Shown here piece by piece: positions 1 to 64,000 of a DNA stretch of 64,000 nucleotides. The position numbers were made by a program, and so were the translations under genes. The notes under the pieces are model-generated. The model was not told where the DNA came from, made no database searches, and worked only from the letters and a program-made list of their open reading frames with translations. Source of the stretch: a virus (lineage: Duplodnaviria; Caudoviricetes); the IMG/VR virus record IMGVR_UViG_3300028797_000100, positions 1 to 64,000 of that record. One strand, 5' to 3'. The number at the start of each line of letters is the position of its first letter. Positions within the stretch are counted from its first letter, which is position 1.

Positions 1-218
1 GGTATTATTATTGGCTCCGGAGGAATGATTGGATGTGCCTCAACTGTATCTGTTTCAATGACACACAGTAAGTCGCGGAGGTAATCTGCATCCTCCTTGA
101 ATTCCGGGTCAAGATTTCCGAGCAGTATCATTGCTTCAGCGGTAGCGTCAGCTTCCTTAAGAGTTTTCACGAATGCCTTGAGAGATTCTGAAACAATATT
201 AATCTTCTGAATTTTCAT
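1..218 (-). CDS. Hypothetical protein, partial (runs off window start); MKIQKINIVSESLKAFVKTL...
   Basis: ATG at 218 preceded by AAGGAG RBS and an ATATATTATT motif (305-314, minus); frame open to window edge; not in the ORF track. Confidence 0.7.
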   Translation of the reverse strand, partial: MKIQKINIVSESLKAFVKTLKEADATAEAMILLGNLDPEFKEDADYLRDLLCVIETDTVEAHPIIPPEPIII

Positions 219-727
219 TCTTTTACTCCTTATTCTTCTATGGATACGCCATAGATCGTTCCATATAAAATGGATGTCAAAAAGGTTTGTTTTTTATTCA
301 TAATAATAATATATATATGAAATTTCAGAATAATCCCCGGTAGCATAGATAAAAAGAATGGTTTTCTAAAGAAAAATATTTTTTAAAGGAATAAATATAT
401 TCAAAGAACCCTTCCGGGTCCTTTTCATAAATTTATATATAATTAATAAAATTACCGCGTAGTTAACCCAAATCATATTTTTATATCAAAATCTAAAATG
501 AAAAATAAAAAGATGTTATTATTTTTATAGAATAATTAAATGAGGAAGAACCACCTGACTGGTTCTTCCTCAAACTCCATCTCCCAATTCGGATAAAGAA
601 ATCAACGTCTCACTTCGTTCAACATGATTTCTAATCCTCTTTTTTATTTCTTAAAGAAACATATTATTCAATTGAACTGGGGATACACTTATCTTGTAAA
701 ACAGAAAAATTTCAAAGGAGGAAGAAA

Positions 728-2536
728 ATGAATCAACCTGAACTAAAGAATTATCCAGAAGGATCTATCTTGTTTGATGTAAGATATTCAAGAAGTCCTG
801 AAAGTTTTGAAGTAGTTTATTGGTCTCCTATAACAAAACAATTGGAGGTTCAATACGAACCTCCAATTGTTGATATATGGTTTCTAAAAGAGGAGTATCG
901 AACGAATCAGTATCAAATATCGCAAGCGGAAAGCGATAAATGTTATCCTGTCTACTGCAAAGTCTCCGAGATACCGAAAGCAATAGCAATCAACATCGGA
1001 GGCGAATACAAAGAATTCTTTGACAAGAACTCTGCCAGTATGAGACATAATGATCTGGCAAAGCATATGTGTGAATGTCCATGGGTATTTAAAGCAGACT
1101 TCTCACCCGATGTCTATTTTAGATTACGATGGTTACAAAAGTATGGTGACCAAATCGATGTATCTAAAGTAACATACTCATTCCTTGATATAGAGTGTGA
1201 TGTCATTGATAAGACAGTTGATCCAAAAGATGTCAAGGATGTAACACAACCTGTGAATGCTGTTACTTTGATATTGCCTGAACAGAAAATATGTGCTGTC
1301 ATGGTATTAGGTCCACGTCCAAAGAATAAACTGCATCCAAAGTTCCATAATCTCTTAATGAAACAAGAGGTTGAATTCAATTGGTTGGTTAACAATCAAG
1401 AAGAATTCAAGAAGATGGTTAAAGAGGAAGATGAAGACAATAAGAAATTTCTTAAGGATTATGAAATCAGATTACACATATTCGACTTTCATGATGAGAT
1501 TAAATTAATCAAAACTATCTTTGATTATATTAATAAATACAGACCTATGTTCTGTTTATCATGGAATGGAAAGTTTGATCAAAACTATCTACTTCATAGA
1601 ATTGAATATCTTGGATATGATCCCAAAGACTTCTTCATTCCAGAAGCATTCAAGACATCACAACTGTATTATCATGAAGACAACTCTGGTAACTTCTCAT
1701 TCAAGAACTCTTCTGACTGGTTCTATACTTCAACTTATACAGTCTACATTTGTCAATTGAGATTGTTTGCAATGATTCGTAAATCTCAAGCAGAACGTAG
1801 AAGTTATTCACTATCGTCTGTTGGTAAGGATGTTGCAAAGATTGATAAGTTGACACAAACCAAGTCGGGTGCATTCCGTCAGTTCGCTTACACGGACTTC
1901 CTCAAGTTCATTCTATATAATGTCCGTGACGTTGTTGTACAGCTTGCGATTGAATTAAAGTCTAACGATTGTCAATCTCTTGTAGGTCGTTCTTATATGT
2001 TTGCAACTCAGTATGCAAAATGTTTTAAGGAGACTCACATAGTTAGAAACATTCGTGAATATATCTTTGAAGAGGAAGGATTTGTTCAAGCCAATACTCT
2101 TCTTATAGACCCGACAATGGACACTGCATTCAAGGGAGCATTCGTTGCACCTCCAGAACATAATAAACCTACGGGCTTAATATTGAATGGAAAGCGATTG
2201 AACTTAATAATGTACGGTGTCCTGGATGCTGATGCAGCATCATATTATCCATCAACTAAGATGGGTATGAATATGGATCCGATGTCATTGTTATATAAAT
2301 GCATTGTAAACAATGATGTGTTCCAGAATGGAATGTGTAACAACAATTCATTCAATCAGGTATATACTTGGCATGATTCTAAGAATAGACCTCATGCTGA
2401 AGATATGACAGGACCAATAATGAATACTTATAAGAATAAGAATGAGTGTTCATTGTTGTCTAACTGGTTTGATGAACCAACCATATCAGAGGTATTTGAA
2501 TATCTTGATATGCAATTCGGAGTCGTAAATAATTAA
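728..2536 (+). CDS. Family B DNA polymerase, N-terminal subunit (3'-5' exonuclease + motif A) of a split polymerase
   Basis: ExoI FLDIECD, ExoII SWNGKFDQNYL, ExoIII YNVRDV, FKGAFV and motif A DADAASYYPS; motifs B (KxxxNSxYG) and C (YGDTDS) absent. Confidence 0.85.
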   Translation: MNQPELKNYPEGSILFDVRYSRSPESFEVVYWSPITKQLEVQYEPPIVDIWFLKEEYRTNQYQISQAESDKCYPVYCKVSEIPKAIAINIGGEYKEFFDKNSASMRHNDLAKHMCECPWVFKADFSPDVYFRLRWLQKYGDQIDVSKVTYSFLDIECDVIDKTVDPKDVKDVTQPVNAVTLILPEQKICAVMVLGPRPKNKLHPKFHNLLMKQEVEFNWLVNNQEEFKKMVKEEDEDNKKFLKDYEIRLHIFDFHDEIKLIKTIFDYINKYRPMFCLSWNGKFDQNYLLHRIEYLGYDPKDFFIPEAFKTSQLYYHEDNSGNFSFKNSSDWFYTSTYTVYICQLRLFAMIRKSQAERRSYSLSSVGKDVAKIDKLTQTKSGAFRQFAYTDFLKFILYNVRDVVVQLAIELKSNDCQSLVGRSYMFATQYAKCFKETHIVRNIREYIFEEEGFVQANTLLIDPTMDTAFKGAFVAPPEHNKPTGLILNGKRLNLIMYGVLDADAASYYPSTKMGMNMDPMSLLYKCIVNNDVFQNGMCNNNSFNQVYTWHDSKNRPHAEDMTGPIMNTYKNKNECSLLSNWFDEPTISEVFEYLDMQFGVVNN

Positions 2537-2551
2537 CGGAGGTAAAATAAA

Positions 2552-4837
2552 ATGCAGAAACTTTACGGAGATAAGAACATTCCTGATATCGACATAGGAC
2601 CTCTTGCGAAACAGTACATGTGTTTGTATGGAGTCAATGTCAATCTGCAGAGAGCAATCCCTCAGATCCAGGATGGTTTGAAACCGGTACAGCGTAGAAT
2701 GTTGTACCAGCTTTATACCATCTATGGTAAGAAGCATGTTCGTATATCAGTACTCATGGGTGATTTACTTAAACTCCACCCGCACGGCGACCAAGGTCTG
2801 GGTGATACTATTGCTCGTTTATGTCAAACATTCTCGAACAACATTCCACTCATAGAGACTGAGGGTAATGCAGGTACTCTCGCTGGTGGTGATGATGCTG
2901 CAGCCGCTCGTTATCTTGATATAACATTATCAGACTTTGCTGCAAAAGCATTGTTTGATGAGTTTGATGGAAAGGTATCAATGAAACCATCATATGATGA
3001 TTCCGCAGTTGAACCTATATGTCTTCCTGCCAGATTCCCAATCATTCTGTTGAATGGTACTGCAGGTATAGGATATACTTTGTCATCAGATATCCCACCA
3101 TATAACATCAATGAAGTAGCGGATGCAACTATCAAGTTACTTAAGAATCCAGAAGCTAAAGTTAAGCTCGTACCAGACTTACCGACTGGATGTGATATAA
3201 TTATCGAAGATGAGAATGCTTTCACAATGCAATCTTCATTTGAGATAGATATGGTAAACTATGTCATCACAATTACCAATACTCCATACATGTGGTTTAT
3301 TGAAAAGCTTGATGATCAACTTCGTATCCTTCAGGATAATCCTGCAACAAAGATAAATGAGATTATATCATTCGATCAGGAGCAAGAAAGACTTGAAGAT
3401 GGTTTGAGATATGTCATCAGATGCAAACAGTGTAATCTGTATAAGGTACTGGAGACATTGTTCAAACGTATCAAGGGTTTCAGAGTTAGATTCACTACAA
3501 CAAACATGGTTGTCGTTGATAATGATTTCCGTACTAAGGAATTTACACCACGCCAGATATTAAGATCTTGGATTAACTTCAGATTGGCATATAAGCGTGG
3601 TTGGTTCTTGAGAGAACTTGTTGAGAAGTCTGCTAGATATGATATGTTATCTGGTAAACTCTTCATGTTATCTCCAGAGAATCTTGATAAGACTATCGGA
3701 ATATTCAAGTCATCCAACAACAAAGACGAAATCATTCAGAATCTCGTAAAGGGATATAATGGAAAGGTAACATCATCTCAAGCAAACTTTGTCAAGGACT
3801 TACATCTGTATGAGTTAAACAAAGCAGAGTATGCAACTACCAAGAAGAAGATAGCTGCTCTTAAAGATGAGATTGATTACATCCATGAGAACGTTGCAGA
3901 TCCAGATAAGATCCGTGATGTTGTAATTGAGGAAGTAAGAGAACTCAAAGAGAAGTATGGTTTCCCAAGACGTAGTAAGATACTTAACTCTCAGACTCAG
4001 GATGGTTCCAACATTAGTATCGTTCAGATCTTAACTGATGGAGCTATCATGTTCTCAGAAACAGAGAATCCTGAACATATGTCTTCTGATATTGTTCCGA
4101 TATCTGGAGAAGAAGTATGTCTCATAGATGATAAGGGTAATTTCATCAAAGCTAATCTTGATAAGGTTCCTCATGGTAAACCTCTTACACTTACATCAAT
4201 CGGTAAGACAGTAATGGGTAACTGTGTTGCTGCTGTATCTAACAAGATAAACAACATAGTTATTCTGACAAACAAGGGTCGTATTAAGTATATGCCAATT
4301 GATAAGATTCCGTCAAATGCAACAAGGAAACCATTGATACCCATATCTGGTGATGAAAAGATTGTATCAATACTTGAAGTACCAGATACATCATCTGCAG
4401 ATATACTCATCTATACTTCCGATGGTATGGGTAAGCGTATCTCAACAGCAGATCTGAATAAGGTTAACTCTGTTGATGCTGCTGGACAATTCATAATCAA
4501 GACGGATTGTGAAGTGAGTGGTATGTTCTGCATCAATTCGAATAAACCATATCTTGTATATGTAACTCGTCTTGGTCGTATAAGACTTAACCATTCAAAG
4601 TATCTGTCAACTGTTAAGAAGTTTGCTGATCCTAAACCAATCATCAAACTCTCACAACAGGATGACCTCATAGCAGTATTCTGTGTAGATAATGAACAGT
4701 CAATCGTTATGCATCATGCGGATACACGTATATCGACAGTCCATATCAATACATTACAACCAACAACAATGTCGGTTGAACCAGTTAGACCCAAGCATGT
4801 ACCAGGTGTACGTGTTATTAGAGCAACATTATCATGA
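2552..4837 (+). CDS. gyrA: Type IIA topoisomerase subunit A (GyrA/ParC family) with C-terminal beta-pinwheel-like repeats
   Basis: RAIPQIQDGLKPVQRR, HPHGD, AAARY catalytic Tyr, LPARFPIILLNG; C-terminal repeats such as ILTNKGRIK, IYTSDGMGKR, YVTRLGRIR. Confidence 0.9.
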   Translation: MQKLYGDKNIPDIDIGPLAKQYMCLYGVNVNLQRAIPQIQDGLKPVQRRMLYQLYTIYGKKHVRISVLMGDLLKLHPHGDQGLGDTIARLCQTFSNNIPLIETEGNAGTLAGGDDAAAARYLDITLSDFAAKALFDEFDGKVSMKPSYDDSAVEPICLPARFPIILLNGTAGIGYTLSSDIPPYNINEVADATIKLLKNPEAKVKLVPDLPTGCDIIIEDENAFTMQSSFEIDMVNYVITITNTPYMWFIEKLDDQLRILQDNPATKINEIISFDQEQERLEDGLRYVIRCKQCNLYKVLETLFKRIKGFRVRFTTTNMVVVDNDFRTKEFTPRQILRSWINFRLAYKRGWFLRELVEKSARYDMLSGKLFMLSPENLDKTIGIFKSSNNKDEIIQNLVKGYNGKVTSSQANFVKDLHLYELNKAEYATTKKKIAALKDEIDYIHENVADPDKIRDVVIEEVRELKEKYGFPRRSKILNSQTQDGSNISIVQILTDGAIMFSETENPEHMSSDIVPISGEEVCLIDDKGNFIKANLDKVPHGKPLTLTSIGKTVMGNCVAAVSNKINNIVILTNKGRIKYMPIDKIPSNATRKPLIPISGDEKIVSILEVPDTSSADILIYTSDGMGKRISTADLNKVNSVDAAGQFIIKTDCEVSGMFCINSNKPYLVYVTRLGRIRLNHSKYLSTVKKFADPKPIIKLSQQDDLIAVFCVDNEQSIVMHHADTRISTVHINTLQPTTMSVEPVRPKHVPGVRVIRATLS

Positions 4838-4843
4838 TTATAT

Positions 4844-4868
4844 CCGGGGTGGGATATTCCCACCCTGG
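4844..4868 (+). terminator. GC-rich hairpin after gyrA
   Basis: CCGGGGTGGGA-TAT-TCCCACCCTGG; weak U tract. Confidence 0.55.
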
Positions 4869-4892
4869 TAAATTTATTTAATTCAAAGGAGA

Positions 4893-5714
4893 ATGTTAAT
4901 TATGTTTAACAAGAAAGTCAGCATTAAGTTTGAAGACTTCAGAACAGTGGTAAATTCGTGTGCAAAGTATCTTTCAGATGAGATAAACAGAACTTTGGAT
5001 TCTCGTCCTGATATATTTACAGCGAAGCATCGCAAGATATTTCATTCAGCAGTACTTCCATCAGCATTACTTTTCGCAGAAGATGAACTCTTGTTTGTCG
5101 CCAGAAAGAATAAGGATGGTGAAAAAGTAAAGTGGGATGAACCAACTTATTCAAAGAAGGAAATTGCTCATATATATAACCAAGGCAGAGTTGAAAGACA
5201 GCGTACTCCTGCTAAGGCGAACATGGCATACAAATTCGTAGATGGAAAGCTTCAGATCACTGATTTGTCTATCAGTGTCAACTATGATATTCTTAAGACA
5301 GATATACTCCTCAATCTTTATCGTATAAATGATTTCGTGGAGTATACTCTTAAGACATGGGCAAGACACGAAGCAGGACACATTCTTGACTATATCATTT
5401 CATATGATGGTAAACCCAAGTCTGTTCTTGATAAATCAGTACGTGAAGAGAACAAAGCCCAAAAGGAATACAAAGCATGGATTAAATCCGTTATGCCAAA
5501 GGGTGAACTCCTGTTACCTCCTGAGCTTGAAAGACAGCGTGTTGACATGTATTTCAACATGCCACAAGAAGCACGTGCTGATATACTTGGTGGAGTTGAC
5601 CGTAGAAAGGCTAATGACTTCATGTTCAATCAGGACGGATATCGTATCGTCGCAACTATTAAAAGTAAACCAGTAAAGATAAAACCTGTGAAGGAAGAAA
5701 CCAAAACTGAATAA
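4893..5714 (+). CDS. Putative zinc metallopeptidase-like protein (HExxH)
   Basis: ARHEAGHILD followed downstream by PQEARAD (candidate third ligand Glu). Confidence 0.55.
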   Translation: MLIMFNKKVSIKFEDFRTVVNSCAKYLSDEINRTLDSRPDIFTAKHRKIFHSAVLPSALLFAEDELLFVARKNKDGEKVKWDEPTYSKKEIAHIYNQGRVERQRTPAKANMAYKFVDGKLQITDLSISVNYDILKTDILLNLYRINDFVEYTLKTWARHEAGHILDYIISYDGKPKSVLDKSVREENKAQKEYKAWIKSVMPKGELLLPPELERQRVDMYFNMPQEARADILGGVDRRKANDFMFNQDGYRIVATIKSKPVKIKPVKEETKTE

Positions 5715-5739
5715 GCTTTACTGAAATAAAACTGAGGGG

Positions 5740-5970
5740 ATGTTAATAGTGAACGAGATAACTGATAAAACACCAAACATAGAAATGGCGGTTTCTAAAC
5801 AAGAACCTGTCGCTTTATACAAAATCTATTCTAACATTAGTAGGGCTGTATTAGGGGAAATCTACTTAACGAAAGAACAACGTGATATACTTACCAAAGC
5901 TTTTCAACATAGAGGGAAGTACCATCAGGACTTAGCGTTGTTAATCGACGTAGAAGAAAATCATAAGTAA
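5740..5970 (+). CDS. Hypothetical protein
   Basis: Fills the gap between co-oriented genes; GAGGGG RBS. Confidence 0.6.
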   Translation: MLIVNEITDKTPNIEMAVSKQEPVALYKIYSNISRAVLGEIYLTKEQRDILTKAFQHRGKYHQDLALLIDVEENHK

Positions 5971-5986
5971 AGGAGATGATGCTCTA

Positions 5987-7519
5987 ATGGCGTCCACATG
6001 TTTTGTAGTTACCGTTAGGGCTACATCTATAACTGTATCAAATGGAGAAGAAGCGATATATTCGTTATCAACACTCATTGACATGTTAACATATGAAGAT
6101 GAGTTTGCTGAAGATACTAAAACATTGGGGTTCATGTATGATAAAGAAACGGATACGTTGTTTCTTCATAAAGGCGTTGACATAGAATATCTTCAGAGAT
6201 GTCTTGGTAATGTGAGGGTGGTATATGATTTATATCACCCTTTCAAACCAATGAGATTTGAATATGAAGAAATCATAGCACCTCGTAATGAAGAACAAGT
6301 TGACGTTATCGACTTTATTACAGGACAAGGATATCATGATAATGGTAATGATTCACAAATCTTTTTAGTTAAAGATCCTGGTTTTGGCAAGACCTTCTGT
6401 TCAGGTGTTGGACTGTGTAAACTTAAGATGAAGACTCTCATCATTATGCATAGAGATGCATTAAGACGACAGTGGTTGGATTCATTGTTCAACATGAATG
6501 GTTTATCAACCAACGAAGTCCATGAAATAGATTCATCTGAAGAACTTGAAGCTATTGCAAAGGGTAAGCTTCATCCTGATTATGATGTCTATCTAATGAC
6601 ACATGCCACATTCCGTGCTGGTCTCAACAGAATACAAAAGATGCGATATGTAATGAACATCACCAAGAATCTTGGTATTGGTTTAAAGATTATTGATGAA
6701 GCACATCTTGAATTCAGAGATACATTGATAATGGATTTTTGTTTCAATGTTAAAAGGAATCTGTATTTGACTGCAACAGCAGGTAGATCTGGTAAGGATG
6801 AGAATAGTATCTTCAGACACGTATTCTCTGATGCTACATTCTACAAACCATCGGTGTTGTTGACATCTAATGCACCGAAGAAATGGGTAAACTATACAAC
6901 CGTAGAAGTCAATACTCATTGTAAACCCAACATATATAAATTCAGAGTTGCTGGTGGTAAAGGAATGAACCCTGCTTCATATGGTAAGTGGGTTATTCAA
7001 TATGATAAAAAACATACACACTTCAAATGTCTTGAAGATCTTATAAAGATTTCATATGAGAAAGATCCATATGCAAAGATACTTGTGTTCTTACCACTGA
7101 TTGATTTATGTGAAGAATGTGTATACTTCTTAAAGACACATCTTGATCGAGACAGAGACTTTGATTATGATTTGGATATAAGAACGATATGTTCAAAGAA
7201 TTCCAAAAAGGATAATGAGTACGCCAAGAAAAGTGATATCATTGTAACCACGATCCAATCTTGTGGAACTGGTACTGATATCAAAGGTATCACAACAATA
7301 ATCTCATGTTCACCATATGTATCTAAGATCACAGCACAACAGGTGTTTGGTCGTATAAGATATATTGGTAAGATTGGTGATTATTATGATATATACGATT
7401 CATCAATTCCTATGGATAGATTCTGGCTTAAGAGTCGATATAAGACATTCAAGCATCTTGCCTTGAATGTAAAACATATCTCTTGGAGTGATGATGAAGA
7501 AAATAATGACGCCCGCTAA
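5987..7519 (+). CDS. Superfamily 2 (DEAH) helicase, UvsW/XPB-like
   Basis: Walker A PGFGKT, IIDEAH, LTAT, GTGTDI, QQVFGRIR. Confidence 0.9.
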   Translation: MASTCFVVTVRATSITVSNGEEAIYSLSTLIDMLTYEDEFAEDTKTLGFMYDKETDTLFLHKGVDIEYLQRCLGNVRVVYDLYHPFKPMRFEYEEIIAPRNEEQVDVIDFITGQGYHDNGNDSQIFLVKDPGFGKTFCSGVGLCKLKMKTLIIMHRDALRRQWLDSLFNMNGLSTNEVHEIDSSEELEAIAKGKLHPDYDVYLMTHATFRAGLNRIQKMRYVMNITKNLGIGLKIIDEAHLEFRDTLIMDFCFNVKRNLYLTATAGRSGKDENSIFRHVFSDATFYKPSVLLTSNAPKKWVNYTTVEVNTHCKPNIYKFRVAGGKGMNPASYGKWVIQYDKKHTHFKCLEDLIKISYEKDPYAKILVFLPLIDLCEECVYFLKTHLDRDRDFDYDLDIRTICSKNSKKDNEYAKKSDIIVTTIQSCGTGTDIKGITTIISCSPYVSKITAQQVFGRIRYIGKIGDYYDIYDSSIPMDRFWLKSRYKTFKHLALNVKHISWSDDEENNDAR

Positions 7520-7535
7520 TGCGGGCTTCTTTTTT
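7511..7535 (+). terminator. Rho-independent terminator
   Basis: GCCCGC-TAAT-GCGGGC followed by T tract. Confidence 0.8.
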
Positions 7536-7549
7536 CTTCATTTTCATAG

Positions 7550-7559
7550 ATATATTATT
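7550..7559 (+). promoter_or_regulatory. Putative phage early promoter ATATATTATT
   Basis: Exact 10-mer also at 15046, 18642, 43237, 59255 and 305 (minus), always upstream of a gene start. Confidence 0.65.
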
Positions 7560-7610
7560 ATAGTGCACGATAGGACATTATCATGCAATAAGAAAGAAAG
7601 GATTATTTAA

Positions 7611-7853
7611 ATGAAATTCAAAACATTGAGACGGTTGTTAACATTCTTAACGATCGTGACCGCATTGAATGCGATAATTGCCACGATGATTGTAATGTAT
7701 GCATATGGAGCACTAGTGGATTTCGTGGAGTCTCCATTTGCAATTATCTTTTCGGGCGTTCTCGCCGTATTAGTAACGACGGGAATATCTACAATTATTG
7801 GCAATACATTTATCAAAGCTTATAAAGATTTCTTAAGAAACAAAAGAAGATGA
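7611..7853 (+). CDS. Small membrane protein (2 TM)
   Basis: Two hydrophobic segments, basic C-terminus, RBS. Confidence 0.7.
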   Translation: MKFKTLRRLLTFLTIVTALNAIIATMIVMYAYGALVDFVESPFAIIFSGVLAVLVTTGISTIIGNTFIKAYKDFLRNKRR

Positions 7854-7859
7854 AGTTAA

Positions 7860-7877
7860 GGGCGGGATAACCCGCCC
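7860..7877. terminator. Hairpin between convergent genes
   Basis: GGGCGGG-ATAA-CCCGCCC. Confidence 0.6.
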
Positions 7878-7882
7878 AATAA

Positions 7883-8362
7883 TTATTCTTCTGCGATTGT
7901 CATATCCCCTGGAGCATAATCTTCAAATCCAGGAACAGGACGGCACTTAGGAAACTTTATATCGGGCTTCGACTTACGGAGCTCGCATTCTAGCCATGAA
8001 CGGTATGAGTTGTTATCAACTATGATCCAATTCATAAGTTGATTAACACGAGTACTCAAAGATGTTATTTGATCAGATAACTCTTTAATCTTCTTTTCAT
8101 TTTGAGTATTCATTTCATCAATTTTAGCACGATACTTTTCGGACTCAGCAGCATGACGTTCCGTAAGTTCTTTAAGTTGAGAAGTGATGTACTCATTTGC
8201 TTTACGCTCAGACTCTTTTTGAGCATCCAAAGCCTGTTGTTCAATTAACCTAGCTTCAGCCTTATACTTCCTAAAGCTGAGCATGGCTACGATAATTGTT
8301 GTTAAGCCACCGGTGCCGAACAAAGCACTGATGATCATAACAATGATTTCTGTCTTGCTCAT
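7883..8362 (-). CDS. N-terminal TM + coiled-coil protein (holin/lysis-accessory-like)
   Basis: Likely start MSKTEIIV at 8362 after GAAAGGAG; TM helix IIVMIISALFGTGGLTTIIVAML then coiled coil. Confidence 0.6.
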   Translation of the reverse strand: MSKTEIIVMIISALFGTGGLTTIIVAMLSFRKYKAEARLIEQQALDAQKESERKANEYITSQLKELTERHAAESEKYRAKIDEMNTQNEKKIKELSDQITSLSTRVNQLMNWIIVDNNSYRSWLECELRKSKPDIKFPKCRPVPGFEDYAPGDMTIAEE

Positions 8363-8416
8363 CCTTTTGGCTCCTTTCATTGTAATATATTCCGTGTTCT
8401 CGGATCCACGCAATAT

Positions 8417-8430
8417 TTACATTCGAGTTT
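8417..8430 (-). promoter_or_regulatory. Putative late promoter AAAC-N7-TAA
   Basis: AAACTCGAATGTAA; same pattern upstream of 37339, 43167 and 55620. Confidence 0.5.
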
Positions 8431-8658
8431 AGGAAAAATAAAAATACTCAGTAATGAACAATAAGGTATGGTGGAAAATGGCGTAAGCCATAATATAGTA
8501 CACCAATTAATCCTCCAAAGTGTGTATGTAAATTTACGAATGTAAAACGTATAACAGACAAGAAAGGTCCAATGGTCCAAGTATGGAGTAAATTTTAATT
8601 ATATTTACAATGCTCCGTATGTAAACAGCAAACCCGCTATTGAAAGGAATGTTTTAAA

Positions 8659-9714
8659 ATGAGTAAATTAAACATCAACAAGGATAGGATTATCAACAAG
8701 CTTAGAGAATATAAGCGTCACGTTGGTATCGCCGCAGGAGTACTTCTGGCAGTAGGTATATCTACAACTGCAGTTTCACATTTTTCAATGAATGAAGACA
8801 TTGCAGTGTCAGAGGATAATATCATAGAAGGTGTGACCGAGATAACAACTACTACTGATATCCCTATGGCAACAGTCGTTACATCAACAGCAAAGTCCAT
8901 GAAATACAGTGTAACAACTGCCTTGTTGACAACACTTAACACCACAGCTGGTACGGTAATTGAAACACCGACAATTACAACCGTAACTACTATAGCTTCA
9001 ACTGAAAGCATCAAGCCTTTACCGGCACCGCCTAAGATGGAGCAGGCTGAGGAACCAACGACAGCAGAGAACACCACTGTTGTAGAGTCTACCACAACTG
9101 AGACAACAACCGAGTCTACAGAAGCAACTACAACAACAGTTGCTACTACAGTTGAAGAGACTACCACTACTACTTCAGAACCAGAGGTAGGAAACAGGGA
9201 ATTCACTGTGTATAAACCTAGTACACACTACGTACATAGGAATACATGTCATTGGTATACCGATGAGTGTTATGAAATCACATCAACAGAAGGTTTAGAG
9301 TGTAGATATTGCACTGAATGCAATCCCGACATAGAGATTGTAACAGCATATCAAGTACCTACTCCGACTTTGACTTCATTACAGTACGTAACCGAAGAAG
9401 AGCGTATCTATCTGTGCAATACAGTTGCATATGAGTACGGCTCTGATTGGGTGTCGCTCTACGACAAAGCATGTGTCGTAGCAACTGTAATGAATAGAGT
9501 TCGTGATGGTGGTTGGACTAATGGTCTGCCTAGTACAGTGTACAATGTACTGACAGCTCCATATCAGTACAATCCGGTTTACGCAACTCCTTACTACAGC
9601 TATAATGTAACACAGAGCTGTATTGATGCTGTCGAATACTATTTCGAGCATCAGAGCGACTTCCCTCACTATACATCATTCTGGGGTGACGGTCGTTACA
9701 ATTACTTTAGATAA
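8659..9714 (+). CDS. Membrane-anchored cell wall hydrolase (SleB/Hydrolase_2-like) with Thr-rich linker and small Cys/His metal-binding domain
   Basis: N-terminal TM, T/E-rich stalk, YVHRNTCHW..CRYCTECNP, then LCNTVAYEYG..VVATVMNRV..VLTAPYQY. Confidence 0.75.
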   Translation: MSKLNINKDRIINKLREYKRHVGIAAGVLLAVGISTTAVSHFSMNEDIAVSEDNIIEGVTEITTTTDIPMATVVTSTAKSMKYSVTTALLTTLNTTAGTVIETPTITTVTTIASTESIKPLPAPPKMEQAEEPTTAENTTVVESTTTETTTESTEATTTTVATTVEETTTTTSEPEVGNREFTVYKPSTHYVHRNTCHWYTDECYEITSTEGLECRYCTECNPDIEIVTAYQVPTPTLTSLQYVTEEERIYLCNTVAYEYGSDWVSLYDKACVVATVMNRVRDGGWTNGLPSTVYNVLTAPYQYNPVYATPYYSYNVTQSCIDAVEYYFEHQSDFPHYTSFWGDGRYNYFR

Positions 9715-9741
9715 ACCATAAGAAATAATATGGAGGATTAA

Positions 9742-9996
9742 ATGAAAAAGAAGATTAGAATAAAAGAAGTGATCATAACAGAAAAGGTCGTAAATGGTAT
9801 CTCGAACAAGATTGTTACCGCGACCGACGAAGATGGCAAAACTGTTAAGCTGTCACGCACCGAACGACAGTTATTAACAGGATATAAAAATCCAGAGTAT
9901 CTGGAATTAATCAAAAAGGGATTTGGTAATCCCGAAATAGTATCCCCGGACTTTAAAGTCTATAAGAACGGGGTGCTAAAATTTTACATACACTAA
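9742..9996 (+). CDS. Hypothetical protein
   Basis: GGAGG RBS, co-oriented, followed by hairpin 10018-10036. Confidence 0.7.
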   Translation: MKKKIRIKEVIITEKVVNGISNKIVTATDEDGKTVKLSRTERQLLTGYKNPEYLELIKKGFGNPEIVSPDFKVYKNGVLKFYIH

Positions 9997-10017
9997 CACA
10001 CAATTGAACAGAGATAA

Positions 10018-10036
10018 CCGGGGCGTAAAGCCCCGG
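10018..10036. terminator. Hairpin/terminator between convergent genes
   Basis: CCGGGGC-GTAAA-GCCCCGG, T tract nearby. Confidence 0.65.
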
Positions 10037-10056
10037 CATTGTCTCATTTATTTTTT

Positions 10057-10662
10057 TTAATCATCGAAGTCGTTGTCATACTTAATTGGTTCATCATCTT
10101 CTGTTTCCTCGATTGGCTCTTCGCCATCCAAACCAGTTTCGAGGGTTTCTGGTTCTTCCTCTGATTCATCTTCTTCGGCGTCTACATAATCACCGTCTTC
10201 TTCTTCGTACTCTTCATCGACATCGTCATCTTCATCATCGATGTCGTCATCTTCTTCCCATTCATCATCCTCATCATATTCGTAATCTTCTTCGTCTACA
10301 TCATTTTCATCTGCAACCTTCATGTTCTCGATAAACTCTGCGAGAGCATTCATGACAAGCGTTGTATTTTCTTCTGTTTCTTCTTCTTTTGTTTTCTTAT
10401 TAAGCTGCTTACCAACCTGATTAATACCAGTTGCTGCAGCACCAGCTGAGAGGCCTATGAAAACAGCCTCGATGAGATTAGCTCCCATCTCCACATTTGG
10501 AGTATAGAAACCACAGATACCGAGAGCGACACCATATATTATCGAGAATATAGGGAGCACCCTACCAATGTCCTTCTTGAAACAAAACTTGCCTATGTAC
10601 CTTGTTATAGAGTCAAGCATTGTTACAAAGCTACCGATTGTAATAATTGAGAATTCTAACAT
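10057..10662 (-). CDS. Phage holin with long acidic C-terminal tail
   Basis: Holin-like pattern LPIFSIIYGVALG...GLSAGAAATGINQVGKQL, followed by a long D/E-rich tail. Confidence 0.7.
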   Translation of the reverse strand: MLEFSIITIGSFVTMLDSITRYIGKFCFKKDIGRVLPIFSIIYGVALGICGFYTPNVEMGANLIEAVFIGLSAGAAATGINQVGKQLNKKTKEEETEENTTLVMNALAEFIENMKVADENDVDEEDYEYDEDDEWEEDDDIDDEDDDVDEEYEEEDGDYVDAEEDESEEEPETLETGLDGEEPIEETEDDEPIKYDNDFDD

Positions 10663-10743
10663 AATATTTTTCTCCTTTCAAAAACATATATAATTGAAAT
10701 GATGACCGAACAGATCATTACAAATTTGTGGAGGTAATTACAC

Positions 10744-10914
10744 ATGAAGCATGAACCATTATTGCATGAAAATCCCGAGAAAAAGAAAGTGCCAACTTTC
10801 AAGGATTTGGGATTCATTAAAGAAGAGGAACCCACATCAACTAGTAAACGCTTGACAGATATCCTTAAAAAGATATCTTCAAATAGAAAATCAAAAAAGA
10901 ATAAACGGAGGTAA
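10744..10914 (+). CDS. Small basic hypothetical protein (56 aa, MKHEPLLHEN...)
   Basis: GGAGGT RBS; below the ORF-track cutoff; abuts the next gene. Confidence 0.55.
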   Translation: MKHEPLLHENPEKKKVPTFKDLGFIKEEEPTSTSKRLTDILKKISSNRKSKKNKRR

Positions 10915-10920
10915 ACCCAT

Positions 10921-11802
10921 ATGGAAAGCAATCACAAGGATCTTCTTGATCAGGTAATCAACGAGACAAACACAGCCGAGATTCCTGTAACAGAAGGAGA
11001 AGAAACCCAGACAGAAGAGTCTATTCAGGAAAAGATTGACAGAGGATGCATCAAGCTTGACTCATGCACAGGTGCAGGATTTTTCATCGATCCTTCAAAC
11101 AATCCTGACTTGTTCGCACCTGAGAATGTAATGACACACATTTCTCATTTCATAGAACAGGAACAGGCTCTCACAAACATCTATCACAATCTGCTTTGTC
11201 ACAGCCAGGTACCAATGAATGAATTCAGTGAGTATCTGGATCACCTTATTCCACAGCTCGAGAAATCTCTTAAGGGATTTGGCATGACAGTAGATATGTA
11301 TAAGGATCAGAATGACAAGCTCAGTTCTTATGAACTCGCACTTTACATATCATTCGATCTGTTCTCATTCACAAAGACTATCCTCGGATATCTTGAATCA
11401 ATCGCACTGGCTTACATACCACAGACACCTTTGACACCATCAATAGATTCAGGCTTCACTAACCCCGGTGTATTCAATAATGGTGAAGTAGAACTTCCTG
11501 ATGGTTCAGGTAACAAGTGCTACAAAGTATATGGCCATATTCAGAAAGATAACAGTGTTGAAATCATCCAGATTGAAGAATCATCCATTGATCCTTCCGA
11601 TCTTCTCGTCGTTCATGATGAAGATGGTGATGAACTCGATTGTGTTATCTCGGTACACACAATAAACAAATCTGAAGAGGATGCTGTTAGGGATGCTAAG
11701 ATAGTATTCCAGGGATACATCCGTGACATGCTTGAAACTGATTCAGCTAAAGCCTACAGACTTGCAGAAGAGATGCAGGCTGAGTCTGGTTTACTTAGCT
11801 AA
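10921..11802 (+). CDS. Acidic hypothetical protein
   Basis: 293-aa ORF with GGAGG RBS. Confidence 0.8.
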   Translation: MESNHKDLLDQVINETNTAEIPVTEGEETQTEESIQEKIDRGCIKLDSCTGAGFFIDPSNNPDLFAPENVMTHISHFIEQEQALTNIYHNLLCHSQVPMNEFSEYLDHLIPQLEKSLKGFGMTVDMYKDQNDKLSSYELALYISFDLFSFTKTILGYLESIALAYIPQTPLTPSIDSGFTNPGVFNNGEVELPDGSGNKCYKVYGHIQKDNSVEIIQIEESSIDPSDLLVVHDEDGDELDCVISVHTINKSEEDAVRDAKIVFQGYIRDMLETDSAKAYRLAEEMQAESGLLS

Positions 11803-11814
11803 GGAGGAAACAAA

Positions 11815-13068
11815 ATGAAGAGTTATGTATTTCATCATAACGACGATGACGGAAAGTGTGCTGCTTTTCTGGTAAAGCAGTATCTCATTAACCCAATGGA
11901 GCCTCTCACACCTGAGAACTTCATTGAGTATAACTACCAGGCAAATCTCGATAAGAAAATCCCAGCATTTGAAGAAGGAGACATGGTTTACATTGTAGAC
12001 TTATCACTTGATCCATCAACACTAGATCTCATTCGCAAGTGTGCTGAATTAAAGGTTAAGGTTCTTCACATTGACCATCATCACACAGGAATTGAAATGT
12101 ACAATACATACAAGTCTGAACTTGAAGGTTATGGTAACTATACCTGCTTATTGAAGGAAGGTATATCTGGTACAATGCTTACATGGATATATGCAAATGT
12201 ATTCAATGAAGCAGACAAACTCGATCCTATGAATGCAAAGTTCGACTTCGATGATGATGATGTAAGAAGAACATGCTGTCGTATCGATAATAATGGTAAT
12301 CCTATTAATAAGGATAATGAACCCATTATGAGCGATAAGACCATTGAGCGTATTCCTGATGTTGTCAGAATGATTGATGACAATGATATCTGGAAACATA
12401 AAATCCAGGATACCAAGTTCTTCACTGCTGGTTTCCAGCTCACAAGAGATAAGCATCCTCTGAATCATATATGGGTTGAGTTACTTGATGAAGGTGATGT
12501 TCGTCAGAAGAATGATATACTGATGTCAATACTCAACAACGGTGTTACTGTTGTAGGATATAGAGGTGCTCTTGATGCAAAGAATCTTGCAAATGGATTC
12601 TTTGTAACTATCAATGGTATCCAGGTAGCTTGCCTCAATGCAATGGATGGCAATTCATCCATCTTCCAGGAGATATATGACAACTGTGCTGCTGTATGCA
12701 AGTATAGCTTTGATGGTGCGAAGTATTTCTATACATTCTATTCAAGAGAAAATGGTGGTGCTGATGTATCAGAGATCATCAAGTTCTTGGAAAGAACATA
12801 TAAAGACCTGTGTGGATTCATATCCGGCGGTGGTCATGTTCATGCTGCAGGTTGTCAGTTCAAGAAAAACTTCATCGATCAGCTTATAATTGACAAGGCC
12901 GGATATGTTCAAAAGCGTAAAGATATCAAGCTTGATACACTTGTTGCTGCTGAGCAGAAAGCTATCAAAGAGCGTGAGCGTATGCTTCGTGAAGAGCAGG
13001 AAAGAGTTGCGGCTCTGCGTGCTAAGTATGAAGCACAGATGAACGACGAAGAAGATTACGGTATATAA
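11815..13068 (+). CDS. DHH/DHHA1-family phosphoesterase
   Basis: HHNDDDG, IVDLS, IDHH, DDNDIW, GGGHVHAAG motifs. Confidence 0.9.
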   Translation: MKSYVFHHNDDDGKCAAFLVKQYLINPMEPLTPENFIEYNYQANLDKKIPAFEEGDMVYIVDLSLDPSTLDLIRKCAELKVKVLHIDHHHTGIEMYNTYKSELEGYGNYTCLLKEGISGTMLTWIYANVFNEADKLDPMNAKFDFDDDDVRRTCCRIDNNGNPINKDNEPIMSDKTIERIPDVVRMIDDNDIWKHKIQDTKFFTAGFQLTRDKHPLNHIWVELLDEGDVRQKNDILMSILNNGVTVVGYRGALDAKNLANGFFVTINGIQVACLNAMDGNSSIFQEIYDNCAAVCKYSFDGAKYFYTFYSRENGGADVSEIIKFLERTYKDLCGFISGGGHVHAAGCQFKKNFIDQLIIDKAGYVQKRKDIKLDTLVAAEQKAIKERERMLREEQERVAALRAKYEAQMNDEEDYGI

Positions 13069-13070
13069 GT

Positions 13071-13100
13071 ATATGGGGGCAATTGCCCCCATATTTTTTT
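13071..13100 (+). terminator. Rho-independent terminator between convergent genes
   Basis: ATATGGGGGC-AATT-GCCCCCATAT + T tract. Confidence 0.8.
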
Positions 13101-13101
13101 A

Positions 13102-15009
13102 TTAACTTTTTATGATTTGCTCAAGAGGTGTAACAGTAGGTTGTTTACCATTCAGAGTCTGTGCAAGGCCCTTGTTCATTCCTGTTGAGATATCCTCAAA
13201 CAGAATTGCTTGAAGAACACCTGATTGTTGAACAGCCTCACGGTATCTCAACTTTTCATATCCCATTGGGTCTGCATTACCCTTACCATATACAGTAGCA
13301 TACGATTTATCACCATGACGGCATACACGTCTCGCTAATAGCTCATATGTAATAGCAGGACCAGTAAGATCGATACCATTGATCTCAAGACATCTGAACA
13401 TGAGCTCTGTCATGAGATTGTAAGGAACCTGTGGTGATTTAGAATAGAGATATATCTGATTAATGAAGAATTCTACATTAGCAGCAGTCTTCTGAATAGC
13501 CAGTGTACATACAGCTGAGTTTGGTTCATATGTTACGATGTAATTATCTGGATCTTCCTGGACGTCATCATAGATATTGAATGTGAGTACACCAGGAACG
13601 ATCATCATTGTTGATAACAATTCATTGTCATTGTTATCATAGAACTTAACAGGGAATATACCCATACAAGAAATGTTTGTAGGTTCTTTAACGAATCCGT
13701 CAAGCTCTTCAAGAAGACGTGGTATGAATAACTTGAGCTTTGTTTTATTATACATAACACCTTCTGTGATATGGAACATTGGATCAGTTCCTTCTTTGTT
13801 TGCAAATACATATTCCTTAGGAATGATACCAGCATTCTGAGAAAGGTCATGTTTTGATTTAAGTTTAATATTAAGAAGCTTCTGAGTAATCTGGGTTACA
13901 AGCAGACCAACATTCTTAACACCAAGGTTATGGAATACGGTACCAGCACACTTGCCACATATAGCTTCTCTTTCACAACACTGAGGAGAATATAACTGAA
14001 CTGTTTTGCCAATGTAATTATTGATGTTATGAAGGTCTGTGAGGACTTTCTTACCATTGTCATTGATATATCTGAAGAGAGCATACTTGGTATTCTTCTT
14101 TGTAATAGTAAGAGGAATTGTCTGTTCAGTACCACAGTCAGAATTAGGATTCTCATCGATGTGTTCTGATTGGAGAAGAGCCAATATGATCTTAGCCATA
14201 TAACCAGCATCAGCAGTACCAACAGCTGAAGGATATGCAGCAGCCAATACAGAGTTAGCAAATGGGGTTATATCATTCTTGGTAATACCATTCATGAGCG
14301 AGTTCTCAACAACGTCGTATCTCTTGGTACCTTCGTTGAAAACAGAACCTCTCATAACATTGATGGTCTTGTAGTTGTTATCCAAGTTACCATCACCGGA
14401 TCTATATAAGTCATAACCAGGATCGTTCTTAAGATTCTCACGAACCATTCCCATGAGTTCTTTCTCAATCTTATTAACAGCCATTGTCTGAGTAACAGGA
14501 TTGGTAGATCTGATTTCATTCTCATACTGTTTGAACAACTCAGCTTTACGTTTGTTAACATTGTCCATAGGTCTAATGAGAGCTGGAGATATAGCAACAG
14601 CCAAGAAAGCAGCACACCAGAAACCAAGTCTATCTCGAGAGTCGATGTAATCACCCTTCTGTTGCATTGTGATCAAATCCTGAATGGCAAGATTATTAAC
14701 TTCGGCAGTTAATCTTTCAAGACCCTTCTTATCGATAGGATCATTCCAATATCCAAGATGCTGGATGATACCAGTACGCTCAAGAATGTATCTATTGAAG
14801 ATTAACATTCCGACAGTTGTTGATATACTTCCATTGACCCACTGATATTCTTCTTTCTTTAAAGAAATAACCTCAGTTGGAACAAATGGTGGTTGATGGA
14901 ATTCACCAGTTTCTCTGTCGTGATAACCAGCAAACATGTTTTCTATAAAAGTTTTATTGATCTGACTGATATCAGCTTGTAAAACTTTATCTTTAGCTAT
15001 GGAAGCCAT
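13102..15009 (-). CDS. Phage multisubunit RNA polymerase beta-prime subunit, C-terminal half
   Basis: Bridge-helix-like AVGTADAGYMAK, DCGT, Zn site CCEREAICGKCAG, trigger-loop-like NVGLLVTQITQKLLNIKLKSKH; no NADFDGD, consistent with a split subunit. Confidence 0.85.
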   Translation of the reverse strand: MASIAKDKVLQADISQINKTFIENMFAGYHDRETGEFHQPPFVPTEVISLKKEEYQWVNGSISTTVGMLIFNRYILERTGIIQHLGYWNDPIDKKGLERLTAEVNNLAIQDLITMQQKGDYIDSRDRLGFWCAAFLAVAISPALIRPMDNVNKRKAELFKQYENEIRSTNPVTQTMAVNKIEKELMGMVRENLKNDPGYDLYRSGDGNLDNNYKTINVMRGSVFNEGTKRYDVVENSLMNGITKNDITPFANSVLAAAYPSAVGTADAGYMAKIILALLQSEHIDENPNSDCGTEQTIPLTITKKNTKYALFRYINDNGKKVLTDLHNINNYIGKTVQLYSPQCCEREAICGKCAGTVFHNLGVKNVGLLVTQITQKLLNIKLKSKHDLSQNAGIIPKEYVFANKEGTDPMFHITEGVMYNKTKLKLFIPRLLEELDGFVKEPTNISCMGIFPVKFYDNNDNELLSTMMIVPGVLTFNIYDDVQEDPDNYIVTYEPNSAVCTLAIQKTAANVEFFINQIYLYSKSPQVPYNLMTELMFRCLEINGIDLTGPAITYELLARRVCRHGDKSYATVYGKGNADPMGYEKLRYREAVQQSGVLQAILFEDISTGMNKGLAQTLNGKQPTVTPLEQIIKS

Positions 15010-15045
15010 ACTATCATTCCTTTCTTATATTCAATGAAATTAAAT

Positions 15046-15055
15046 ATATATTATT
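15046..15055 (+). promoter_or_regulatory. Putative early promoter driving the 15.2-18.07 kb unit (includes the array)
   Basis: ATATATTATT motif; no obvious terminator until 18032. Confidence 0.6.
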
Positions 15056-15218
15056 TAAATGAGTAGGGAGGAGTCGTTCAGGCCGATGGGCAATGCATTT
15101 ATTGGGATCAGCATCGTTGGGCATTGTTGATCAATATCTGGCAAAGACATCGTAATAGCTATGATACTCTAGGTGTCCTTACTAGCGCTATTTATCAGGA
15201 GGTGAATATCAATAAATA

Positions 15219-15350
15219 ATGAATGATGAGAACATCTACACATTGGATACCAATGATACATCTATCGATCCGTATGAGACATTAAGTGGAATCGATGTTT
15301 GTAATCCAAGTGAGGATGAATTCTCTACAATGTTGGAATCCATCATGTAG
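15219..15350 (+). CDS. Small acidic protein (43 aa, MNDENIYTLDTNDTSIDPYE...)
   Basis: AGGAGGTG upstream (spacing rather long); D/E-rich. Confidence 0.4.
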   Translation: MNDENIYTLDTNDTSIDPYETLSGIDVCNPSEDEFSTMLESIM

Positions 15351-15479
15351 GAGTTCTTGTCAATGTGTTTCGCCAGAGCGAAAGACTCCGGTAGATTACC
15401 CAGTTATGGAAATCGAAAGAGACGAGTACCTCTGGCAATAATCTAACGCCAAAAAATAAAAAGAAAAGAGGAAAAGAAA

Positions 15480-16643
15480 ATGAAAAATCTCAAGTCAGTA
15501 AAGATTGTGAAGAACACAATCGACCAGATGTACGACGCAATGACATGTGTGTCTAAAGAAGATATCGATGTTATTCTGAGAATTAATCCTGTCATTCAGA
15601 CGGATCTCGAACAGCTCAAAAAATTATTCGAATCAGATACTATTTCAGAGATTGAACCTGTCATTGTAGCCCAGCCAGAACCTGTTGTTGTCAAGGAGGA
15701 GGAAGAACCAACACAGGTAGAAGATGAAATTATTGAAACGCCGGAGCCAAAGGAAGAGGCTCCAAAAGTAACTGTCACTGTATCCAGTGATTGGCTCAAG
15801 TACAAACCCGATGTGGTTTGGAAGAAGGATATGGGTCAGTCATCTAAGCGCTTTAAGGAAGGTCTCATGGTCTCAAACGAAGGTGACGTTTGGGATATCA
15901 AACATAACCAGCTTCTCGAAGGTAAGTTCCTTGATTGCGAAATGAAGGTGCTTATCAAGAAGGACACCTATGTGAATGAAGAACCAGAGGATTCTCACGT
16001 TAGAATTGCTCCGATTGTATGTCGTGCCTTCGGTATCAATTCAAACACAAAGAATTCATCCACAGCAACCAAGGTTATCATTGATTACATCGATGGTGAT
16101 AGACGTAATCTGAGACCTGAGAATCTTAAATGGGTTAAGACCATTTCGTACCCGAATAAGTCGAAAATCCTTGCAGAAGATGTATGCCGCAGACTCGTTG
16201 AGGCAAAGGGTGACATCGATGCAACCATGAAGAGATATTCTGATAGCACCATCACCAGAGGTTATATCTCAAACATCCGCAATAAACTTATCGAGACAGC
16301 ATTGTCATCGAAATTCTTCTACATTGAGAACGGTAAGTTCCGTGCTGTTAACGATAAGAAAGTTAAACCTGCAGAGAGTAAGCCCAAGGTATCTGCATCA
16401 GCATCTTCATACGAATTCACAAATGAGCCTATCGAAATGCTTGAAAACAGTATACGCAAAGGAACACTCACAATCGGTGAAAAGAATCTGATGATTGTTA
16501 AGACAATCGAGGAACTTCAGGGTGGTAACACTTCCAAGAAGATCACTGCAGAGGACATCGTTGATTCAATTAGAGATAAGTGGAAGATCTCTCTTCCCAC
16601 AGATATGGCTCAGACAATTCTTGACATAGGAGGTATAAAGTAA
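15480..16643 (+). CDS. Degenerate (probably inactive) NUMOD4/HNH-like protein with HTH-like segments
   Basis: VSNEGDV, HVRIAPIVCRAF and IDYIDGDRRNLRPENLKWV match the HNH_3 pattern, but the catalytic His is replaced by Tyr. Confidence 0.65.
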   Translation: MKNLKSVKIVKNTIDQMYDAMTCVSKEDIDVILRINPVIQTDLEQLKKLFESDTISEIEPVIVAQPEPVVVKEEEEPTQVEDEIIETPEPKEEAPKVTVTVSSDWLKYKPDVVWKKDMGQSSKRFKEGLMVSNEGDVWDIKHNQLLEGKFLDCEMKVLIKKDTYVNEEPEDSHVRIAPIVCRAFGINSNTKNSSTATKVIIDYIDGDRRNLRPENLKWVKTISYPNKSKILAEDVCRRLVEAKGDIDATMKRYSDSTITRGYISNIRNKLIETALSSKFFYIENGKFRAVNDKKVKPAESKPKVSASASSYEFTNEPIEMLENSIRKGTLTIGEKNLMIVKTIEELQGGNTSKKITAEDIVDSIRDKWKISLPTDMAQTILDIGGIK

Positions 16644-17143
16644 TGGCTGATAATAGAATTGAAAGAACGGTTGACTGTATAGAAACCTTTAAGGTAGGTT
16701 ATGCTACCTTAAGAGAGGAGCAGTTCAACAAGGAAGACATTACAGACTTCGTCGATTTATTCCCGGAGTATGGGCTCCGTATATCTCTCATATATCATTT
16801 CCTCAACGGAGATCTTAACGTATCTGCTGATATCGATACGGAAGATGATACTGATGAGCAGTATGATGATTCAGAGACCGAAGAAGAATCAAAGCCATAT
16901 TCCCGCAAGGGTATGACTTACAACCGCATGACAAAGCTCGATGCGGAAAACATCTCGAAGTATATCGCTGAGAAGTGTAGAGGTCGTGCAGACTTTGGTT
17001 CAATTGTAAATGACATTTATGATTATATAAATGGCAAATTCAATAAGGGAACCATCAGAGATCTTGTTCATGGTAAAACATGGGCAACAATTTCCCAGAA
17101 TTACTTCAAAATCGAAAAGAACAAGATAAAGTCAGTAGTATAA
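16643..17143 (+). CDS. Hypothetical protein with C-terminal HTH-like domain related to the upstream gene
   Basis: AENISKYI...TIRDLVHGKTWATISQNYFKIE resembles AEDVCRRL...YISNIRNKLIETALSSKFFYIE of 15480; translationally coupled (TAATG). Confidence 0.7.
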   Translation: MADNRIERTVDCIETFKVGYATLREEQFNKEDITDFVDLFPEYGLRISLIYHFLNGDLNVSADIDTEDDTDEQYDDSETEEESKPYSRKGMTYNRMTKLDAENISKYIAEKCRGRADFGSIVNDIYDYINGKFNKGTIRDLVHGKTWATISQNYFKIEKNKIKSVV

Positions 17144-17171
17144 GTTCTCGTGGAACTTAAAACCACGCGTT

Positions 17172-17205
17172 GTCTCCGGGGGATTAACATCCCCCGACGT
17201 GAGAC
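17172..17205 (+). promoter_or_regulatory. Leader hairpin immediately 5' of the array (no U tract)
   Basis: GTCTC-CGGGGGAT-TAAC-ATCCCCCG-ACGT-GAGAC. Confidence 0.6.
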
Positions 17206-17215
17206 GTACAGTAGC

Positions 17216-18021
17216 GGTCCTGTTGCACACAATGTCGCATTATGACGTTGGGGTTCAGTGGAGTTTTGACTCGTGGAGTTTCGGCATGGGTTTGGTTAGG
17301 TCTTGCCTGTTGAGTTCAGTATTGTTTCGTGACGGTTGAGTTCCGTCAGGTAAAGAGTGGCCGTGTTTGGGTAACGTCCCGTTGGGCGGGTGCGTAGTTT
17401 CGGCTTTGAGACGGACTGTTCGGTAGTGGACGTTTGGTTTCGGTGAAGTAATGTGCCTTAATGTGGTATGACGTCGTGGTAAGGTGATATGAAGCGAGGT
17501 GGCACTTTGTAAAGGTATTGCATAGCTAACTCGGGTAAGCTGGCGTACGGGTATGGTGATGCCCGATAGTGTCAGGTAATGGTGTGCTGTAGCATTGTAC
17601 TGGACAGTATTGTTTCGTTTTGGTGCAGGGCAGCTAAGATGTGTCTAGTTCCGGTATCGTAGCGTTAACTCCTGCTGTGATTAGCTAAGGTGAGGCCGGG
17701 TGCTGAGCGGTATCGTTGTGATAGACCATGTATCGGTAAGGCTGGGTGTCGTGCGGTGCGACAGATCATTGCGTTGGTATGACTCCGCATAACACGGATG
17801 TGTGTTGTGGTGGTAGGGTTCTGTTACGTATTGTCGGCAGCGTAGGGGTTCGGTTATGCGCAATGCCGTTGGTTATCGTGCCGGTGAAGTGTTGAAAGGT
17901 GATGTCAAGTAACGTTTCGGTTAGGTATGGTTTCGTCAAGCAATGCGAGGTAAAGGTGTAGTTTCGGATCATCTAGGTTCGTGGTGGTTTGGCCAAGCCT
18001 ATCCAGGCTACATGCGGTATC
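17216..18021 (+). ncRNA. Pentamer-periodic G-(GY-NNN)n array, 22 units; candidate programmable guide-RNA array
   Basis: Unit starts (all GGY) at 17216, 17252, 17283, 17334, 17370, 17402, 17442, 17478, 17514, 17550, 17581, 17622, 17653, 17689, 17735, 17776, 17812, 17852, 17883, 17919, 17955, 17986; 19 of 22 lengths are 5n+1; the repeat structure is directly visible, RNA function is inferred. Confidence 0.75.
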
Positions 18022-18031
18022 AAAGAAAGAC

Positions 18032-18066
18032 ATGCTCCCCATTTCGGGGAGCATTCTTTTTTTTTT
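18032..18066 (+). terminator. Rho-independent terminator closing the array (probably bidirectional)
   Basis: ATGCTCCCC-ATTTC-GGGGAGCAT + long T tract; A-rich on the 5' side. Confidence 0.85.
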
Positions 18067-18334
18067 ACTTTATGAGATGCTTATTAAATTTAACATATCC
18101 ATCAACATACATTTCTTCCTTAGCATCATTATAAGTTACCTCATAATATTTACCATCAGGAAGAGTTGTAGATAACTGAGCTTTCTGGCTACCGAGTACA
18201 TATTGTGAATTTACAACATATACATCATCGATTGTAAACTCAACATGATCTGTTGGATCAAGTCCTTCGATTACCATCAGATACACAGCCTCTTTTGCTT
18301 TCTGGATAAATTCTGCTGAACCGTTTAACTTCAT
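18065..18334 (-). CDS. DUF6275-like small phage protein
   Basis: DDVYVV..KAQLSTTLPDGKYYEVTYN..KEEMYVDGY pattern, recalled from this family. Confidence 0.7.
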   Translation of the reverse strand: MKLNGSAEFIQKAKEAVYLMVIEGLDPTDHVEFTIDDVYVVNSQYVLGSQKAQLSTTLPDGKYYEVTYNDAKEEMYVDGYVKFNKHLIK

Positions 18335-18618
18335 TCTACCACTCCATGTTTTACTCTGTCATGCTCTTCGGCACGTTTACCGTTGTTCCAACGATCCATT
18401 GTACCAACGAGATAGCCTGTTATACGTCTAATCCTAGAGAAAGGAGCTGAATGTTTATGGGTTTCGATCTTAACATCTTCACCCTCAAACTCAAGGATTA
18501 TCTCATCGATAATCTCATCGGGGTATTTGTTCTTAACATACTTAACGTACTCCTGTACTTCTTCCTCGGGGATGGTTGAGATGTCGCCGTCTTTAAGACT
18601 AACTTTCATAAATAACAC
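18331..18618 (-). CDS. Stand-alone NrdD C-terminal glycyl-radical-domain protein
   Basis: RIRRITGYLVGTMDRWNNGKRAEEHDRVKH is the class III RNR glycyl-radical loop; only 95 aa. Confidence 0.75.
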   Translation of the reverse strand: MLFMKVSLKDGDISTIPEEEVQEYVKYVKNKYPDEIIDEIILEFEGEDVKIETHKHSAPFSRIRRITGYLVGTMDRWNNGKRAEEHDRVKHGVVE

Positions 18619-18641
18619 TCCTTATTTAATTAATTTGACAT

Positions 18642-18651
18642 ATATATTATT
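18642..18651 (+). promoter_or_regulatory. Putative early promoter of the 18.7-29 kb cluster
   Basis: ATATATTATT. Confidence 0.65.
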
Positions 18652-18710
18652 ACCAAGATATGATGGTAATAATCATATTAATAAAAAGTCAAAATGGAGG
18701 TAAAAGAAAA

Positions 18711-18821
18711 ATGAAAATGCCAAGAAAGAAACTCACACTAACTGACATTGCAATCATAGTGGTATGTACAGCATTGGTTGTATTATCCGTTGTAGGCGTA
18801 GTAATGTCGTTAGATCGATAA
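18711..18821 (+). CDS. 36-aa single-TM protein
   Basis: GGAGG RBS; MKMPRKKLTLTDIAIIVVCTALVVLSVVGVVMSLDR. Confidence 0.6.
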   Translation: MKMPRKKLTLTDIAIIVVCTALVVLSVVGVVMSLDR

Positions 18822-18837
18822 TCAAGGAGGTCATGAT

Positions 18838-19197
18838 ATGGAGACGCCTTTTGGAATTAAAAAGGTTGATGGGGATATTGATTTTGGAGAATATGATGCA
18901 TTTCCTTTATACGGCGAGAGGTTTATATTTGATCCGGACATCTATGTCGAAGGGATGGCATACACACGGTTCTTTGGGGATGAACCGGAAGACCATGACG
19001 TGTTATTGTTAAGATACACACCAACAAAATTAAAGTTGATCTGTGTACCTGATCATACAATAACCCCGTTAGAGTTTCACATATCAGATGTATTACTGTT
19101 TGGAATGTTACCGGATCCATTCGGTTTTTGTCCATTCGGTAAACCATCATTATTACCGGCTATCATTAGAATCAAAGGAGGGACGGAAAATGAGTGA
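18838..19197 (+). CDS. Hypothetical early protein
   Basis: AAGGAGG RBS. Confidence 0.75.
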   Translation: METPFGIKKVDGDIDFGEYDAFPLYGERFIFDPDIYVEGMAYTRFFGDEPEDHDVLLLRYTPTKLKLICVPDHTITPLEFHISDVLLFGMLPDPFGFCPFGKPSLLPAIIRIKGGTENE

Positions 19198-19369
19198 ACC
19201 GATTTATCCGTGCATCGAAAACTATCTTATTGAAGCGGATCGTTATATACGCATGGCCTTGGAGAGTATCGATGAAGATCATCCTAAGTTCAAGGAAATA
19301 TCTAAAATCAGAGTTGAATTGAAACACTGTATATCTGATGTATGTTTCGGATCAAAGGAGGATAAATAA
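19190..19369 (+). CDS. Hypothetical protein (start revised to MSEPIYP)
   Basis: AAGGAGG RBS before ATG 19190. Confidence 0.65.
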   Translation: MSEPIYPCIENYLIEADRYIRMALESIDEDHPKFKEISKIRVELKHCISDVCFGSKEDK

Positions 19370-19716
19370 TGTATCTGATAGAAGTTGATCCAGGAATGAT
19401 GTCAAAACTATTACCACATAAATACTTCGTTGATGCAAAGAGCCCCAATGAAGCATACGATATATTCTGGGAAAAGTGTATACACGATGCTGATAATTCT
19501 TTAATGTTTGACTCGTTATTTGTTTCCGGTTGCAATCCCAATGGATTCAAACTAACACGTGAACATTTTTATCTTGATAGAAGTTGTTGGGGTAAAAACG
19601 ATAAACGGGTTTATTATGAAAGACGCGTTAAAGATACCGATCCACATCCGGGAACAATCAGTATCATACTGACAAGGGTTCCCACTCAAATAAAAGCTCG
19701 ATATAAACAAATATAA
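19369..19716 (+). CDS. Hypothetical protein
   Basis: Coupled start, RBS. Confidence 0.75.
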   Translation: MYLIEVDPGMMSKLLPHKYFVDAKSPNEAYDIFWEKCIHDADNSLMFDSLFVSGCNPNGFKLTREHFYLDRSCWGKNDKRVYYERRVKDTDPHPGTISIILTRVPTQIKARYKQI

Positions 19717-19733
19717 ATTCAGGAGGTATAATC

Positions 19734-19994
19734 ATGAATACTAAAACAACCACAAAAGAAGTCCGTGTCATCGACACTGAGAAATTCGAAGTAGGTAGAG
19801 CTTACCGTATTCGCAAGAAAGGTGAGTTCGCTACACATGACGTTATATGTGCTAACGTAACTGAAAGAGTAGTTTCATTTGTATTATATAATGAGGCTTC
19901 CGGCATATCTGATATGTTGATATTGGGAGTTGAACCTGCATTTGGCGCTGGTATTGATGATTATACCATAATGAGATTATATCCAAAGGAGTAA
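19734..19994 (+). CDS. Small protein, stand-alone module B (FxxGxxY family)
   Basis: VIDTEKFEVGRAYRI motif shared with neighbouring genes. Confidence 0.75.
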   Translation: MNTKTTTKEVRVIDTEKFEVGRAYRIRKKGEFATHDVICANVTERVVSFVLYNEASGISDMLILGVEPAFGAGIDDYTIMRLYPKE

Positions 19995-20001
19995 AAGAAA
20001 T

Positions 20002-21081
20002 ATGTTAAGTATATTTGAATTATATAAAATCGTCGGCGCTTGGTGCGACGAGGTGTTCGGAACACACAACGTTGAATCAAAGACATCTGGTGATGGTGAG
20101 GGTATGCATTCATTCTACTATCACTGTCTCGGTGATGATCCTGATTGTTATGTTGATATTGGTGCCAAGATGAATGGTGCTGAAACATGCACAAGTATCT
20201 GGTCACATAACACAGACAATGTCCACATCCAGTTATTCAGAGATGGTTCCGTTAGATGGAATAACGATACGGATTACTACCATGAATTCTGTGGCAAAGA
20301 AGAAATGATGAAGTTGTATGAAATCATTCAACATATAACCATTTCCAGAAACAATGAAGAACATTGTATCGACAAGAAAGAGCAGTTTGCCAGACTTCAG
20401 GTGATAATGGGAGACTGGCTCAAAGATATAATTAAGAATGCGTTCAGAAATGACGGATGTGCAAATCTCACAACAGACAAAAATCATTTTCAATGGGAGA
20501 TTTGTAAATCCAGTAATTGTCCAGGATTAAATCAATTGTATGTTGGTGCGTCATTACGCGATGACGGTACTATTGTTATTTGGACCGGTAGTGGTGATAA
20601 TGTTAATATATCATTCTCTACAGATAACATTGTCCGTTTCCATGCAGATTCTGAATTCAATAAAGATTTCTCAAAGGAATTTATGAATCAATTATCAATA
20701 AACATTCACAATGAATTTGCTAGTATGTTGGTCACTGATGGTGCTGAAGGTATAACAATCATCGATAATACCGAAGATGAGGGGTCTGATAATATGGAAA
20801 TTATAGATGTTAACACCATGGAAGACATCATGGCTTCTGCACTGGAAATTGTTCCACAGTTCAACATTGCTTCTGATGTATTAAGACTGGGTCTCCCATA
20901 CATGATCAGAAACATTGAAGACGGTACAACAATCATTGCTACCTTGCGTGTAGTCGATACTAGCAAACTTGAATTCGATTCATGGTCAGGTTATATCGTA
21001 ATCAATGCAAAGGATTATCACAAGGGTGATAATTGGAAGATTTACCCAGCTAACACAAAAGATGGAGGAATGTTATTATGA
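20002..21081 (+). CDS. Paralogous-family protein (2x domain A + module B)
   Basis: Two IG..IW-type repeats; C-terminal LRLGLPYMIRN. Confidence 0.8.
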   Translation: MLSIFELYKIVGAWCDEVFGTHNVESKTSGDGEGMHSFYYHCLGDDPDCYVDIGAKMNGAETCTSIWSHNTDNVHIQLFRDGSVRWNNDTDYYHEFCGKEEMMKLYEIIQHITISRNNEEHCIDKKEQFARLQVIMGDWLKDIIKNAFRNDGCANLTTDKNHFQWEICKSSNCPGLNQLYVGASLRDDGTIVIWTGSGDNVNISFSTDNIVRFHADSEFNKDFSKEFMNQLSINIHNEFASMLVTDGAEGITIIDNTEDEGSDNMEIIDVNTMEDIMASALEIVPQFNIASDVLRLGLPYMIRNIEDGTTIIATLRVVDTSKLEFDSWSGYIVINAKDYHKGDNWKIYPANTKDGGMLL

Positions 21082-22595
21082 TAACATTTGAAGAATTTGA
21101 TGAAGCTATTGCAAATGTTGCCATTGATGCAGTATTTCCAAAGAGAGATCTGTATATGAAACCAGTATATTTGCATGATAACAAAGACAAGAAAATTGGT
21201 ATGACATATGTCATCATGACTCTTGGATCTAAAAAATATCATATAGGGTTTATTCATGAACAAAGCTCGTCTATGTTTACTGTGTGGAATGGTAAGATGG
21301 GCCACATCGTGTTTGATGTTGATGAACGTGATGGTTGTATAAGATACTATCATGAACCTGAATTATATGATAGAGATAATGGGCTCTCACATTCACAAAT
21401 TCAGACTATCGGTGAGACACTGATAAAATATCTTACATCTAACAAAGAATCGAAAGATAACAATGAACCTGAAGAAACGAAACGGAGGGATGATATTATG
21501 ATAACATATGACCAGTTATCAAAGATCTTTAGGGAACAGTTGAAGATACTGTTCCCTGGCAAACATATATCATCGAATGAAGCTAAATCTGAGAACATGG
21601 AAGTTTATGAGATGCAATTTCATATTGTTGTAGATCCAGAAAAACCACATCTCATCATAGGATTTACTAAAGAAGCCGGTTCTTCCATGGTTGATATATG
21701 GAATGGTAAAAGAATGAACAAGGTTATTGCTATCGACATTGATGATGGCTTCATACGAAGATATCATGAACCGCAGTTATACGCCGAGTCCAGTAGTTGT
21801 TTAGGATATTCACAAGTATCTGCTATTTATACTGCATTGGATACATTCTTAAACTGCGAAGATATTGCAGATGAAAGACATGCTAAATATGATCCGGCAA
21901 TATCATTAGAACAGATACAAACTGTGATAGAGCGTTGGATGAAATCGAATGATATACGTGGTAATGCATGTGAATCGGAAGCAGGAGGTTTCTATTATGA
22001 TCTTTATAATGGTAGATTCATAAAGGGATCAGTCATAACCGTTGGTGATGAAAAAGAGATTCTAATATGGATGAATACTGATACTCCTGTTATGAGAATC
22101 ACACCAAGTGTTGCATCATTGATACAAACAGAGGTACCTCCGTTCATAGATGAAGAAGTTTATGACTTATACAATGAAATCTGTGAAGCAGCTGTTTTAT
22201 TGGAAGAAAAAGCCACAAAGAAACATCCTCTTCAGAATAGTCCAACTTTCCCAGAGGAAGAAAGTGTTGAAGAAAAACAATGTGCTATCATAGATGATAC
22301 GTTAGCCGTTGCTGTCGAAGATAAAACTTTGATGAAACCTGGCGGAAAGTTTGACAAACCCATTGATCCATTCAAAATGGTTCCTATTTTCGATGTTGAT
22401 AAATTCGTAGAGGGATATCCTTATCTGCTCAAGAATCTTGAGAACGGTAAAATGGGAATAGTAACATTGCACTACAAATCAGCAGATTCGTTATGTTTCA
22501 ACTATTGGGATGGCAACGGTGAAGATGCTGCAATGAGTTACTCTGTGTCGGAATTTCAAGGAGCATTTGAGCTGTATAAAATAAATGAACTATGA
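21078..22595 (+). CDS. Paralogous-family protein (3x domain A + module B)
   Basis: Internal repeats IGF..SSM..(V/I)WNGK..DG.I.RY.HEP.LY; C-terminal FDVDKFVEGYPYLLKN. Confidence 0.8.
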   Translation: MITFEEFDEAIANVAIDAVFPKRDLYMKPVYLHDNKDKKIGMTYVIMTLGSKKYHIGFIHEQSSSMFTVWNGKMGHIVFDVDERDGCIRYYHEPELYDRDNGLSHSQIQTIGETLIKYLTSNKESKDNNEPEETKRRDDIMITYDQLSKIFREQLKILFPGKHISSNEAKSENMEVYEMQFHIVVDPEKPHLIIGFTKEAGSSMVDIWNGKRMNKVIAIDIDDGFIRRYHEPQLYAESSSCLGYSQVSAIYTALDTFLNCEDIADERHAKYDPAISLEQIQTVIERWMKSNDIRGNACESEAGGFYYDLYNGRFIKGSVITVGDEKEILIWMNTDTPVMRITPSVASLIQTEVPPFIDEEVYDLYNEICEAAVLLEEKATKKHPLQNSPTFPEEESVEEKQCAIIDDTLAVAVEDKTLMKPGGKFDKPIDPFKMVPIFDVDKFVEGYPYLLKNLENGKMGIVTLHYKSADSLCFNYWDGNGEDAAMSYSVSEFQGAFELYKINEL

Positions 22596-23008
22596 GGATT
22601 TGTGATATGAAAGTATTTATTAGATTCGGTGAAATTCCCAAAGATGAGCAATCATCAATTCGTTATCGTAGTTACTATTGTGGAAAGGAACCCGGTGTAT
22701 CAGTTTATGATTGCATAATATGGGAAGATGGCATTCCTCAAATCGTTCTACCAATACCATTTCTCGAAGGTGCACTGAATACTTTAACGTGGTTATTGAT
22801 TTATGATAAAGACAGACCTGTATATCTTGTGACCGGAGATGTTGTTGGACATGGTCATGACAATGAACCATTGATCAAGAATGTCAAAATCGTAAAAGAT
22901 ATAACCAAAGAGTTCAGGGCTCAATTAGGAGACGAAAACAAATTACACGACGAGTTGATGAAACTCGCTAAAGAAAACGAACCTATATTACAGGAGGAAC
23001 AGAAATGA
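22592..23008 (+). CDS. Hypothetical phage protein (IRFG / GVSVY / GxDxEPL)
   Basis: Overlapping start; conserved-looking motifs. Confidence 0.75.
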   Translation: MRICDMKVFIRFGEIPKDEQSSIRYRSYYCGKEPGVSVYDCIIWEDGIPQIVLPIPFLEGALNTLTWLLIYDKDRPVYLVTGDVVGHGHDNEPLIKNVKIVKDITKEFRAQLGDENKLHDELMKLAKENEPILQEEQK

Positions 23009-23544
23009 ATGTATCGTCAAGAATAAACATCGACAAAGTTGTGGAGTTATTCACAACCATGAGAAATAAACTTCGTGAAGAAAATGAGGTTGACAAATAT
23101 AACAATAATTTGTCATTTGAGAAATTATTCTTTATATGGGATCTAGCATTGTCAAAAGCATTTGCAACATGTTCAGATTACGTATATACCATGGACACAG
23201 ATGAAGATATGGCTGCCGTGTCAAAATCATATTGTGATGAACCTCCTAAAGGTCCTGTTACAATGAGTACTATGCCAGATAATTCTGTGACACTCGGAAT
23301 ATCAATTGAAGAATGTATGTTGGAGATATTCATTGGTCAAACAAGTGCAATGCGTATCACATTACTCGGACCAGTTGCATACGACGCAGCTTTCAATGAT
23401 GGACAATTCACCAGAGCAAACAAACAGTATGCAAAGTTACTGAATGCTTGGAGTGATGTGATTCATGAACATGACAAGATCGCCATGGGGCTTGACTACA
23501 TTGACGATGACGAAGATGATTTCGAAGATGATGAGGAGGAATAA
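23005..23544 (+). CDS. Hypothetical protein with acidic tail
   Basis: RBS, overlapping start. Confidence 0.75.
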   Translation: MNVSSRINIDKVVELFTTMRNKLREENEVDKYNNNLSFEKLFFIWDLALSKAFATCSDYVYTMDTDEDMAAVSKSYCDEPPKGPVTMSTMPDNSVTLGISIEECMLEIFIGQTSAMRITLLGPVAYDAAFNDGQFTRANKQYAKLLNAWSDVIHEHDKIAMGLDYIDDDEDDFEDDEEE

Positions 23545-23545
23545 A

Positions 23546-24184
23546 ATGGAAACAGTAATGTCATTAGACAAAACACAAACAGCAATAACTCAATGGCTGA
23601 AGAGCCATAACATCCCTGTTATATCATGTGAAACCGATTCAGGGGACGGTGGAGTATTCTGTTATAAACTTCCCGAAAAGAAATATATTGATGGTAAACT
23701 GGTAGTCAAAGAAACAGGTGTGCCAGAATGCGTTGATGAATCAATATACATAACTATTACCGGCAACGAGGCACATATCATTATCGATGATGTCGATATA
23801 TTCAAGATAGCTCATAAAGGACCAATCACCGTGTCTCCCGAAATCAATAGCTTGTATAGATTCCTTTTGCACGAGCTTCATAAAGGTATAACGGATGAAG
23901 AAAAACCCGAAGAAGAAACCCCTGAGAAAGAGAATAAGGTATTAACAAATCTTGATAGATATGTTAAAACAACAAAAGTGTTTGATCCTTCAAAACTCAA
24001 GATTGGTGCACCGTATAAGATTCAGAACGTTCAGACTGATGAGTATGTATATGTAATACTTGAAAAAGCTGAATCTGAGAAATTGACGTTCGGATGGTTC
24101 TATACAAAAGACCGGGTATGGGCTAAATGGATAGTTGAGCCCGACGATCTGCTCGTGATCACACCATTATTTGAGGAGAAATAA
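23546..24184 (+). CDS. Paralogous-family protein (domain A + module B)
   Basis: Start revised to METVMSLD after GAGGAGG; FDPSKLKIGAPYKIQN. Confidence 0.75.
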   Translation: METVMSLDKTQTAITQWLKSHNIPVISCETDSGDGGVFCYKLPEKKYIDGKLVVKETGVPECVDESIYITITGNEAHIIIDDVDIFKIAHKGPITVSPEINSLYRFLLHELHKGITDEEKPEEETPEKENKVLTNLDRYVKTTKVFDPSKLKIGAPYKIQNVQTDEYVYVILEKAESEKLTFGWFYTKDRVWAKWIVEPDDLLVITPLFEEK

Positions 24185-24186
24185 AA

Positions 24187-24402
24187 ATGAGGAAGAAAGT
24201 GACCAATGAACTCACACTCGAAGGTTTCGAGCAGGCTGATTTAGTATCTGTGTTAAGAGAATATCTTAACACTCATACTTATCATGATGGAGACAATGGT
24301 AAATTCCTGACTATTAAACGCGTATATGATTTCATAATTGATAATAATGGTGCTACGGAATTGACCATATCTCATAATACAGATTATAATGTAGGAGGAT
24401 GA
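24187..24402 (+). CDS. Hypothetical protein
   Basis: RBS, in operon. Confidence 0.7.
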   Translation: MRKKVTNELTLEGFEQADLVSVLREYLNTHTYHDGDNGKFLTIKRVYDFIIDNNGATELTISHNTDYNVGG

Positions 24403-24408
24403 AGAATA

Positions 24409-24930
24409 ATGGATCATAATAAATATATGAGACCACGTACAGTGTATGAATTCAAACCAGACAATTTTGTCATAGGTGGTTTGTATGCTATTGTGTACAA
24501 GAACATATGTGGAGACGTAATAAGAGACAAAGGTATACTCATGAGGGTTGAACCAAATAAGATATCTTTCAGGACTTTTTGTGATCAAGTTGAACCATTT
24601 CAGTTCTCAGTCCTTGGAATTGACAGTGAGGATGCTGACAGATATGAGATAATCGAACTGGTTGAAAATCCAATAAGCTTCGATGAATATGAATATAATT
24701 CATTATGTAATATCATACATGAGGCATTGGAAGCTCGTGAGGGGATATCATATCTGGCTACAGACAAAGATGTATTTTGCAGAATACGTGATAAAGTAAA
24801 GAGACTCACGGTATTCCCAAAAAATGAATATGAAGAATTCATACAAGACATTTCAGAAGAACCGATAACGGAAATGCGTGAGATTAAGGAAGGTTTTTCA
24901 AATGAGAGGAAAAGAAATGAAAGAAAATAA
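24409..24930 (+). CDS. Protein with N-terminal module B
   Basis: FKPDNFVIGGLYAI. Confidence 0.75.
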   Translation: MDHNKYMRPRTVYEFKPDNFVIGGLYAIVYKNICGDVIRDKGILMRVEPNKISFRTFCDQVEPFQFSVLGIDSEDADRYEIIELVENPISFDEYEYNSLCNIIHEALEAREGISYLATDKDVFCRIRDKVKRLTVFPKNEYEEFIQDISEEPITEMREIKEGFSNERKRNERK

Positions 24931-25765
24931 GAAAGATGACTCTGTTGTGGATATCGCAGCAGATGTAAGAAAATTCAACGATACATACCGTAAAGGAAAT
25001 TTGAAACTTCTTGAGATGATGATTTCCCAAATAAATGATTTCATTGAAAATACACGACATGGAGACGGACCAAAATCATACGTAATTGATGAGGATGATA
25101 TTAACAAGAAGCTTTGTTCCACGAATAAATTGGCATACCTGTTGGACAGAGGGGTTGGTTCTGATCAACTCCCCAACAACGAAGACATATATTCAATGGA
25201 CTTTTTCGAGAGTATCATTAATTATATTGATACCAAATACAAATATGAATTCTATGATAGCTATACTCTAATGGAACTCTATGGAGACCTCCAGTGTGTA
25301 TATGATAACTATAATAAACATGGGTATCTCCCATGGGATAATAAGAAGGAAGAAGAACAAATGGATGCTTCAAACTCAAAGAATGATAGACGTAGACCTC
25401 AATTAGCGGATTTTGATCCGGGGGTAATGGTGTACGATGGAGAATATGAGGACAGGGAATCTCCATGTAGTTATAAATATGAATATGTGAATTGTTATAT
25501 TCCATGTGAACAATTCCATCATTCGGGCATGGTTGTTGTTGTTTATAAGATAACAAAAACCGATCCACGAATATATTCACGAGATGATGGAAGAGTTGTA
25601 ACACGCATTGTTGGTATATGTAACAGTGACCAATATCTGTTGATGATAACAAACACAAAGAAGTTCTGGGATAAGTATGTTGAACCTAGAATACGGGAGC
25701 TTGAAGAAACGAAAGCAAACTTCATAAAGTACCAGGAGGAAAAAGAAAATGAAAGTACAACTTGA
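24917..25765 (+). CDS. Hypothetical protein (start revised to MKENKK)
   Basis: GAGGA RBS. Confidence 0.7.
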   Translation: MKENKKDDSVVDIAADVRKFNDTYRKGNLKLLEMMISQINDFIENTRHGDGPKSYVIDEDDINKKLCSTNKLAYLLDRGVGSDQLPNNEDIYSMDFFESIINYIDTKYKYEFYDSYTLMELYGDLQCVYDNYNKHGYLPWDNKKEEEQMDASNSKNDRRRPQLADFDPGVMVYDGEYEDRESPCSYKYEYVNCYIPCEQFHHSGMVVVVYKITKTDPRIYSRDDGRVVTRIVGICNSDQYLLMITNTKKFWDKYVEPRIRELEETKANFIKYQEEKENESTT

Positions 25766-26006
25766 ATATGATCTGAATTGGCAAGATGCATTTGATATTC
25801 TCTTACAAACTCTTGATATGGAATGGATTAATCGTGATGAAAATTTCTATATCAAGAATGGTAAGGTATGTGCAAATGGTGAAGTAGGAGATGATCGAGC
25901 TGATCTGTTTGCCGCATTGAGGAATGTCCAGAATGCGATGATACCGAATCTGGAATTCAGATCAGATCCATATATCACACACTACTGTGATGAGGAAGAT
26001 GAATAA
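25749..26006 (+). CDS. Hypothetical protein
   Basis: GGAGG RBS. Confidence 0.7.
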   Translation: MKVQLEYDLNWQDAFDILLQTLDMEWINRDENFYIKNGKVCANGEVGDDRADLFAALRNVQNAMIPNLEFRSDPYITHYCDEEDE

Positions 26007-26423
26007 ATGGTAACAATTGATGAAATCAAATCAATAATGGTTGCTTGGTTAATGCCCAAGCTACCAAAGTTCCTCAAGAATTCATGCATGCTGATGTCAG
26101 ATCCAGGTCATAAAGATAATAATGGCATACGTTGGTGTATCATGAGTCCTCTTACACATAATCTGGTGATTGGAGCATATGTTCATAAATATGACAATGT
26201 GGGTGACATCGATATATGGACTGGCATATTCAACGGATATAGGAACATAAACATTCGGATTGATAACCAATCATGGGATGGTCCTAAAGTGGTTTGGTAT
26301 TCAACAACCGATTTTGATTGTTTCTCCAAAGAAGAGATGTATGAGCTGTATGGCATGATTGGTAAATACGTATATAACAAATATCACAAACATTGGGGTG
26401 AACATAATGAGACCGAGACATAA
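26007..26423 (+). CDS. Single domain A protein
   Basis: MVTIDEIKSIMVAWL...VIGA...IWTG...NINI. Confidence 0.75.
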   Translation: MVTIDEIKSIMVAWLMPKLPKFLKNSCMLMSDPGHKDNNGIRWCIMSPLTHNLVIGAYVHKYDNVGDIDIWTGIFNGYRNINIRIDNQSWDGPKVVWYSTTDFDCFSKEEMYELYGMIGKYVYNKYHKHWGEHNETET

Positions 26424-26670
26424 TCGTCATCCATATAAAGGAACAAAGTTTCGTAAACGTTATCCTACAACCAATTTCAATCTGTATGCAGACTGGTTAG
26501 AAAAGGTGTTCCTTCCAGTGTATCTCGAAAGAGCTACTGGTAAATGGAGATGGACCTACAAGCGTATACGTAAGATATACAATGCCTGGTACAGACAAAT
26601 TAAGACCAAGCATAAGAAAAACGGCGGTTTCCTTATAGGAGACCAGTTCTGGTATAAGAAATGTGATTAA
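26407..26670 (+). CDS. Small basic hypothetical protein
   Basis: Start revised to MRPRHN; K/R/W-rich. Confidence 0.6.
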   Translation: MRPRHNRHPYKGTKFRKRYPTTNFNLYADWLEKVFLPVYLERATGKWRWTYKRIRKIYNAWYRQIKTKHKKNGGFLIGDQFWYKKCD

Positions 26671-26685
26671 CAAGGAGGAAAGAAA

Positions 26686-27114
26686 ATGAAAGAGAAAGAC
26701 AATTCAGGAATACACGAAATAAAGAATCCTTTACAGAATTTTCTGACGGAAGTTACGATTGTTGAACTCAATCCAGAGTATTTCGAAAAGGGTGCTGCCT
26801 ATCTTTGTACCCCATTGGATTATCCGAGCCAAAAGTTCATCGGTATCTTTGATGAGGGTGATACAAAGGAAATACATTTCATCACAACAACATTTGGCAG
26901 TGCTAACCGAAAGACTATTACAGCTAATGATGCATCAAACTGGAAGATCGAAAAGATGATACTTCCTTTTACAGAAGAAGAGACCAATTATATGATTAGA
27001 TGCATGAACCTTTCAACATCTGATACAGTGGGTTTGGTATCCGTATTTGCGTCAATGGATGCTGTTAAATACAAAGCGGACATCATTAAAAAGCTCACGG
27101 GTGTTGAAATATGA
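26686..27114 (+). CDS. Protein with module B
   Basis: LNPEYFEKGAAY...FIGIF. Confidence 0.75.
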   Translation: MKEKDNSGIHEIKNPLQNFLTEVTIVELNPEYFEKGAAYLCTPLDYPSQKFIGIFDEGDTKEIHFITTTFGSANRKTITANDASNWKIEKMILPFTEEETNYMIRCMNLSTSDTVGLVSVFASMDAVKYKADIIKKLTGVEI

Positions 27115-27173
27115 ACCGGTAAGAATACTTTGGGCCCCATTGTGGGCCCATTAAATGATTGAGGTGTTTAAAA

Positions 27174-27815
27174 ATGAAAAAGAAAGCTCTTGTAAGTTTA
27201 CAAAATGTAACTGATGTGACCACCATCGTATATGATGTACTCACAGATATCATTGTAAAGAATCCTGATTTGTCCATGAGTGAAAAGAAATCGATTAACA
27301 ACAACAATGAATATTTAGCAGCAACATTCGTGAGACTGGTTAACTGGATGCGTTTACTTCCTGCAATTGACATATCATCAAATACGTCCGAAGAACACTG
27401 GATCGAGTATGGCAGCACATATGTATTTCTGATAACAGAGCTTGATGACGATAAGCCTTTACCAGAAGACAGCTATTTGGAAATCAGTGGTGATGTTCCA
27501 TTGGGTGTTTATATAAGATTCATGCCAGACATAGCAAAAGTTGATCCAGATCTCATCCAGGATCTCATACATAAGATTCCCAATGCTGTCGAGATATTTT
27601 TCGGATATCTGGAAAATGAATATGCTATACCAGATGTATATTCTTCACGCATAGAGGTATCTATAGGCGATCATGCACCGATTGCTAAGATTCATCATCG
27701 TCAAACAAATCTCGACTTGATAAAGACAGACGGATTTTCCGATATAGAAAAATCATTCTATAAAAGAATTAGATCTATGCTCAGGGAGGTAAAGAAATAT
27801 GATATTAAAGATTAA
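27174..27815 (+). CDS. Hypothetical protein
   Basis: GAGGTG RBS before ATG 27174. Confidence 0.75.
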   Translation: MKKKALVSLQNVTDVTTIVYDVLTDIIVKNPDLSMSEKKSINNNNEYLAATFVRLVNWMRLLPAIDISSNTSEEHWIEYGSTYVFLITELDDDKPLPEDSYLEISGDVPLGVYIRFMPDIAKVDPDLIQDLIHKIPNAVEIFFGYLENEYAIPDVYSSRIEVSIGDHAPIAKIHHRQTNLDLIKTDGFSDIEKSFYKRIRSMLREVKKYDIKD

Positions 27816-28821
27816 TAGAGATGCTGCTGAGGAATATGGTTTCATAGGATTTCTTACAAAGGAAAGTATTGAGAAACGTGATAAGGACTATCCTATCACA
27901 TCTTCTAAAGAATTCATCAATATAACAGATGAACTTGAAGAATACTTTAGAGATGCATACACTGGACGAGGAGTTCCAGTTGACATGTTCTTATCAAATC
28001 ATATTCCCGCAAAAGACATAGTCCTTCAGTATGATGAATCAAATGAATTTACCGATCTTCATGTCAGTGGTAGACTTTACATTGCTCCACCAACCGAGAT
28101 AAAACAAAAGATTATTGATCTCAGTTCTAAGAACAAGCAGGAAGGTGAGGTATCAACTGTCGAAATAGGAATTGTCAGAATAGATGTGTATGGGGATAGT
28201 CTGTATAGCAAACTCAAATACATGTTCCCAATATATTATGCTGGTGATGAATATGGAATGGTGTTTACATCAACAATAATGGGCTGCTGTGATGATAAAT
28301 CTTATAAAGATTTCAAAGAGAACTACTTCAGAGATAGTTTTGAAAGTCTTGCGAATCAAATGCGCAGTTATTCGATGAATGTATTGTACCATTGGTATAT
28401 GATTCAAACATTGCTGCTCAATCCAGTCGTACTTCCTTATGTAAAGACAACCGTCACTCCTGTTGAATATAAACAATCCAAATCAAAGAAGAACAAGAAA
28501 AAGAAACAGCCTCCAAAGAAATACATCAAGAGAATTCTTCTGGATATGACAACACTGAATGACCTGGCTATATCATATGAGAAACCAAAGATCCATCACA
28601 AAGAACCTATCTGGTGGGTAAGTGGTCACTTCCGTAAATATAAATCAGGTAAGGTTATATGGGTCGATGGTTATTGGAAAGGTCCAGAGAGATTGAAGGC
28701 TGAATTACCTGAACCTAGAGAAAGAGTTTTACCTGAACAATCAGAAGTCAATAGCAATAGCAATCTTGCTTCATTGTTAGATCTGATGATTGATGAATCA
28801 GGAGGAACTTATAACTGCTGA
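27799..28821 (+). CDS. Phage protein with C-terminal VSGHFR...GKVIWVDGYWKG motif
   Basis: Motif recurs in uncharacterised phage proteins; K-rich linker suggests nucleic-acid binding. Confidence 0.75.
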   Translation: MILKINRDAAEEYGFIGFLTKESIEKRDKDYPITSSKEFINITDELEEYFRDAYTGRGVPVDMFLSNHIPAKDIVLQYDESNEFTDLHVSGRLYIAPPTEIKQKIIDLSSKNKQEGEVSTVEIGIVRIDVYGDSLYSKLKYMFPIYYAGDEYGMVFTSTIMGCCDDKSYKDFKENYFRDSFESLANQMRSYSMNVLYHWYMIQTLLLNPVVLPYVKTTVTPVEYKQSKSKKNKKKKQPPKKYIKRILLDMTTLNDLAISYEKPKIHHKEPIWWVSGHFRKYKSGKVIWVDGYWKGPERLKAELPEPRERVLPEQSEVNSNSNLASLLDLMIDESGGTYNC

Positions 28822-28847
28822 TATAAATCATAAGGGGGTGATTTCCA

Positions 28848-29063
28848 ATGTCAACAATATTCATTGTTTTAGCACTGATATTTGCTTCAGGTATGGTGTT
28901 TGCAATACCATTCATGGCATTAGTTGCTAAGGCAAACAAAATGACTATGAGAGAATACTACAGAGAAATGTGTAAGAACAAAAAGCTTCTTATAATTTCA
29001 GCTAGTGGTATCTCTTCAGCTGTCACATGGTTCATAACAACAATGCATGGAATATTGACGTAA
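28848..29063 (+). CDS. Small membrane protein
   Basis: Two hydrophobic segments. Confidence 0.65.
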   Translation: MSTIFIVLALIFASGMVFAIPFMALVAKANKMTMREYYREMCKNKKLLIISASGISSAVTWFITTMHGILT

Positions 29064-29069
29064 AGTTAT

Positions 29070-29116
29070 AAGTTATAGGGGCCCGTAATGGGCCCCAAAT
29101 ATAACTTTCTTTTTTA
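29070..29116. terminator. Terminator between convergent early and structural units
   Basis: AAGTTATA-GGGGCCC-GTAAT-GGGCCCC-AAA-TATAACTT + T tract. Confidence 0.8.
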
Positions 29117-32100
29117 TTGAGCGAATCCATAAACTCCTGTAATGTAGATTGTTGGTGCACTTGAAGTTGTACCAAAATATGTTACACCGCCAGATCCAAT
29201 GGACATACCATAATTCGCAAGTTTTACATTGAGGATTACAGTACCGCCCGATGTATTTGGATCATATTCTATACCGATCTCACCATTGATTGTACGAGAA
29301 TCAGTCAGATCATACTTAACAGATGAGAATGTCACTTGAATATATACTGCTGGTGTTACATGATATGCTGGGACTATTGTTGTTGTCTCATAGTTGTAAC
29401 TTGCATGAGTCATCTTTACAGTCACAAGGAAGAACTTATAGTTCATAGCATCAGCAATGCGAAGTGGAGGTGTTGATGAAGTAGAGTTAAGATTATTCAT
29501 TACAGTCAACTGTCCACTCATATCAGGTAATATAACTGTTCTAGCTGCTGTTCCATTAGTATTGGAAATTGTTGCTGTATATGAACTATTATTGAGAGCA
29601 AGTTGTTTAGTTTGTAAAATACCACCACTAGGATTATATGTGAATGACCCAGTGTTGTCGTAAACAACCTTTGTATTATCTCCGAGATATGCATAGAACA
29701 CATTACGTGCGCCAGCTGAAGAACCATTTTCTGTTGCAATAGAACCAGCCTTATCAGCATAACCCGCAGATATTTTTTCCCATGCTGTGGTCTGCCATGT
29801 GGATCTTTTACGGACCATTTCAATATATGTCGAACCATATGTCCATCTTAAAACAGTACCGTATGCGTTTGTTCCACCCTTTGCAAATATGAAACCATAC
29901 TCAGAACCATTGTTGTTATATGCTGTCGAAACACGACCTGTTGGTACAGCATCAGAATCAAAATATGCCTCAATCTCAGTTGCTGGAGAACCAGAACTAA
30001 TTGTGCCAGTTAGATTACCGAAGCTAGGAGTATACGTATATTGATTGCTACCCGCATTACCATAAACATCGTTTGGGAAGAAAGCTTTCTGATCTCTATC
30101 CCAGTCATAAATATGATCATAATTAGCAAAATAACTCTGACAACTGCTTCCATACCAGCATCCCGAAAATCCGGTAATACCTTTGATATCACCTTTACTG
30201 CTCAGAAAATCAGGATCGACATATGTATATTTGAACACGAATGCGAATTTTATATACTTTCCAGAACTTGTACCAAAACGATATGAAGCGTCTGTTCTGT
30301 GCGGTATAGAGCGCACCATCTGATATGTCCATGTTGCATTTGTATCTTCACCAGCTGATATTAAAACAAACTCATTTGGTGCTGCCACCGTCGCAGCATA
30401 TATATCAATTGCAATTCTATGATAAGAGGAATCAACGTAGAAAACAAATCGATCAAGGACTGCGTCACGACCGTCGCTTTCTATGATAATACGTGTTTGC
30501 ATATTGACAGTTCTATTACCACTACTAGGGCCAATACTAACACTTGCTGTACGTTTACCAATGAACAGATCACGTTTCGTATTATCAGTCACACTATAAG
30601 TAGACCATGTCGATCCTCCATCAGATGAATACTGTACTGTGACCTTATTAGCAGGCATAAACATAAGTTTATTTGCTCTATTTGCAGATGCTATTGGTAC
30701 ATAAGCCGGACTCATAGCCACTGATGTCTTTGCGTATCCCGAATAATGTTCAGTATGTTCGTCAGTTATAAAATTATACCATCTTTGATCAGTACCATCT
30801 ATTGTATGTTGATATTGTGGTGTACCCCAGAATGGTAATCTAAGAATATAACGGAAGTTTGTAGAATGAGTCATTGTAATATAATGAGCCCACCAGTTAC
30901 CACTACTCCCTCCTAATCTACCAATGGTTCCACCAAATGCTGCTGCGGTTTGATAATATCCCATAGTATATGCTTGATATGCATTTGCAGATGTTTCAGC
31001 AGAAGCCGGATTGTATCTGTATAAAGCACCCTTAAAACTCGTCGCAGTTAACATTCCTGCGGTAGTATCCAAATAAACACCAGTGTCAGCAATAGAAGTA
31101 ACTGCCTGAGCTGTTGATGTAGGTGTTGTTGATGTACCTAACAGATATGCTTTGGTAGTGGTTCCGAGAGTAACATTAACCTTTGTATCAGTATTACCCG
31201 AACTAGGAAGGGTGTATGTTCTGGTGTTTACTTTGGTAACATGACCATTACTATCACGAGTAACAGACGTGATTGCTGTGAAAGTTCCACCATGAGATGT
31301 AGTGCTCGTGTCAGTTGAATCTGTAGATGTTGGTATCGTTGGATGGGCTGTAAGGAAAGTTGATCCCTTAGTGAATACCAGTTTATCAGTGCTACTGTTA
31401 TATGCAACACTCGTAATGGCATTTCCCGATCCAGTCGTATTGATTTGTCCGGAATGAAGAACAACATTGTTTGTTGTATCGGTTGGAGCATTTGGTGTGA
31501 AATACATAACGCCATTCTTTATCCAGAAATTATCATAAGTGGTTGAACTTCTGTAGAATGCCAATCCTTCCGTATAACTGTCGGAAAGATCCGCGAACAC
31601 AATTCTGTTTGCATTAATGATATCCGAGTTATTCATATTCAAACCATAGTTGCCTGAATACTGTTCACCCAACATTGTCAATGATCCTGTCATCGTTCCA
31701 CCTGATAAAGGCAAATAGTTGTGTGTATGTCCTACCTTGGATAATTCGACATTATCAATGTATACATGGTCTTTCGTGATAACAAGACCAACTTCTCCAT
31801 TCCATGGATTGGAAGTTGTCTGATATGGCAATAATACAAGCATACCTTTTGTACCGGGAGTTGCACCGTCATACTGGTTGAAGTAACCTATCTCGGCACC
31901 ATAACTACTCCATGTACTACCATATGACCATCTTGCCAATTTAACATAGTTTGAAGAAGCTCTAGTATATATGTCTAATGCGCTGATTGTGTTTGTGACT
32001 GTTCCAAAATTAATTGTACCAGTCATTGGGTAACTCGATCCACCAGACAATGGGAGATATCCTCCGGTAACAGCTGGGGCATATGCTGTTGAAGCTGTAT

Positions 32101-35100
32101 AAGCAGCTGAACCTAAACCATATACACTGACAGCTTTTCCAGCTACATTGATAGTACCATTTCCAGTTGTACTTGTGCCATTGGAAATATCAGCTCTGTC
32201 AATGAGCATTTTCCATGTTTGTGAATAAGATGATCCATTACATGTATATTCGGCAATATGAGCTGTTGGGAATTTAACATAACCCGATGTTGGCGTGAAT
32301 CCTGACGTTGATGGTGCTGAATGAATTCGTAATCTAAATACTCCGGTTTGATAATCCGTTGCATAACCATCAAATTCAATTATAACACCAGCAAGTTGCA
32401 TTTCATAATTTGTTCCGTCTATTGTTAACTGAAGAATGTCATTATCATCATATGCCCATGTTGTGAGTAATGTTAACGATCTGCGTGAATTAGATGTGAT
32501 GTATTCTTTGGTAGTTATCAACCATGTCATCAACGTTTGTAATGAAATACGACTTTGTTTGGTCGAACCAGTTTGAACTGCAAAAGCAGCCGGAGGAACA
32601 GTATAAGCATGATTATGTGATGGAAGTGAAGTAAGGAATGTGGATCCTTTAGTGAAAGTAATCTTTCTGTTATCTCCATCATTCGCTATAGATGCAGATG
32701 TAATAGCATTACCGGAACCAGTTGTCGCAATAGTTATCAAAGCTTTAAATGTGTTCCATAATGCAGATATCGGCCTTCTGTGGTATGACGTAGTAGTTGT
32801 GCCACCACCAGCATATTGTGCAATATAATAATCCGCAAGTTGAGGATTTGACGTTCCTTCACTAAGAAGATTTATTGCAGCATTAACTCCAGCATTCGTA
32901 TTTGGTACATAGTCAGTTGTAGACTTCGTAACGATAGATCCGAATGCACCTTTATTGCAATATGCAAGATTAGATGATGTTCCAGAATAAGCACCGTTCC
33001 AATATGCTATTGAATTTACGGTTACTAATGCAGCATTTGCGGCAGCTCCACTAGACCATCCTATTGTACCAACAGATGTATTGTTTTTAACTGTAACATC
33101 AGCAGGAACACCGTTGCTGAAATAAACCGGTAAGTATGTTCCACCAGCATTCGTATTGAGTTTATTAGCGGAAGTTGCGGCTCCACCAGCTGACGAAGAT
33201 CCCGCATAACTATGTGTGTGACCTTCAAGAGATACTTTTGTCGAATTAGAATAAATATCTGATGGGAAGTAAGCTTTTTGATCTCTATCCCAATTGTACA
33301 AATGATCATAGTTGGCAAATGAACTTTTGCAATCATTACCCCAGAAGCTTCCAGAGAATCCAAGAATTCCAAAAATACCTGTGTAATTGTGATCACTTAC
33401 AGACGCTTGATCTGGATCAACATATGTATGTCTGAATACAAAAGCAAACTTCTTCATATTGGATGAACTAAATCTATATGTTGTTGATTCACTATGTGGG
33501 ATTGTAATCGTATATTCATACATCCAAGACGGTAATTCTTCACCTGTAAATATCTTAACGAAATCATTCGGTGCAGAAGCTGTTGCAACGTAGACATCGA
33601 CTGCTATTCGTTGATAACCCGCATCGAGATAGAAAACAAATCTATCAAGTACAACGTCACGTCCATCATTTTCTATGATGACACGTGTTTGCATATTGAC
33701 GGTTCTATTACCGGTAGTTGGTCCAATACTAATAGTACTTCCACGTTTACTAATAAACAGATCGCATTTAGCATTAGCAGATGTTCCCATATCTGTCCAT
33801 GAACTGCCACCATTAGTTGAGTATTGAATTGTGATTTTGTCTGCAGGCATGAAGGCCAGTTTATTAGCTTTATTGGCCGGAGTTAATGGCATCATGACAG
33901 GATTCATCGGTTTTGATGTAAGAACCCAATCGGAATAACCAGCAACATGTTCATCTGTTATGAAGTTGAACCATCTCTTATCTTCACCGTCATTTGTATG
34001 CTGGAACTGAGGAGGTCCCCAGAATGGTAATCTGAGAATATAACGATAAGAGGTACTGTGTGTAAATGTTAGATAATGGGCCCACCAAGTGTCACCACTA
34101 TTTCCCAATCTACCATCGGTTCCAGCGTAAGCACTCGATGTTTGATAATATGCCATGGTATATGCTTGATATGCATTTGCAGATGTTTCAGCAGAAGCTG
34201 GATTATATCTATATAAAGCACCATTGAAACTCTTGGCTGTTAACATACCAGCAGTGGTATCAAGATAAACACCAGTGTCAGCTATAGAAGTAACTGCCTG
34301 AGCCGTAGAAGTTGGTGTTGTGCTTGTACCAAGTAAGTATGCCTTTGTTGTAGTTCCAAGTGTAACATTAACTTTTGTATCAGTATTACCTGAACCTGGT
34401 AATGTATATGTTCTTGTATTTATTTTTGTAACATGTCCATTAGAATCGCGTGTAACTGATGTAACAGCAGAGAATGTTCCACCATGTGTTGTCGAACTTG
34501 AATCGGTTGAATCCGTTGACGTTGGTATTGATGGATGTGTTGTAAGGAATGTACTACCCTTAGTGAATGTAAGTTTCTGAGTAGATGAATCAAATGCAAC
34601 ACTTGTAACAGCATTACCAGAACCAGTGGTGGTGAAGTTTCCTGAATGTAAAGCGTAATATGCTGTATGATCCCATGATCCGGCAGTAGCACTTGATGCA
34701 GTGTATTTTGGCACTGATATCAATATGGATGAATTGCCTGTTAATGTACCACCAGAAGTTGTTGGTAATGTACCAGTCCAACCAGTTGAAATGTATGTAC
34801 CGCCTTTGTGATGGCGATTCGTACTCATCGTAGAACCGATCCACAGGTTTGAACCATTGTCATATACACCACCATATTCAGTACCACTTGAATCTTTCAG
34901 ATAGTAACCATGACTGGTTGCAGCTGTTTTATGATCTGTGGCTGTTAAAATACCATTAACAGTTGCATTGCCGTTAAGATATGTTGTACCATTCACATAT
35001 AGATTGTATGATGTGTTTGGAAGATCGGTACCTATACTGATACTAGTTTTTGCATGGAAACGTTTTGAAATAACATTCCAATCTGTTTGATTAGATACAA

Positions 35101-37339
35101 AGTGCCAGCTAACACCTGCAGCCGCAGAATCATGATCAGTAAATATGATCGCACCATCCTGACCACCTCCGATATTGAGTGAAGATGCTGTATTGAAATT
35201 AATCTGAGGACCTCCATCACCATATGAAATGATTCCTGTTGTTCCACTGATTAGAGATGCAGCATCATTACCAACACCAGCTCCGTATATATGAAGTATT
35301 CTACGAGAAACAGGAGTCGATGCAGTTGAATTGATTTCATCATATGCAACATATCCTGATGGTGAAAGCGTATTATTAGCGCTATAATATGCAACTTTCT
35401 TGGCTGTGCCGGCGCTAACAGTTGAACTCAAACTATATGTGCAGTTGGTAGCTGTACCGGATGAAATGTATATCGGCTGAGTTGCACTACCCTTTGAAAC
35501 GGCTGTCGCTGAATCAACATGTCCATCTGTATTTACTGTGATATTGTACAAACCAGCTGTTGAAGCTGCACTGTTAAGCACTTTCATATGTTTGATGTCA
35601 TATGTTGAAGATCCTGATGTTAATGTACCGAGTTTTGTACCAGCTGCTGAAGTTGAATATGATACCGTTGCAGATGAACCAGTGTCACCTTTTTCACCTT
35701 TAAGATTCTTAAATGCAAAAGCGAATGTTCTGGCTGATGCGGTACCTCCGGCTGTTACGGTAACAGAAGGAGTTCCTACATTCGCATCTACAGTTGCAGT
35801 GGCTCCAGTTATGGTTGCATTTGTACCAGCCGCACCTGTATCACCTTTAGCACCTTTCAGATTGGTGAAAGCAAATGCGAACGTACGAGCAGAAGCGGTT
35901 CCACCTGCAGTAACAGTAACCCCTGGTGTTCCAGTGTTGGCGTCAACAGTTGCGGTTGCACCGGTGATCGTAGCATTGGTACCTGCAGCACCAGTCTCAC
36001 CCTTGTCACCTTTATCTCCCTTATCACCCTTGGGGCCACGGACACCACAAAGGCTTGTACCATCATAATAGTACATTGGATGTTGAGCAAACAAAGCTAA
36101 CTGATAAACAGATGTACTATACATACATCCAAGGAGGATGTAATACTTACCAGATACAAATGTCTGTGTCAAACCATTTGTTGTAATAGAGAATGTATTA
36201 TCACTGTTAAGCACACACTCAAGATACACAGGTTTGTATTGAGCAAATCCAGATGATGATGTTTTGTTACAAGAATATCTCAAATCGATATTCGCAAACT
36301 GTTCATACAGATAATTGTTTCCAATAACACTTCCATTGGCATATGTAGCATTCTGACTCTGATACATAATTACCGGAGGATACATGAACTTTGCAGTTGT
36401 ATTGAACTGCTTGGTTGTTGTTGGAGAACCATTGGCATCACCAGTTGTAGTAAATGCTTCCATTCTCTGAGCATTATTCATTGCACATATCGAATATCTG
36501 AATACACCAACTCCTCCAGCATAGATTCTGGTTTGCATTGATGTACGATCATATGTGTTTCCTGAATCATAGTAATCGATACCTTGCCATACACCTCCAG
36601 AAACAGTAACACGATCGTTACCTCCATTAAGGGGAAACATACTAGCAGCACTACCGTCACTTTTGAAGATGAACACAGCGTAGTTTCCATTTGCATAATG
36701 TGTTGTCAATCTGCTTGTGCTTGTTACGACAGCAGGATGATATGATGCACCATTATTAATTGAAATATATACACCATAATCATGTCCAGCAACAGGTATT
36801 TTTACTGTAATGATATCACCATCTGAAGGTGTTTGTCCGGTATCATATGTCCATTTTGCCGGAAAATATCTAGGGCTAACACCACTACCTTTATCTTGTG
36901 CAGCAGTACCAGTACCTTTGACTATGTAATTGAGAGCTTTTGTGGTAGTAACTCTATCAGTCAAAGTTCCTCCTGATAATGGAAGATATGCCGTTGGATC
37001 GAATTCGCCGACAATCTGATAGTATGATCCATCATAGACGAACATCATATATCTATTGGCAGCTAACTGTCCAGCATTCTCGAGGTTTGCATTTTTATAT
37101 TTAATTGATTTAGCACCAGTACCATCAACGTTTAATGTTAATGATGAAACAGATGCGGTATTTGTGTTTGCAAATTTTACAACAACCCATGCACCAGTAT
37201 ACAGTTTGAAATTTCCGATTGTAACTGTTTTTGCAGCAGTAGCAGCGGCATCAGAACACGAACCAACATGGGGAAACAATTCTCGTACATCATAAGTTGT
37301 ACCATTTGTTCCAGTAATTTTTGAAACATAATTTGCCAT
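29114..37339 (-). CDS. Giant tail fibre/receptor-binding protein (2741 aa) with collagen-like and duplicated modules
   Basis: [10 protein letters not shown] collagen repeats, YLPLSGG and GHTH fibre motifs, large internal duplication. Confidence 0.85.
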
Positions 37340-37372
37340 TGTTGAAAACTCCTTTCCTTTATTAATGGAAAC

Positions 37373-37386
37373 TTACATGAACGTTT
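37373..37386 (-). promoter_or_regulatory. Putative late promoter AAAC-N7-TAA
   Basis: AAACGTTCATGTAA upstream of the tail fibre RBS. Confidence 0.5.
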
Positions 37387-37406
37387 TATGCAATAAAATC
37401 ATATAA

Positions 37407-37437
37407 AATATATCGGGGCATAATGCCCCGATATATT
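37407..37437 (-). terminator. Hairpin terminator after the 37448 gene
   Basis: AATATATCGGGGCA-TAA-TGCCCCGATATATT. Confidence 0.7.
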
Positions 37438-37447
37438 CTTTTTATTG

Positions 37448-38659
37448 TCAAGGAGTTGTATCAGGTGTAACAGTAATTGTTGCAGCTGTACCAGAGAATG
37501 TAGGCTGTGATACAGAACCTGCAGCTGTAGTAGTACCAGAGAGCTGAGTTTTGGTACCTGTAAATGTTGGCTGAGATACTGTACCGGATGCAGTTGTTGT
37601 ACCAGCAAGTTGTGTCTTTGTACCAGTAAACGTAGGCTGTGACACCGTACCAGTAGCAGTACCAGATACTGAGATTGATGTAGCAGTTGTAGAGAGACTT
37701 GTGGATGCACTTGTAGGAAGATCAAATGATGACGCAACAAGTCTTGCACCTGTACCAGTAAAGGTTGGTTGTGTAACTGATTTAACAGTTGTGGCAACCG
37801 TTGTAGCAGATCCCTTTGTAGGAAGTGTTCCAGCACTCCATGCAAATGTAAGATTCTCGTTTGTGGAATCATATGTTGCAGACCAAGCCGGAAGAGTTCC
37901 AACTGCAGTTATACTATTAACTGATGTAGTATTCATTGTTACAGCTGTACCAGTGCATGTTCCTTCTGGAGTATATGTCGCAGTACCAGTTGAAGCTTTA
38001 CTAACCTCAAGAGCTGTTGCCGTTGTAGACAATGTCGTTGAAGCACTTGTTGGCATATTGACAGAACCGGTTGATGTAAACGATGTGCCGGTAAATGTTG
38101 GTTGAGATACTGTACCCTTTGGCTGATAATTACCGGAAGTATTATCAGTAGCAGTAATTGTTACAGTAGATGAAGAACCAGTAAACGATGGCTGAGAAAC
38201 AGTACCTTTTGGTTGATAGTTACCGCTAGCATTATCAGTTGCTGTAATAGTAACAGATGAAGATGAACCAGTAAATGTTGGTTTGGATACCGTACCAGCC
38301 GGTGTGTATGATGTTGATGCAGTATCAACGAAAGCCATGGTACCAAGTTCGGACAAATCACCGAACTCGTGCCATGCTGTTCCATCGAATATGAATTCGT
38401 CAGCATCCTGGGTGACGATGTCACCGGCTATTGCGGTAACAGACTTTGTTGTACTACCTGAACCTTTTATGGTAACAGGGTTCTTTGTTGAACCATCTTC
38501 GATCTGGTTGGCAGCACCATCGGCAATTGAACCGATGTAATGCATACCTGATTCAATGAGTTCTTCTATATGGGCAATCTCGGTTCTAGACCAAGCGTCC
38601 TTTAAATCATAGACGGTACCGTTAGGCAACGTGATTTGAGAAATTAAAGCATTCGGCAT
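37448..38659 (-). CDS. Thr/Ser/Gly-rich virion fibre protein with GTVSQPTFTG repeats
   Basis: About 7 copies of G(T/S)VSQP(T/S)F(T/S)G-like repeats; N-terminus ISQITLPNGTVYDLKD resembles [16 protein letters not shown] of the tail fibre. Confidence 0.8.
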   Translation of the reverse strand: MPNALISQITLPNGTVYDLKDAWSRTEIAHIEELIESGMHYIGSIADGAANQIEDGSTKNPVTIKGSGSTTKSVTAIAGDIVTQDADEFIFDGTAWHEFGDLSELGTMAFVDTASTSYTPAGTVSKPTFTGSSSSVTITATDNASGNYQPKGTVSQPSFTGSSSTVTITATDNTSGNYQPKGTVSQPTFTGTSFTSTGSVNMPTSASTTLSTTATALEVSKASTGTATYTPEGTCTGTAVTMNTTSVNSITAVGTLPAWSATYDSTNENLTFAWSAGTLPTKGSATTVATTVKSVTQPTFTGTGARLVASSFDLPTSASTSLSTTATSISVSGTATGTVSQPTFTGTKTQLAGTTTASGTVSQPTFTGTKTQLSGTTTAAGSVSQPTFSGTAATITVTPDTTP

Positions 38660-38679
38660 ATTTATAACCTACCTTTCAT

Positions 38680-41600
38680 TTATGTATTATAGAACTCAAG
38701 ATTTTCAGATGATGGATTAGTTACACGAACACCAACTCTATCATCTTGTAAATATTGAACTTCTTGTTCCAAACGTTCTATATGTTCGATAGCTTCATTC
38801 ACTTTCTCAAATGCAGTGTCATATGTTTCACCGTCTTCAATGAGATGAAGCTCTCCTGTATAATATACGTCACTATCAAAGGTGACCGCTGTTGTTGGAT
38901 CTAGACCAACATAGTGTTTATCATACCATGTCGTACTTACAAATGTGTCACCAGCTGTACCGAGAACATAGTTGTCATTCTCATATTTGTAATGTTGTGT
39001 CGGATCCCAATCTGGAGGTGCTGTAGTTATTTCATCATATGTGAGTTCGAAATATTTGTCCCAGTGATCATCCCAGTCTGCAGGTTTAGTATGTAATAAC
39101 ACATATGAATCTGTCGTGTTTACTCGAACATACTGCGTACCACTACCAATCGCTTCGATCGCACCATTGGCATCAAACTGAAGGCCATCACCTAATTTCG
39201 CCGTGATGACGTTATTCAATGGAACTACTTTGTCGAATGTAATATTCGAGTATCTCTCGGAATTTCCAGTTGAAGCAACACCAAATCTGAGAGATAATTT
39301 AGTACATGTGCTCGATGTTGTGAATATGTTTACATTCGTATTGGCATTGTTTACAATGTACATTACACCGGTATATGTTGTACCACTAACTTCAAACACG
39401 AACATATTTCCAGACGTACCGTTTGTAGATTCCCAAGATACTCTGTACTTTGTGTTTGGTTCGGCAGTTATATAGTAACCACTCCATCCATCATAATGAT
39501 CTGTAAAACAATCGTTATTTGTTGCTGTTAATGTAAAGGCATCTAATGCCGGTGTTTTTGAAATGTTGCCGTTACTTGCACCGATTACATTTATGAATGC
39601 GCTCTGATTAAACTCTGTCGGTATTAATGTTTCACCACCGAACTCAATACCTTGACCTGGATAATACAGATTTGAATCAATTTCAATCGCATCATTGGAA
39701 TCAAAGTGTAATCCATCACCAAGTTTTACCTGAAGTTTATCTAATGAATCAAATTCAAGGCCCTTCGCTATGTCAGCATTGATTATAGTTGTATTTGGAT
39801 CAAAGTTATCTATTTCATAGAAATGAATGTTTGAATAACTGATAGTATCTCCAGAGTTTTGAACACCAAAACGGAAATTGATCGTTCCTGATGTAACTGC
39901 AGTGAATTCAAGATAATCTTGAACTGATTGGTCTACCCAATGCAAATTTGTTTCCGAAACATTTTCAAATGCAAAAATTCTGCCTGACACTGACGGATTA
40001 CTTGAATCCCATGTTAAACGATAAACATGACCGGCAACAATAGGAAACGTATATACATTTTGAGCACTCGTGTTTGAATAAGGTCCAGTATAACAATCAT
40101 TACCAGTAGCTGTTAAAGTAAGCACCTCATGTTCTGAATCAACTGTCTTGGTACCATTATGCATTGATGTGATTTTTGCCACAAATGCATCAAAATCAAA
40201 ACCCAAATCAGTCATTCCTGGATGTGTAAATGTGATACCGTCACCAGCCACATATTCGCCACCACTACTACCGGGTATTGCCCATGTACCATCTCCTCTA
40301 AGGAATTTGGTGTTGTCAGTAGCGCCTGGTGCTGGAACAATACCTGCGGTACCAGCATTAGTACCGTCAGCACCAGTCATCTCATCAACAGTTATAGCAT
40401 CATTAGAATCAAATGATAAACCATTACCCAATTTAGCATTTATTGATATTGGGAAATCTGATCTTACTGGACCAGCAATCAAATCGCTTCCTGATGGAGC
40501 ATAGAATAAGTCGTTGACCAAATCATATAGACCTACAACATGTTGTGGTGACTCACATGGAATGAGTCTTCGAATACGAGTATTGTTGTTATCATATATA
40601 TCAACACTGTATATCTTTACGCTTGAACCAAACCCGCTTGATGTAAACGGTGAGAATAATTTGAATGTATCATTACTGGCTCCGGTGCTACTACCATCCG
40701 TAACAGAAGAACCATCTACTTCAAGACGACATGGATTTATTTCGTCATGATGCCATATGGCTGTATTTCGCTGAGTTGTATCGGAATTCGCGATGACTCC
40801 ACTCATTTCGAATTGTTCAGAAACATTTGAACCAAAATACGTTCCCGAGTTCAAACCAATACCCATAAGCTGTCTGTGATTAGATGCATCATATTGGAGA
40901 TCCATATAAGCGGTAAAACCATGTGAAACTCCTGTGTCGATATATGATAAGGTGCCGTCACTTGCGACATACTCGAGCTGAATATATCCAGTAGGTAGGT
41001 CAGATGCTTGTGCAAATGAAATACCATCACCCGCAACATATTCATTACCACCAGTGGCATCGAGCACACCAGTTACTGGGTCAATCGTGAGATTGTTACC
41101 AACCTTAATACCACCGAGAGTTGTATCAGAAGCAATTGGTAAAGGTTCACTTGGGATAGTAAGTGTCTTATCAACGTTATCACGATAATGAAATGTCAAT
41201 TCATTTAAAGCGTTCGGATCCTCTTGTGTAACATCCAAGATACCATCATTGTATATGATACCTGTGTATTCTGACATTGGATCATCTGGATCCGGATCAG
41301 GTGGTACAACAGTCTCCATATAAACATCGAGTGGTTTAGTCGTTGTCAATACATCTATTGTATTGATAGTATTGGGTATCAATTGAATCTGCTGCAATGG
41401 AATTGGAACTGGATTGATTACTTCCTTCAATCTATACAGAACTGGGTCAATGAAGTAATCGGGATCACTAGCTACAACCGATGATGCAATACGTAAATAT
41501 TTCTCACCGAGTAATGGTGTAATTATTACCTTTGAATATTGTCCACGTAAAATCGTTCTCGTACGATTGTAATTCGCATCATACATATTAACATTGGCAT

Positions 41601-43167
41601 ATTGATAAAAATTGACATCGGTACCATAATTTGACATCGCTGGTAATTCATATTGAGCATCTGCTTCGATTTCATAGTAATCGGACAATGCAAATTGTGG
41701 CCAACGGCCTGGTGGGTTGTTGAAATCACCATTGGCATCAATACCTGATAACCTGCTGACCGCAATGAGATTTTGAAAAGTATTTGTGAGATTGGTTTTT
41801 GTTACACAATACTCTTGAGTCTCATAATTGATCCAATCGTTTTCATACAATGGATCATTTATTTGGACAACTGTTGTTATCGATGTATGACCTTCTGCCG
41901 ATACTTCTATCGGTATATGGTACCTACCCGTCGTTGAATTATAATCACCAACACCACCAGGTGCACCGTAAATGATATATTGTTTTACATATCCACCCTT
42001 GGCATATAACTTGAAGGGAAATGAATCTGCGGTTACTTCACCAGATAGAATGTAAATTCCTTCACCGGCTTTGTACTTGTCTCCGGTTGCTTTAATCAGA
42101 GCCCATGTACCATCACCACGTAGGAAGTAATTCTGACATCCCATCTCGGGTGCAGGTACATAACCCATGACACCATCCCATGTAGGACCAGCACCTATAA
42201 AGGTAGATATCTGAGACAAACGATACAATTCATTCTGCTGTTCAACAGTAAATGATGCAGTCGTTCCATCCAATAAATCTTTATTAGCGTGAGTATGCGA
42301 CTTTGTTTTCAAGTCCGAAATATCACGAGTAACGATTACATACGTCGCAGCAAGCTCATCTATTGCATCCAACTTCTCTTGAGTAATTCCATCAAGAACA
42401 GTTTTGTTTGCATGAGTATGGGCTTTTTCTTCAACTGCAACCAATCTTACTTTTACTTCAGTATCATCATAATTATGAAGATCATCGAACTTAGTTCTAT
42501 CAGCTGTAGTCCATAATGATGATGCAGTAATGGTATCAAGTAAAGCTTTATTTGGATGAACATGGGTTGCTCTGGCAATTAATTCACGAAGTTCAGTATC
42601 GTCATAATTATGAAGATCATCGAACTTATCACGATCTGCCTGAGTGATACCATCCAATATATCTTTATTGGCATGAGTATGTGCCTTAGGATATATCTCA
42701 TCCACTTTATCTTTTACTGCATTGAATTCCGGTTTTGTTACAAAGTCTGATGGATCTATATCAGATGAATTTACATCAATCCATCTATCACCAATCCACG
42801 CATACAAGTCTGGATCAGCAGTTGTTGATGATTTGACAAATCTAACATCACCAAGTTTATTATCGTTGGATGGTAAGTCATCTGCAGAGTCATAAACATC
42901 AGTGGACATAATTGCCATACGATTCAGATTGTCAAACAGATTGTCAACTTCTTCTTTCGTATAGTAATTCGTCAAATCACCATGATCACATATGTACGGA
43001 AGTTGTTTGAAGTATTTGTTTCCTTCACCAACTTTCAATTTGGTTTTACCTTCGGGAGTTAGTTCAACACATAAACATCCACGTGGTACAACCCAATATT
43101 CTACAGCACGTTCATCCCACTGGGCAGTGGTTTTTACAACATGCTGATGCGAATCATTATTAGGCAT
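38680..43167 (-). CDS. Large tail-associated protein (Mtd-N/hyaluronidase-N-like N-terminus, HTHANK and YxAGDGI repeats, putative carbohydrate-binding domains)
   Basis: Start revised to MPNNDS at 43167 after GAAAGGAG; KLKVGEGNKYFKQLPY; repeated LRGDGTWA. Confidence 0.8.
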   Translation of the reverse strand: MPNNDSHQHVVKTTAQWDERAVEYWVVPRGCLCVELTPEGKTKLKVGEGNKYFKQLPYICDHGDLTNYYTKEEVDNLFDNLNRMAIMSTDVYDSADDLPSNDNKLGDVRFVKSSTTADPDLYAWIGDRWIDVNSSDIDPSDFVTKPEFNAVKDKVDEIYPKAHTHANKDILDGITQADRDKFDDLHNYDDTELRELIARATHVHPNKALLDTITASSLWTTADRTKFDDLHNYDDTEVKVRLVAVEEKAHTHANKTVLDGITQEKLDAIDELAATYVIVTRDISDLKTKSHTHANKDLLDGTTASFTVEQQNELYRLSQISTFIGAGPTWDGVMGYVPAPEMGCQNYFLRGDGTWALIKATGDKYKAGEGIYILSGEVTADSFPFKLYAKGGYVKQYIIYGAPGGVGDYNSTTGRYHIPIEVSAEGHTSITTVVQINDPLYENDWINYETQEYCVTKTNLTNTFQNLIAVSRLSGIDANGDFNNPPGRWPQFALSDYYEIEADAQYELPAMSNYGTDVNFYQYANVNMYDANYNRTRTILRGQYSKVIITPLLGEKYLRIASSVVASDPDYFIDPVLYRLKEVINPVPIPLQQIQLIPNTINTIDVLTTTKPLDVYMETVVPPDPDPDDPMSEYTGIIYNDGILDVTQEDPNALNELTFHYRDNVDKTLTIPSEPLPIASDTTLGGIKVGNNLTIDPVTGVLDATGGNEYVAGDGISFAQASDLPTGYIQLEYVASDGTLSYIDTGVSHGFTAYMDLQYDASNHRQLMGIGLNSGTYFGSNVSEQFEMSGVIANSDTTQRNTAIWHHDEINPCRLEVDGSSVTDGSSTGASNDTFKLFSPFTSSGFGSSVKIYSVDIYDNNNTRIRRLIPCESPQHVVGLYDLVNDLFYAPSGSDLIAGPVRSDFPISINAKLGNGLSFDSNDAITVDEMTGADGTNAGTAGIVPAPGATDNTKFLRGDGTWAIPGSSGGEYVAGDGITFTHPGMTDLGFDFDAFVAKITSMHNGTKTVDSEHEVLTLTATGNDCYTGPYSNTSAQNVYTFPIVAGHVYRLTWDSSNPSVSGRIFAFENVSETNLHWVDQSVQDYLEFTAVTSGTINFRFGVQNSGDTISYSNIHFYEIDNFDPNTTIINADIAKGLEFDSLDKLQVKLGDGLHFDSNDAIEIDSNLYYPGQGIEFGGETLIPTEFNQSAFINVIGASNGNISKTPALDAFTLTATNNDCFTDHYDGWSGYYITAEPNTKYRVSWESTNGTSGNMFVFEVSGTTYTGVMYIVNNANTNVNIFTTSSTCTKLSLRFGVASTGNSERYSNITFDKVVPLNNVITAKLGDGLQFDANGAIEAIGSGTQYVRVNTTDSYVLLHTKPADWDDHWDKYFELTYDEITTAPPDWDPTQHYKYENDNYVLGTAGDTFVSTTWYDKHYVGLDPTTAVTFDSDVYYTGELHLIEDGETYDTAFEKVNEAIEHIERLEQEVQYLQDDRVGVRVTNPSSENLEFYNT

Positions 43168-43196
43168 ATAATGTAATCTCTCCTTTCTTACAAGAG

Positions 43197-43246
43197 TTAC
43201 AAGGTCGTTTGTGATCATTTTTTATACAATATAAATATATATTATT
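43197..43246. promoter_or_regulatory. Back-to-back putative late (minus, AAACGACCTTGTAA) and early (plus, ATATATTATT) promoters
   Basis: Motifs at 43197-43210 and 43237-43246. Confidence 0.55.
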
Positions 43247-43299
43247 ATTCGGAAGGCTATGGACCTATCATAAAGAAAGACGAAAGGAAGTGTTTATTC

Positions 43300-43707
43300 A
43301 TGAATGCTGTTAGAGCGATGAATAAATCCAAATGCCAAAGATGTATGGAGAAAATGAAAGAAGAAGCCGAAAGGCAGATTGTCGAAAACACTTTAGAGAA
43401 CGAGTATAAGTTCTTTGAAGAGTTTGAACAAACTGCAGGCGAATCCATACGGACGGCAGATTTTACCTTATTCTTTTCCGCACTCATAAGTGTTGGTATC
43501 GAAGATAAGGAATTGATCAAGGATATATTCGAAAAGGTTGTAATGTATTCTTCAGTCAGTGAGTTATTCGGAAAGAAACTTACTATGGAAGATGTACAGA
43601 AACAACTGACTGAGGAGTATGGTTTAGATTTCAGAAGAATCGAATACCATCACGAGAAGTTGGAAGACTTTAAAGCAAGATATTGGAAAGAAAATCCAGA
43701 TAAATAA
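43300..43707 (+). CDS. Hypothetical protein
   Basis: RBS, early motif upstream. Confidence 0.75.
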   Translation: MNAVRAMNKSKCQRCMEKMKEEAERQIVENTLENEYKFFEEFEQTAGESIRTADFTLFFSALISVGIEDKELIKDIFEKVVMYSSVSELFGKKLTMEDVQKQLTEEYGLDFRRIEYHHEKLEDFKARYWKENPDK

Positions 43708-43720
43708 AAGGAGGAATTTT

Positions 43721-44074
43721 ATGAAAGAAACATTGACAATCTTATTCCCGAAGGAAATCTCACCCGAAGACATTAAGGCACAGATCCCCGAAGAAGGTTT
43801 CTTAAGAATGTATGGTGATGGTAATCCGACAACAGAACACATCAACAATCCTTTCAAGCCCCATGCTATTATTAAGAATTTCATGTATGACGAGGAAGAA
43901 GGTTGGATGGGATTCGTTGAGGTACCGGCACAGTACGTAAGAAAATTCAAGACATATAATAATCCAGTGATAAAAGCAACATTAGCAGGCACAAAAGGAA
44001 ATTATAAGATATGCTATTTTGAATTATTTGAACCAGAGTGCTTATTAATGGACAGATTATATACAGGAAAATGA
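43721..44074 (+). CDS. Hypothetical protein
   Basis: AAGGAGG RBS. Confidence 0.75.
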   Translation: MKETLTILFPKEISPEDIKAQIPEEGFLRMYGDGNPTTEHINNPFKPHAIIKNFMYDEEEGWMGFVEVPAQYVRKFKTYNNPVIKATLAGTKGNYKICYFELFEPECLLMDRLYTGK

Positions 44075-44084
44075 GGGATTAACA

Positions 44085-44384
44085 ATGAAGAAGAAGGGTT
44101 TAACGGTCATCGAGATTATTGTAGCATCTGTCATAGTTATAGTACTGCTATTAATAATCGGCGGTGCTTTACTAAATGAGAAGAACAAGATATCTGAAGG
44201 AACAGTTGTTGAACGTACGTATGTATCAGGATATATGACAGACAATGGATATGTTCATTCAAAGTGTAAACTGACTATCGAAGGTGAAAAGAACGGTAAA
44301 ATAGTTCAGTACACATTTGAGGTTCCTGAGTCTGAGTATGCTCAGTACCAGGTTGGAGATCATTATCCAAAACCGAGGGGGTAA
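44085..44384 (+). CDS. Small membrane protein with type IV prepilin-like N-terminal signal
   Basis: MKKKG/LTVIEIIVASVIVIVLLLII: basic leader, Gly at -1, Glu at +5, hydrophobic helix. Confidence 0.65.
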   Translation: MKKKGLTVIEIIVASVIVIVLLLIIGGALLNEKNKISEGTVVERTYVSGYMTDNGYVHSKCKLTIEGEKNGKIVQYTFEVPESEYAQYQVGDHYPKPRG

Positions 44385-44390
44385 CAGATT

Positions 44391-44585
44391 ATGACTCATG
44401 AACAAAAAGGGGAAGCAATCTTATTTGGAATATTCATGCTATTCGCATTGTTATTTCTGATATCGATATTCCTCTTTATATCAGATAAAAGGCATAAAGA
44501 AAATTCAGAAAAAAGCTTGGAGTTGATATTCCTTTCAGGAGTGGGACTCCTAGTTATTTTAATAGCCCATTGGTATTGGTCATAA
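44391..44585 (+). CDS. Small 2-TM membrane protein
   Basis: Hydrophobic segments. Confidence 0.65.
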   Translation: MTHEQKGEAILFGIFMLFALLFLISIFLFISDKRHKENSEKSLELIFLSGVGLLVILIAHWYWS

Positions 44586-44606
44586 TCATTTGCTATATAA
44601 ATAATA

Positions 44607-44646
44607 ATTGGGCCCCATTACGGGGCCCAATAATATTTTTTTTTTT
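44607..44646. terminator. Terminator between convergent genes
   Basis: ATTGGGCCCC-ATTAC-GGGGCCCAAT + T tract. Confidence 0.8.
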
Positions 44647-47582
44647 TATTCTGTTGCTGCAGTTGGTACATACATAAGTCTCGCGCCGAAGTATTGTGAA
44701 GATGTTGCTGAAGTATTGCCAGCGCCGATATCGAATATACCACAATAGTCACCATCGACCCAGCTACCGCCACTTGGATAAATACGCCATCCACCATCAG
44801 ATGTACCGTAATAGTCACCTATTACTTCTGTTGGATCTTGTGTTGATACTGTCTCGGATGGTAAGAACGTATAGTCATTGTTTGCATCATAACCGAATGC
44901 TGTGATGTAACCAATGACTGATGACATCGTGAAACCTATCTGTGAATATCCTGTAGCAGTATCATCTTCAAATGAGTACGAATCACATATGTATGGAACA
45001 TGTTCATTGATATTAATACCATCGATCCAGTTCCAGATGTTACCCCAGAGATTCTCAATACCTCTCCAGAATACTGGAATTGTCGAGTTTGATTTATTAC
45101 CAGCTGTCGATTTACCGTCGTTAGTAGTTGAATTGGTTGTTTTAATCGAACCAGATACAACACCCCTACCGATCGCAACTTGCGAGTTGAAACCATACTC
45201 AACAGCTATCAACATCTGAATTGCTGATAACTGCTTGAAACCAGCGTTATACCAACCAGTACCTCTGTTAGTTGCCATTATTCTAGCTGTAGCACGAGTG
45301 AGTGAAGATGTCGGTGTATAGCCACCAGCAGATGATAACTTGTAATCAGTCGTGTTGTATGACGTATTATAAGTACCAGAAGAATTCTGACCAACTGCTG
45401 CAAATGAACCATACAGGAAATAGTCTACTTCATTTCCATTTACGTCAATGAACGCGGGATGTACTTTGAAGGTATTATCTACCTTTGTAGCAGCAATTTC
45501 CCATTTAGCTTTGCGGATGTGAACACCATCAAGGGTTATAGGTGTCATCTTATAATAGAACTTAGGTATGTACGACATAACCTGTCCTTTTGTACCGTTG
45601 TTATTGTAACCGCTTTCATCAGCTCTCTTTGTTATTGTACCATCATCATTTACATTGCAACGAATGATGCTATTATAAACAGACAAAGCTTGAGGATTAC
45701 CAACTTGCTCCATGGTATTGTTTGAGAAGTCCATAACAATAGATACTATTATTTGAGTACCAACTGCATATACTTCGTTACCATTTCCAACAGTTATCGG
45801 GTTCTGTCCAGCAACTGCATCGTCGAGTGAAGCATACCATGTATATGTATAAGAACCATTATCGGATGAACTTGGAAGTGTTTCACCATTTACAAATGTT
45901 CCATAAGCATAATATGTATTTATTGTTGGATCTGGATAATAGGACTTAGGTTTCATATAAGCGTCATATGACGCAAATGGAACAAGTATCTGTGTCCATG
46001 ACTGTGTAAATATTGAATTATTATTTCCAAGAGTTGGTGGTATTAATGGTTTGAATCTTATGATGTCTATGAAACCGCAACTACCAGTGGCACCACCAGC
46101 AATTGATGTGACTGTGCTTGGTATAGTCATTACTGCCAATGAAGAACATGTATCACATATATTGGAAGGAATAGTAGTTATTCCTTCAGGCGGTTCGAAA
46201 GTTGCCAACGCTTTGCATCCACTATACATAGATGAACCAAGACTGACAACAGATTCCGGTAGACAAGTTTCAGCCAATGAAATACAGTTAGTGAACGCGT
46301 TGCTACCAAAACTAATATTAGATGGGAACTCTACAGACATCAATGACGAGCATCCATTAAATGCATTATTTCCTACCGATGTAACGGTATTAGGAACATC
46401 AACATCCATAAGATTTACACAATCACTGAACATGCTAGCCTGGATTGCAGTGAGACCTGTCGGTAGTTTAATGCTTCTCAGACTCTTGCATGCGTTGAAA
46501 AATGCTGTACCGCTGAGAGAAGTTATACCAACACCAAGGATGGCTTCTTTCAAACTATCGCAGCTATTGAAAATGCTATTTCCGGTTGTTGTTAATGATC
46601 CAGGAATAACAACAGTTTCCAAAGAATAACAGCTGTCAAATGCATAGCTTCCAAAAGTTGTAATTGAATTTGGAAGACTGACAACTTTGAGATTGTAGTT
46701 TTTACGTATAGAATATGTGCCACACGTCGTACATCCATTAGGTATAATTATTGATGACAAATCGGTTTCTGAAAATGCATAATCGGATATTCCTGTGATT
46801 GCATTATGAAGCGTTATAGTTTTTAATGAATGACACATCAAAAATGAATATGAACCGATCTCTGTGAAGTCGGTTCCAACTTCGACATGTGTAACAGCAT
46901 CACTGTAAACCACGTCAGGAGAACTTCCTGAAGCACTACCGTTTGAGATTATGTTGGATATATATGGCGTTGCACTTTGCAACTTCACAGTTCCAGATGT
47001 AACTTTAACTGAAATTACATATTTACCAGGTGCTGAAAAGAAATGTCTTTCACCAACATAAGCAGCTGCACTAGTGTTAGATAACTCCGAATGTGCGGAA
47101 CCATCACCCCAGTCAACATCAACTGTTGAGTTCTTATAAAGATACAACTTCAATGTTGGGTTGAGTCTACCTTCTTTGAGAGTAATGTAGAAACGGGTTC
47201 TTCCATCATCAGTAGCATACATCTGACCGATGTCAAGTCTACCATTGTTAGCAACGAATGTTTTGGCATCCGAAAGACTCCAGTTCCAACCCTGTGATGT
47301 TAAACCGGTATGAGTTGGATTAGCTGGTAATGATTCGAGAGCAGCAAACTCCTGTGTTGTGTATGATGTAATCAGAGTTCCATCATAATCATAGAATCTT
47401 ACAGGTTTTACATCTCCTGGATCTGGTATACTATTAATTCCACCAGGAAAATCCATCAAACCTGGATTGTTAGGGAGTGTGCCGCCTTTACCAGCTATAG
47501 CTGTAGCAATACTATCTACCGCGAGGGCAATATCTGCAGCATTGTCTTGTAATGTTTGTAAATTTGTAGGCAAATCAGCCAT
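44646..47582 (-). CDS. BspA-type LRR protein with C-terminal CLec/FGE-like (DGR-target-like) domain
   Basis: LRR_5-type repeats (AFxxCxSLxxVxIPxxxTxIG); WRGIENLWGNIWNWIDG ... GGSW..G..CG.F ... FGARL. Confidence 0.8.
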   Translation of the reverse strand: MADLPTNLQTLQDNAADIALAVDSIATAIAGKGGTLPNNPGLMDFPGGINSIPDPGDVKPVRFYDYDGTLITSYTTQEFAALESLPANPTHTGLTSQGWNWSLSDAKTFVANNGRLDIGQMYATDDGRTRFYITLKEGRLNPTLKLYLYKNSTVDVDWGDGSAHSELSNTSAAAYVGERHFFSAPGKYVISVKVTSGTVKLQSATPYISNIISNGSASGSSPDVVYSDAVTHVEVGTDFTEIGSYSFLMCHSLKTITLHNAITGISDYAFSETDLSSIIIPNGCTTCGTYSIRKNYNLKVVSLPNSITTFGSYAFDSCYSLETVVIPGSLTTTGNSIFNSCDSLKEAILGVGITSLSGTAFFNACKSLRSIKLPTGLTAIQASMFSDCVNLMDVDVPNTVTSVGNNAFNGCSSLMSVEFPSNISFGSNAFTNCISLAETCLPESVVSLGSSMYSGCKALATFEPPEGITTIPSNICDTCSSLAVMTIPSTVTSIAGGATGSCGFIDIIRFKPLIPPTLGNNNSIFTQSWTQILVPFASYDAYMKPKSYYPDPTINTYYAYGTFVNGETLPSSSDNGSYTYTWYASLDDAVAGQNPITVGNGNEVYAVGTQIIVSIVMDFSNNTMEQVGNPQALSVYNSIIRCNVNDDGTITKRADESGYNNNGTKGQVMSYIPKFYYKMTPITLDGVHIRKAKWEIAATKVDNTFKVHPAFIDVNGNEVDYFLYGSFAAVGQNSSGTYNTSYNTTDYKLSSAGGYTPTSSLTRATARIMATNRGTGWYNAGFKQLSAIQMLIAVEYGFNSQVAIGRGVVSGSIKTTNSTTNDGKSTAGNKSNSTIPVFWRGIENLWGNIWNWIDGININEHVPYICDSYSFEDDTATGYSQIGFTMSSVIGYITAFGYDANNDYTFLPSETVSTQDPTEVIGDYYGTSDGGWRIYPSGGSWVDGDYCGIFDIGAGNTSATSSQYFGARLMYVPTAATE

Positions 47583-47597
47583 TTAAGTCACCTCCTA

Positions 47598-50576
47598 TTA
47601 CACACGTTCAACAACATGAGCATATACTTCTTTGCCGTTACCTTCCGTAATTGGGTTGGATTGTGCAATTAAATCATTTATAGAAGCATACCATGTAAGA
47701 TCGTAAGTCTTCTCTCCAGACACCACGTTTGGTAACTCTCTACCAGATGCATACGTATAAAACATATCATATTCGTATGTCGCCGGAGATGGGTAATTCG
47801 ATGCTGAAGTATATGTATCATAACAATCCTGTTGTACAAGTATCCTACAATCAGTTTCAAGAGAAGCAAATGTATTTGAATTTGACAACGTTGGGGGATT
47901 GTTTCTTTCAAACTTGATATATGATAATCCCGAACAACCTGAGAACGCTTCGGTTCCAATATCAGTTATGTCTCCGGGAATTACAATATATCCCAATGAT
48001 GCACATGACTTGAAAGCTTTCTGAGGAATAGATGTCATACTTGAAGGTATTGTGAATGTTTGTAATGCTGAACAGTTTTCAAATGTGGAAGCCCCCATAG
48101 TAGTAAATGTATTTGGGAATGAAATTGTATTAAGAGCTTGGCAATATGAGAAAGCGTTTGATCCGGTCGATGTTAATGTTGAAGGAACCGTTACATGCAT
48201 AATGCCATAACAATATGTGAATGCATCCTGACCGATAGAGGTTACTCCTTCCGGAATAACGAAGTCCATCATTGTACGGTTTCTTGCACAGAACTCCAAA
48301 GGAATTGAACCAGATATACCAGGAGCCTGGAGAACATCACACGAAGGACAATCAACAAAACACTTTTGATCAACTGAAGTCATTCGATCAGAGAATGTCA
48401 TCGCTATTATAGAAAAACATTGTGAGAAACATTTCTGACCAATAGATGTCAATGATTTAGGAGTTGAAACAAATCGCAAACCATAGCAACCTTCAAATGT
48501 GCTTGTACCAAGTGCTGTTACTCCTTCGGGAATAACGACGGCTTGTAATGACGAATTCCACTGGAATGTTGAATTACCAATTGACCGAACTGTTGATGGA
48601 ATGGATACATGAGTCATTGAATAACATCTGTAGAAAGCATATGTGCCAATGTCCATATTTGACCCAATATGAATATCCTGAATACAGTTTGTGTATTTCT
48701 TTGATTCATTACCAGGTGTCGTATTACCAAGACCACCCTTACAGAATAGCTTATTCGCACTGTTACCACCCTTAATAATTGCAGTACCAGATGTTACTGT
48801 TATGAGAATATAATAACGACCTGGTTCAGCATATGTGTGAGTAGTATACTTATAAGACGAATTTGTACCTGTTAACGTTTCATGTGCACTTTCGTCACCC
48901 CAATCAATGTCTACAGTACCACTGAGATACAGACCAAGCTGAGGATTTAGACAACCTTCTGGAAGTAAAACATGTATCGCAGTTTTACCATCGATTGTTA
49001 TATAATGCTGACCAATGTTAAGAGCACCATATGCGGTTACATAAGTCTTAGCATCAGCTAACGTCCAGTTCCAACCCTGAGCTGTCAACCAATCGTATGT
49101 ACGATCTGGATTGGGTGGCATTTCTGTAAGTGCAAGGAATTCTTCCGGAGTGTATGAATAAAGAATCGCACCATCAACATCAAAGAAGTTGACGCCACCA
49201 TGATTGTATCCGCGTGCCGGAACATTGACTGTGATACTGTTGTAATTGGTCGTATCATATGTGTCATTTTCTTTGAGCTCTGTTGGGTAAGCTGTCTGAG
49301 CTACAAGAGCTCCATTATATACCACCTTACCCTCATCGCCTGCAACGTATGTATTGGCCACATTTACATTGAGAGAATTGATAAGTGTCGTATCAACTGT
49401 TCCATTTGTTGTGGTAGAAGATGAACTTTGTGAAACAAGTGCTCCACTGGAAACAACTTTGCCTTCATCTTCTGCATCGTAAGAGTTCTCCACTTCAACG
49501 GTTACTGATGAATATCCTAAAGCATTATCATCCGTTGCAGTGTAGGTTCCATTGATAGTAATATTTTTAGTAGTAAACTTACTAACGGTTTCACTACCAT
49601 TCAATGAATCATCCAGCGATCCATTAACAGCTTCAACAATTGCATTGATAGGTGCTGGATCAACACCGGGTGTGATAGATGATATACCACCCTTGATCTT
49701 CATATCAAATCCACCAACGATTGGTGTTGATATAGTATTTACACCATTAACAGTTGATATACTAACACCAGTATCAGCCATGGTCAATGTATCATCAGGA
49801 CCGAGAGGTTCATCCAAAGGGAAGAATATGTTAGAACCATTAACATTGATAGTGATACCCGTTGTATTATATGCAACATATGTCGATGCAACAGATCCTT
49901 GTTCGAGTTGCCAACAAGTTACATAGATATTATTACCATCATCTTGTGTCTTCTGTATTCTTGGAGATACATATCCTGCGGTAGTAACATCAAATGTGAC
50001 GGTGTATCTTTGCCAACTTGTTGAAATTGTACATGAAGTAGATCCTACAGATACTACAGCTTTATTTGCATACTGAGGAAAAGATGAATCTTCTGCTATG
50101 AGAATCTCACAAGCGATTGAAGATACTTCACCTTTAACATATACAGAAAATGTATATGTTCCTACAGGAAGATTTATTTCATTACACAGACCTTTGCCAG
50201 AGTTCCAGTAATTGTAACCTGGCTCATCCGGTAAATAACGATCCCATGTTGCTATTTCACCCCAATTACCTCTATTAATAGAATCACTATTTATAGGAGG
50301 ATAGATGTTTGGGCAAACACCACTCAATCCACCCTGTTTACCGTAGATGATATAATCATCGAGATTGTTACCATCGCCATTAAATGTGATTGGTAATGTT
50401 TCCTTTATGAAATGACCACTGTCGTCACCACCGGCTGGAATCGTAGCTATTGCAGCAGCAAAGTCTTCAAGACCGTCTCCTACAGAAACGGTACCACCTT
50501 TAGCAGTAATAGCATTACCGATAGCAGTCTTAGCCGCTTTAACACGGTCGACATTTTGTTTTAATGTATTAGGCAT
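47598..50576 (-). CDS. BspA-type LRR protein, paralog of the downstream gene, with carbohydrate-binding-like domain
   Basis: Shared LT(A/S)QGWNW(T/S)L and DWGD..H segments, about 11 LRRs, shared TWYAS..D...NPIT.GNG.EVYA. Confidence 0.8.
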   Translation of the reverse strand: MPNTLKQNVDRVKAAKTAIGNAITAKGGTVSVGDGLEDFAAAIATIPAGGDDSGHFIKETLPITFNGDGNNLDDYIIYGKQGGLSGVCPNIYPPINSDSINRGNWGEIATWDRYLPDEPGYNYWNSGKGLCNEINLPVGTYTFSVYVKGEVSSIACEILIAEDSSFPQYANKAVVSVGSTSCTISTSWQRYTVTFDVTTAGYVSPRIQKTQDDGNNIYVTCWQLEQGSVASTYVAYNTTGITINVNGSNIFFPLDEPLGPDDTLTMADTGVSISTVNGVNTISTPIVGGFDMKIKGGISSITPGVDPAPINAIVEAVNGSLDDSLNGSETVSKFTTKNITINGTYTATDDNALGYSSVTVEVENSYDAEDEGKVVSSGALVSQSSSSTTTNGTVDTTLINSLNVNVANTYVAGDEGKVVYNGALVAQTAYPTELKENDTYDTTNYNSITVNVPARGYNHGGVNFFDVDGAILYSYTPEEFLALTEMPPNPDRTYDWLTAQGWNWTLADAKTYVTAYGALNIGQHYITIDGKTAIHVLLPEGCLNPQLGLYLSGTVDIDWGDESAHETLTGTNSSYKYTTHTYAEPGRYYILITVTSGTAIIKGGNSANKLFCKGGLGNTTPGNESKKYTNCIQDIHIGSNMDIGTYAFYRCYSMTHVSIPSTVRSIGNSTFQWNSSLQAVVIPEGVTALGTSTFEGCYGLRFVSTPKSLTSIGQKCFSQCFSIIAMTFSDRMTSVDQKCFVDCPSCDVLQAPGISGSIPLEFCARNRTMMDFVIPEGVTSIGQDAFTYCYGIMHVTVPSTLTSTGSNAFSYCQALNTISFPNTFTTMGASTFENCSALQTFTIPSSMTSIPQKAFKSCASLGYIVIPGDITDIGTEAFSGCSGLSYIKFERNNPPTLSNSNTFASLETDCRILVQQDCYDTYTSASNYPSPATYEYDMFYTYASGRELPNVVSGEKTYDLTWYASINDLIAQSNPITEGNGKEVYAHVVERV

Positions 50577-50577
50577 T

Positions 50578-51456
50578 TTACAATACCCCCTCTAACTCCG
50601 TATTAGCATATCCAAGAGTACTGAAGGATTCATCAAGTGCATCTTGTACATTTGTCGCAGTTGCTCCAGATGTAGAGTTATCATATACTATACCAACCGC
50701 ATCTTTGTTATACGTAGGAGTCCAATCCATCTTAACACCACTCCATGAACCACCACCAGCAATTGCATTCCATGAATATGGAGCAGTTGTCAATGATTTG
50801 CATGTCCACCAGAATGCGGGACCATTAACCATTACTTCTGCTTCAGCATTACCTGAGAATGGTAATGCTGGTGAATACAGTTGACCAGTAACGATTGTAT
50901 TCGTTGGAAGGTTCTTCGCATACAGTTCATCAGTAATCTGCTTCAGAGTCTTTCCCGAGGTTGTTATATTCAACTCAGTGAATGTAGTGAAGTTATACTG
51001 AGCATCTATCTTCTCTTTGATAGTAGCCATAGCGGTATCAAGAATAGTTAAACTGTTACCGTAGTTTACTAACATCTGTGAACCACGAATACCGATAATG
51101 TCACCAACCTTTGTTGCAGAACCACCATTGATAGACTGCATAAGTTTATATGTAACTTCACCGGTATTGTTATCAGTTACTTTGGTTACGGTGTAACGGC
51201 TTTTATCACCTTCACCACCGCCTCCTCCGCCACCGCCCTCATCAGGGAAGTAGTCATAGAAGTTTGTACCATCAATAACTTTTCTGGTACCAGCTTCAAA
51301 GATATAATAGTTTGACAGCTGTATCATGTGTTTAAGCTGTTCCGCATCTATGTCATATCCATAACATGGATTAGGTTGATTGATTATAGGAATATTCCTT
51401 GGGTTTTTTGTAGGAATAGTCATATCAATTATATCAACACTAACTGTATCAGCCAT
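50578..51456 (-). CDS. Putative virion-associated protein
   Basis: Start revised to MADTVS after GAAAGGA; C-terminal ATNVQDALDE fibre motif. Confidence 0.7.
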   Translation of the reverse strand: MADTVSVDIIDMTIPTKNPRNIPIINQPNPCYGYDIDAEQLKHMIQLSNYYIFEAGTRKVIDGTNFYDYFPDEGGGGGGGGEGDKSRYTVTKVTDNNTGEVTYKLMQSINGGSATKVGDIIGIRGSQMLVNYGNSLTILDTAMATIKEKIDAQYNFTTFTELNITTSGKTLKQITDELYAKNLPTNTIVTGQLYSPALPFSGNAEAEVMVNGPAFWWTCKSLTTAPYSWNAIAGGGSWSGVKMDWTPTYNKDAVGIVYDNSTSGATATNVQDALDESFSTLGYANTELEGVL

Positions 51457-51519
51457 ATTATCATTCCTTTCTAAAATAAAATAATGAGGTGGGGGATTAC
51501 CCCACCTCATCTTGTAGGA

Positions 51520-51912
51520 TTATTCTTCTTCGTTATCGATCCATGAATCGAGAGCATCATAGACATCGTCAATGAAGTCGTTGATCTTTCTGCGAATTGT
51601 ACGAGGTATATTGTGTAATGATTCATCCATATCACCGTTGATGTTTATTGTAAGAACACCTACCTGAGGATTTTCCTGGCTAGCAGGGTTGTTGATATAC
51701 ACTGTAACCGTGTTGTACTGTGTATCATTACAAACAATGCTTATCACAAGATCTGTATCCTCTACGTTGTACTGGTTATCAGCGGGGTTAGTTGCTGTTA
51801 TACCGAAAGATGTTTCTGTTGTAGTTACGACAAGATCGAACAGCTGATTGTACTTTGTAGTCAATGCTATCTGCCTCTCCATTCTTTCCTGTATTGATTG
51901 TTTCATAATCAA
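51520..51912 (-). CDS. Hypothetical protein
   Basis: RBS, in structural operon. Confidence 0.7.
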   Translation of the reverse strand: MIMKQSIQERMERQIALTTKYNQLFDLVVTTTETSFGITATNPADNQYNVEDTDLVISIVCNDTQYNTVTVYINNPASQENPQVGVLTININGDMDESLHNIPRTIRRKINDFIDDVYDALDSWIDNEEE

Positions 51913-51929
51913 TTCTCCTTTTTATTAAA

Positions 51930-54323
51930 TTATTCAAATGAATGCCAATTAAGAGTTGCATTTGTACAACCCCAAGGTGAATTTGAAATACCACCCTCAT
52001 TTGCATGTATGTTAAATGTGATTCCGTCACATCCAGCAAATGCTGAACTATGCACTGTTGATACATGGTAATCCATGTTGACTGTTTGAACAGCAGAACC
52101 CTGGAATGCACCCTGTTGTACATCAGCACATCTGAGTGTAACTGTAGAAAGTGATGCTGTATTAGAGAATGCACCAGGACCAATGAGTTCACATGTAGAT
52201 GGAACTTCAACTTCTACAACACCGGCACGCATGAAGCATGCAGCCTTGATCTGCTTAACAGCAGTAAGAGCAGGATGTGTGAGTTTTGTACAACCACTGA
52301 ATGACTGTTCGCCGATTGGGAAGTTCGGTGCATCAATGTTAAGAGTTTCAAGATCTGCACAGTTCTCACATATCTGTGTACCACATGTTGTGAAATGATC
52401 AGATATAGTGAGAGTTGTAAGACCACTTCCACGGAGTGCATAGTTTCCGAATGTAGTCATTGTTGTCGGGAATTCGATTTCCTTAAGCGATGTTACATTT
52501 TCGAATGTATTTGCACTGAGAGTTACCTGTTCATATCCCTCACCAGGATATACCTTATAAGCTCCCTCGAGATCTTCCTTAAGAATTGTAGCTGCAGCAC
52601 CGTAAGAATTTACATACTGTTTAGCACCAGTTGCAAGATTCTTTATAACAACCTTATTCTTCTCAAGCTCTTTGTCCTTGAGTTCCTGAACATCATCTTG
52701 AAGTGTATCAACATCACTACTGAGTGATGTAACAGTTCCATCAAGAGTTGTTACTGTTTCACTGAGAGCACCAACTGTTTCGTTTATAGTACCAACATCA
52801 GTGCTAAGAGATCCAACAGTTTCACCCATTGTTGTTACTTCACTTGAAATGGTTTCTACGCTTGTAGAGAGACTTGATACAGTTGTAGCCATTGCATCAA
52901 CAGCTGTAGCAGCTGCAGTTGCAGTAGAATCTGCATCATTAGCTGTCTGTTCAACGTCGTCGATTCTAGCAACGATATCAGACAGATCAATCTCACCAGC
53001 CTGAACAGGTGTTAGATTTCCATTTGCAAGATCGGTATCGAATGAACCACATGCAATGAAGTCCTTGGTTGCCTGGAAGAGCTCGCCATGGCGTCTCCAT
53101 GTAAGCTGAGCCATGTAGAACTGCTTTCCGGATTCATAACGTACGAGAGCATGATGGATTGCTTCAAGAGCATCCAGACGAGCAAGAATACTATTGATGA
53201 TAGCATCCTTACTTGAAACAGCAGACTCAAGTGTGGTTACACGAGCTGTCAATGCAGAGATGTTATTCTTATTGAGTTCTACCTGACCCTCAAGAGCAGC
53301 TATACGAGCATCCTGTTCTTCATCCTTAAGATGCAACAGACGAATCTCTTCTTCCATAGCAGTAACTTCATTTCTGAGTTGAGTGATAACAGCATCTGTT
53401 GGCTCATTAAGAGCATTCCAAACACCCATTGTATCACCACAAGCTATAGGAAGTGAAGTAAATGCAGTGAATGTAAGTCTGAGTCTATTGGTTACATTTG
53501 CCTGGTAATCAAATGACTTGTTTACTTCACACTCAGCAACAACGATCTCGGAATCCTGAGGAGTGTTCTTAATAGTATCACTCTGGAGTCTTATGTGCTG
53601 ATTGTTATCGACGAACTGATAGAAAGGATTCATTGCATCTACAAGATGCTCCTTGGTATCGATAACACCAACCCTGAGTTCGATTCTATCGATTGTAATG
53701 TTATAGAGACCCTGGTATGTTATTGCGGGAATATTGTCTATAACAAGACCCTTAGCAGATTGAACATATCTGTCACGGATATCGGTGAAATGGAACTTAG
53801 AATCAGTTACGTTTGTATCGCAATGATTCTGCTGGATTGTACCACCATAGAGATCTCTGATGGTATAGTAAATACGGAACTTCAAAGTTGTCTTAACAAT
53901 AGGAAGTACTCCTGAGAGTTCCATATACTTTCTTGATATGTACTGCTTAAGGAAATCATTTCTAACAGTGTTAGTCAATGATGTATCAGTCATATCAAAT
54001 ACAGCAGAGAGATTTATACAAGACAAATCATCACGCTTTGAGATATGTGTATAAACACTTTCTGAATATGTAAGTACAGCACCATATGTCATCTGAGTAG
54101 AATCCATCAGATATGGATTACCATCATTCATCATGAATGCGGAACCAACAAATGGACCTGCAGATGGATACTGGTTTATCGGAGGTGCTGTTCCCCCACA
54201 ACAACAGAATGTGTATGAGTCACGTGCAGGTCTGTTGTATGGATACTCTGGTGGTATCACATTGCACTGACACGGATCAGTGTTGACAACAAATCCACAA
54301 CCATTACACTTAGTAGTGTTCAT
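51930..54323 (-). CDS. Cys-rich N-terminus + long coiled coil + C-terminal BspA-type LRR protein
   Basis: Heptad repeats (VTTLDGTVTSLSSDV), LRR_5 repeats at the C-terminus. Confidence 0.8.
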   Translation of the reverse strand: MNTTKCNGCGFVVNTDPCQCNVIPPEYPYNRPARDSYTFCCCGGTAPPINQYPSAGPFVGSAFMMNDGNPYLMDSTQMTYGAVLTYSESVYTHISKRDDLSCINLSAVFDMTDTSLTNTVRNDFLKQYISRKYMELSGVLPIVKTTLKFRIYYTIRDLYGGTIQQNHCDTNVTDSKFHFTDIRDRYVQSAKGLVIDNIPAITYQGLYNITIDRIELRVGVIDTKEHLVDAMNPFYQFVDNNQHIRLQSDTIKNTPQDSEIVVAECEVNKSFDYQANVTNRLRLTFTAFTSLPIACGDTMGVWNALNEPTDAVITQLRNEVTAMEEEIRLLHLKDEEQDARIAALEGQVELNKNNISALTARVTTLESAVSSKDAIINSILARLDALEAIHHALVRYESGKQFYMAQLTWRRHGELFQATKDFIACGSFDTDLANGNLTPVQAGEIDLSDIVARIDDVEQTANDADSTATAAATAVDAMATTVSSLSTSVETISSEVTTMGETVGSLSTDVGTINETVGALSETVTTLDGTVTSLSSDVDTLQDDVQELKDKELEKNKVVIKNLATGAKQYVNSYGAAATILKEDLEGAYKVYPGEGYEQVTLSANTFENVTSLKEIEFPTTMTTFGNYALRGSGLTTLTISDHFTTCGTQICENCADLETLNIDAPNFPIGEQSFSGCTKLTHPALTAVKQIKAACFMRAGVVEVEVPSTCELIGPGAFSNTASLSTVTLRCADVQQGAFQGSAVQTVNMDYHVSTVHSSAFAGCDGITFNIHANEGGISNSPWGCTNATLNWHSFE

Positions 54324-54339
54324 TAATCAATCACTCCTT

Positions 54340-55620
54340 TTATTGTATTTTAAGCACTTGCTTAATTATGTATATTATGATTGGTGACCATAAGAATATT
54401 TCTTCTCTATTAGCGTTATCAAATAACTGGTCACCAATGTAGAGAGAAAGTTTATCGATACTTGTAAGATATCCATGAATGTAATCGTGTATAATGGAGA
54501 CATAATCATATCTTTGACATTTATAATGCCGAGGACATGTTGTCTTCTTATTACAACATTTACAATCAGCTACTTTACAAGCACGAGTGTCGACATCTTC
54601 ATCGAGTAACATCATGAGCTCATCGGGGAATAACTTCATACAGTAATCCGATTCACACCATGCATCAACAGGCAAGATGACATCTACGTCTGTACCATAC
54701 ATGGCAAATGAAGAATCAGGATAATCCCAGCCTTTCAATGATCTGAACTTAAATGTTTCTAAGTATCTTAGAGGAGCATCTCGTTCAATCCATTTATAGA
54801 CAGATTTCTGATAGAACATATCCAGACGAGGATCGTTGATCTTATTCTCATTAAGAACGACATTACCATTCTTGCGATCATTAATCATCAAACCATGTTT
54901 AGCCATGAACATGTTTCCACATGGATCGAATAATGATCTACCGTTAAGATGTAATATGAAACAATTGTGGGTATGGTCATAGAAACGAGCCACATAGTTC
55001 TCAACCATATCATCGACCATCTGTATCAGACGAGAACGATGTTCATATGATTCCTTACCTATGACTGGAGTTAAATCAGTACCACCAACTGTTCTGAAGT
55101 CTATTACATACTCCTCGACAGTCTGACGTTCCAATTGTTCTATGTCATTAGGATTGGTTGAGAATAATTCATAATTGATTCTATAAGATCCATCTGTGTT
55201 GAAGCTATCCTGAGTTACTTGAGTAATACGAAGTAAATGATTCATCTTTAAATGTGTGACAATAAAGAAGTCATTCTCTTTAGGCATCACTGTTCCAGGT
55301 ATAACAAATGCTTCACCAGAAGTAGACAAGTCTCTAGCATTGGATGTAGATGCCTGTTTCTCTTCTGTCTGTAATGGAGACATTCCTAACAGAGGAAACT
55401 TATTGATCTTATTATATCTCAAAGGAGAATCTGGACCAAGTATCTGATAATGTGTATTCAATCCTAATGAATCAGTAGTGTTCTGGTCATTGATATTGAA
55501 GTATGTTACCATGATTCTACCATCACCAGTATACTTGTTGATTCTAGAATGTAAGAATTCATCATACTTATAGACACTCTGATCTATTAAGGATTGTTCA
55601 TCATATACTAATCCTGCCAT
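54340..55620 (-). CDS. Putative conserved jumbo-phage virion structural protein
   Basis: Start probably MAGLVY (AGAGGTG RBS); heads the structural operon; SPLRYNKI and PKENDFF motifs recalled from jumbo-phage virion proteins. Confidence 0.6.
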   Translation of the reverse strand: MAGLVYDEQSLIDQSVYKYDEFLHSRINKYTGDGRIMVTYFNINDQNTTDSLGLNTHYQILGPDSPLRYNKINKFPLLGMSPLQTEEKQASTSNARDLSTSGEAFVIPGTVMPKENDFFIVTHLKMNHLLRITQVTQDSFNTDGSYRINYELFSTNPNDIEQLERQTVEEYVIDFRTVGGTDLTPVIGKESYEHRSRLIQMVDDMVENYVARFYDHTHNCFILHLNGRSLFDPCGNMFMAKHGLMINDRKNGNVVLNENKINDPRLDMFYQKSVYKWIERDAPLRYLETFKFRSLKGWDYPDSSFAMYGTDVDVILPVDAWCESDYCMKLFPDELMMLLDEDVDTRACKVADCKCCNKKTTCPRHYKCQRYDYVSIIHDYIHGYLTSIDKLSLYIGDQLFDNANREEIFLWSPIIIYIIKQVLKIQ

Positions 55621-55677
55621 ATTTATATTCACCTCTACTTTCATATTATAAAATTAATGTATTATGCTTAAACACAC

Positions 55678-55691
55678 TTATGATTCGGTTT
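55678..55691 (-). promoter_or_regulatory. Putative late promoter AAAC-N7-TAA
   Basis: AAACCGAATCATAA. Confidence 0.5.
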
Positions 55692-55796
55692 CATATACTC
55701 ATTTCTATTTTTCTTATTTTTTGAAATATACATAATTAAAAAGATGGGGGAATATATAATATAGAATAAAAAGAAAAATAAAAGGAGTAAAAGGAA

Positions 55797-56099
55797 ATGG
55801 ATAAGGATATGAGATATGTAGTGTCAGTAGATCAGTTAGGAAAGAAACGTAAATATGTATATGCTTCTTCTTCACTGGACAAATGCAGAGACTACGTACA
55901 AAGAAAACACCGTGGTTGTAGACTTATGACCAGAAAGACAGATGCTGAGAATGATGTACATCTTGTGGAAAAGTATGTACAGATATTCAACAGGACATTG
56001 CATGAAAAGATAATAATCATCATAAGAATACGAATCTGTGTTCTTGATGAAGAAATTAAGGAGGTAAATGAAAATGACAGAGACAGAAGAGTTCCGTGA
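55797..56099 (+). CDS. Hypothetical protein
   Basis: RBS; early-motif variant ATACATAATT at 55728. Confidence 0.7.
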   Translation: MDKDMRYVVSVDQLGKKRKYVYASSSLDKCRDYVQRKHRGCRLMTRKTDAENDVHLVEKYVQIFNRTLHEKIIIIIRIRICVLDEEIKEVNENDRDRRVP

Positions 56100-56775
56100 A
56101 CTATGGGAAAAGTATAGGAAGCTCGCTAGATTTGAACCAGCTAATATTCAGGCGGAGAAACGAATGAATATGTTCGTTAGATCATTAATGACTCCCAGAT
56201 GTGATAACAAATCATTGACGATGAGAGTCCTTCACAGTAGATTTATTAACACTGCTAGAAAGAAGTATGAAAATGATCGTAAGTCTAATCTGTGGACTGT
56301 GATACACTACCACACATTCAATCTGATAGACTTCATATTCAAGTATTACTACGTGTTCAGTTCATTACCAATACTCTGGGCCAACTCGATGTTTGGTGAT
56401 TCTACACCAGATACTATTATTAAACTGCATGAATATCTTAAAAGCAAGGGATATTACAAACCCAATTATCTTGAGGATTTATATCGTAAAGAATCAAGGG
56501 AAGAAAGTCTATTAAAGTATATCTTAAAGCTTGATAGAATGATTCTGGATTCAGGTAAGAGTGATATGGAATTAATGAAGCTCGGTAGTGTTACCAAAAA
56601 TAATATGATATATACATATGATCATTTCGGAAACTTAGATGAACCCAAATATGCTATATTGCCTACCAAGAAGATAACTCGAGAGAAAGATCTATCTGAA
56701 CTTGAGAAGTTCGCCGGTATGAGCTTTACAGGTATATATGGAGATCATAAGGGAGGTAATACAAATGAGATCTAA
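56068..56775 (+). CDS. Hypothetical protein
   Basis: AAGGAGG RBS. Confidence 0.75.
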   Translation: MKMTETEEFRELWEKYRKLARFEPANIQAEKRMNMFVRSLMTPRCDNKSLTMRVLHSRFINTARKKYENDRKSNLWTVIHYHTFNLIDFIFKYYYVFSSLPILWANSMFGDSTPDTIIKLHEYLKSKGYYKPNYLEDLYRKESREESLLKYILKLDRMILDSGKSDMELMKLGSVTKNNMIYTYDHFGNLDEPKYAILPTKKITREKDLSELEKFAGMSFTGIYGDHKGGNTNEI

Positions 56776-56971
56776 CAGAAAAGACACAGGTAAGTACACC
56801 ATAGGACCATGTGGGGAGATTTATAATAATCGACCTGCACTTTCAGAACGTTCTAAACAGCTGCTACAAATGCTGATGATTAAGGACGTTTTGGAAGAAG
56901 CATTCAAGGGGGACGATGAGGATGGTAATAAGGGAACTACCGACGACGGAGATCAAAGCGTTTGTGATTAA
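56765..56971 (+). CDS. Hypothetical protein (start revised to MRSNRK)
   Basis: GGGAGG RBS. Confidence 0.55.
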   Translation: MRSNRKDTGKYTIGPCGEIYNNRPALSERSKQLLQMLMIKDVLEEAFKGDDEDGNKGTTDDGDQSVCD

Positions 56972-57269
56972 ATATGATTATGAAGATTGCACCGGTTTCG
57001 GTGCAATCATCGTATTCGCTACGTCACATGACGAAGCTGTCGTAGAATTTAAAAAGTATATGTTCGAAAAGAAAGACTCGGAATGGTATGATCGAACATA
57101 TCGAGACAACAAGTTTAGATGTGTATCCAAGAACATATTTGGGTGGCATCAGTATTTCAATGATCATGCGAATGTGTGTATTAAATGTAGAGAAATAAAT
57201 ATGCAATACGGCAATACTATTCCTATACAAGAATATTTTGAAGATGCTCGTATTGATAATCGTTTTTAA
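56916..57269 (+). CDS. Hypothetical protein
   Basis: 117-aa ORF in operon. Confidence 0.65.
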   Translation: MRMVIRELPTTEIKAFVIKYDYEDCTGFGAIIVFATSHDEAVVEFKKYMFEKKDSEWYDRTYRDNKFRCVSKNIFGWHQYFNDHANVCIKCREINMQYGNTIPIQEYFEDARIDNRF

Positions 57270-57314
57270 GATACATATATGATTATTATGAAATAATACA
57301 AAGGAGGAGTTATC

Positions 57315-58574
57315 ATGCCAGATAACAACGAGAAGAAAAAGAAATATCAATATTCATTCCCAGTAGATGAACTTGATAGAATTCTTGAACAGATGCAGAA
57401 TGGTATTCAGGTAATGATATCTGATGAAATGCAGATAGAACTGGATATGAGATATCGTGAAAAGTTCGAGGAACTCACCGGTGAGGAACTAGCAGATGAC
57501 GAAGACGAAAACTCTAATATGAATAAGCTCAAGTATCAGAAGATGATGAAAGAGAAGATAGCAAAGGATCGTAAGAAAGCAAGTACGAACGATGTTATAT
57601 TCTTAAACATATCTGATGAACAGAAAGCAAAGATCAGAGAGCAAATGAGTGAATCTATCGTTAGACCTAATCCGAATGATCCATATAATACAACTGATGA
57701 AGCACTCTTCAGAGATTCTGCAAATAAAGAGATAATGGAGAAGCTGAAGGGTATCAAGAATTGTTATTATAACCAGAGGGATTATATAAATGCAATTAAG
57801 ATCATACATGAAGCCATAGAGTTCTCTTTAGGTAAGACTGGACATGGTGATTATCCATGGCTATCTTATGAAGAAGCAGTTAAGGAATATAACGCAGGTA
57901 AGATAAGATTTACATGGTGTGAGATTCCAAAGTTGATCGTTAATAGAGTATCTCCTATTACCGATCCTGAGATCCTCAAAGGTGTCCTGACAGGAGATGT
58001 TGTCATACTCAATAGATCCGAAGATGAAGATGCTGTTAAGAAGATGAATAAGAAGAAGATGAGTAATTATACACCGATCAATGTTGATTATGATATCACT
58101 GGATCTACTGAATATAGCCAGATGCAAGCAGCTCATAAAGCAGGTTATGATACACCATGGTCAACTGGTATCAGATATAGGAATACATCTTATGATCCAT
58201 CTGCATTACCATATTCATCTATATTCACTACAAACAAACTCAAGAAGAGCAATGTTCCTGATCTGTTTGATTGGGAGAAAGATGGTGCAGGTCTTGAATA
58301 TTATAATCTCTTATGTGGTAAGAAGCCTACTACTAATGATATTGCAGCTGTACTCAATTCGGACAATGGTGGTCAGATCAATCCTATCATAACTAAGAAT
58401 ATGAATGAATTCCTGTATTCAATGAAGCATGTAAATGATAACTCTGATGGTTATAATTATAACATACCAAACTTTGTTCAGCCAACAGATAATCCTAATA
58501 ACTTCAATGCTGACGCAGCAGCTATCGAGAGACAGTTATTAGATTCTATAACGCTGAATAATCCTTTGAGATGA
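57315..58574 (+). CDS. Hypothetical protein (419 aa)
   Basis: AAGGAGG RBS; early-motif variant ATATATGATT at 57275. Confidence 0.85.
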   Translation: MPDNNEKKKKYQYSFPVDELDRILEQMQNGIQVMISDEMQIELDMRYREKFEELTGEELADDEDENSNMNKLKYQKMMKEKIAKDRKKASTNDVIFLNISDEQKAKIREQMSESIVRPNPNDPYNTTDEALFRDSANKEIMEKLKGIKNCYYNQRDYINAIKIIHEAIEFSLGKTGHGDYPWLSYEEAVKEYNAGKIRFTWCEIPKLIVNRVSPITDPEILKGVLTGDVVILNRSEDEDAVKKMNKKKMSNYTPINVDYDITGSTEYSQMQAAHKAGYDTPWSTGIRYRNTSYDPSALPYSSIFTTNKLKKSNVPDLFDWEKDGAGLEYYNLLCGKKPTTNDIAAVLNSDNGGQINPIITKNMNEFLYSMKHVNDNSDGYNYNIPNFVQPTDNPNNFNADAAAIERQLLDSITLNNPLR

Positions 58575-58770
58575 GGTCACAATTTATTAATATTCCTGGA
58601 AGAGTCAGTTCCAGCGAGATATTCTGTGTTGTAAATCTCAAACCCGATATGCAACACAGTAGGGTCACAAGAATATTGTGTCTCCGTCCTTTCTTTTGTT
58701 CGAGGAATATCTCCCGATATTCCGATCTAAATTTCCATACGGGTACACACCCTTTCCTTTCCATTAATTT

Positions 58771-58806
58771 AGTGCGGGAGAAATCCCGCACTACTCTTTT
58801 TTTTTA
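58771..58806 (+). terminator. Rho-independent terminator
   Basis: AGTGCGGGA-GAAA-TCCCGCACT followed by T tract. Confidence 0.8.
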
Positions 58807-58979
58807 TATTTTTCAATTTACATAAGGATAATCTGCTAATGGTGTAGGGAAATATCCTTTAGCAAATTAGGGGTACGCCACAGTATCCCGAATTCCAACC
58901 TTTTCTTTATTATATATTTCTAATGGGGGACACGAAGTCCCCCTATAGAAAATATTATTTGTTTCTTTTTAACAGTAGC

Positions 58980-59190
58980 TTAATATTCGAACACCATCTT
59001 CTGCGCATTATCATGTCTGATGCGCTTCTTGCTCATTGCTGGAACCTCCTTTCGGTGAAATGCAAATGGATACAACAACTCCTTATGAAATAAACTGTGT
59101 TCGAATATCATAGAATCTTATTTCCTCCAAGGATTAGATTCTTACCTTTCCTTTACCAATGATTTGTGGGGCGGTCGGGCCCCACAAATC
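58980..59190. ncRNA. Candidate structured small RNA and/or 18-aa peptide gene (minus strand, 58980-59036)
   Basis: 12-bp inverted repeat 58983-58994/59097-59108; AAAGGAGG-N8-ATG ORF MSKKRIRHDNAQKMVFEY; closing hairpin 59161-59190. Confidence 0.45.
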
Positions 59191-59418
59191 TACGGTATTT
59201 TTCTATGCTGCCCTGTTTTATATGCTGCATTCCTATTATTTTGATTTTCTACATATATATTATTACTGTGAATAAAGAAGAAGAAGTATGTGGGTAACCG
59301 TGTCAATAGATGCGGCGAAGCCTTCGGATTCTATATTCAAATAATACATCTATAATTTTACACCCATATCATGGGACCGAGCTCAGCGGTAGACCTGAGC
59401 AGAATAAGGAGAATTATT

Positions 59419-59751
59419 ATGTTATTTAAGAAGAAGAGAACATTCTGCCAGAAGGTTGGCCACACAACACGCAAGATCAACAACTTTTTCTATGACATCC
59501 AGGAGGACAGAATCAAGAGAGCAAAGAAGTTCCAGAAGAAGCACGAAGGATTAGTCGGAGGATTCATGATAGCTTGCATCGCAACACCAATCGCAGCAGC
59601 AGTAGTGGGCGCCATCGGCGAGAAGGTAGAGGCTAAGAAGATCGAGAAGAGACAGCAGGACACAGCAGACATGACTGAGAGAGCTGAGGAAATGGCTGAA
59701 GCCACTAAGGCAAGAAGAACACAGGTCGGCGATATCGTTATCGAAAACTAA
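59419..59751 (+). CDS. Small early membrane-associated protein (start revised to MLFKKK)
   Basis: AAGGAG RBS; ATATATTATT at 59255; one hydrophobic helix. Confidence 0.7.
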   Translation: MLFKKKRTFCQKVGHTTRKINNFFYDIQEDRIKRAKKFQKKHEGLVGGFMIACIATPIAAAVVGAIGEKVEAKKIEKRQQDTADMTERAEEMAEATKARRTQVGDIVIEN

Positions 59752-59761
59752 ATAAAATTGA

Positions 59762-59795
59762 GGGGGTGCATTAGCACCCCCAATATATTTTTTTT
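59762..59795. terminator. Terminator between convergent genes
   Basis: GGGGTGC-ATTA-GCACCCC + T tract. Confidence 0.75.
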
Positions 59796-62700
59796 TAAAT
59801 TATATGAATTGGATCCGTATTCGGATATGTAGAATGTAACCACATTCCATGATACGATTGATCGAGTAAGATGTATACGCTGGTAGACATAAACGGAATT
59901 ATCTTTTTTGTATTTGAGATATCATCGATAGCACCGTCTTCAGCTCTACTTACATACAGCGAGAAATATCTCTTGGATGGACCCGTAACATGAATAGCAT
60001 ACATTCCAGTTGTATCTATATCGAGACCATGCCAATGTTCTTCATCGATCTGTTTAACATGTATAACAAGACCGGCAGCTTTATTGGTTACATCAGATTC
60101 CATTCTATGTGTATTGAAGAACAATGGATCTGTTGCTGCTTCACGACGCCATATCTTATCATAAAGCTTTATGATATCAATGTTATCTATTTCAGCAATA
60201 CCCAATCCAGCCAACTTTGGATGGAATAATGATATTCCATTTATAGTAGGGATGTTGGTGAGTTTATTGAAGTCTGTGTTAGAAGTATCAAATGTCACTG
60301 TAGACAGTATGTCTTCTTCAAGATCATAGTTATTAGGATCATCTGTGATGTTACGATAATAATCATTTATTTTTTCATGATTATTTGCGTTAAATATGTA
60401 TGCTACCTGCTGTTTGTTGATGTTGGTGTTACTTAATACAGCCAATTTGAAATTGGAGTAAGTATTACCATTGATATCAATATATACATTTCCCTTATGC
60501 ATCAGATCATTATCCGAATCTACATCATCTACAAGTTCGATACACTCAAAGTTTTTGAGTGATTTCATATTGCGTAATTGAATTGATGTAGGTGACAGTA
60601 TGAGAAGATCTTTAGGATCTGTTACATATCTACCATTTACCCAGAATTCATAACGATCTCTAGAAAGTGGAGTAGGAAGATATCCTGTCATATCAATTAC
60701 ACCGTTCTGAGGTATCTTAGCCAACGAGTAACGACAAATACTGATGTATGTTGATTTAACAACTTTGACATCTTCATTCTGAGTCTGATCTATTACCAGA
60801 CGTCTATCATGTGCATTACGTTTAACATCGGATATTGGTAAACGTGTCTGATTCCTCGAGTCATAATAATACTCAAATGGATTATGTACATCAGAATTAT
60901 CTTCCATGATTGTGTCAGGTACATCCTTGGCATATTTGATTTCCAATGTAACATTAACATCTGTATTCTGTGGGGCATCATTCATTATAAGCATGAACTC
61001 TTCTGGGATCTCACGATACAAAGCGTAATCAGCAGGTACTGTTACCCAGTCGTCATAAATATCTTCACTGTCAATTGTAACAGTTACTACTACGACACCG
61101 CCGCATGAATCATACATGTCATCCTTGAATACAGTACATACGAATTGTCCTTCTGTGTAGTTAGGTAATGTCGAATCTGTTATTGTGATAACTTGTGCAG
61201 AATCAGAGTATGATGTTACACCTTCAAACATTATTGATGATATATTACCATCATACATTGAGAGATCATTGTTTGATATACAGATGAGCTTTACATGTTC
61301 ATTCTCGGTAAATGAATCGATTGGAGCAGTAATTCTTGTTGAGTATTGATGCTGATGGAATTGACGTTGTGTTGTCAGTCCGGTAAATGGAGATTTAACT
61401 TTGAATTTATTGATATCATGATATGTATGTGTAATGCCACCATATTCCACAGTAACATCACACAGCCTGAATACTGGAGCATCAGTATATTTACCAGAAC
61501 GACGAATACGTTTAATGGTTATTTCACCCGCATCAGTTGATGTGGTAGAATACTTTTCATAACCATCAAATTGTTTACGTATTCTGATATCATAGTAAGG
61601 ATCTGTATGAGCGTCTTCTTTATCCAATACAAGTAATGGTTTAAACTTAACCTCGCATGTATTTGTATTCATGAGAACGTCATCGAATACATCGGATTTA
61701 TCATATGCAAAGTAAACGAGTATCTTATTTGAATATGAGAATCCATTAGATGGAGTTATTGTGATACTTGTCATAACACGATCAGTTGTATAGTCATCAC
61801 ATTCATCGATCTTAACACCGTTTTCAACGTTGTATGAAACTGAATATGTTGATGGATCTATCCACAGTTTGTGCTCCCAGTCATATAGATATACTTCTAG
61901 ATCATCTGTATACAATAGATCACCAATCTTTGGAATGAATGTTGGTGAGAACTTATCTGCAGATCCATTGTCAATGTAGATTAATGCTGCATCATTCGAT
62001 ATAACGTTGAACCAAGTTGTTTTACCTTCTAACTGGTAAATCATTTGATTCATACGTTCAACGAGTTTCTTGTTAACATTCTTTCTGTCACGTACTTCTG
62101 CCATACGGATTATGAAACGTGTGTATTCATAACGATGTGTATTTGGATCCAGAGTTGGATCATTCTTAAGTCTGAAATCCATCTTTGATAACTCAATATC
62201 ATCATCACGCACTGCAGCCAAAGCTTGATCTCTGATTGATGTAAATGTCTCAACTTCTTTACGCCAAATCAAATGTTCGTTTGGTTCGAACTTGAGAACG
62301 GGATACTGTTCAGGAAGTGATTTGACATTGAAATTATGATTGATCATGTTCATCTGCAAAGTGTCTTGATCATTTGCAACGAATCCTTCACCAACATAAA
62401 TGAATCTGCTAGTCTTGGATTCTTCGTCGATGAATCTATTATCAATGTCTTCATTAAACATCCACTTCAAACGTGAATAAACATATGGGGCATCGGATGT
62501 TACTGTTAATGGATCACCAGGAAGTGTATAACAGTTGATATGATCAACATCCATTACTGTTGTATCCCAGATTGGTTCGTAATATGAATTCAATGAGGTG
62601 TCAGAATACTCATCGATGAAGTTTCTGATACTATCATCAATTACTTCACATTCTATAGGACCACTCAAGAGTGTTGATACTGTCGTTGAGTTTGTCACAT

Positions 62701-64000
62701 TCAACCATGTAGCGTTCCACTGATCTACTTCAGCTTCCATGAAACCTTTGTTCATAGAATGATCCACAGAAGTTACTATTGCAGGGAATACATACGAACC
62801 ATTCAATGCTTTGATATAGATAGTTTCTCCTTCAAAGTATTTACCATTAACTGATTCGGATGGATGTAAGATCTGACATGGCTTGAAGTACATGTGTGAA
62901 CATTCTTTGTGTCCATGATCAGCTATACTCATTCTATTGATTGTCTGGTTTTCGATAAATACTCTATCTACAGAACCAGGATTCCATGTTACAGGATTAA
63001 GAATATATTCCGACTCATGATCAAGTTGTGTATAATGATTACCCAACAACATTTCATAGTTCATCGGTGCGGGTAATTCATTCAATACCTTACCATCATT
63101 ATTAACTTCAAATGATTCATGATGATCTTCGAAGTCAAGAACTGTTGTTTCTGTGTTGATTATCTGATTGACCTCACCACCCTTGTCGGCAGTACTGCCA
63201 GCACGAATGAATGACATTGAACAATCGGAAATGGTTCCAATTGATGTACCTGCATCAGATAATACATACGCAGTCAATCCGGTAAGATCAGTTCCTCTGA
63301 AGAAGATATATTCGCAGATACTGGATAAACCTGATATGGTGTAATTGGTTCCATCATATGAAGTGTTAAGCTTAAAGAACAGATGATGATCTCCAGCAAT
63401 ACTTGGACCATATGGGGCAAGTGTATGTGGTGTACCATCAGGAATCTTTATAGCAAGTAAGAATGGCTTTGTATTGTAAGTTGTGGATGTCAAATTAGGA
63501 ACGTCGATTGTGTTATAAGTAAAGATATCAAATATGATATCGTTGTAGATCTTATCACAGAATCTTGAATATGGATTGATGTAAGAATTATAGAACGCTG
63601 TCGACAGGTTCTTTATACGTGAATCAAGTAAATCAAGTACAGGATCGACTGCTGTGATATAGTCTACGAGCTTCAAATATAAATCATGGAATACTTGATC
63701 GGAATATGTATTGTTCGGATTATATGCAGTGTGTTCATCAAGTGTATCGAGTATATGAAGATCTATACCATGTAACCACTTCTTGTACTGATATGGATTC
63801 ATTGGTGTATTAATCTTCTTGAGATGAATGTATAATCTACGAACACGTTCCTTAACGTCATTATCGAAGCCGAAGTTGTAGTATACGTATTTCAGAATAC
63901 CAAGGAGACTATCATCTCTAGCTGTGACAAATGATATGAATGACTTTGTAACCGTTTCATTTGGAAGATATATGATAGAAGCACACAGTTCCTTCAATGA
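59795..64000 (-). CDS. Very large putative virion structural protein, partial (start beyond window)
   Basis: Over 1400 codons open to the window edge; C-terminal GYLPTPLSRDRYEFWVNGRY..ILSPTSIQL motif recalled from jumbo-phage structural proteins. Confidence 0.7.
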   Translation of the reverse strand, partial: SLKELCASIIYLPNETVTKSFISFVTARDDSLLGILKYVYYNFGFDNDVKERVRRLYIHLKKINTPMNPYQYKKWLHGIDLHILDTLDEHTAYNPNNTYSDQVFHDLYLKLVDYITAVDPVLDLLDSRIKNLSTAFYNSYINPYSRFCDKIYNDIIFDIFTYNTIDVPNLTSTTYNTKPFLLAIKIPDGTPHTLAPYGPSIAGDHHLFFKLNTSYDGTNYTISGLSSICEYIFFRGTDLTGLTAYVLSDAGTSIGTISDCSMSFIRAGSTADKGGEVNQIINTETTVLDFEDHHESFEVNNDGKVLNELPAPMNYEMLLGNHYTQLDHESEYILNPVTWNPGSVDRVFIENQTINRMSIADHGHKECSHMYFKPCQILHPSESVNGKYFEGETIYIKALNGSYVFPAIVTSVDHSMNKGFMEAEVDQWNATWLNVTNSTTVSTLLSGPIECEVIDDSIRNFIDEYSDTSLNSYYEPIWDTTVMDVDHINCYTLPGDPLTVTSDAPYVYSRLKWMFNEDIDNRFIDEESKTSRFIYVGEGFVANDQDTLQMNMINHNFNVKSLPEQYPVLKFEPNEHLIWRKEVETFTSIRDQALAAVRDDDIELSKMDFRLKNDPTLDPNTHRYEYTRFIIRMAEVRDRKNVNKKLVERMNQMIYQLEGKTTWFNVISNDAALIYIDNGSADKFSPTFIPKIGDLLYTDDLEVYLYDWEHKLWIDPSTYSVSYNVENGVKIDECDDYTTDRVMTSITITPSNGFSYSNKILVYFAYDKSDVFDDVLMNTNTCEVKFKPLLVLDKEDAHTDPYYDIRIRKQFDGYEKYSTTSTDAGEITIKRIRRSGKYTDAPVFRLCDVTVEYGGITHTYHDINKFKVKSPFTGLTTQRQFHQHQYSTRITAPIDSFTENEHVKLICISNNDLSMYDGNISSIMFEGVTSYSDSAQVITITDSTLPNYTEGQFVCTVFKDDMYDSCGGVVVVTVTIDSEDIYDDWVTVPADYALYREIPEEFMLIMNDAPQNTDVNVTLEIKYAKDVPDTIMEDNSDVHNPFEYYYDSRNQTRLPISDVKRNAHDRRLVIDQTQNEDVKVVKSTYISICRYSLAKIPQNGVIDMTGYLPTPLSRDRYEFWVNGRYVTDPKDLLILSPTSIQLRNMKSLKNFECIELVDDVDSDNDLMHKGNVYIDINGNTYSNFKLAVLSNTNINKQQVAYIFNANNHEKINDYYRNITDDPNNYDLEEDILSTVTFDTSNTDFNKLTNIPTINGISLFHPKLAGLGIAEIDNIDIIKLYDKIWRREAATDPLFFNTHRMESDVTNKAAGLVIHVKQIDEEHWHGLDIDTTGMYAIHVTGPSKRYFSLYVSRAEDGAIDDISNTKKIIPFMSTSVYILLDQSYHGMWLHSTYPNTDPIHII

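What the first reader, a model, noticed from the sequence alone, without database searches (positions are those of the whole stretch)
17216..18021. 806-nt array of 22 units built as G-(GY-NNN)n: candidate interleaved-code guide-RNA system
Seen: this stretch is sharply GT-rich and non-coding in an otherwise AT-rich, gene-dense genome, and it parses into 5-nt steps. Examples: 17883 GGT ga AGT gt TGA aa GGT ga TGT ca AGT aa CGT tt c; 17919 GGT ta GGT at GGT tt CGT ca AGC aa TGC ga GGT aa a. Each unit starts with GGY (20 GGT, 2 GGC), and one extra base resets the register at each junction. Unit lengths are 36,31,51,36,32,40,36,36,36,31,41,31,36,46,41,36,40,31,36,36,31,36, so 19 of 22 are 5n+1. A hand count over 18 regular units gives G at scaffold position 1 in 103/125 pentamers and a pyrimidine at position 2 in 113/125; none lacks both. 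The other positions differ from unit to unit, so this is neither a satellite nor a CRISPR. A GC hairpin without U tract precedes it (17172-17205), a strong terminator follows 10 nt after the last unit, and an early promoter motif lies upstream at 15046. Inference: it is a transcribed array whose GY scaffold is bound by one protein subunit per pentamer while the variable bases specify targets, processed at the GY-NNN-GGY junctions into ~31-46-nt guides. From memory it resembles recently reported viral GGY/NN repeat RNAs (VIPR-type) that work with RAMP/Cas7-like proteins. I cannot verify that link. Here the scaffold is GY with three variable bases plus a unit-level punctuation, and no RAMP gene is adjacent, so it may be a distinct variant.
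Basis: partly seen in the sequence, partly recalled or inferred. Interest (0 to 1): 0.95.

Follow-up and report, generated by a model that had tools for sequence, protein, structure and literature searches.

The report
VIPR guide-RNA array in jumbo phage
This 806-base stretch is a real array of about 22 short guide RNAs of the recently described phage VIPR system (a Cas7-like protein reads 5-base repeats), and at least one guide matches a DNA-replication gene of prophages living in Ruminococcus gut bacteria, so it is a good new example of a known system rather than a new one.

The parts
15046..15061 (+). Promoter-like motif ATATATTATTTAAATG at the head of the operon that ends in the array
   Evidence: An exact copy lies about 60 nt upstream of the leader of array A3 (genome 155210). 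A 2-mismatch copy lies upstream of the vipr gene (genome 66869). About 16 copies occur in the contig. The syntenic locus L157 has the same motif. That it is a promoter is inferred.
15480..16643 (+). 387-aa ORF with a degenerate HNH_3-like motif, upstream of and co-oriented with the array
   Evidence: Pfam HNH_3 E 1.2e-5 and PHROG HNH endonuclease families. The relative L157 has a homolog of 373 aa. A role in the system is not shown.
16643..17143 (+). 166-aa ORF of unknown family; its stop codon lies directly before the leader
   Evidence: No Pfam or PHROG match. A 153-aa homolog sits at the same place in L157. No relative was found in IMG/VR.
17144..17217 (+). Conserved structured leader: P1 hairpin (CGTGG/CCACG), then a bipartite hairpin P2 (GTCTC/GAGAC), a 4-nt 3' bulge and variable P3, then RTAAAGT
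   Evidence: It is shared by all three arrays of this genome and by relatives L157, L212, L087, L213, L088 and L090. The same architecture appeared in 7 of 7 single folds. Compensatory changes are seen in P2 (GTCTG/CAGAC, GTCCG/CGGAT), P1 (TGTGG/CCACA) and P3. No Rfam family matches.
17216..18021 (+). vrRNA array A1: about 22 abutting units of the form G(YNNNG)n, n = 6-10, equivalently x-G-Y-N-N pentamers with one extra G at each junction
   Evidence: The orthologous array in L157 keeps the scaffold and leader but has about 13 units, most of them different.
17848..17883 (+). Guide with identified natural targets (NN = TC TA GC GC TG AT GC)
   Evidence: It matches 13/14 in G001 10820-10839(-). 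It matches 14/14 in 14 IMG/VR loci and in 24 of 80 bacterial-genome loci, always at the same site of the Enc34-type SSB gene, with skip bases on codon position 3. The ortholog L157@8508 matches 16/16.
18032..18058 (+). Intrinsic terminator (9-10 bp GC-rich stem plus T run), 10 nt after the last unit
   Evidence: Equivalent terminators, preceded by a CAAAGAA-like motif, end A2 and the arrays of L003, L087, L088, L090 and L157.

Best explanation
A1 is one of three vrRNA arrays of a VIPR (Viral Interference Programmable Repeat) system carried by an AR9-like jumbo phage, probably of Ruminococcus. Inferred: the array is transcribed from the motif at 15046, through two ORFs and a structured leader, to the terminator at 18032. 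Inferred from the SUSP1 structures: the RNA is coated by the phage's single Vipr protein (298 aa, genome 66943-67839, acting in trans), one protomer per pentamer, which sequesters G and Y. The W-R pair that holds G2 and Y3 in SUSP1 Vipr is kept (W247, R248). The G1 contacts are replaced (D177 to Q246; H17 to S39 by eye), which fits the relaxed first position. One extra G at each junction makes units of G(YNNNG)n. These units act as separate guides, either cut apart or as breaks in the filament; this step is not shown. Shown here by sequence: the two bases N4 and N5 of each pentamer match target DNA with one base skipped per pair, and the skip falls on codon wobble positions. The guide at 17848-17883 matches the Enc34-type ssDNA-binding gene of a prophage family resident in Ruminococcus and related Clostridia. 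Guides of the sister arrays match neighbouring genes of the same prophages. The likely outcome, by analogy with tested VIPR systems, is silencing of resident or competing phages during infection.
Against: Vipr lies 49 kb from A1. Sequence similarity to a published Vipr is limited to the G-loop. Only one of about 18 regular A1 guides has an identified target, and two other A1 guides gave no hit or only chance-level hits in IMG/VR. There is no per-unit 3' tail or pseudoknot as in type II VIPR. The contig is about 61% complete. I could not see the paper's figure of staggered arrays to confirm that the architecture is identical.
Confidence: 0.88

Rival explanations
1. A1 regulates the phage's own genes, acting as a temporal switch through self-targeting VIPR silencing, rather than targeting competitors.
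For: Two 14/14 skip-1 matches occur inside the contig: A1@17479 to 44084-44103 and A3@155642 to 50986-51005. The arrays sit behind a recurrent phage promoter-like motif.
Against: Self-matches show no excess over shuffled guides. One match is low-complexity GAAGAAGAA, and neither places the skip on wobble positions. Clear external targets exist. The VIPR paper reports no self-targeting.
Confidence: 0.05
It would instead titrate or hijack the Vipr of a co-infecting element, as described for satellite solo vrRNAs.
For: No vipr lies within 20 kb, which is the 'solo' criterion of 10.64898/2026.10.15.759431.
Against: The same contig encodes a Vipr. A1, A2 and A3 share their leader, repeat grammar, promoter-like motif and target prophage family.
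Confidence: 0.04
3. A1 is a periodic non-guide RNA, such as a sponge or scaffold for an RNA-binding protein, or a DNA-level element such as a curved-DNA, origin or packaging signal.
For: Strong strand-asymmetric G+T composition, and no direct RNA evidence.
Against: The variable bases match prophage genes in codon phase under exactly one skip rule. NN positions are conserved in orthologous guides while x drifts. A promoter-like motif and a terminator bracket the array. Arrays are consistently linked with a RAMP gene.
Confidence: 0.03

Closest known systems
VIPR systems with 'staggered' vrRNA arrays and YNNNG-type repeats (types other than II; bioRxiv 10.64898/2026.04.26.720920, Methods and fig. 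S17-S18 legends)
   Same: A small RAMP (Vipr) plus one accessory gene. 5-nt repeats with a reduced scaffold (YNNNG is the same as xGYNN). vrRNAs abut without tails, so that the end of one marks the start of the next. Phage-encoded, with targets in other phages.
   Different: I could not see the figures or tables, so identity of architecture and clade is unconfirmed. Here there are three dispersed arrays (about 80 units) on one jumbo-phage contig, two of them far from vipr. Each array has a conserved structured 5' leader that the text I read does not mention. The word 'jumbo' does not occur in any of the three VIPR preprints searched for it.
Type II VIPR of Escherichia phage SUSP1 / Pseudomonas fulva prophage (structures 36pp, 36pk)
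   Same: One protomer per pentamer is inferred. The G-loop motif G-x-G-x-W-R is shared. The 1-nt-skip NN code has skips on wobble positions. Targets are competing mobile elements. The SUSP1 locus was re-read here.
   Different: SUSP1 vrRNAs are separate ~100-nt RNAs of 9-16 strict GGYNN repeats, each with an invariant 3' pseudoknot tail. Here G1 is free, units have 6-10 repeats, and there is no tail. The protein is 298 aa against 195 aa, with an insertion at about 140-180. The G1 contacts D177 and H17 are replaced.
Non-canonical VIPR-like period-5 clusters (WGT/NN, TGH/NN) in 10.64898/2026.10.21.760802
   Same: A degenerate first scaffold position next to a Vipr-like fold.
   Different: Those clusters are described as about 10 repeats beside the protein. 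Kilobase staggered arrays are not described there.
CRISPR class 1 crRNA with a Cas7 backbone (type III Csm3/Cmr4, type VII Cas7)
   Same: The best structural matches of the protein. Periodic protein binding along a guide RNA, with flipped bases.
   Different: There are no direct repeats or spacers and no other RAMP gene on the contig, and cas1/cas2 were not searched for. The period is 5 nt rather than 6. The guide is non-contiguous.

Membership tests
VIPR system | A minimal RAMP protein (RRM core, G-loop, thumb) encoded outside a CRISPR context | tested here: met
VIPR system | Sequence homology to a published Vipr protein | tested here: inconclusive
   hhalign of the 87-sequence family profile against SUSP1 Vipr gives probability 78%, E 1.8e-5, over the G-loop only. 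hmmsearch against PDB chain 36pp_D 'SUSP1 Vipr protein' gives E 0.05. The paper states that RAMPs share little sequence similarity.
VIPR system | Tandem 5-nt repeats with a conserved GGY or related scaffold and hypervariable NN | tested here: met
   x-G-Y-N-N with G 89% and Y 92%; N4 and N5 carry under 0.07 bit. z = 13.7 against dinucleotide shuffles. YNNNG repeats are listed as an accepted alternative.
VIPR system | Arrays lie beside vipr across the family | tested here: met
   A2 follows vipr and a 157-aa ORF. The same order is seen in L003, L087, L088, L090, L212, L213 and L214. Period-5 GY runs lie directly downstream of the gene in many of 80 IMG/VR loci. A1 itself is distal.
VIPR system | Natural targets obey the 1-nt-skip rule (NNx), with skips on wobble positions | tested here: met
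   Skip 1 gives 11 guides with hits, against 2-4 for skips 0, 2 and 3 and 0-4 for shuffles. A1@17848 matches 14/14 in 24 of 80 genome loci in codon phase. An A2 guide matches 20/20 in IMG/VR.
VIPR system | An accessory gene (vap) next to vipr | tested here: inconclusive
   A conserved 142-157-aa ORF follows vipr in all close relatives. Its C-terminus has only a weak HNH_3-like motif, E 0.11. It was not compared with vap1-6, because no sequences were available.
VIPR system | vrRNAs are expressed, processed and bound by Vipr | not testable with these tools
Only the promoter-like motif and the terminator are seen.
VIPR type II (SUSP1-like) | An invariant 3' tail with a pseudoknot after each repeat tract, and a strict GGY scaffold | tested here: not met
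   Units abut directly. G1 is random. The SUSP1 locus, read for comparison, shows separate vrRNAs with tails. So A1 is not type II.
CRISPR array | Identical direct repeats of 20 nt or more that alternate with spacers | tested here: not met
   Units share only the G and Y scaffold positions, and identity at lag 36 is 0.39.

The most novel reading that the evidence does not exclude
Jumbo phages of rumen and gut Clostridia carry a distinct VIPR subtype. In it, kilobase 'staggered' arrays are launched from several early operons, each behind a dedicated structured leader that serves as the processing or filament-nucleation signal, in place of the per-guide 3' pseudoknot of type II. Together the arrays would form an arsenal of about 80 guides that shuts down resident prophages on entry. 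The arsenal would also reach prophage accessory genes next to defence systems: a 106-aa Gly-zipper ORF beside an ABC-3C system is hit at four sites by guides of five related phages. That would make VIPR an anti-defence tool as well as a weapon between phages.
Probability: 0.3. Interest if true: 0.7.

Novelty: new member of a known kind. Interest (0 to 1): 0.5.

Why it matters
VIPR was first described in April 2026 and has been tested mainly in one E. coli phage and one Pseudomonas prophage. This locus extends it to an AR9-like jumbo phage of the rumen or gut. It shows that one Vipr gene can apparently serve several distant arrays holding about 80 guides. It gives a clean natural example of the 1-nt-skip code: guide and target variants co-vary, and target variants differ only at skip positions. 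It links relaxed G1 recognition to replaced G1-contact residues. It also points to a conserved leader as a candidate processing or assembly signal for tail-less arrays. Finally, it names a likely host (Ruminococcus) and testable targets, the prophage SSB gene and its replication module.

Tried and rejected
- Rfam at E <= 1 over 15000-20000 found nothing for the leader or the array.
- blastn of the locus against INPHARED phages, near and distant modes, found no match.
- A strict leader pattern had 0 hits in IMG/VR.
- A looser leader pattern in JGI metagenomes gave 120+ mostly chance hits. Only L157 was a true relative.
- The 166-aa upstream ORF has no relative in IMG/VR.
- BLASTP of the 157-aa ORF next to vipr against the two ORFs upstream of A1 found only a weak shared HNH_3-like motif.
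- phmmer of the Vipr-like protein against PDB sequences, and a Pfam scan, found nothing.
- The self-target search in the contig under eight rules showed no excess over shuffles.
- Codes that use all three variable bases (NNN) were also tried in that self-target search and likewise gave no excess.
- Skip rules 0, 2 and 3 were at background on the target-phage set.
- Exact IMG/VR scans of A1@17690 (18 specified bases) and A3@155591 (20 specified) gave 0 hits.
- A1@17736 (16 specified) gave 11 hits. These are about 6 independent unrelated sites with no co-hits by other guides, so I treat them as chance.
- Sigma-70 promoter consensus matches in the locus are not above shuffles.
- The VIPR paper has no supplementary files held as text, so type assignment (I-VII) could not be made.
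- The VIA-align library did not list a Vipr structure, so there is no direct structural comparison with 36pp.

Full report
**1. The observation**

Window 17216-18021 is G+T rich (66%) in a 38% GC genome and has no ORF longer than 68 aa.

Base autocorrelation peaks at lags 5, 10, 15 and 20. It then shifts to 26, 31, 36 and 41. This is what a 5-nt period with +1 slips predicts, and it explains why a plain Fourier peak at 5 is weak.

A phase-tracking parse with the model x-G-Y-N-N scores 99.4. For 300 dinucleotide-preserving shuffles the score is -24.3 +/- 9.0, so z = 13.7. Of 26 phase changes, 23 are +1 insertions.

Pooled over the genome's three arrays, the scaffold G is 89% G and the Y is 92% pyrimidine. 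The other three positions are random. Each junction reads x-G|G-Y-N-N, so a unit is G(YNNNG)n and its length is 5n+1.

**2. Context in the genome**

The window is the first 64 kb of a single 163,720-bp virus contig. CheckV rates it about 61% complete. Its RNA polymerase subunit is closest to those of Bacillus phage AR9/PBS1 and Staphylococcus jumbo phages, at about 33% identity.

A scan of the whole contig found two more arrays with the same grammar, both on the + strand. A2 lies at about 68421-69445 and A3 at about 155344-156505. First readers of this scan had already noted A2, A3 and a RAMP-like gene next to A2. I tested these leads myself.

The RAMP-like gene is a 298-aa ORF at genome 66943-67839 (L001:2943-3839).
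- It has 26 close homologs and 923 cluster representatives at E <= 1e-3, mostly 200-250 aa long.
- Its AlphaFold model has pLDDT 80 and pTM 0.76.
- By Foldseek the listed matches, 116 of which reach E <= 1e-3, are chains of type III Csm and other CRISPR effector complexes, including type VII Cas7.
- A profile of 87 family members hits type VII Cas7 (1.2e-5), Csm4 (2.8e-5) and the PDB chain named 'SUSP1 Vipr protein' (36pp_D, E 0.05).
- It aligns to SUSP1 Vipr over the G-loop with hhalign probability 78%, E 1.8e-5. I took the SUSP1 protein from the phage record after locating its GGYNN vrRNAs.
- It is the only such gene on the contig.

**3. What is known**

VIPR was reported in 2026 (bioRxiv 10.64898/2026.04.26.720920). 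A minimal phage-encoded RAMP, Vipr, polymerises on vrRNAs made of GGY/NN pentamers. The NN bases pair with double-stranded DNA and skip one base per pair. Natural targets are competing phages, satellites and prophages.

The paper lists seven types. [quoted passage not shown]

The structure paper (10.64898/2026.04.26.720927) shows how SUSP1 Vipr reads the scaffold. G1 is read by H17 and D177, G2 by R138 and W178, and Y3 by R179.

In the protein here the G-loop reads G-T-G-Q246-W247-R248. The G2 and Y3 contacts are kept and the D177 position is Q. By eye, H17 corresponds to S39. This fits a repeat in which G and Y are fixed and the G1 position is free. It is an inference, not a test.

**4. The gene-array link across relatives**

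In seven related jumbo-phage contigs the order is vipr, a 142-148-aa ORF, a 0.9-2.3 kb array and a terminator. These are L003, L087, L088, L090, L212, L213 and L214.

At least 562 IMG/VR loci encode more distant ~200-aa relatives. In many of the 80 loci I fetched, period-5 GY runs start right after the gene.

**5. A1 in a relative**

L157 is a JGI contig whose RNA polymerase is 88% identical in protein sequence. It is syntenic with window 8557-18503.

It has homologs of the two upstream ORFs, a leader that is 93% identical, an array, a terminator and the same downstream genes. Its array has only about 13 units, and most of them differ from those of A1.

**6. Leader and transcription signals**

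All three arrays begin with a ~70-nt element (window 17144-17217). It consists of a P1 hairpin, the conserved string CGTTGTC, and a bipartite hairpin (P2, a 4-nt 3' bulge, a variable P3), followed by RTAAAGT.

Nine examples from six phages keep this architecture. Seven were folded singly and all seven adopt it.

Compensatory changes support the pairing.
- P2: GTCTC/GAGAC, GTCTG/CAGAC, GTCCG/CGGAT.
- P1: CGTGG/CCACG versus TGTGG/CCACA.
- P3: differs throughout.

Rfam has no match. The function of the leader is unknown. I favour a processing or filament-nucleation signal for these tail-less arrays.

The motif ATATATTATTWAWATG lies upstream of each array operon: window 15046, genome 66869 (two mismatches) and 155210. 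About 16 copies occur in the contig. Each array ends in an intrinsic terminator or close to one.

**7. Targets**

An exact IMG/VR scan with a 10-repeat A2 guide (20 specified bases) gave a single hit, in a 27-kb phage contig, G001. I estimate the chance expectation at about 0.02, calibrated. The next guide in A2 matches 16/18 only 8 nt away on the other strand.

Guides from L003, L087, L212 and L214 hit four sites in the same small ORF. Across G001, real guides give 18 hits against 1.8 for shuffled guides.

Among the real hits is the A1 unit at 17848-17883. It matches 13/14 at G001 10820-10839. Its ortholog in L157 matches 16/16 at 10817-10839. The gene is an Enc34-type ssDNA-binding protein, Pfam PF10991, E 2e-76, and the skipped bases fall on codon position 3.

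I then tested the skip rules on 80 IMG/VR loci carrying this gene (1.18 Mb).

| Rule | Hits | Guides with hits |
|---|---|---|
| Skip 1 | 93 | 11 |
| Skip 0 | 3 | 2 |
| Skip 2 | 3 | 3 |
| Skip 3 | 8 | 4 |
| Shuffled guides, skip 1 | 0-24 | 0-4 |

The A1 guide is exact in 14 of these loci, and the target variants differ only at skip positions.

In bacterial genomes the closest homologs of the gene (87-98% protein identity) lie in Ruminococcus flavefaciens ATCC 19208, ND2009 and FD-1, in R. callidus ATCC 27760, and in Ruminococcus and Oscillospiraceae MAGs. They are therefore prophages. The A1 guide is exact in 24 of these 80 loci, including FD-1. A2 and A3 guides hit sites just upstream and about 1.35 kb upstream in the same module.

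In 11 orthologous guide pairs the substitution rates per position are x 0.20, G 0.05, Y 0.21 (mostly C/T), N4 0.012 and N5 0.13. The code is therefore NN. The third variable base is not part of it.

**8. Verdict**

A1 is a vrRNA array of a VIPR system, used in trans by a Vipr gene 49 kb away, and aimed at least in part at Ruminococcus prophages. Shown here:
- the repeat grammar;
- the RAMP fold of the protein;
- the gene-array linkage;
- unit turnover between relatives;
- leader covariation;
- the skip-rule targets.

Three things are inferred: transcription, unit processing and silencing. The system has been known since April 2026, so this is a new member of a known kind.

Several features may be new but could not be checked against the paper's figures:
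- several dispersed arrays in one jumbo phage;
- the structured leader;
- the G1-relaxed repeat together with replaced G1 contacts;
- the Ruminococcus prophage targets.

Noticed in passing
genome 66943-69500 (L001:2943-5500), outside the window: The core VIPR locus of this phage: a 298-aa Cas7-fold Vipr-like gene, a 157-aa ORF ending in an HNH_3-like motif, a leader, the ~1.0-kb array A2 and a terminator. Some A2 units are near-identical in the distant relative L003 (Vipr 51% identical).
   Followed up: yes
genome 155210-156505 (L002:5210-6505): The third array, A3 (~1.16 kb). It is a stand-alone unit with promoter-like motif, leader and array, and no obvious terminator. One of its guides (156117) matches a Ruminococcus flavefaciens ND2009 prophage with 1 mismatch.
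   Followed up: partly
L215:3952-4272 (IMGVR_UViG_3300029251_000270): A 106-aa Gly-zipper-like ORF with no Pfam or PHROG match. It is hit at four sites by guides from five related jumbo phages. It lies between a 605-aa ORF of unknown family (with a UvrD-like helicase beyond it) and an ABC-3C three-gene system. In this contig it carries an in-frame TAG at codon 32, whereas the homolog in L219 has Q there. It may be a prophage defence or exclusion gene.
   Followed up: partly
window 15046; also 299(-), 7550, 59255 and about 12 more sites in the contig: A recurrent motif, ATATATTATTnnnATG, likely a phage promoter class. It precedes all three array operons.
   Followed up: partly
window 17370-17441; L157:8590-8660; L003 ~12775: Two irregular units (32 and 40 nt, with internal phase breaks) are the only internal A1 units conserved in L157, and one recurs in L003. 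No target was found for them. They may be a conserved guide pair or an internal structured element.
   Followed up: no
window 15480-16643 and L001:3893-4366: ORFs upstream of arrays A1 and A2 both carry degenerate HNH_3-like motifs (DGDRRNLRPENLKW and DGNPTNLKFANLGW). Some IMG/VR Vipr loci have a full HNH_3 gene between vipr and the array (L015, L082).
   Followed up: partly
genome ~97.7-100.7 kb (earlier notes e1-5823136 to e1-5823138): Earlier first-reader notes report a phage Ro60/Rsr gene with Y-RNA-like genes interleaved with tRNAs. I did not examine this.
   Followed up: no

What the first reader, a model, noticed from the sequence alone, without database searches (positions are those of the whole stretch)
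17216..18021. Removing the GY scaffold leaves unique 18-30-nt strings of spacer-like length
Seen: concatenating the NNN positions gives non-repetitive strings. Examples: unit 17442 GAAAATGCCAATGGTGACCGT, 17478 AAGGATGAAGAGGGCTTTAAA, 17550 ATGGATCCGAGTCAGAAT, 17735 AAGTGGGTCGCGGCGAGAATTGTT, 17883 GAAGTTAAGGATCAAAACTTC, 17986 TTGCAACTACAGTACGCGATC. Several read as plausible codon runs (ENANGDR, KDEEGFK, KWVAARIV), while others contain stops, so this is weak evidence. Inference: the strings may be captured target sequences from a competing phage, the host or the phage itself. They would be invisible to ordinary BLAST because scaffold bases interrupt them every 3 nt. I saw no convincing match inside this window.
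Basis: partly seen in the sequence, partly recalled or inferred. Interest (0 to 1): 0.75.

Follow-up and report, generated by a model that had tools for sequence, protein, structure and literature searches.

The report
Phage VIPR guide-RNA array
This 0.8-kb non-coding stretch of a gut jumbo phage is a guide-RNA array of the recently described VIPR system, and the three free letters of each five-letter unit, joined together, spell short sequences that in two sister arrays match genes of a rival phage.

Summary
Window 17216-18021 is about 160 pentamers G-Y-N-N-N. An extra G every 6-9 units cuts it into about 22 segments, and the joined NNN letters give unique 18-27-nt strings.

It is a "staggered" vrRNA array of a VIPR system (bioRxiv 2026.04.26.720920). 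The same phage genome holds two more such arrays with the same hairpin leader, and a Cas7-like RAMP gene. All 80 fetched relatives of that gene sit next to a period-5 array.

The reading as interleaved target sequences is largely supported, but only through the sister arrays:
- One guide matches an IMG/VR phage contig at 27/30 joined NNN letters.
- The next guide in the array matches the adjoining site at 23/27.
- A third-array guide matches another gene of that contig at 22/27.
- Matches stop exactly at the extra-G boundaries, and decodings with any other target period give nothing.
- The third letter agrees in 21/28 units and always lies on the codon wobble position.

This suggests a triplet, gap-free target code, unlike the published NN-plus-skip rule.

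No target was found for this array's own guides. "Capture" of sequences is not shown. Earlier notes of this scan had already named VIPR for a sister array.

The parts
15480..16643 (+). 387-aa ORF with a degenerate HNH_3-type domain. It is a candidate Vipr-accessory (Vap-like) gene, paralogous in that domain to the 157-aa ORF upstream of the second array.
   Evidence: Pfam PF13392, E 1.2e-5. phrog_959 (HNH endonuclease) matches both proteins, E 7e-8 and 1e-6. Local BLASTP match of the two, E 0.003.
16643..17143 (+). 166-aa ORF of unknown function directly upstream of the array
   Evidence: ORF list. No Pfam or PHROG match.
17143..17215 (+). Conserved leader with two hairpins (about 17143-17157 and 17165-17212). 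It is shared by all three arrays of the genome.
   Evidence: 84% identity over 64 nt to genome 155280-155341, and a shorter match at 68373-68400. The consensus fold has 3 base pairs kept through changes on both sides.
17216..18021 (+). Staggered vrRNA array: about 160 pentamers G-Y-N-N-N. Single extra G residues (hexamers) divide it into about 22 guide segments, mostly of 6-9 pentamers (31-46 nt).
   Evidence: Spectrum and autocorrelation. Parse. Logo. Folding energy no better than shuffles, z 0.21. No Rfam family.
18032..18063 (+). Intrinsic terminator (9-bp G+C-rich stem followed by a T run) that ends the array transcript
   Evidence: Terminator scan and direct reading of the sequence.

Best explanation
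The stretch is one of three long 'staggered' guide-RNA (vrRNA) arrays of a VIPR system carried by an AR9/PBS1-like jumbo phage of gut bacteria. It lies about 50 kb from the vipr gene, so it is a solo array.

Inferred from the published mechanism:
- The array is transcribed from the leader to the terminator.
- Cas7-like Vipr protomers, encoded at 66943-67839 of the same genome, bind one pentamer each and hold the G and Y.
- The variable bases are left exposed to pair with double-stranded DNA and silence it.

Shown here for the sister arrays:
- The extra G after every 6-9 pentamers marks where one guide ends and the next begins.
- The three variable bases of successive pentamers correspond to consecutive bases of the target, so 5 RNA nt stand for 3 DNA nt.
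- The third base lies on the codon wobble position of genes of a competing gut Clostridia-type phage.

The 22 guides of this array are therefore most likely directed at genes of rival phages or other mobile elements that are absent from the collections I could scan.
For: - Period-5 G-Y scaffold with hypervariable NNN and G punctuation.
- Three paralogous arrays with a shared leader that shows compensatory pair changes. Arrays 1 and 2 end in terminators.
- The 298-aa protein of the same genome folds confidently (pLDDT 80). Its best solved-structure matches are Csm3/Cas7 RAMP subunits, E 2e-6, with 116 hits at E<=1e-3.
- The protein has 562 relatives in IMG/VR. All 80 fetched loci have a period-5 G array on the same strand beside the gene.
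- Published VIPR papers describe Vipr filaments on pentamer repeats, alternative YNNNG repeats, staggered arrays and HNH-type accessory genes.
- Guide-target matches in contig IMGVR_UViG_3300029251_000270: 27/30, then 23/27 for the next guide at the adjoining site, then 22/27 for a third-array guide in a phrog_408 gene. Flanking units match only at chance level, 0-3 of 9.
- In that contig only decodings with a 3-nt target period give hits. Contiguous NNN gives 3 guides against 0 in 20 shuffled sets.
- Position 5 agrees with the target in 21/28 units and falls on the wobble position in all three cases (frames).
Against: - No target was found for any guide of this particular array.
- Expression, processing and Vipr binding are untested.
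- The vipr gene is 50 kb away and outside the window.
- The target contig was found by a scan that fixed only positions 3 and 4 of one guide, so that guide's 20/20 is by selection. The independent evidence is its third letters and the other two guides.
- None of the three matches is perfect, so the true targets are relatives of that contig.
- The published rule skips the third target base, and I cannot show that position 5 really pairs.
Confidence: 0.85

Rival explanations
1. It is the same VIPR array, read by the published rule. Only the two bases after G-Y pair, and every third target base is skipped. Position 5 is then the degenerate counterpart of the first G of canonical GGY and is not read. 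It resembles the target only because guides descend from a copied allele or because of how they are made.
For: - Positions 3 and 4 match better (51/56) than position 5 (21/28).
- The published structure leaves room for one flipped-out target base per protomer.
- The hit was found with an NNx pattern.
- NNx also gives two perfect 14/14 matches in the phage's own genome, against 0.02-0.08 expected.
Against: - 75% agreement at an unread, unconstrained position (chance is 25%) would need recent templated copying, which is not known for VIPR.
- Wobble positions diverge fastest between alleles. The lower agreement at position 5 is therefore what a fully read base would show against a diverged allele.
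- A junction-likelihood test on 487 guides of this Vipr clade favours contiguous NNN (z 3.0-3.6) and shows nothing for the positions-3,4-plus-skip rule (z about 0).
- Within-triplet base correlations mirror lag-1 and lag-2 statistics of natural DNA, r 0.91-0.95.
Confidence: 0.25
2. The arrays act on the phage's own genes as a timing or shut-off device, rather than, or as well as, on rivals.
For: Guide 17479-17514 of this array matches window 44084-44103, across the start codon of ORF 44085-44384. A third-array guide matches 50986-51005. Both are 14/14 under NNx and end at the guide boundaries. Expected perfect hits are 0.02-0.08.
Against: - Third letters agree only 2/7 and 1/7, so under the triplet reading these are 16/21 and 15/21.
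- One of the two guides is low-complexity (GA repeated three times).
- An equal excess (2 against 0.2) appears in a control register in another phage, and five other VIPR phages show no excess of self-hits.
- The published surveys report no self-targeting.
Confidence: 0.07
3. It is not a guide array. The period of 5.13 is half a DNA helical turn, so the stretch could be a DNA-level element such as a protein-wrapping or curvature site. Alternatively it could be a structural or protein-sponge RNA with no sequence-specific targets.
For: 36 nt per 7 units gives 5.14, close to half of 10.3-10.5 bp. No target is known for this array.
Against: - There is strong strand asymmetry, a leader with compensatory pair changes and a terminator.
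- The arrays associate strictly with a RAMP-fold protein family, 80 of 80 loci.
- Sister-array segments match foreign genes exactly between the punctuation marks.
- The RNA has no folding energy beyond shuffles.
Confidence: 0.03

Closest known systems
VIPR systems (Viral Interference Programmable Repeat; bioRxiv 10.64898/2026.04.26.720920, 10.64898/2026.04.26.720927, 10.64898/2026.10.15.759431). The closest form is the 'staggered' arrays and YNNNG-type repeats named in the first paper.
   Same: - Phage-encoded small RAMP protein.
- Pentanucleotide repeat RNA with fixed G/Y and hypervariable letters.
- One protomer per repeat, and 3 nt of target per pentamer.
- Targets in competing phages on either strand, with the least constrained base on the codon wobble position.
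- HNH-type accessory genes.
- Solo arrays away from vipr.
   Different: - The scaffold is G-Y (2 fixed, 3 free letters), not GGY/NN.
- Guides are not separate ~100-nt RNAs with a conserved tail. They are abutting 31-51-nt segments in 0.8-1.2-kb arrays, set off by one extra G.
- There are about 80 guides in three arrays in one jumbo phage.
- The third target base is mirrored in the guide (75%), whereas the published rule has no guide letter for it. The text of the papers held here gives no targeting rule for YNNNG repeats.
Class 1 CRISPR-Cas effector backbones (Cas7/Csm3 filaments on crRNA)
   Same: The RAMP fold of the protein. A helical protein filament on a guide RNA with periodically displaced bases.
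   Different: - There is no repeat-spacer array.
- The period is 5 nt with 2 displaced bases, instead of 6 nt with 1.
- The guide is non-contiguous.
- No cas genes were seen in the loci examined; they were not searched for systematically.
TRAP-type RNA-binding rings (11 (G/U)AG triplets separated by 2-3 nt)
   Same: A short fixed motif recurring about every 5 nt on one RNA strand. This was my first lead from memory.
   Different: The arrays are tens of times longer and the variable letters carry target information. The partner is a RAMP protein, not a TRAP ring, and there is no link to attenuation.

Membership tests
VIPR system | A Vipr protein (minimal RAMP fold: RRM core, G-loop, thumb) encoded by the same element | tested here: met
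   A 298-aa ORF at genome 66943-67839 (outside the window). AF2 pLDDT is 80. The best PDB matches are Csm3/Cas7 chains, E 2e-6. It was not compared directly with a published Vipr structure, because none is in the libraries.
VIPR system | RNA made of tandem pentanucleotide repeats with conserved G/Y letters alternating with hypervariable letters | tested here: met
   G 85%, Y 88%, and three positions with <=0.05 bit each. The motif is G-Y-NNN (the paper's YNNNG class), not canonical GGY-NN.
VIPR system | Consistent co-occurrence of the protein family with such arrays | tested here: met
   All 80 IMG/VR loci that encode relatives have a period-5 G array on the same strand next to the gene.
VIPR system | Variable letters specify natural DNA targets in competing mobile elements through a non-contiguous guide | tested here: inconclusive
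   Met for sister arrays 2 and 3: 27/30, 23/27 and 22/27 in one phage contig, with clean controls. No target was found for the guides of this array.
VIPR system | 1-nt skip rule (NN read, every third target base ignored) | tested here: inconclusive
   The target period of 3 nt is met. The 'skipped' base agrees with guide position 5 in 21/28 units, and guide statistics favour contiguous reading.
VIPR system | Accessory vap gene with a DNA-interacting domain next to vipr or the array | tested here: met
   HNH-type domains in the ORF upstream of this array and in the ORF between vipr and array 2. Function untested.
VIPR system | vrRNAs are expressed, processed and co-purify with Vipr; the RNP silences matching DNA | not testable with these tools
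   Needs RNA-seq, pull-down and reporter assays.
CRISPR array | Direct repeats of about 25-40 nt separated by unique spacers of similar length | tested here: not met
   No tandem or direct repeat family in the region. The only periodicity is 5 nt.

The most novel reading that the evidence does not exclude
In this G-Y-NNN (YNNNG) class of VIPR, all three variable bases of each pentamer pair with the target. The guide is then interrupted but the target is read without gaps, 5 RNA nt per 3 DNA nt. This is a different code from the published NN-plus-skip rule, and it gives a 7-unit guide 21-nt specificity. If instead position 5 is not read, its 75% agreement with targets would imply that guides are made by templated copying of foreign DNA, which would be an acquisition step not yet known for VIPR.
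Probability: 0.5. Interest if true: 0.72.

Novelty: new variant of a known kind. Interest (0 to 1): 0.58.

Why it matters
VIPR was described only in 2026, and its targeting rule was worked out for GGY/NN guides. This phage gives a natural example of the little-described staggered YNNNG form. It carries about 80 guides in three arrays.

This is the first guide-target evidence I could find for that form. The guide boundaries are the extra G residues. The target period is 3 nt. The third base is mirrored in the guide and sits on the wobble position.

If the triplet reading is confirmed, these systems could be searched against databases and reprogrammed with higher specificity per protomer. It would also show that the RAMP filament can present either two or three bases per subunit. 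Finally, it points to warfare between a jumbo phage and smaller phages of gut Clostridia.

Tried and rejected
- **TRAP-like or nucleocapsid-like protein coat, or a DNA half-turn element.** These were my first ideas from the 5.13 period. I dropped them once the RAMP gene and the VIPR papers were found.
- **Structured RNA.** No Rfam hit. Folding z-score 0.21.
- **Decodings NNN+1, NNN+2, NN+0, NN+2, NN+3.** No hits above shuffles in the own genome, in five other complete VIPR phages, in 1 Mb of VIPR loci or in the target contig.
- **Self-targeting.** Two 14/14 NNx matches are suggestive but were not replicated, and their third letters are at chance.
- **Guides against the phage's own vipr/vap.** No excess of near-matches.
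- **Cross-targeting among six VIPR phages.** None.
- **Strict in-frame coding test.** Weak only. Guides closed in both phased frames number 35 against 47.6 +- 5.2 in controls, z -2.45. An earlier test used the wrong antisense phase and showed nothing.
- **Exact scans without result.** (that segment may be a structural 3' element rather than a guide).
- **Metagenome scan.** It gave 6 hits with third-letter agreement of 2-4 of 9, which is chance, and no second guide nearby.
- **Homologues of the target peptide in GTDB genomes.** None.
- **Leader-motif scan of IMG/VR.** Two chance hits without arrays.

Full report
**The observation.** Window 17216-18021 has no long ORF with a family match, no Rfam family and no similar DNA among 50,697 phage records. 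It is G+T rich, and the G indicator has a sharp spectral peak at period 5.13, power 7722 against a mean of 182. Autocorrelation peaks at 5, 10, 15/16, 20/21, 26, 31 and 36 show a pentamer lattice that slips by one base about every 36 nt. A Viterbi parse gives 138 pentamers, 22 hexamers and 2 tetramers. Pooled over 506 pentamers of this genome, position 1 is G (85%) and position 2 is T or C (88%). Positions 3-5 are nearly uniform at 0.03-0.05 bit each. Tandem Repeats Finder sees no repeated unit, so the free letters are indeed non-repetitive.

**Context.** The window is the first 64 kb of a 163.7-kb IMG/VR record, about 61% complete. Its multisubunit RNA polymerase is closest to those of AR9, PBS1 and other jumbo phages. 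The period-5 signal occurs at three places only, all on the + strand: this one, 68420-69455 and 155330-156510. The three arrays share no guide sequence. They do share a roughly 70-nt leader with two hairpins, three of whose pairs are kept through changes on both sides. This array and the second one end in clean intrinsic terminators. The array RNA has no more folding energy than shuffles, z 0.21. It therefore looks like an unstructured, protein-bound RNA.

**Identity.** A note from an earlier stage of this scan pointed me to VIPR. I read the papers myself.
- VIPR systems pair a small phage-encoded RAMP protein, Vipr, with vrRNAs made of pentamer repeats. One protomer binds one repeat and sequesters GGY, and the exposed NN pair with dsDNA while every third target base is flipped out.
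- The discovery paper also lists NNNGG, YNNNG and NNNNG repeats, 'staggered' arrays of abutting vrRNAs, and HNH-type accessory genes. It gives no targeting rule for those forms.
- In this genome a 298-aa ORF at 66943-67839, just upstream of the second array, has no Pfam or PHROG match.
- That ORF folds with pLDDT 80, and its best solved relatives are Csm3/Cas7 backbone subunits, E 2e-6, with 116 hits at E<=1e-3.
- It has 26 relatives in the protein collection and 562 in IMG/VR.
- Every one of the 80 loci fetched has a period-5 G array on the same strand beside the gene, with hexamer punctuation and no G at position 5.
- The ORF upstream of this array (15480-16643) and the ORF between vipr and array 2 both carry an HNH-type domain.

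I therefore file the stretch as a solo, staggered, YNNNG-class vrRNA array.

**Decoding tests on genomes held locally.** I cut the arrays at the hexamers, which gave 55-60 guides of at least 6 units. I tested up to thirteen registers, with two or three read positions and 0-3 skipped target bases, against unit-shuffled controls.
- In the phage's own genome only the canonical-like register (positions 3,4 plus one skip) gave perfect hits.
- Guide 17479-17514 matched 44084-44103, and a third-array guide matched 50986-51005.
- Expected perfect hits were 0.02 by shuffling among guides and 0.08 by permutation within guides.
- In both hits the third letters agree only at chance level.
- Five other complete VIPR phages show no excess of self-hits, and a control register in one of them gives the same 2 against 0.2.
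- I therefore treat the self-hits as probably chance.
- There were no cross-hits among the six genomes or in 1 Mb of VIPR loci.

**Statistics of the guides themselves.** I used 487 unique guides from 80 loci.
- Base correlations within the triplet mirror natural DNA at lag 1 (r 0.91 and 0.92) and lag 2 (r 0.95). The pair 'position 5 to next position 3' resembles lag 1, r 0.69.
- With boundary units trimmed, the real unit order is more natural-DNA-like than shuffled order only when position 5 abuts the next position 3. Contiguous NNN gives z 3.0-3.6, and positions 3,4 plus skip gives z about 0.

These are hints, not proof.

**Collection scans.** Most exact scans found nothing. One did. The NNx pattern of the 10-unit guide at 68879-68929 hit IMGVR_UViG_3300029251_000270 at 4120-4148 on the minus strand.
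- Target CCG ATT GCT GCG AGA ACT GCA TTT GTG TGT stands against guide NNN CCG ATC GCG GCG AGA ACT GCA TTT GTG TGC. That is 27/30, including 7 of the 10 third letters that the scan had left free.
- The next guide of the array (68930-68975) matches the adjoining site 4087-4113 on the other strand at 23/27.
- A guide of the third array (156117-156162) matches 9279-9305 at 22/27.
- Per-site probabilities are 7e-13, 4e-10 and 6e-9. The units flanking each guide match at 0-3 of 9, so the matches end exactly at the extra-G marks.
- In that contig, contiguous NNN gives three significant guides against none in 20 shuffled sets. NN plus one skip gives two, and all registers with another target period give none.
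- Over the three pairs, positions 3, 4 and 5 agree in 25, 26 and 21 of 28 units.

**The target contig.** It is 27 kb with 50% G+C.
- Its DNA polymerase is 62-64% identical to those of phages of gut Christensenellales, Ruminococcus and Lachnospiraceae.
- It carries a DUF2800 nuclease gene and an ABC-3C defence operon.
- Two guides hit a small glycine-rich ORF next to that operon. That ORF has an in-frame TAG.
- The third guide hits a phrog_408 gene at the head of the DUF2800 operon.
- In all three cases guide position 5 falls on the third codon position (frames).
- The three mismatches of the first guide are synonymous. The other two guides spell related peptides: GYPMDLLRG against GYPIEMLWG, and DTFEALYDP against DTFEEIYNP.

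The guides thus look like copies of diverged alleles of these genes, so the true targets are relatives of this contig.

**This array.** None of its guides found a target.
- Exact contiguous or NNx scans of IMG/VR, JGI/ENA metagenomes and GTDB genomes gave nothing, or only chance-level hits. The metagenome scan gave six hits with third-letter agreement of 2-4 of 9 and no second guide nearby.
- Exact matching is insensitive here, because the real pairs above carry 3-5 mismatches. This is absence of evidence only.
- Fifteen of the 17 parsed guides are open in the sense frame or in the wobble-phased antisense frame.

**Mechanism.**
- Shown: the scaffold, the punctuation, the shared leader and terminator, the RAMP-fold partner family, and guide-target matches that obey a 5-to-3 correspondence bounded by the extra G.
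- Inferred from the published structures: one Vipr per pentamer holding G and Y, filament formation, dsDNA binding and transcriptional silencing.
- Open: whether position 5 pairs, how guides are cut out, what the leader does, how new guides arise, and what this array targets.

**Limits.** The decoded guides have no sequence reference, so only short typed patterns were searched.

Noticed in passing
window 18331-18618 (-): A 95-aa ORF that matches only the extreme C-terminal (glycyl-radical) end of anaerobic ribonucleotide reductase NrdD (PF13597, E 2e-8). It may be a stand-alone 'spare part' peptide.
   Followed up: no
window 44084-44103 and 50986-51005: Perfect 14/14 matches, under the NN-plus-skip reading, to guide 17479-17514 of this array and to a guide of the third array. 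The first covers the start codon of ORF 44085-44384, whose N-terminus weakly resembles a prepilin methylation motif. They exceed permutation expectation, but the third letters are at chance and other phages do not replicate the excess.
   Followed up: partly
L117 3952-4272 (+) in IMGVR_UViG_3300029251_000270: The small glycine-rich ORF hit by two guides has an in-frame TAG. It lies convergent to an ABC-3C defence operon (AAA_23, MC2, CTD6) at 4325-7847. It has no family match and no relative in GTDB genomes.
   Followed up: partly
L006-L085 (80 IMG/VR loci of the same Vipr clade): In these arrays the last unit of each guide, and to a lesser degree the first, is A-rich at positions 3 and 4 (roughly G-C-A-A-N-G). 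The arrays of this phage lack this boundary motif. It confounds unit-shuffling tests unless the end units are trimmed.
   Followed up: partly
genome 68759-68795 and 69419-69452 (second array, outside the window): A roughly 35-nt segment occurs twice, once mid-array and once at the 3' end just before the terminator. It may be a structural 3' element rather than a guide, and array 2 may be two arrays fused. My first scan used it as a guide.
   Followed up: no
window 18065-18334 (-): An 89-aa ORF of family DUF6275 directly downstream of the array terminator, on the other strand.
   Followed up: no
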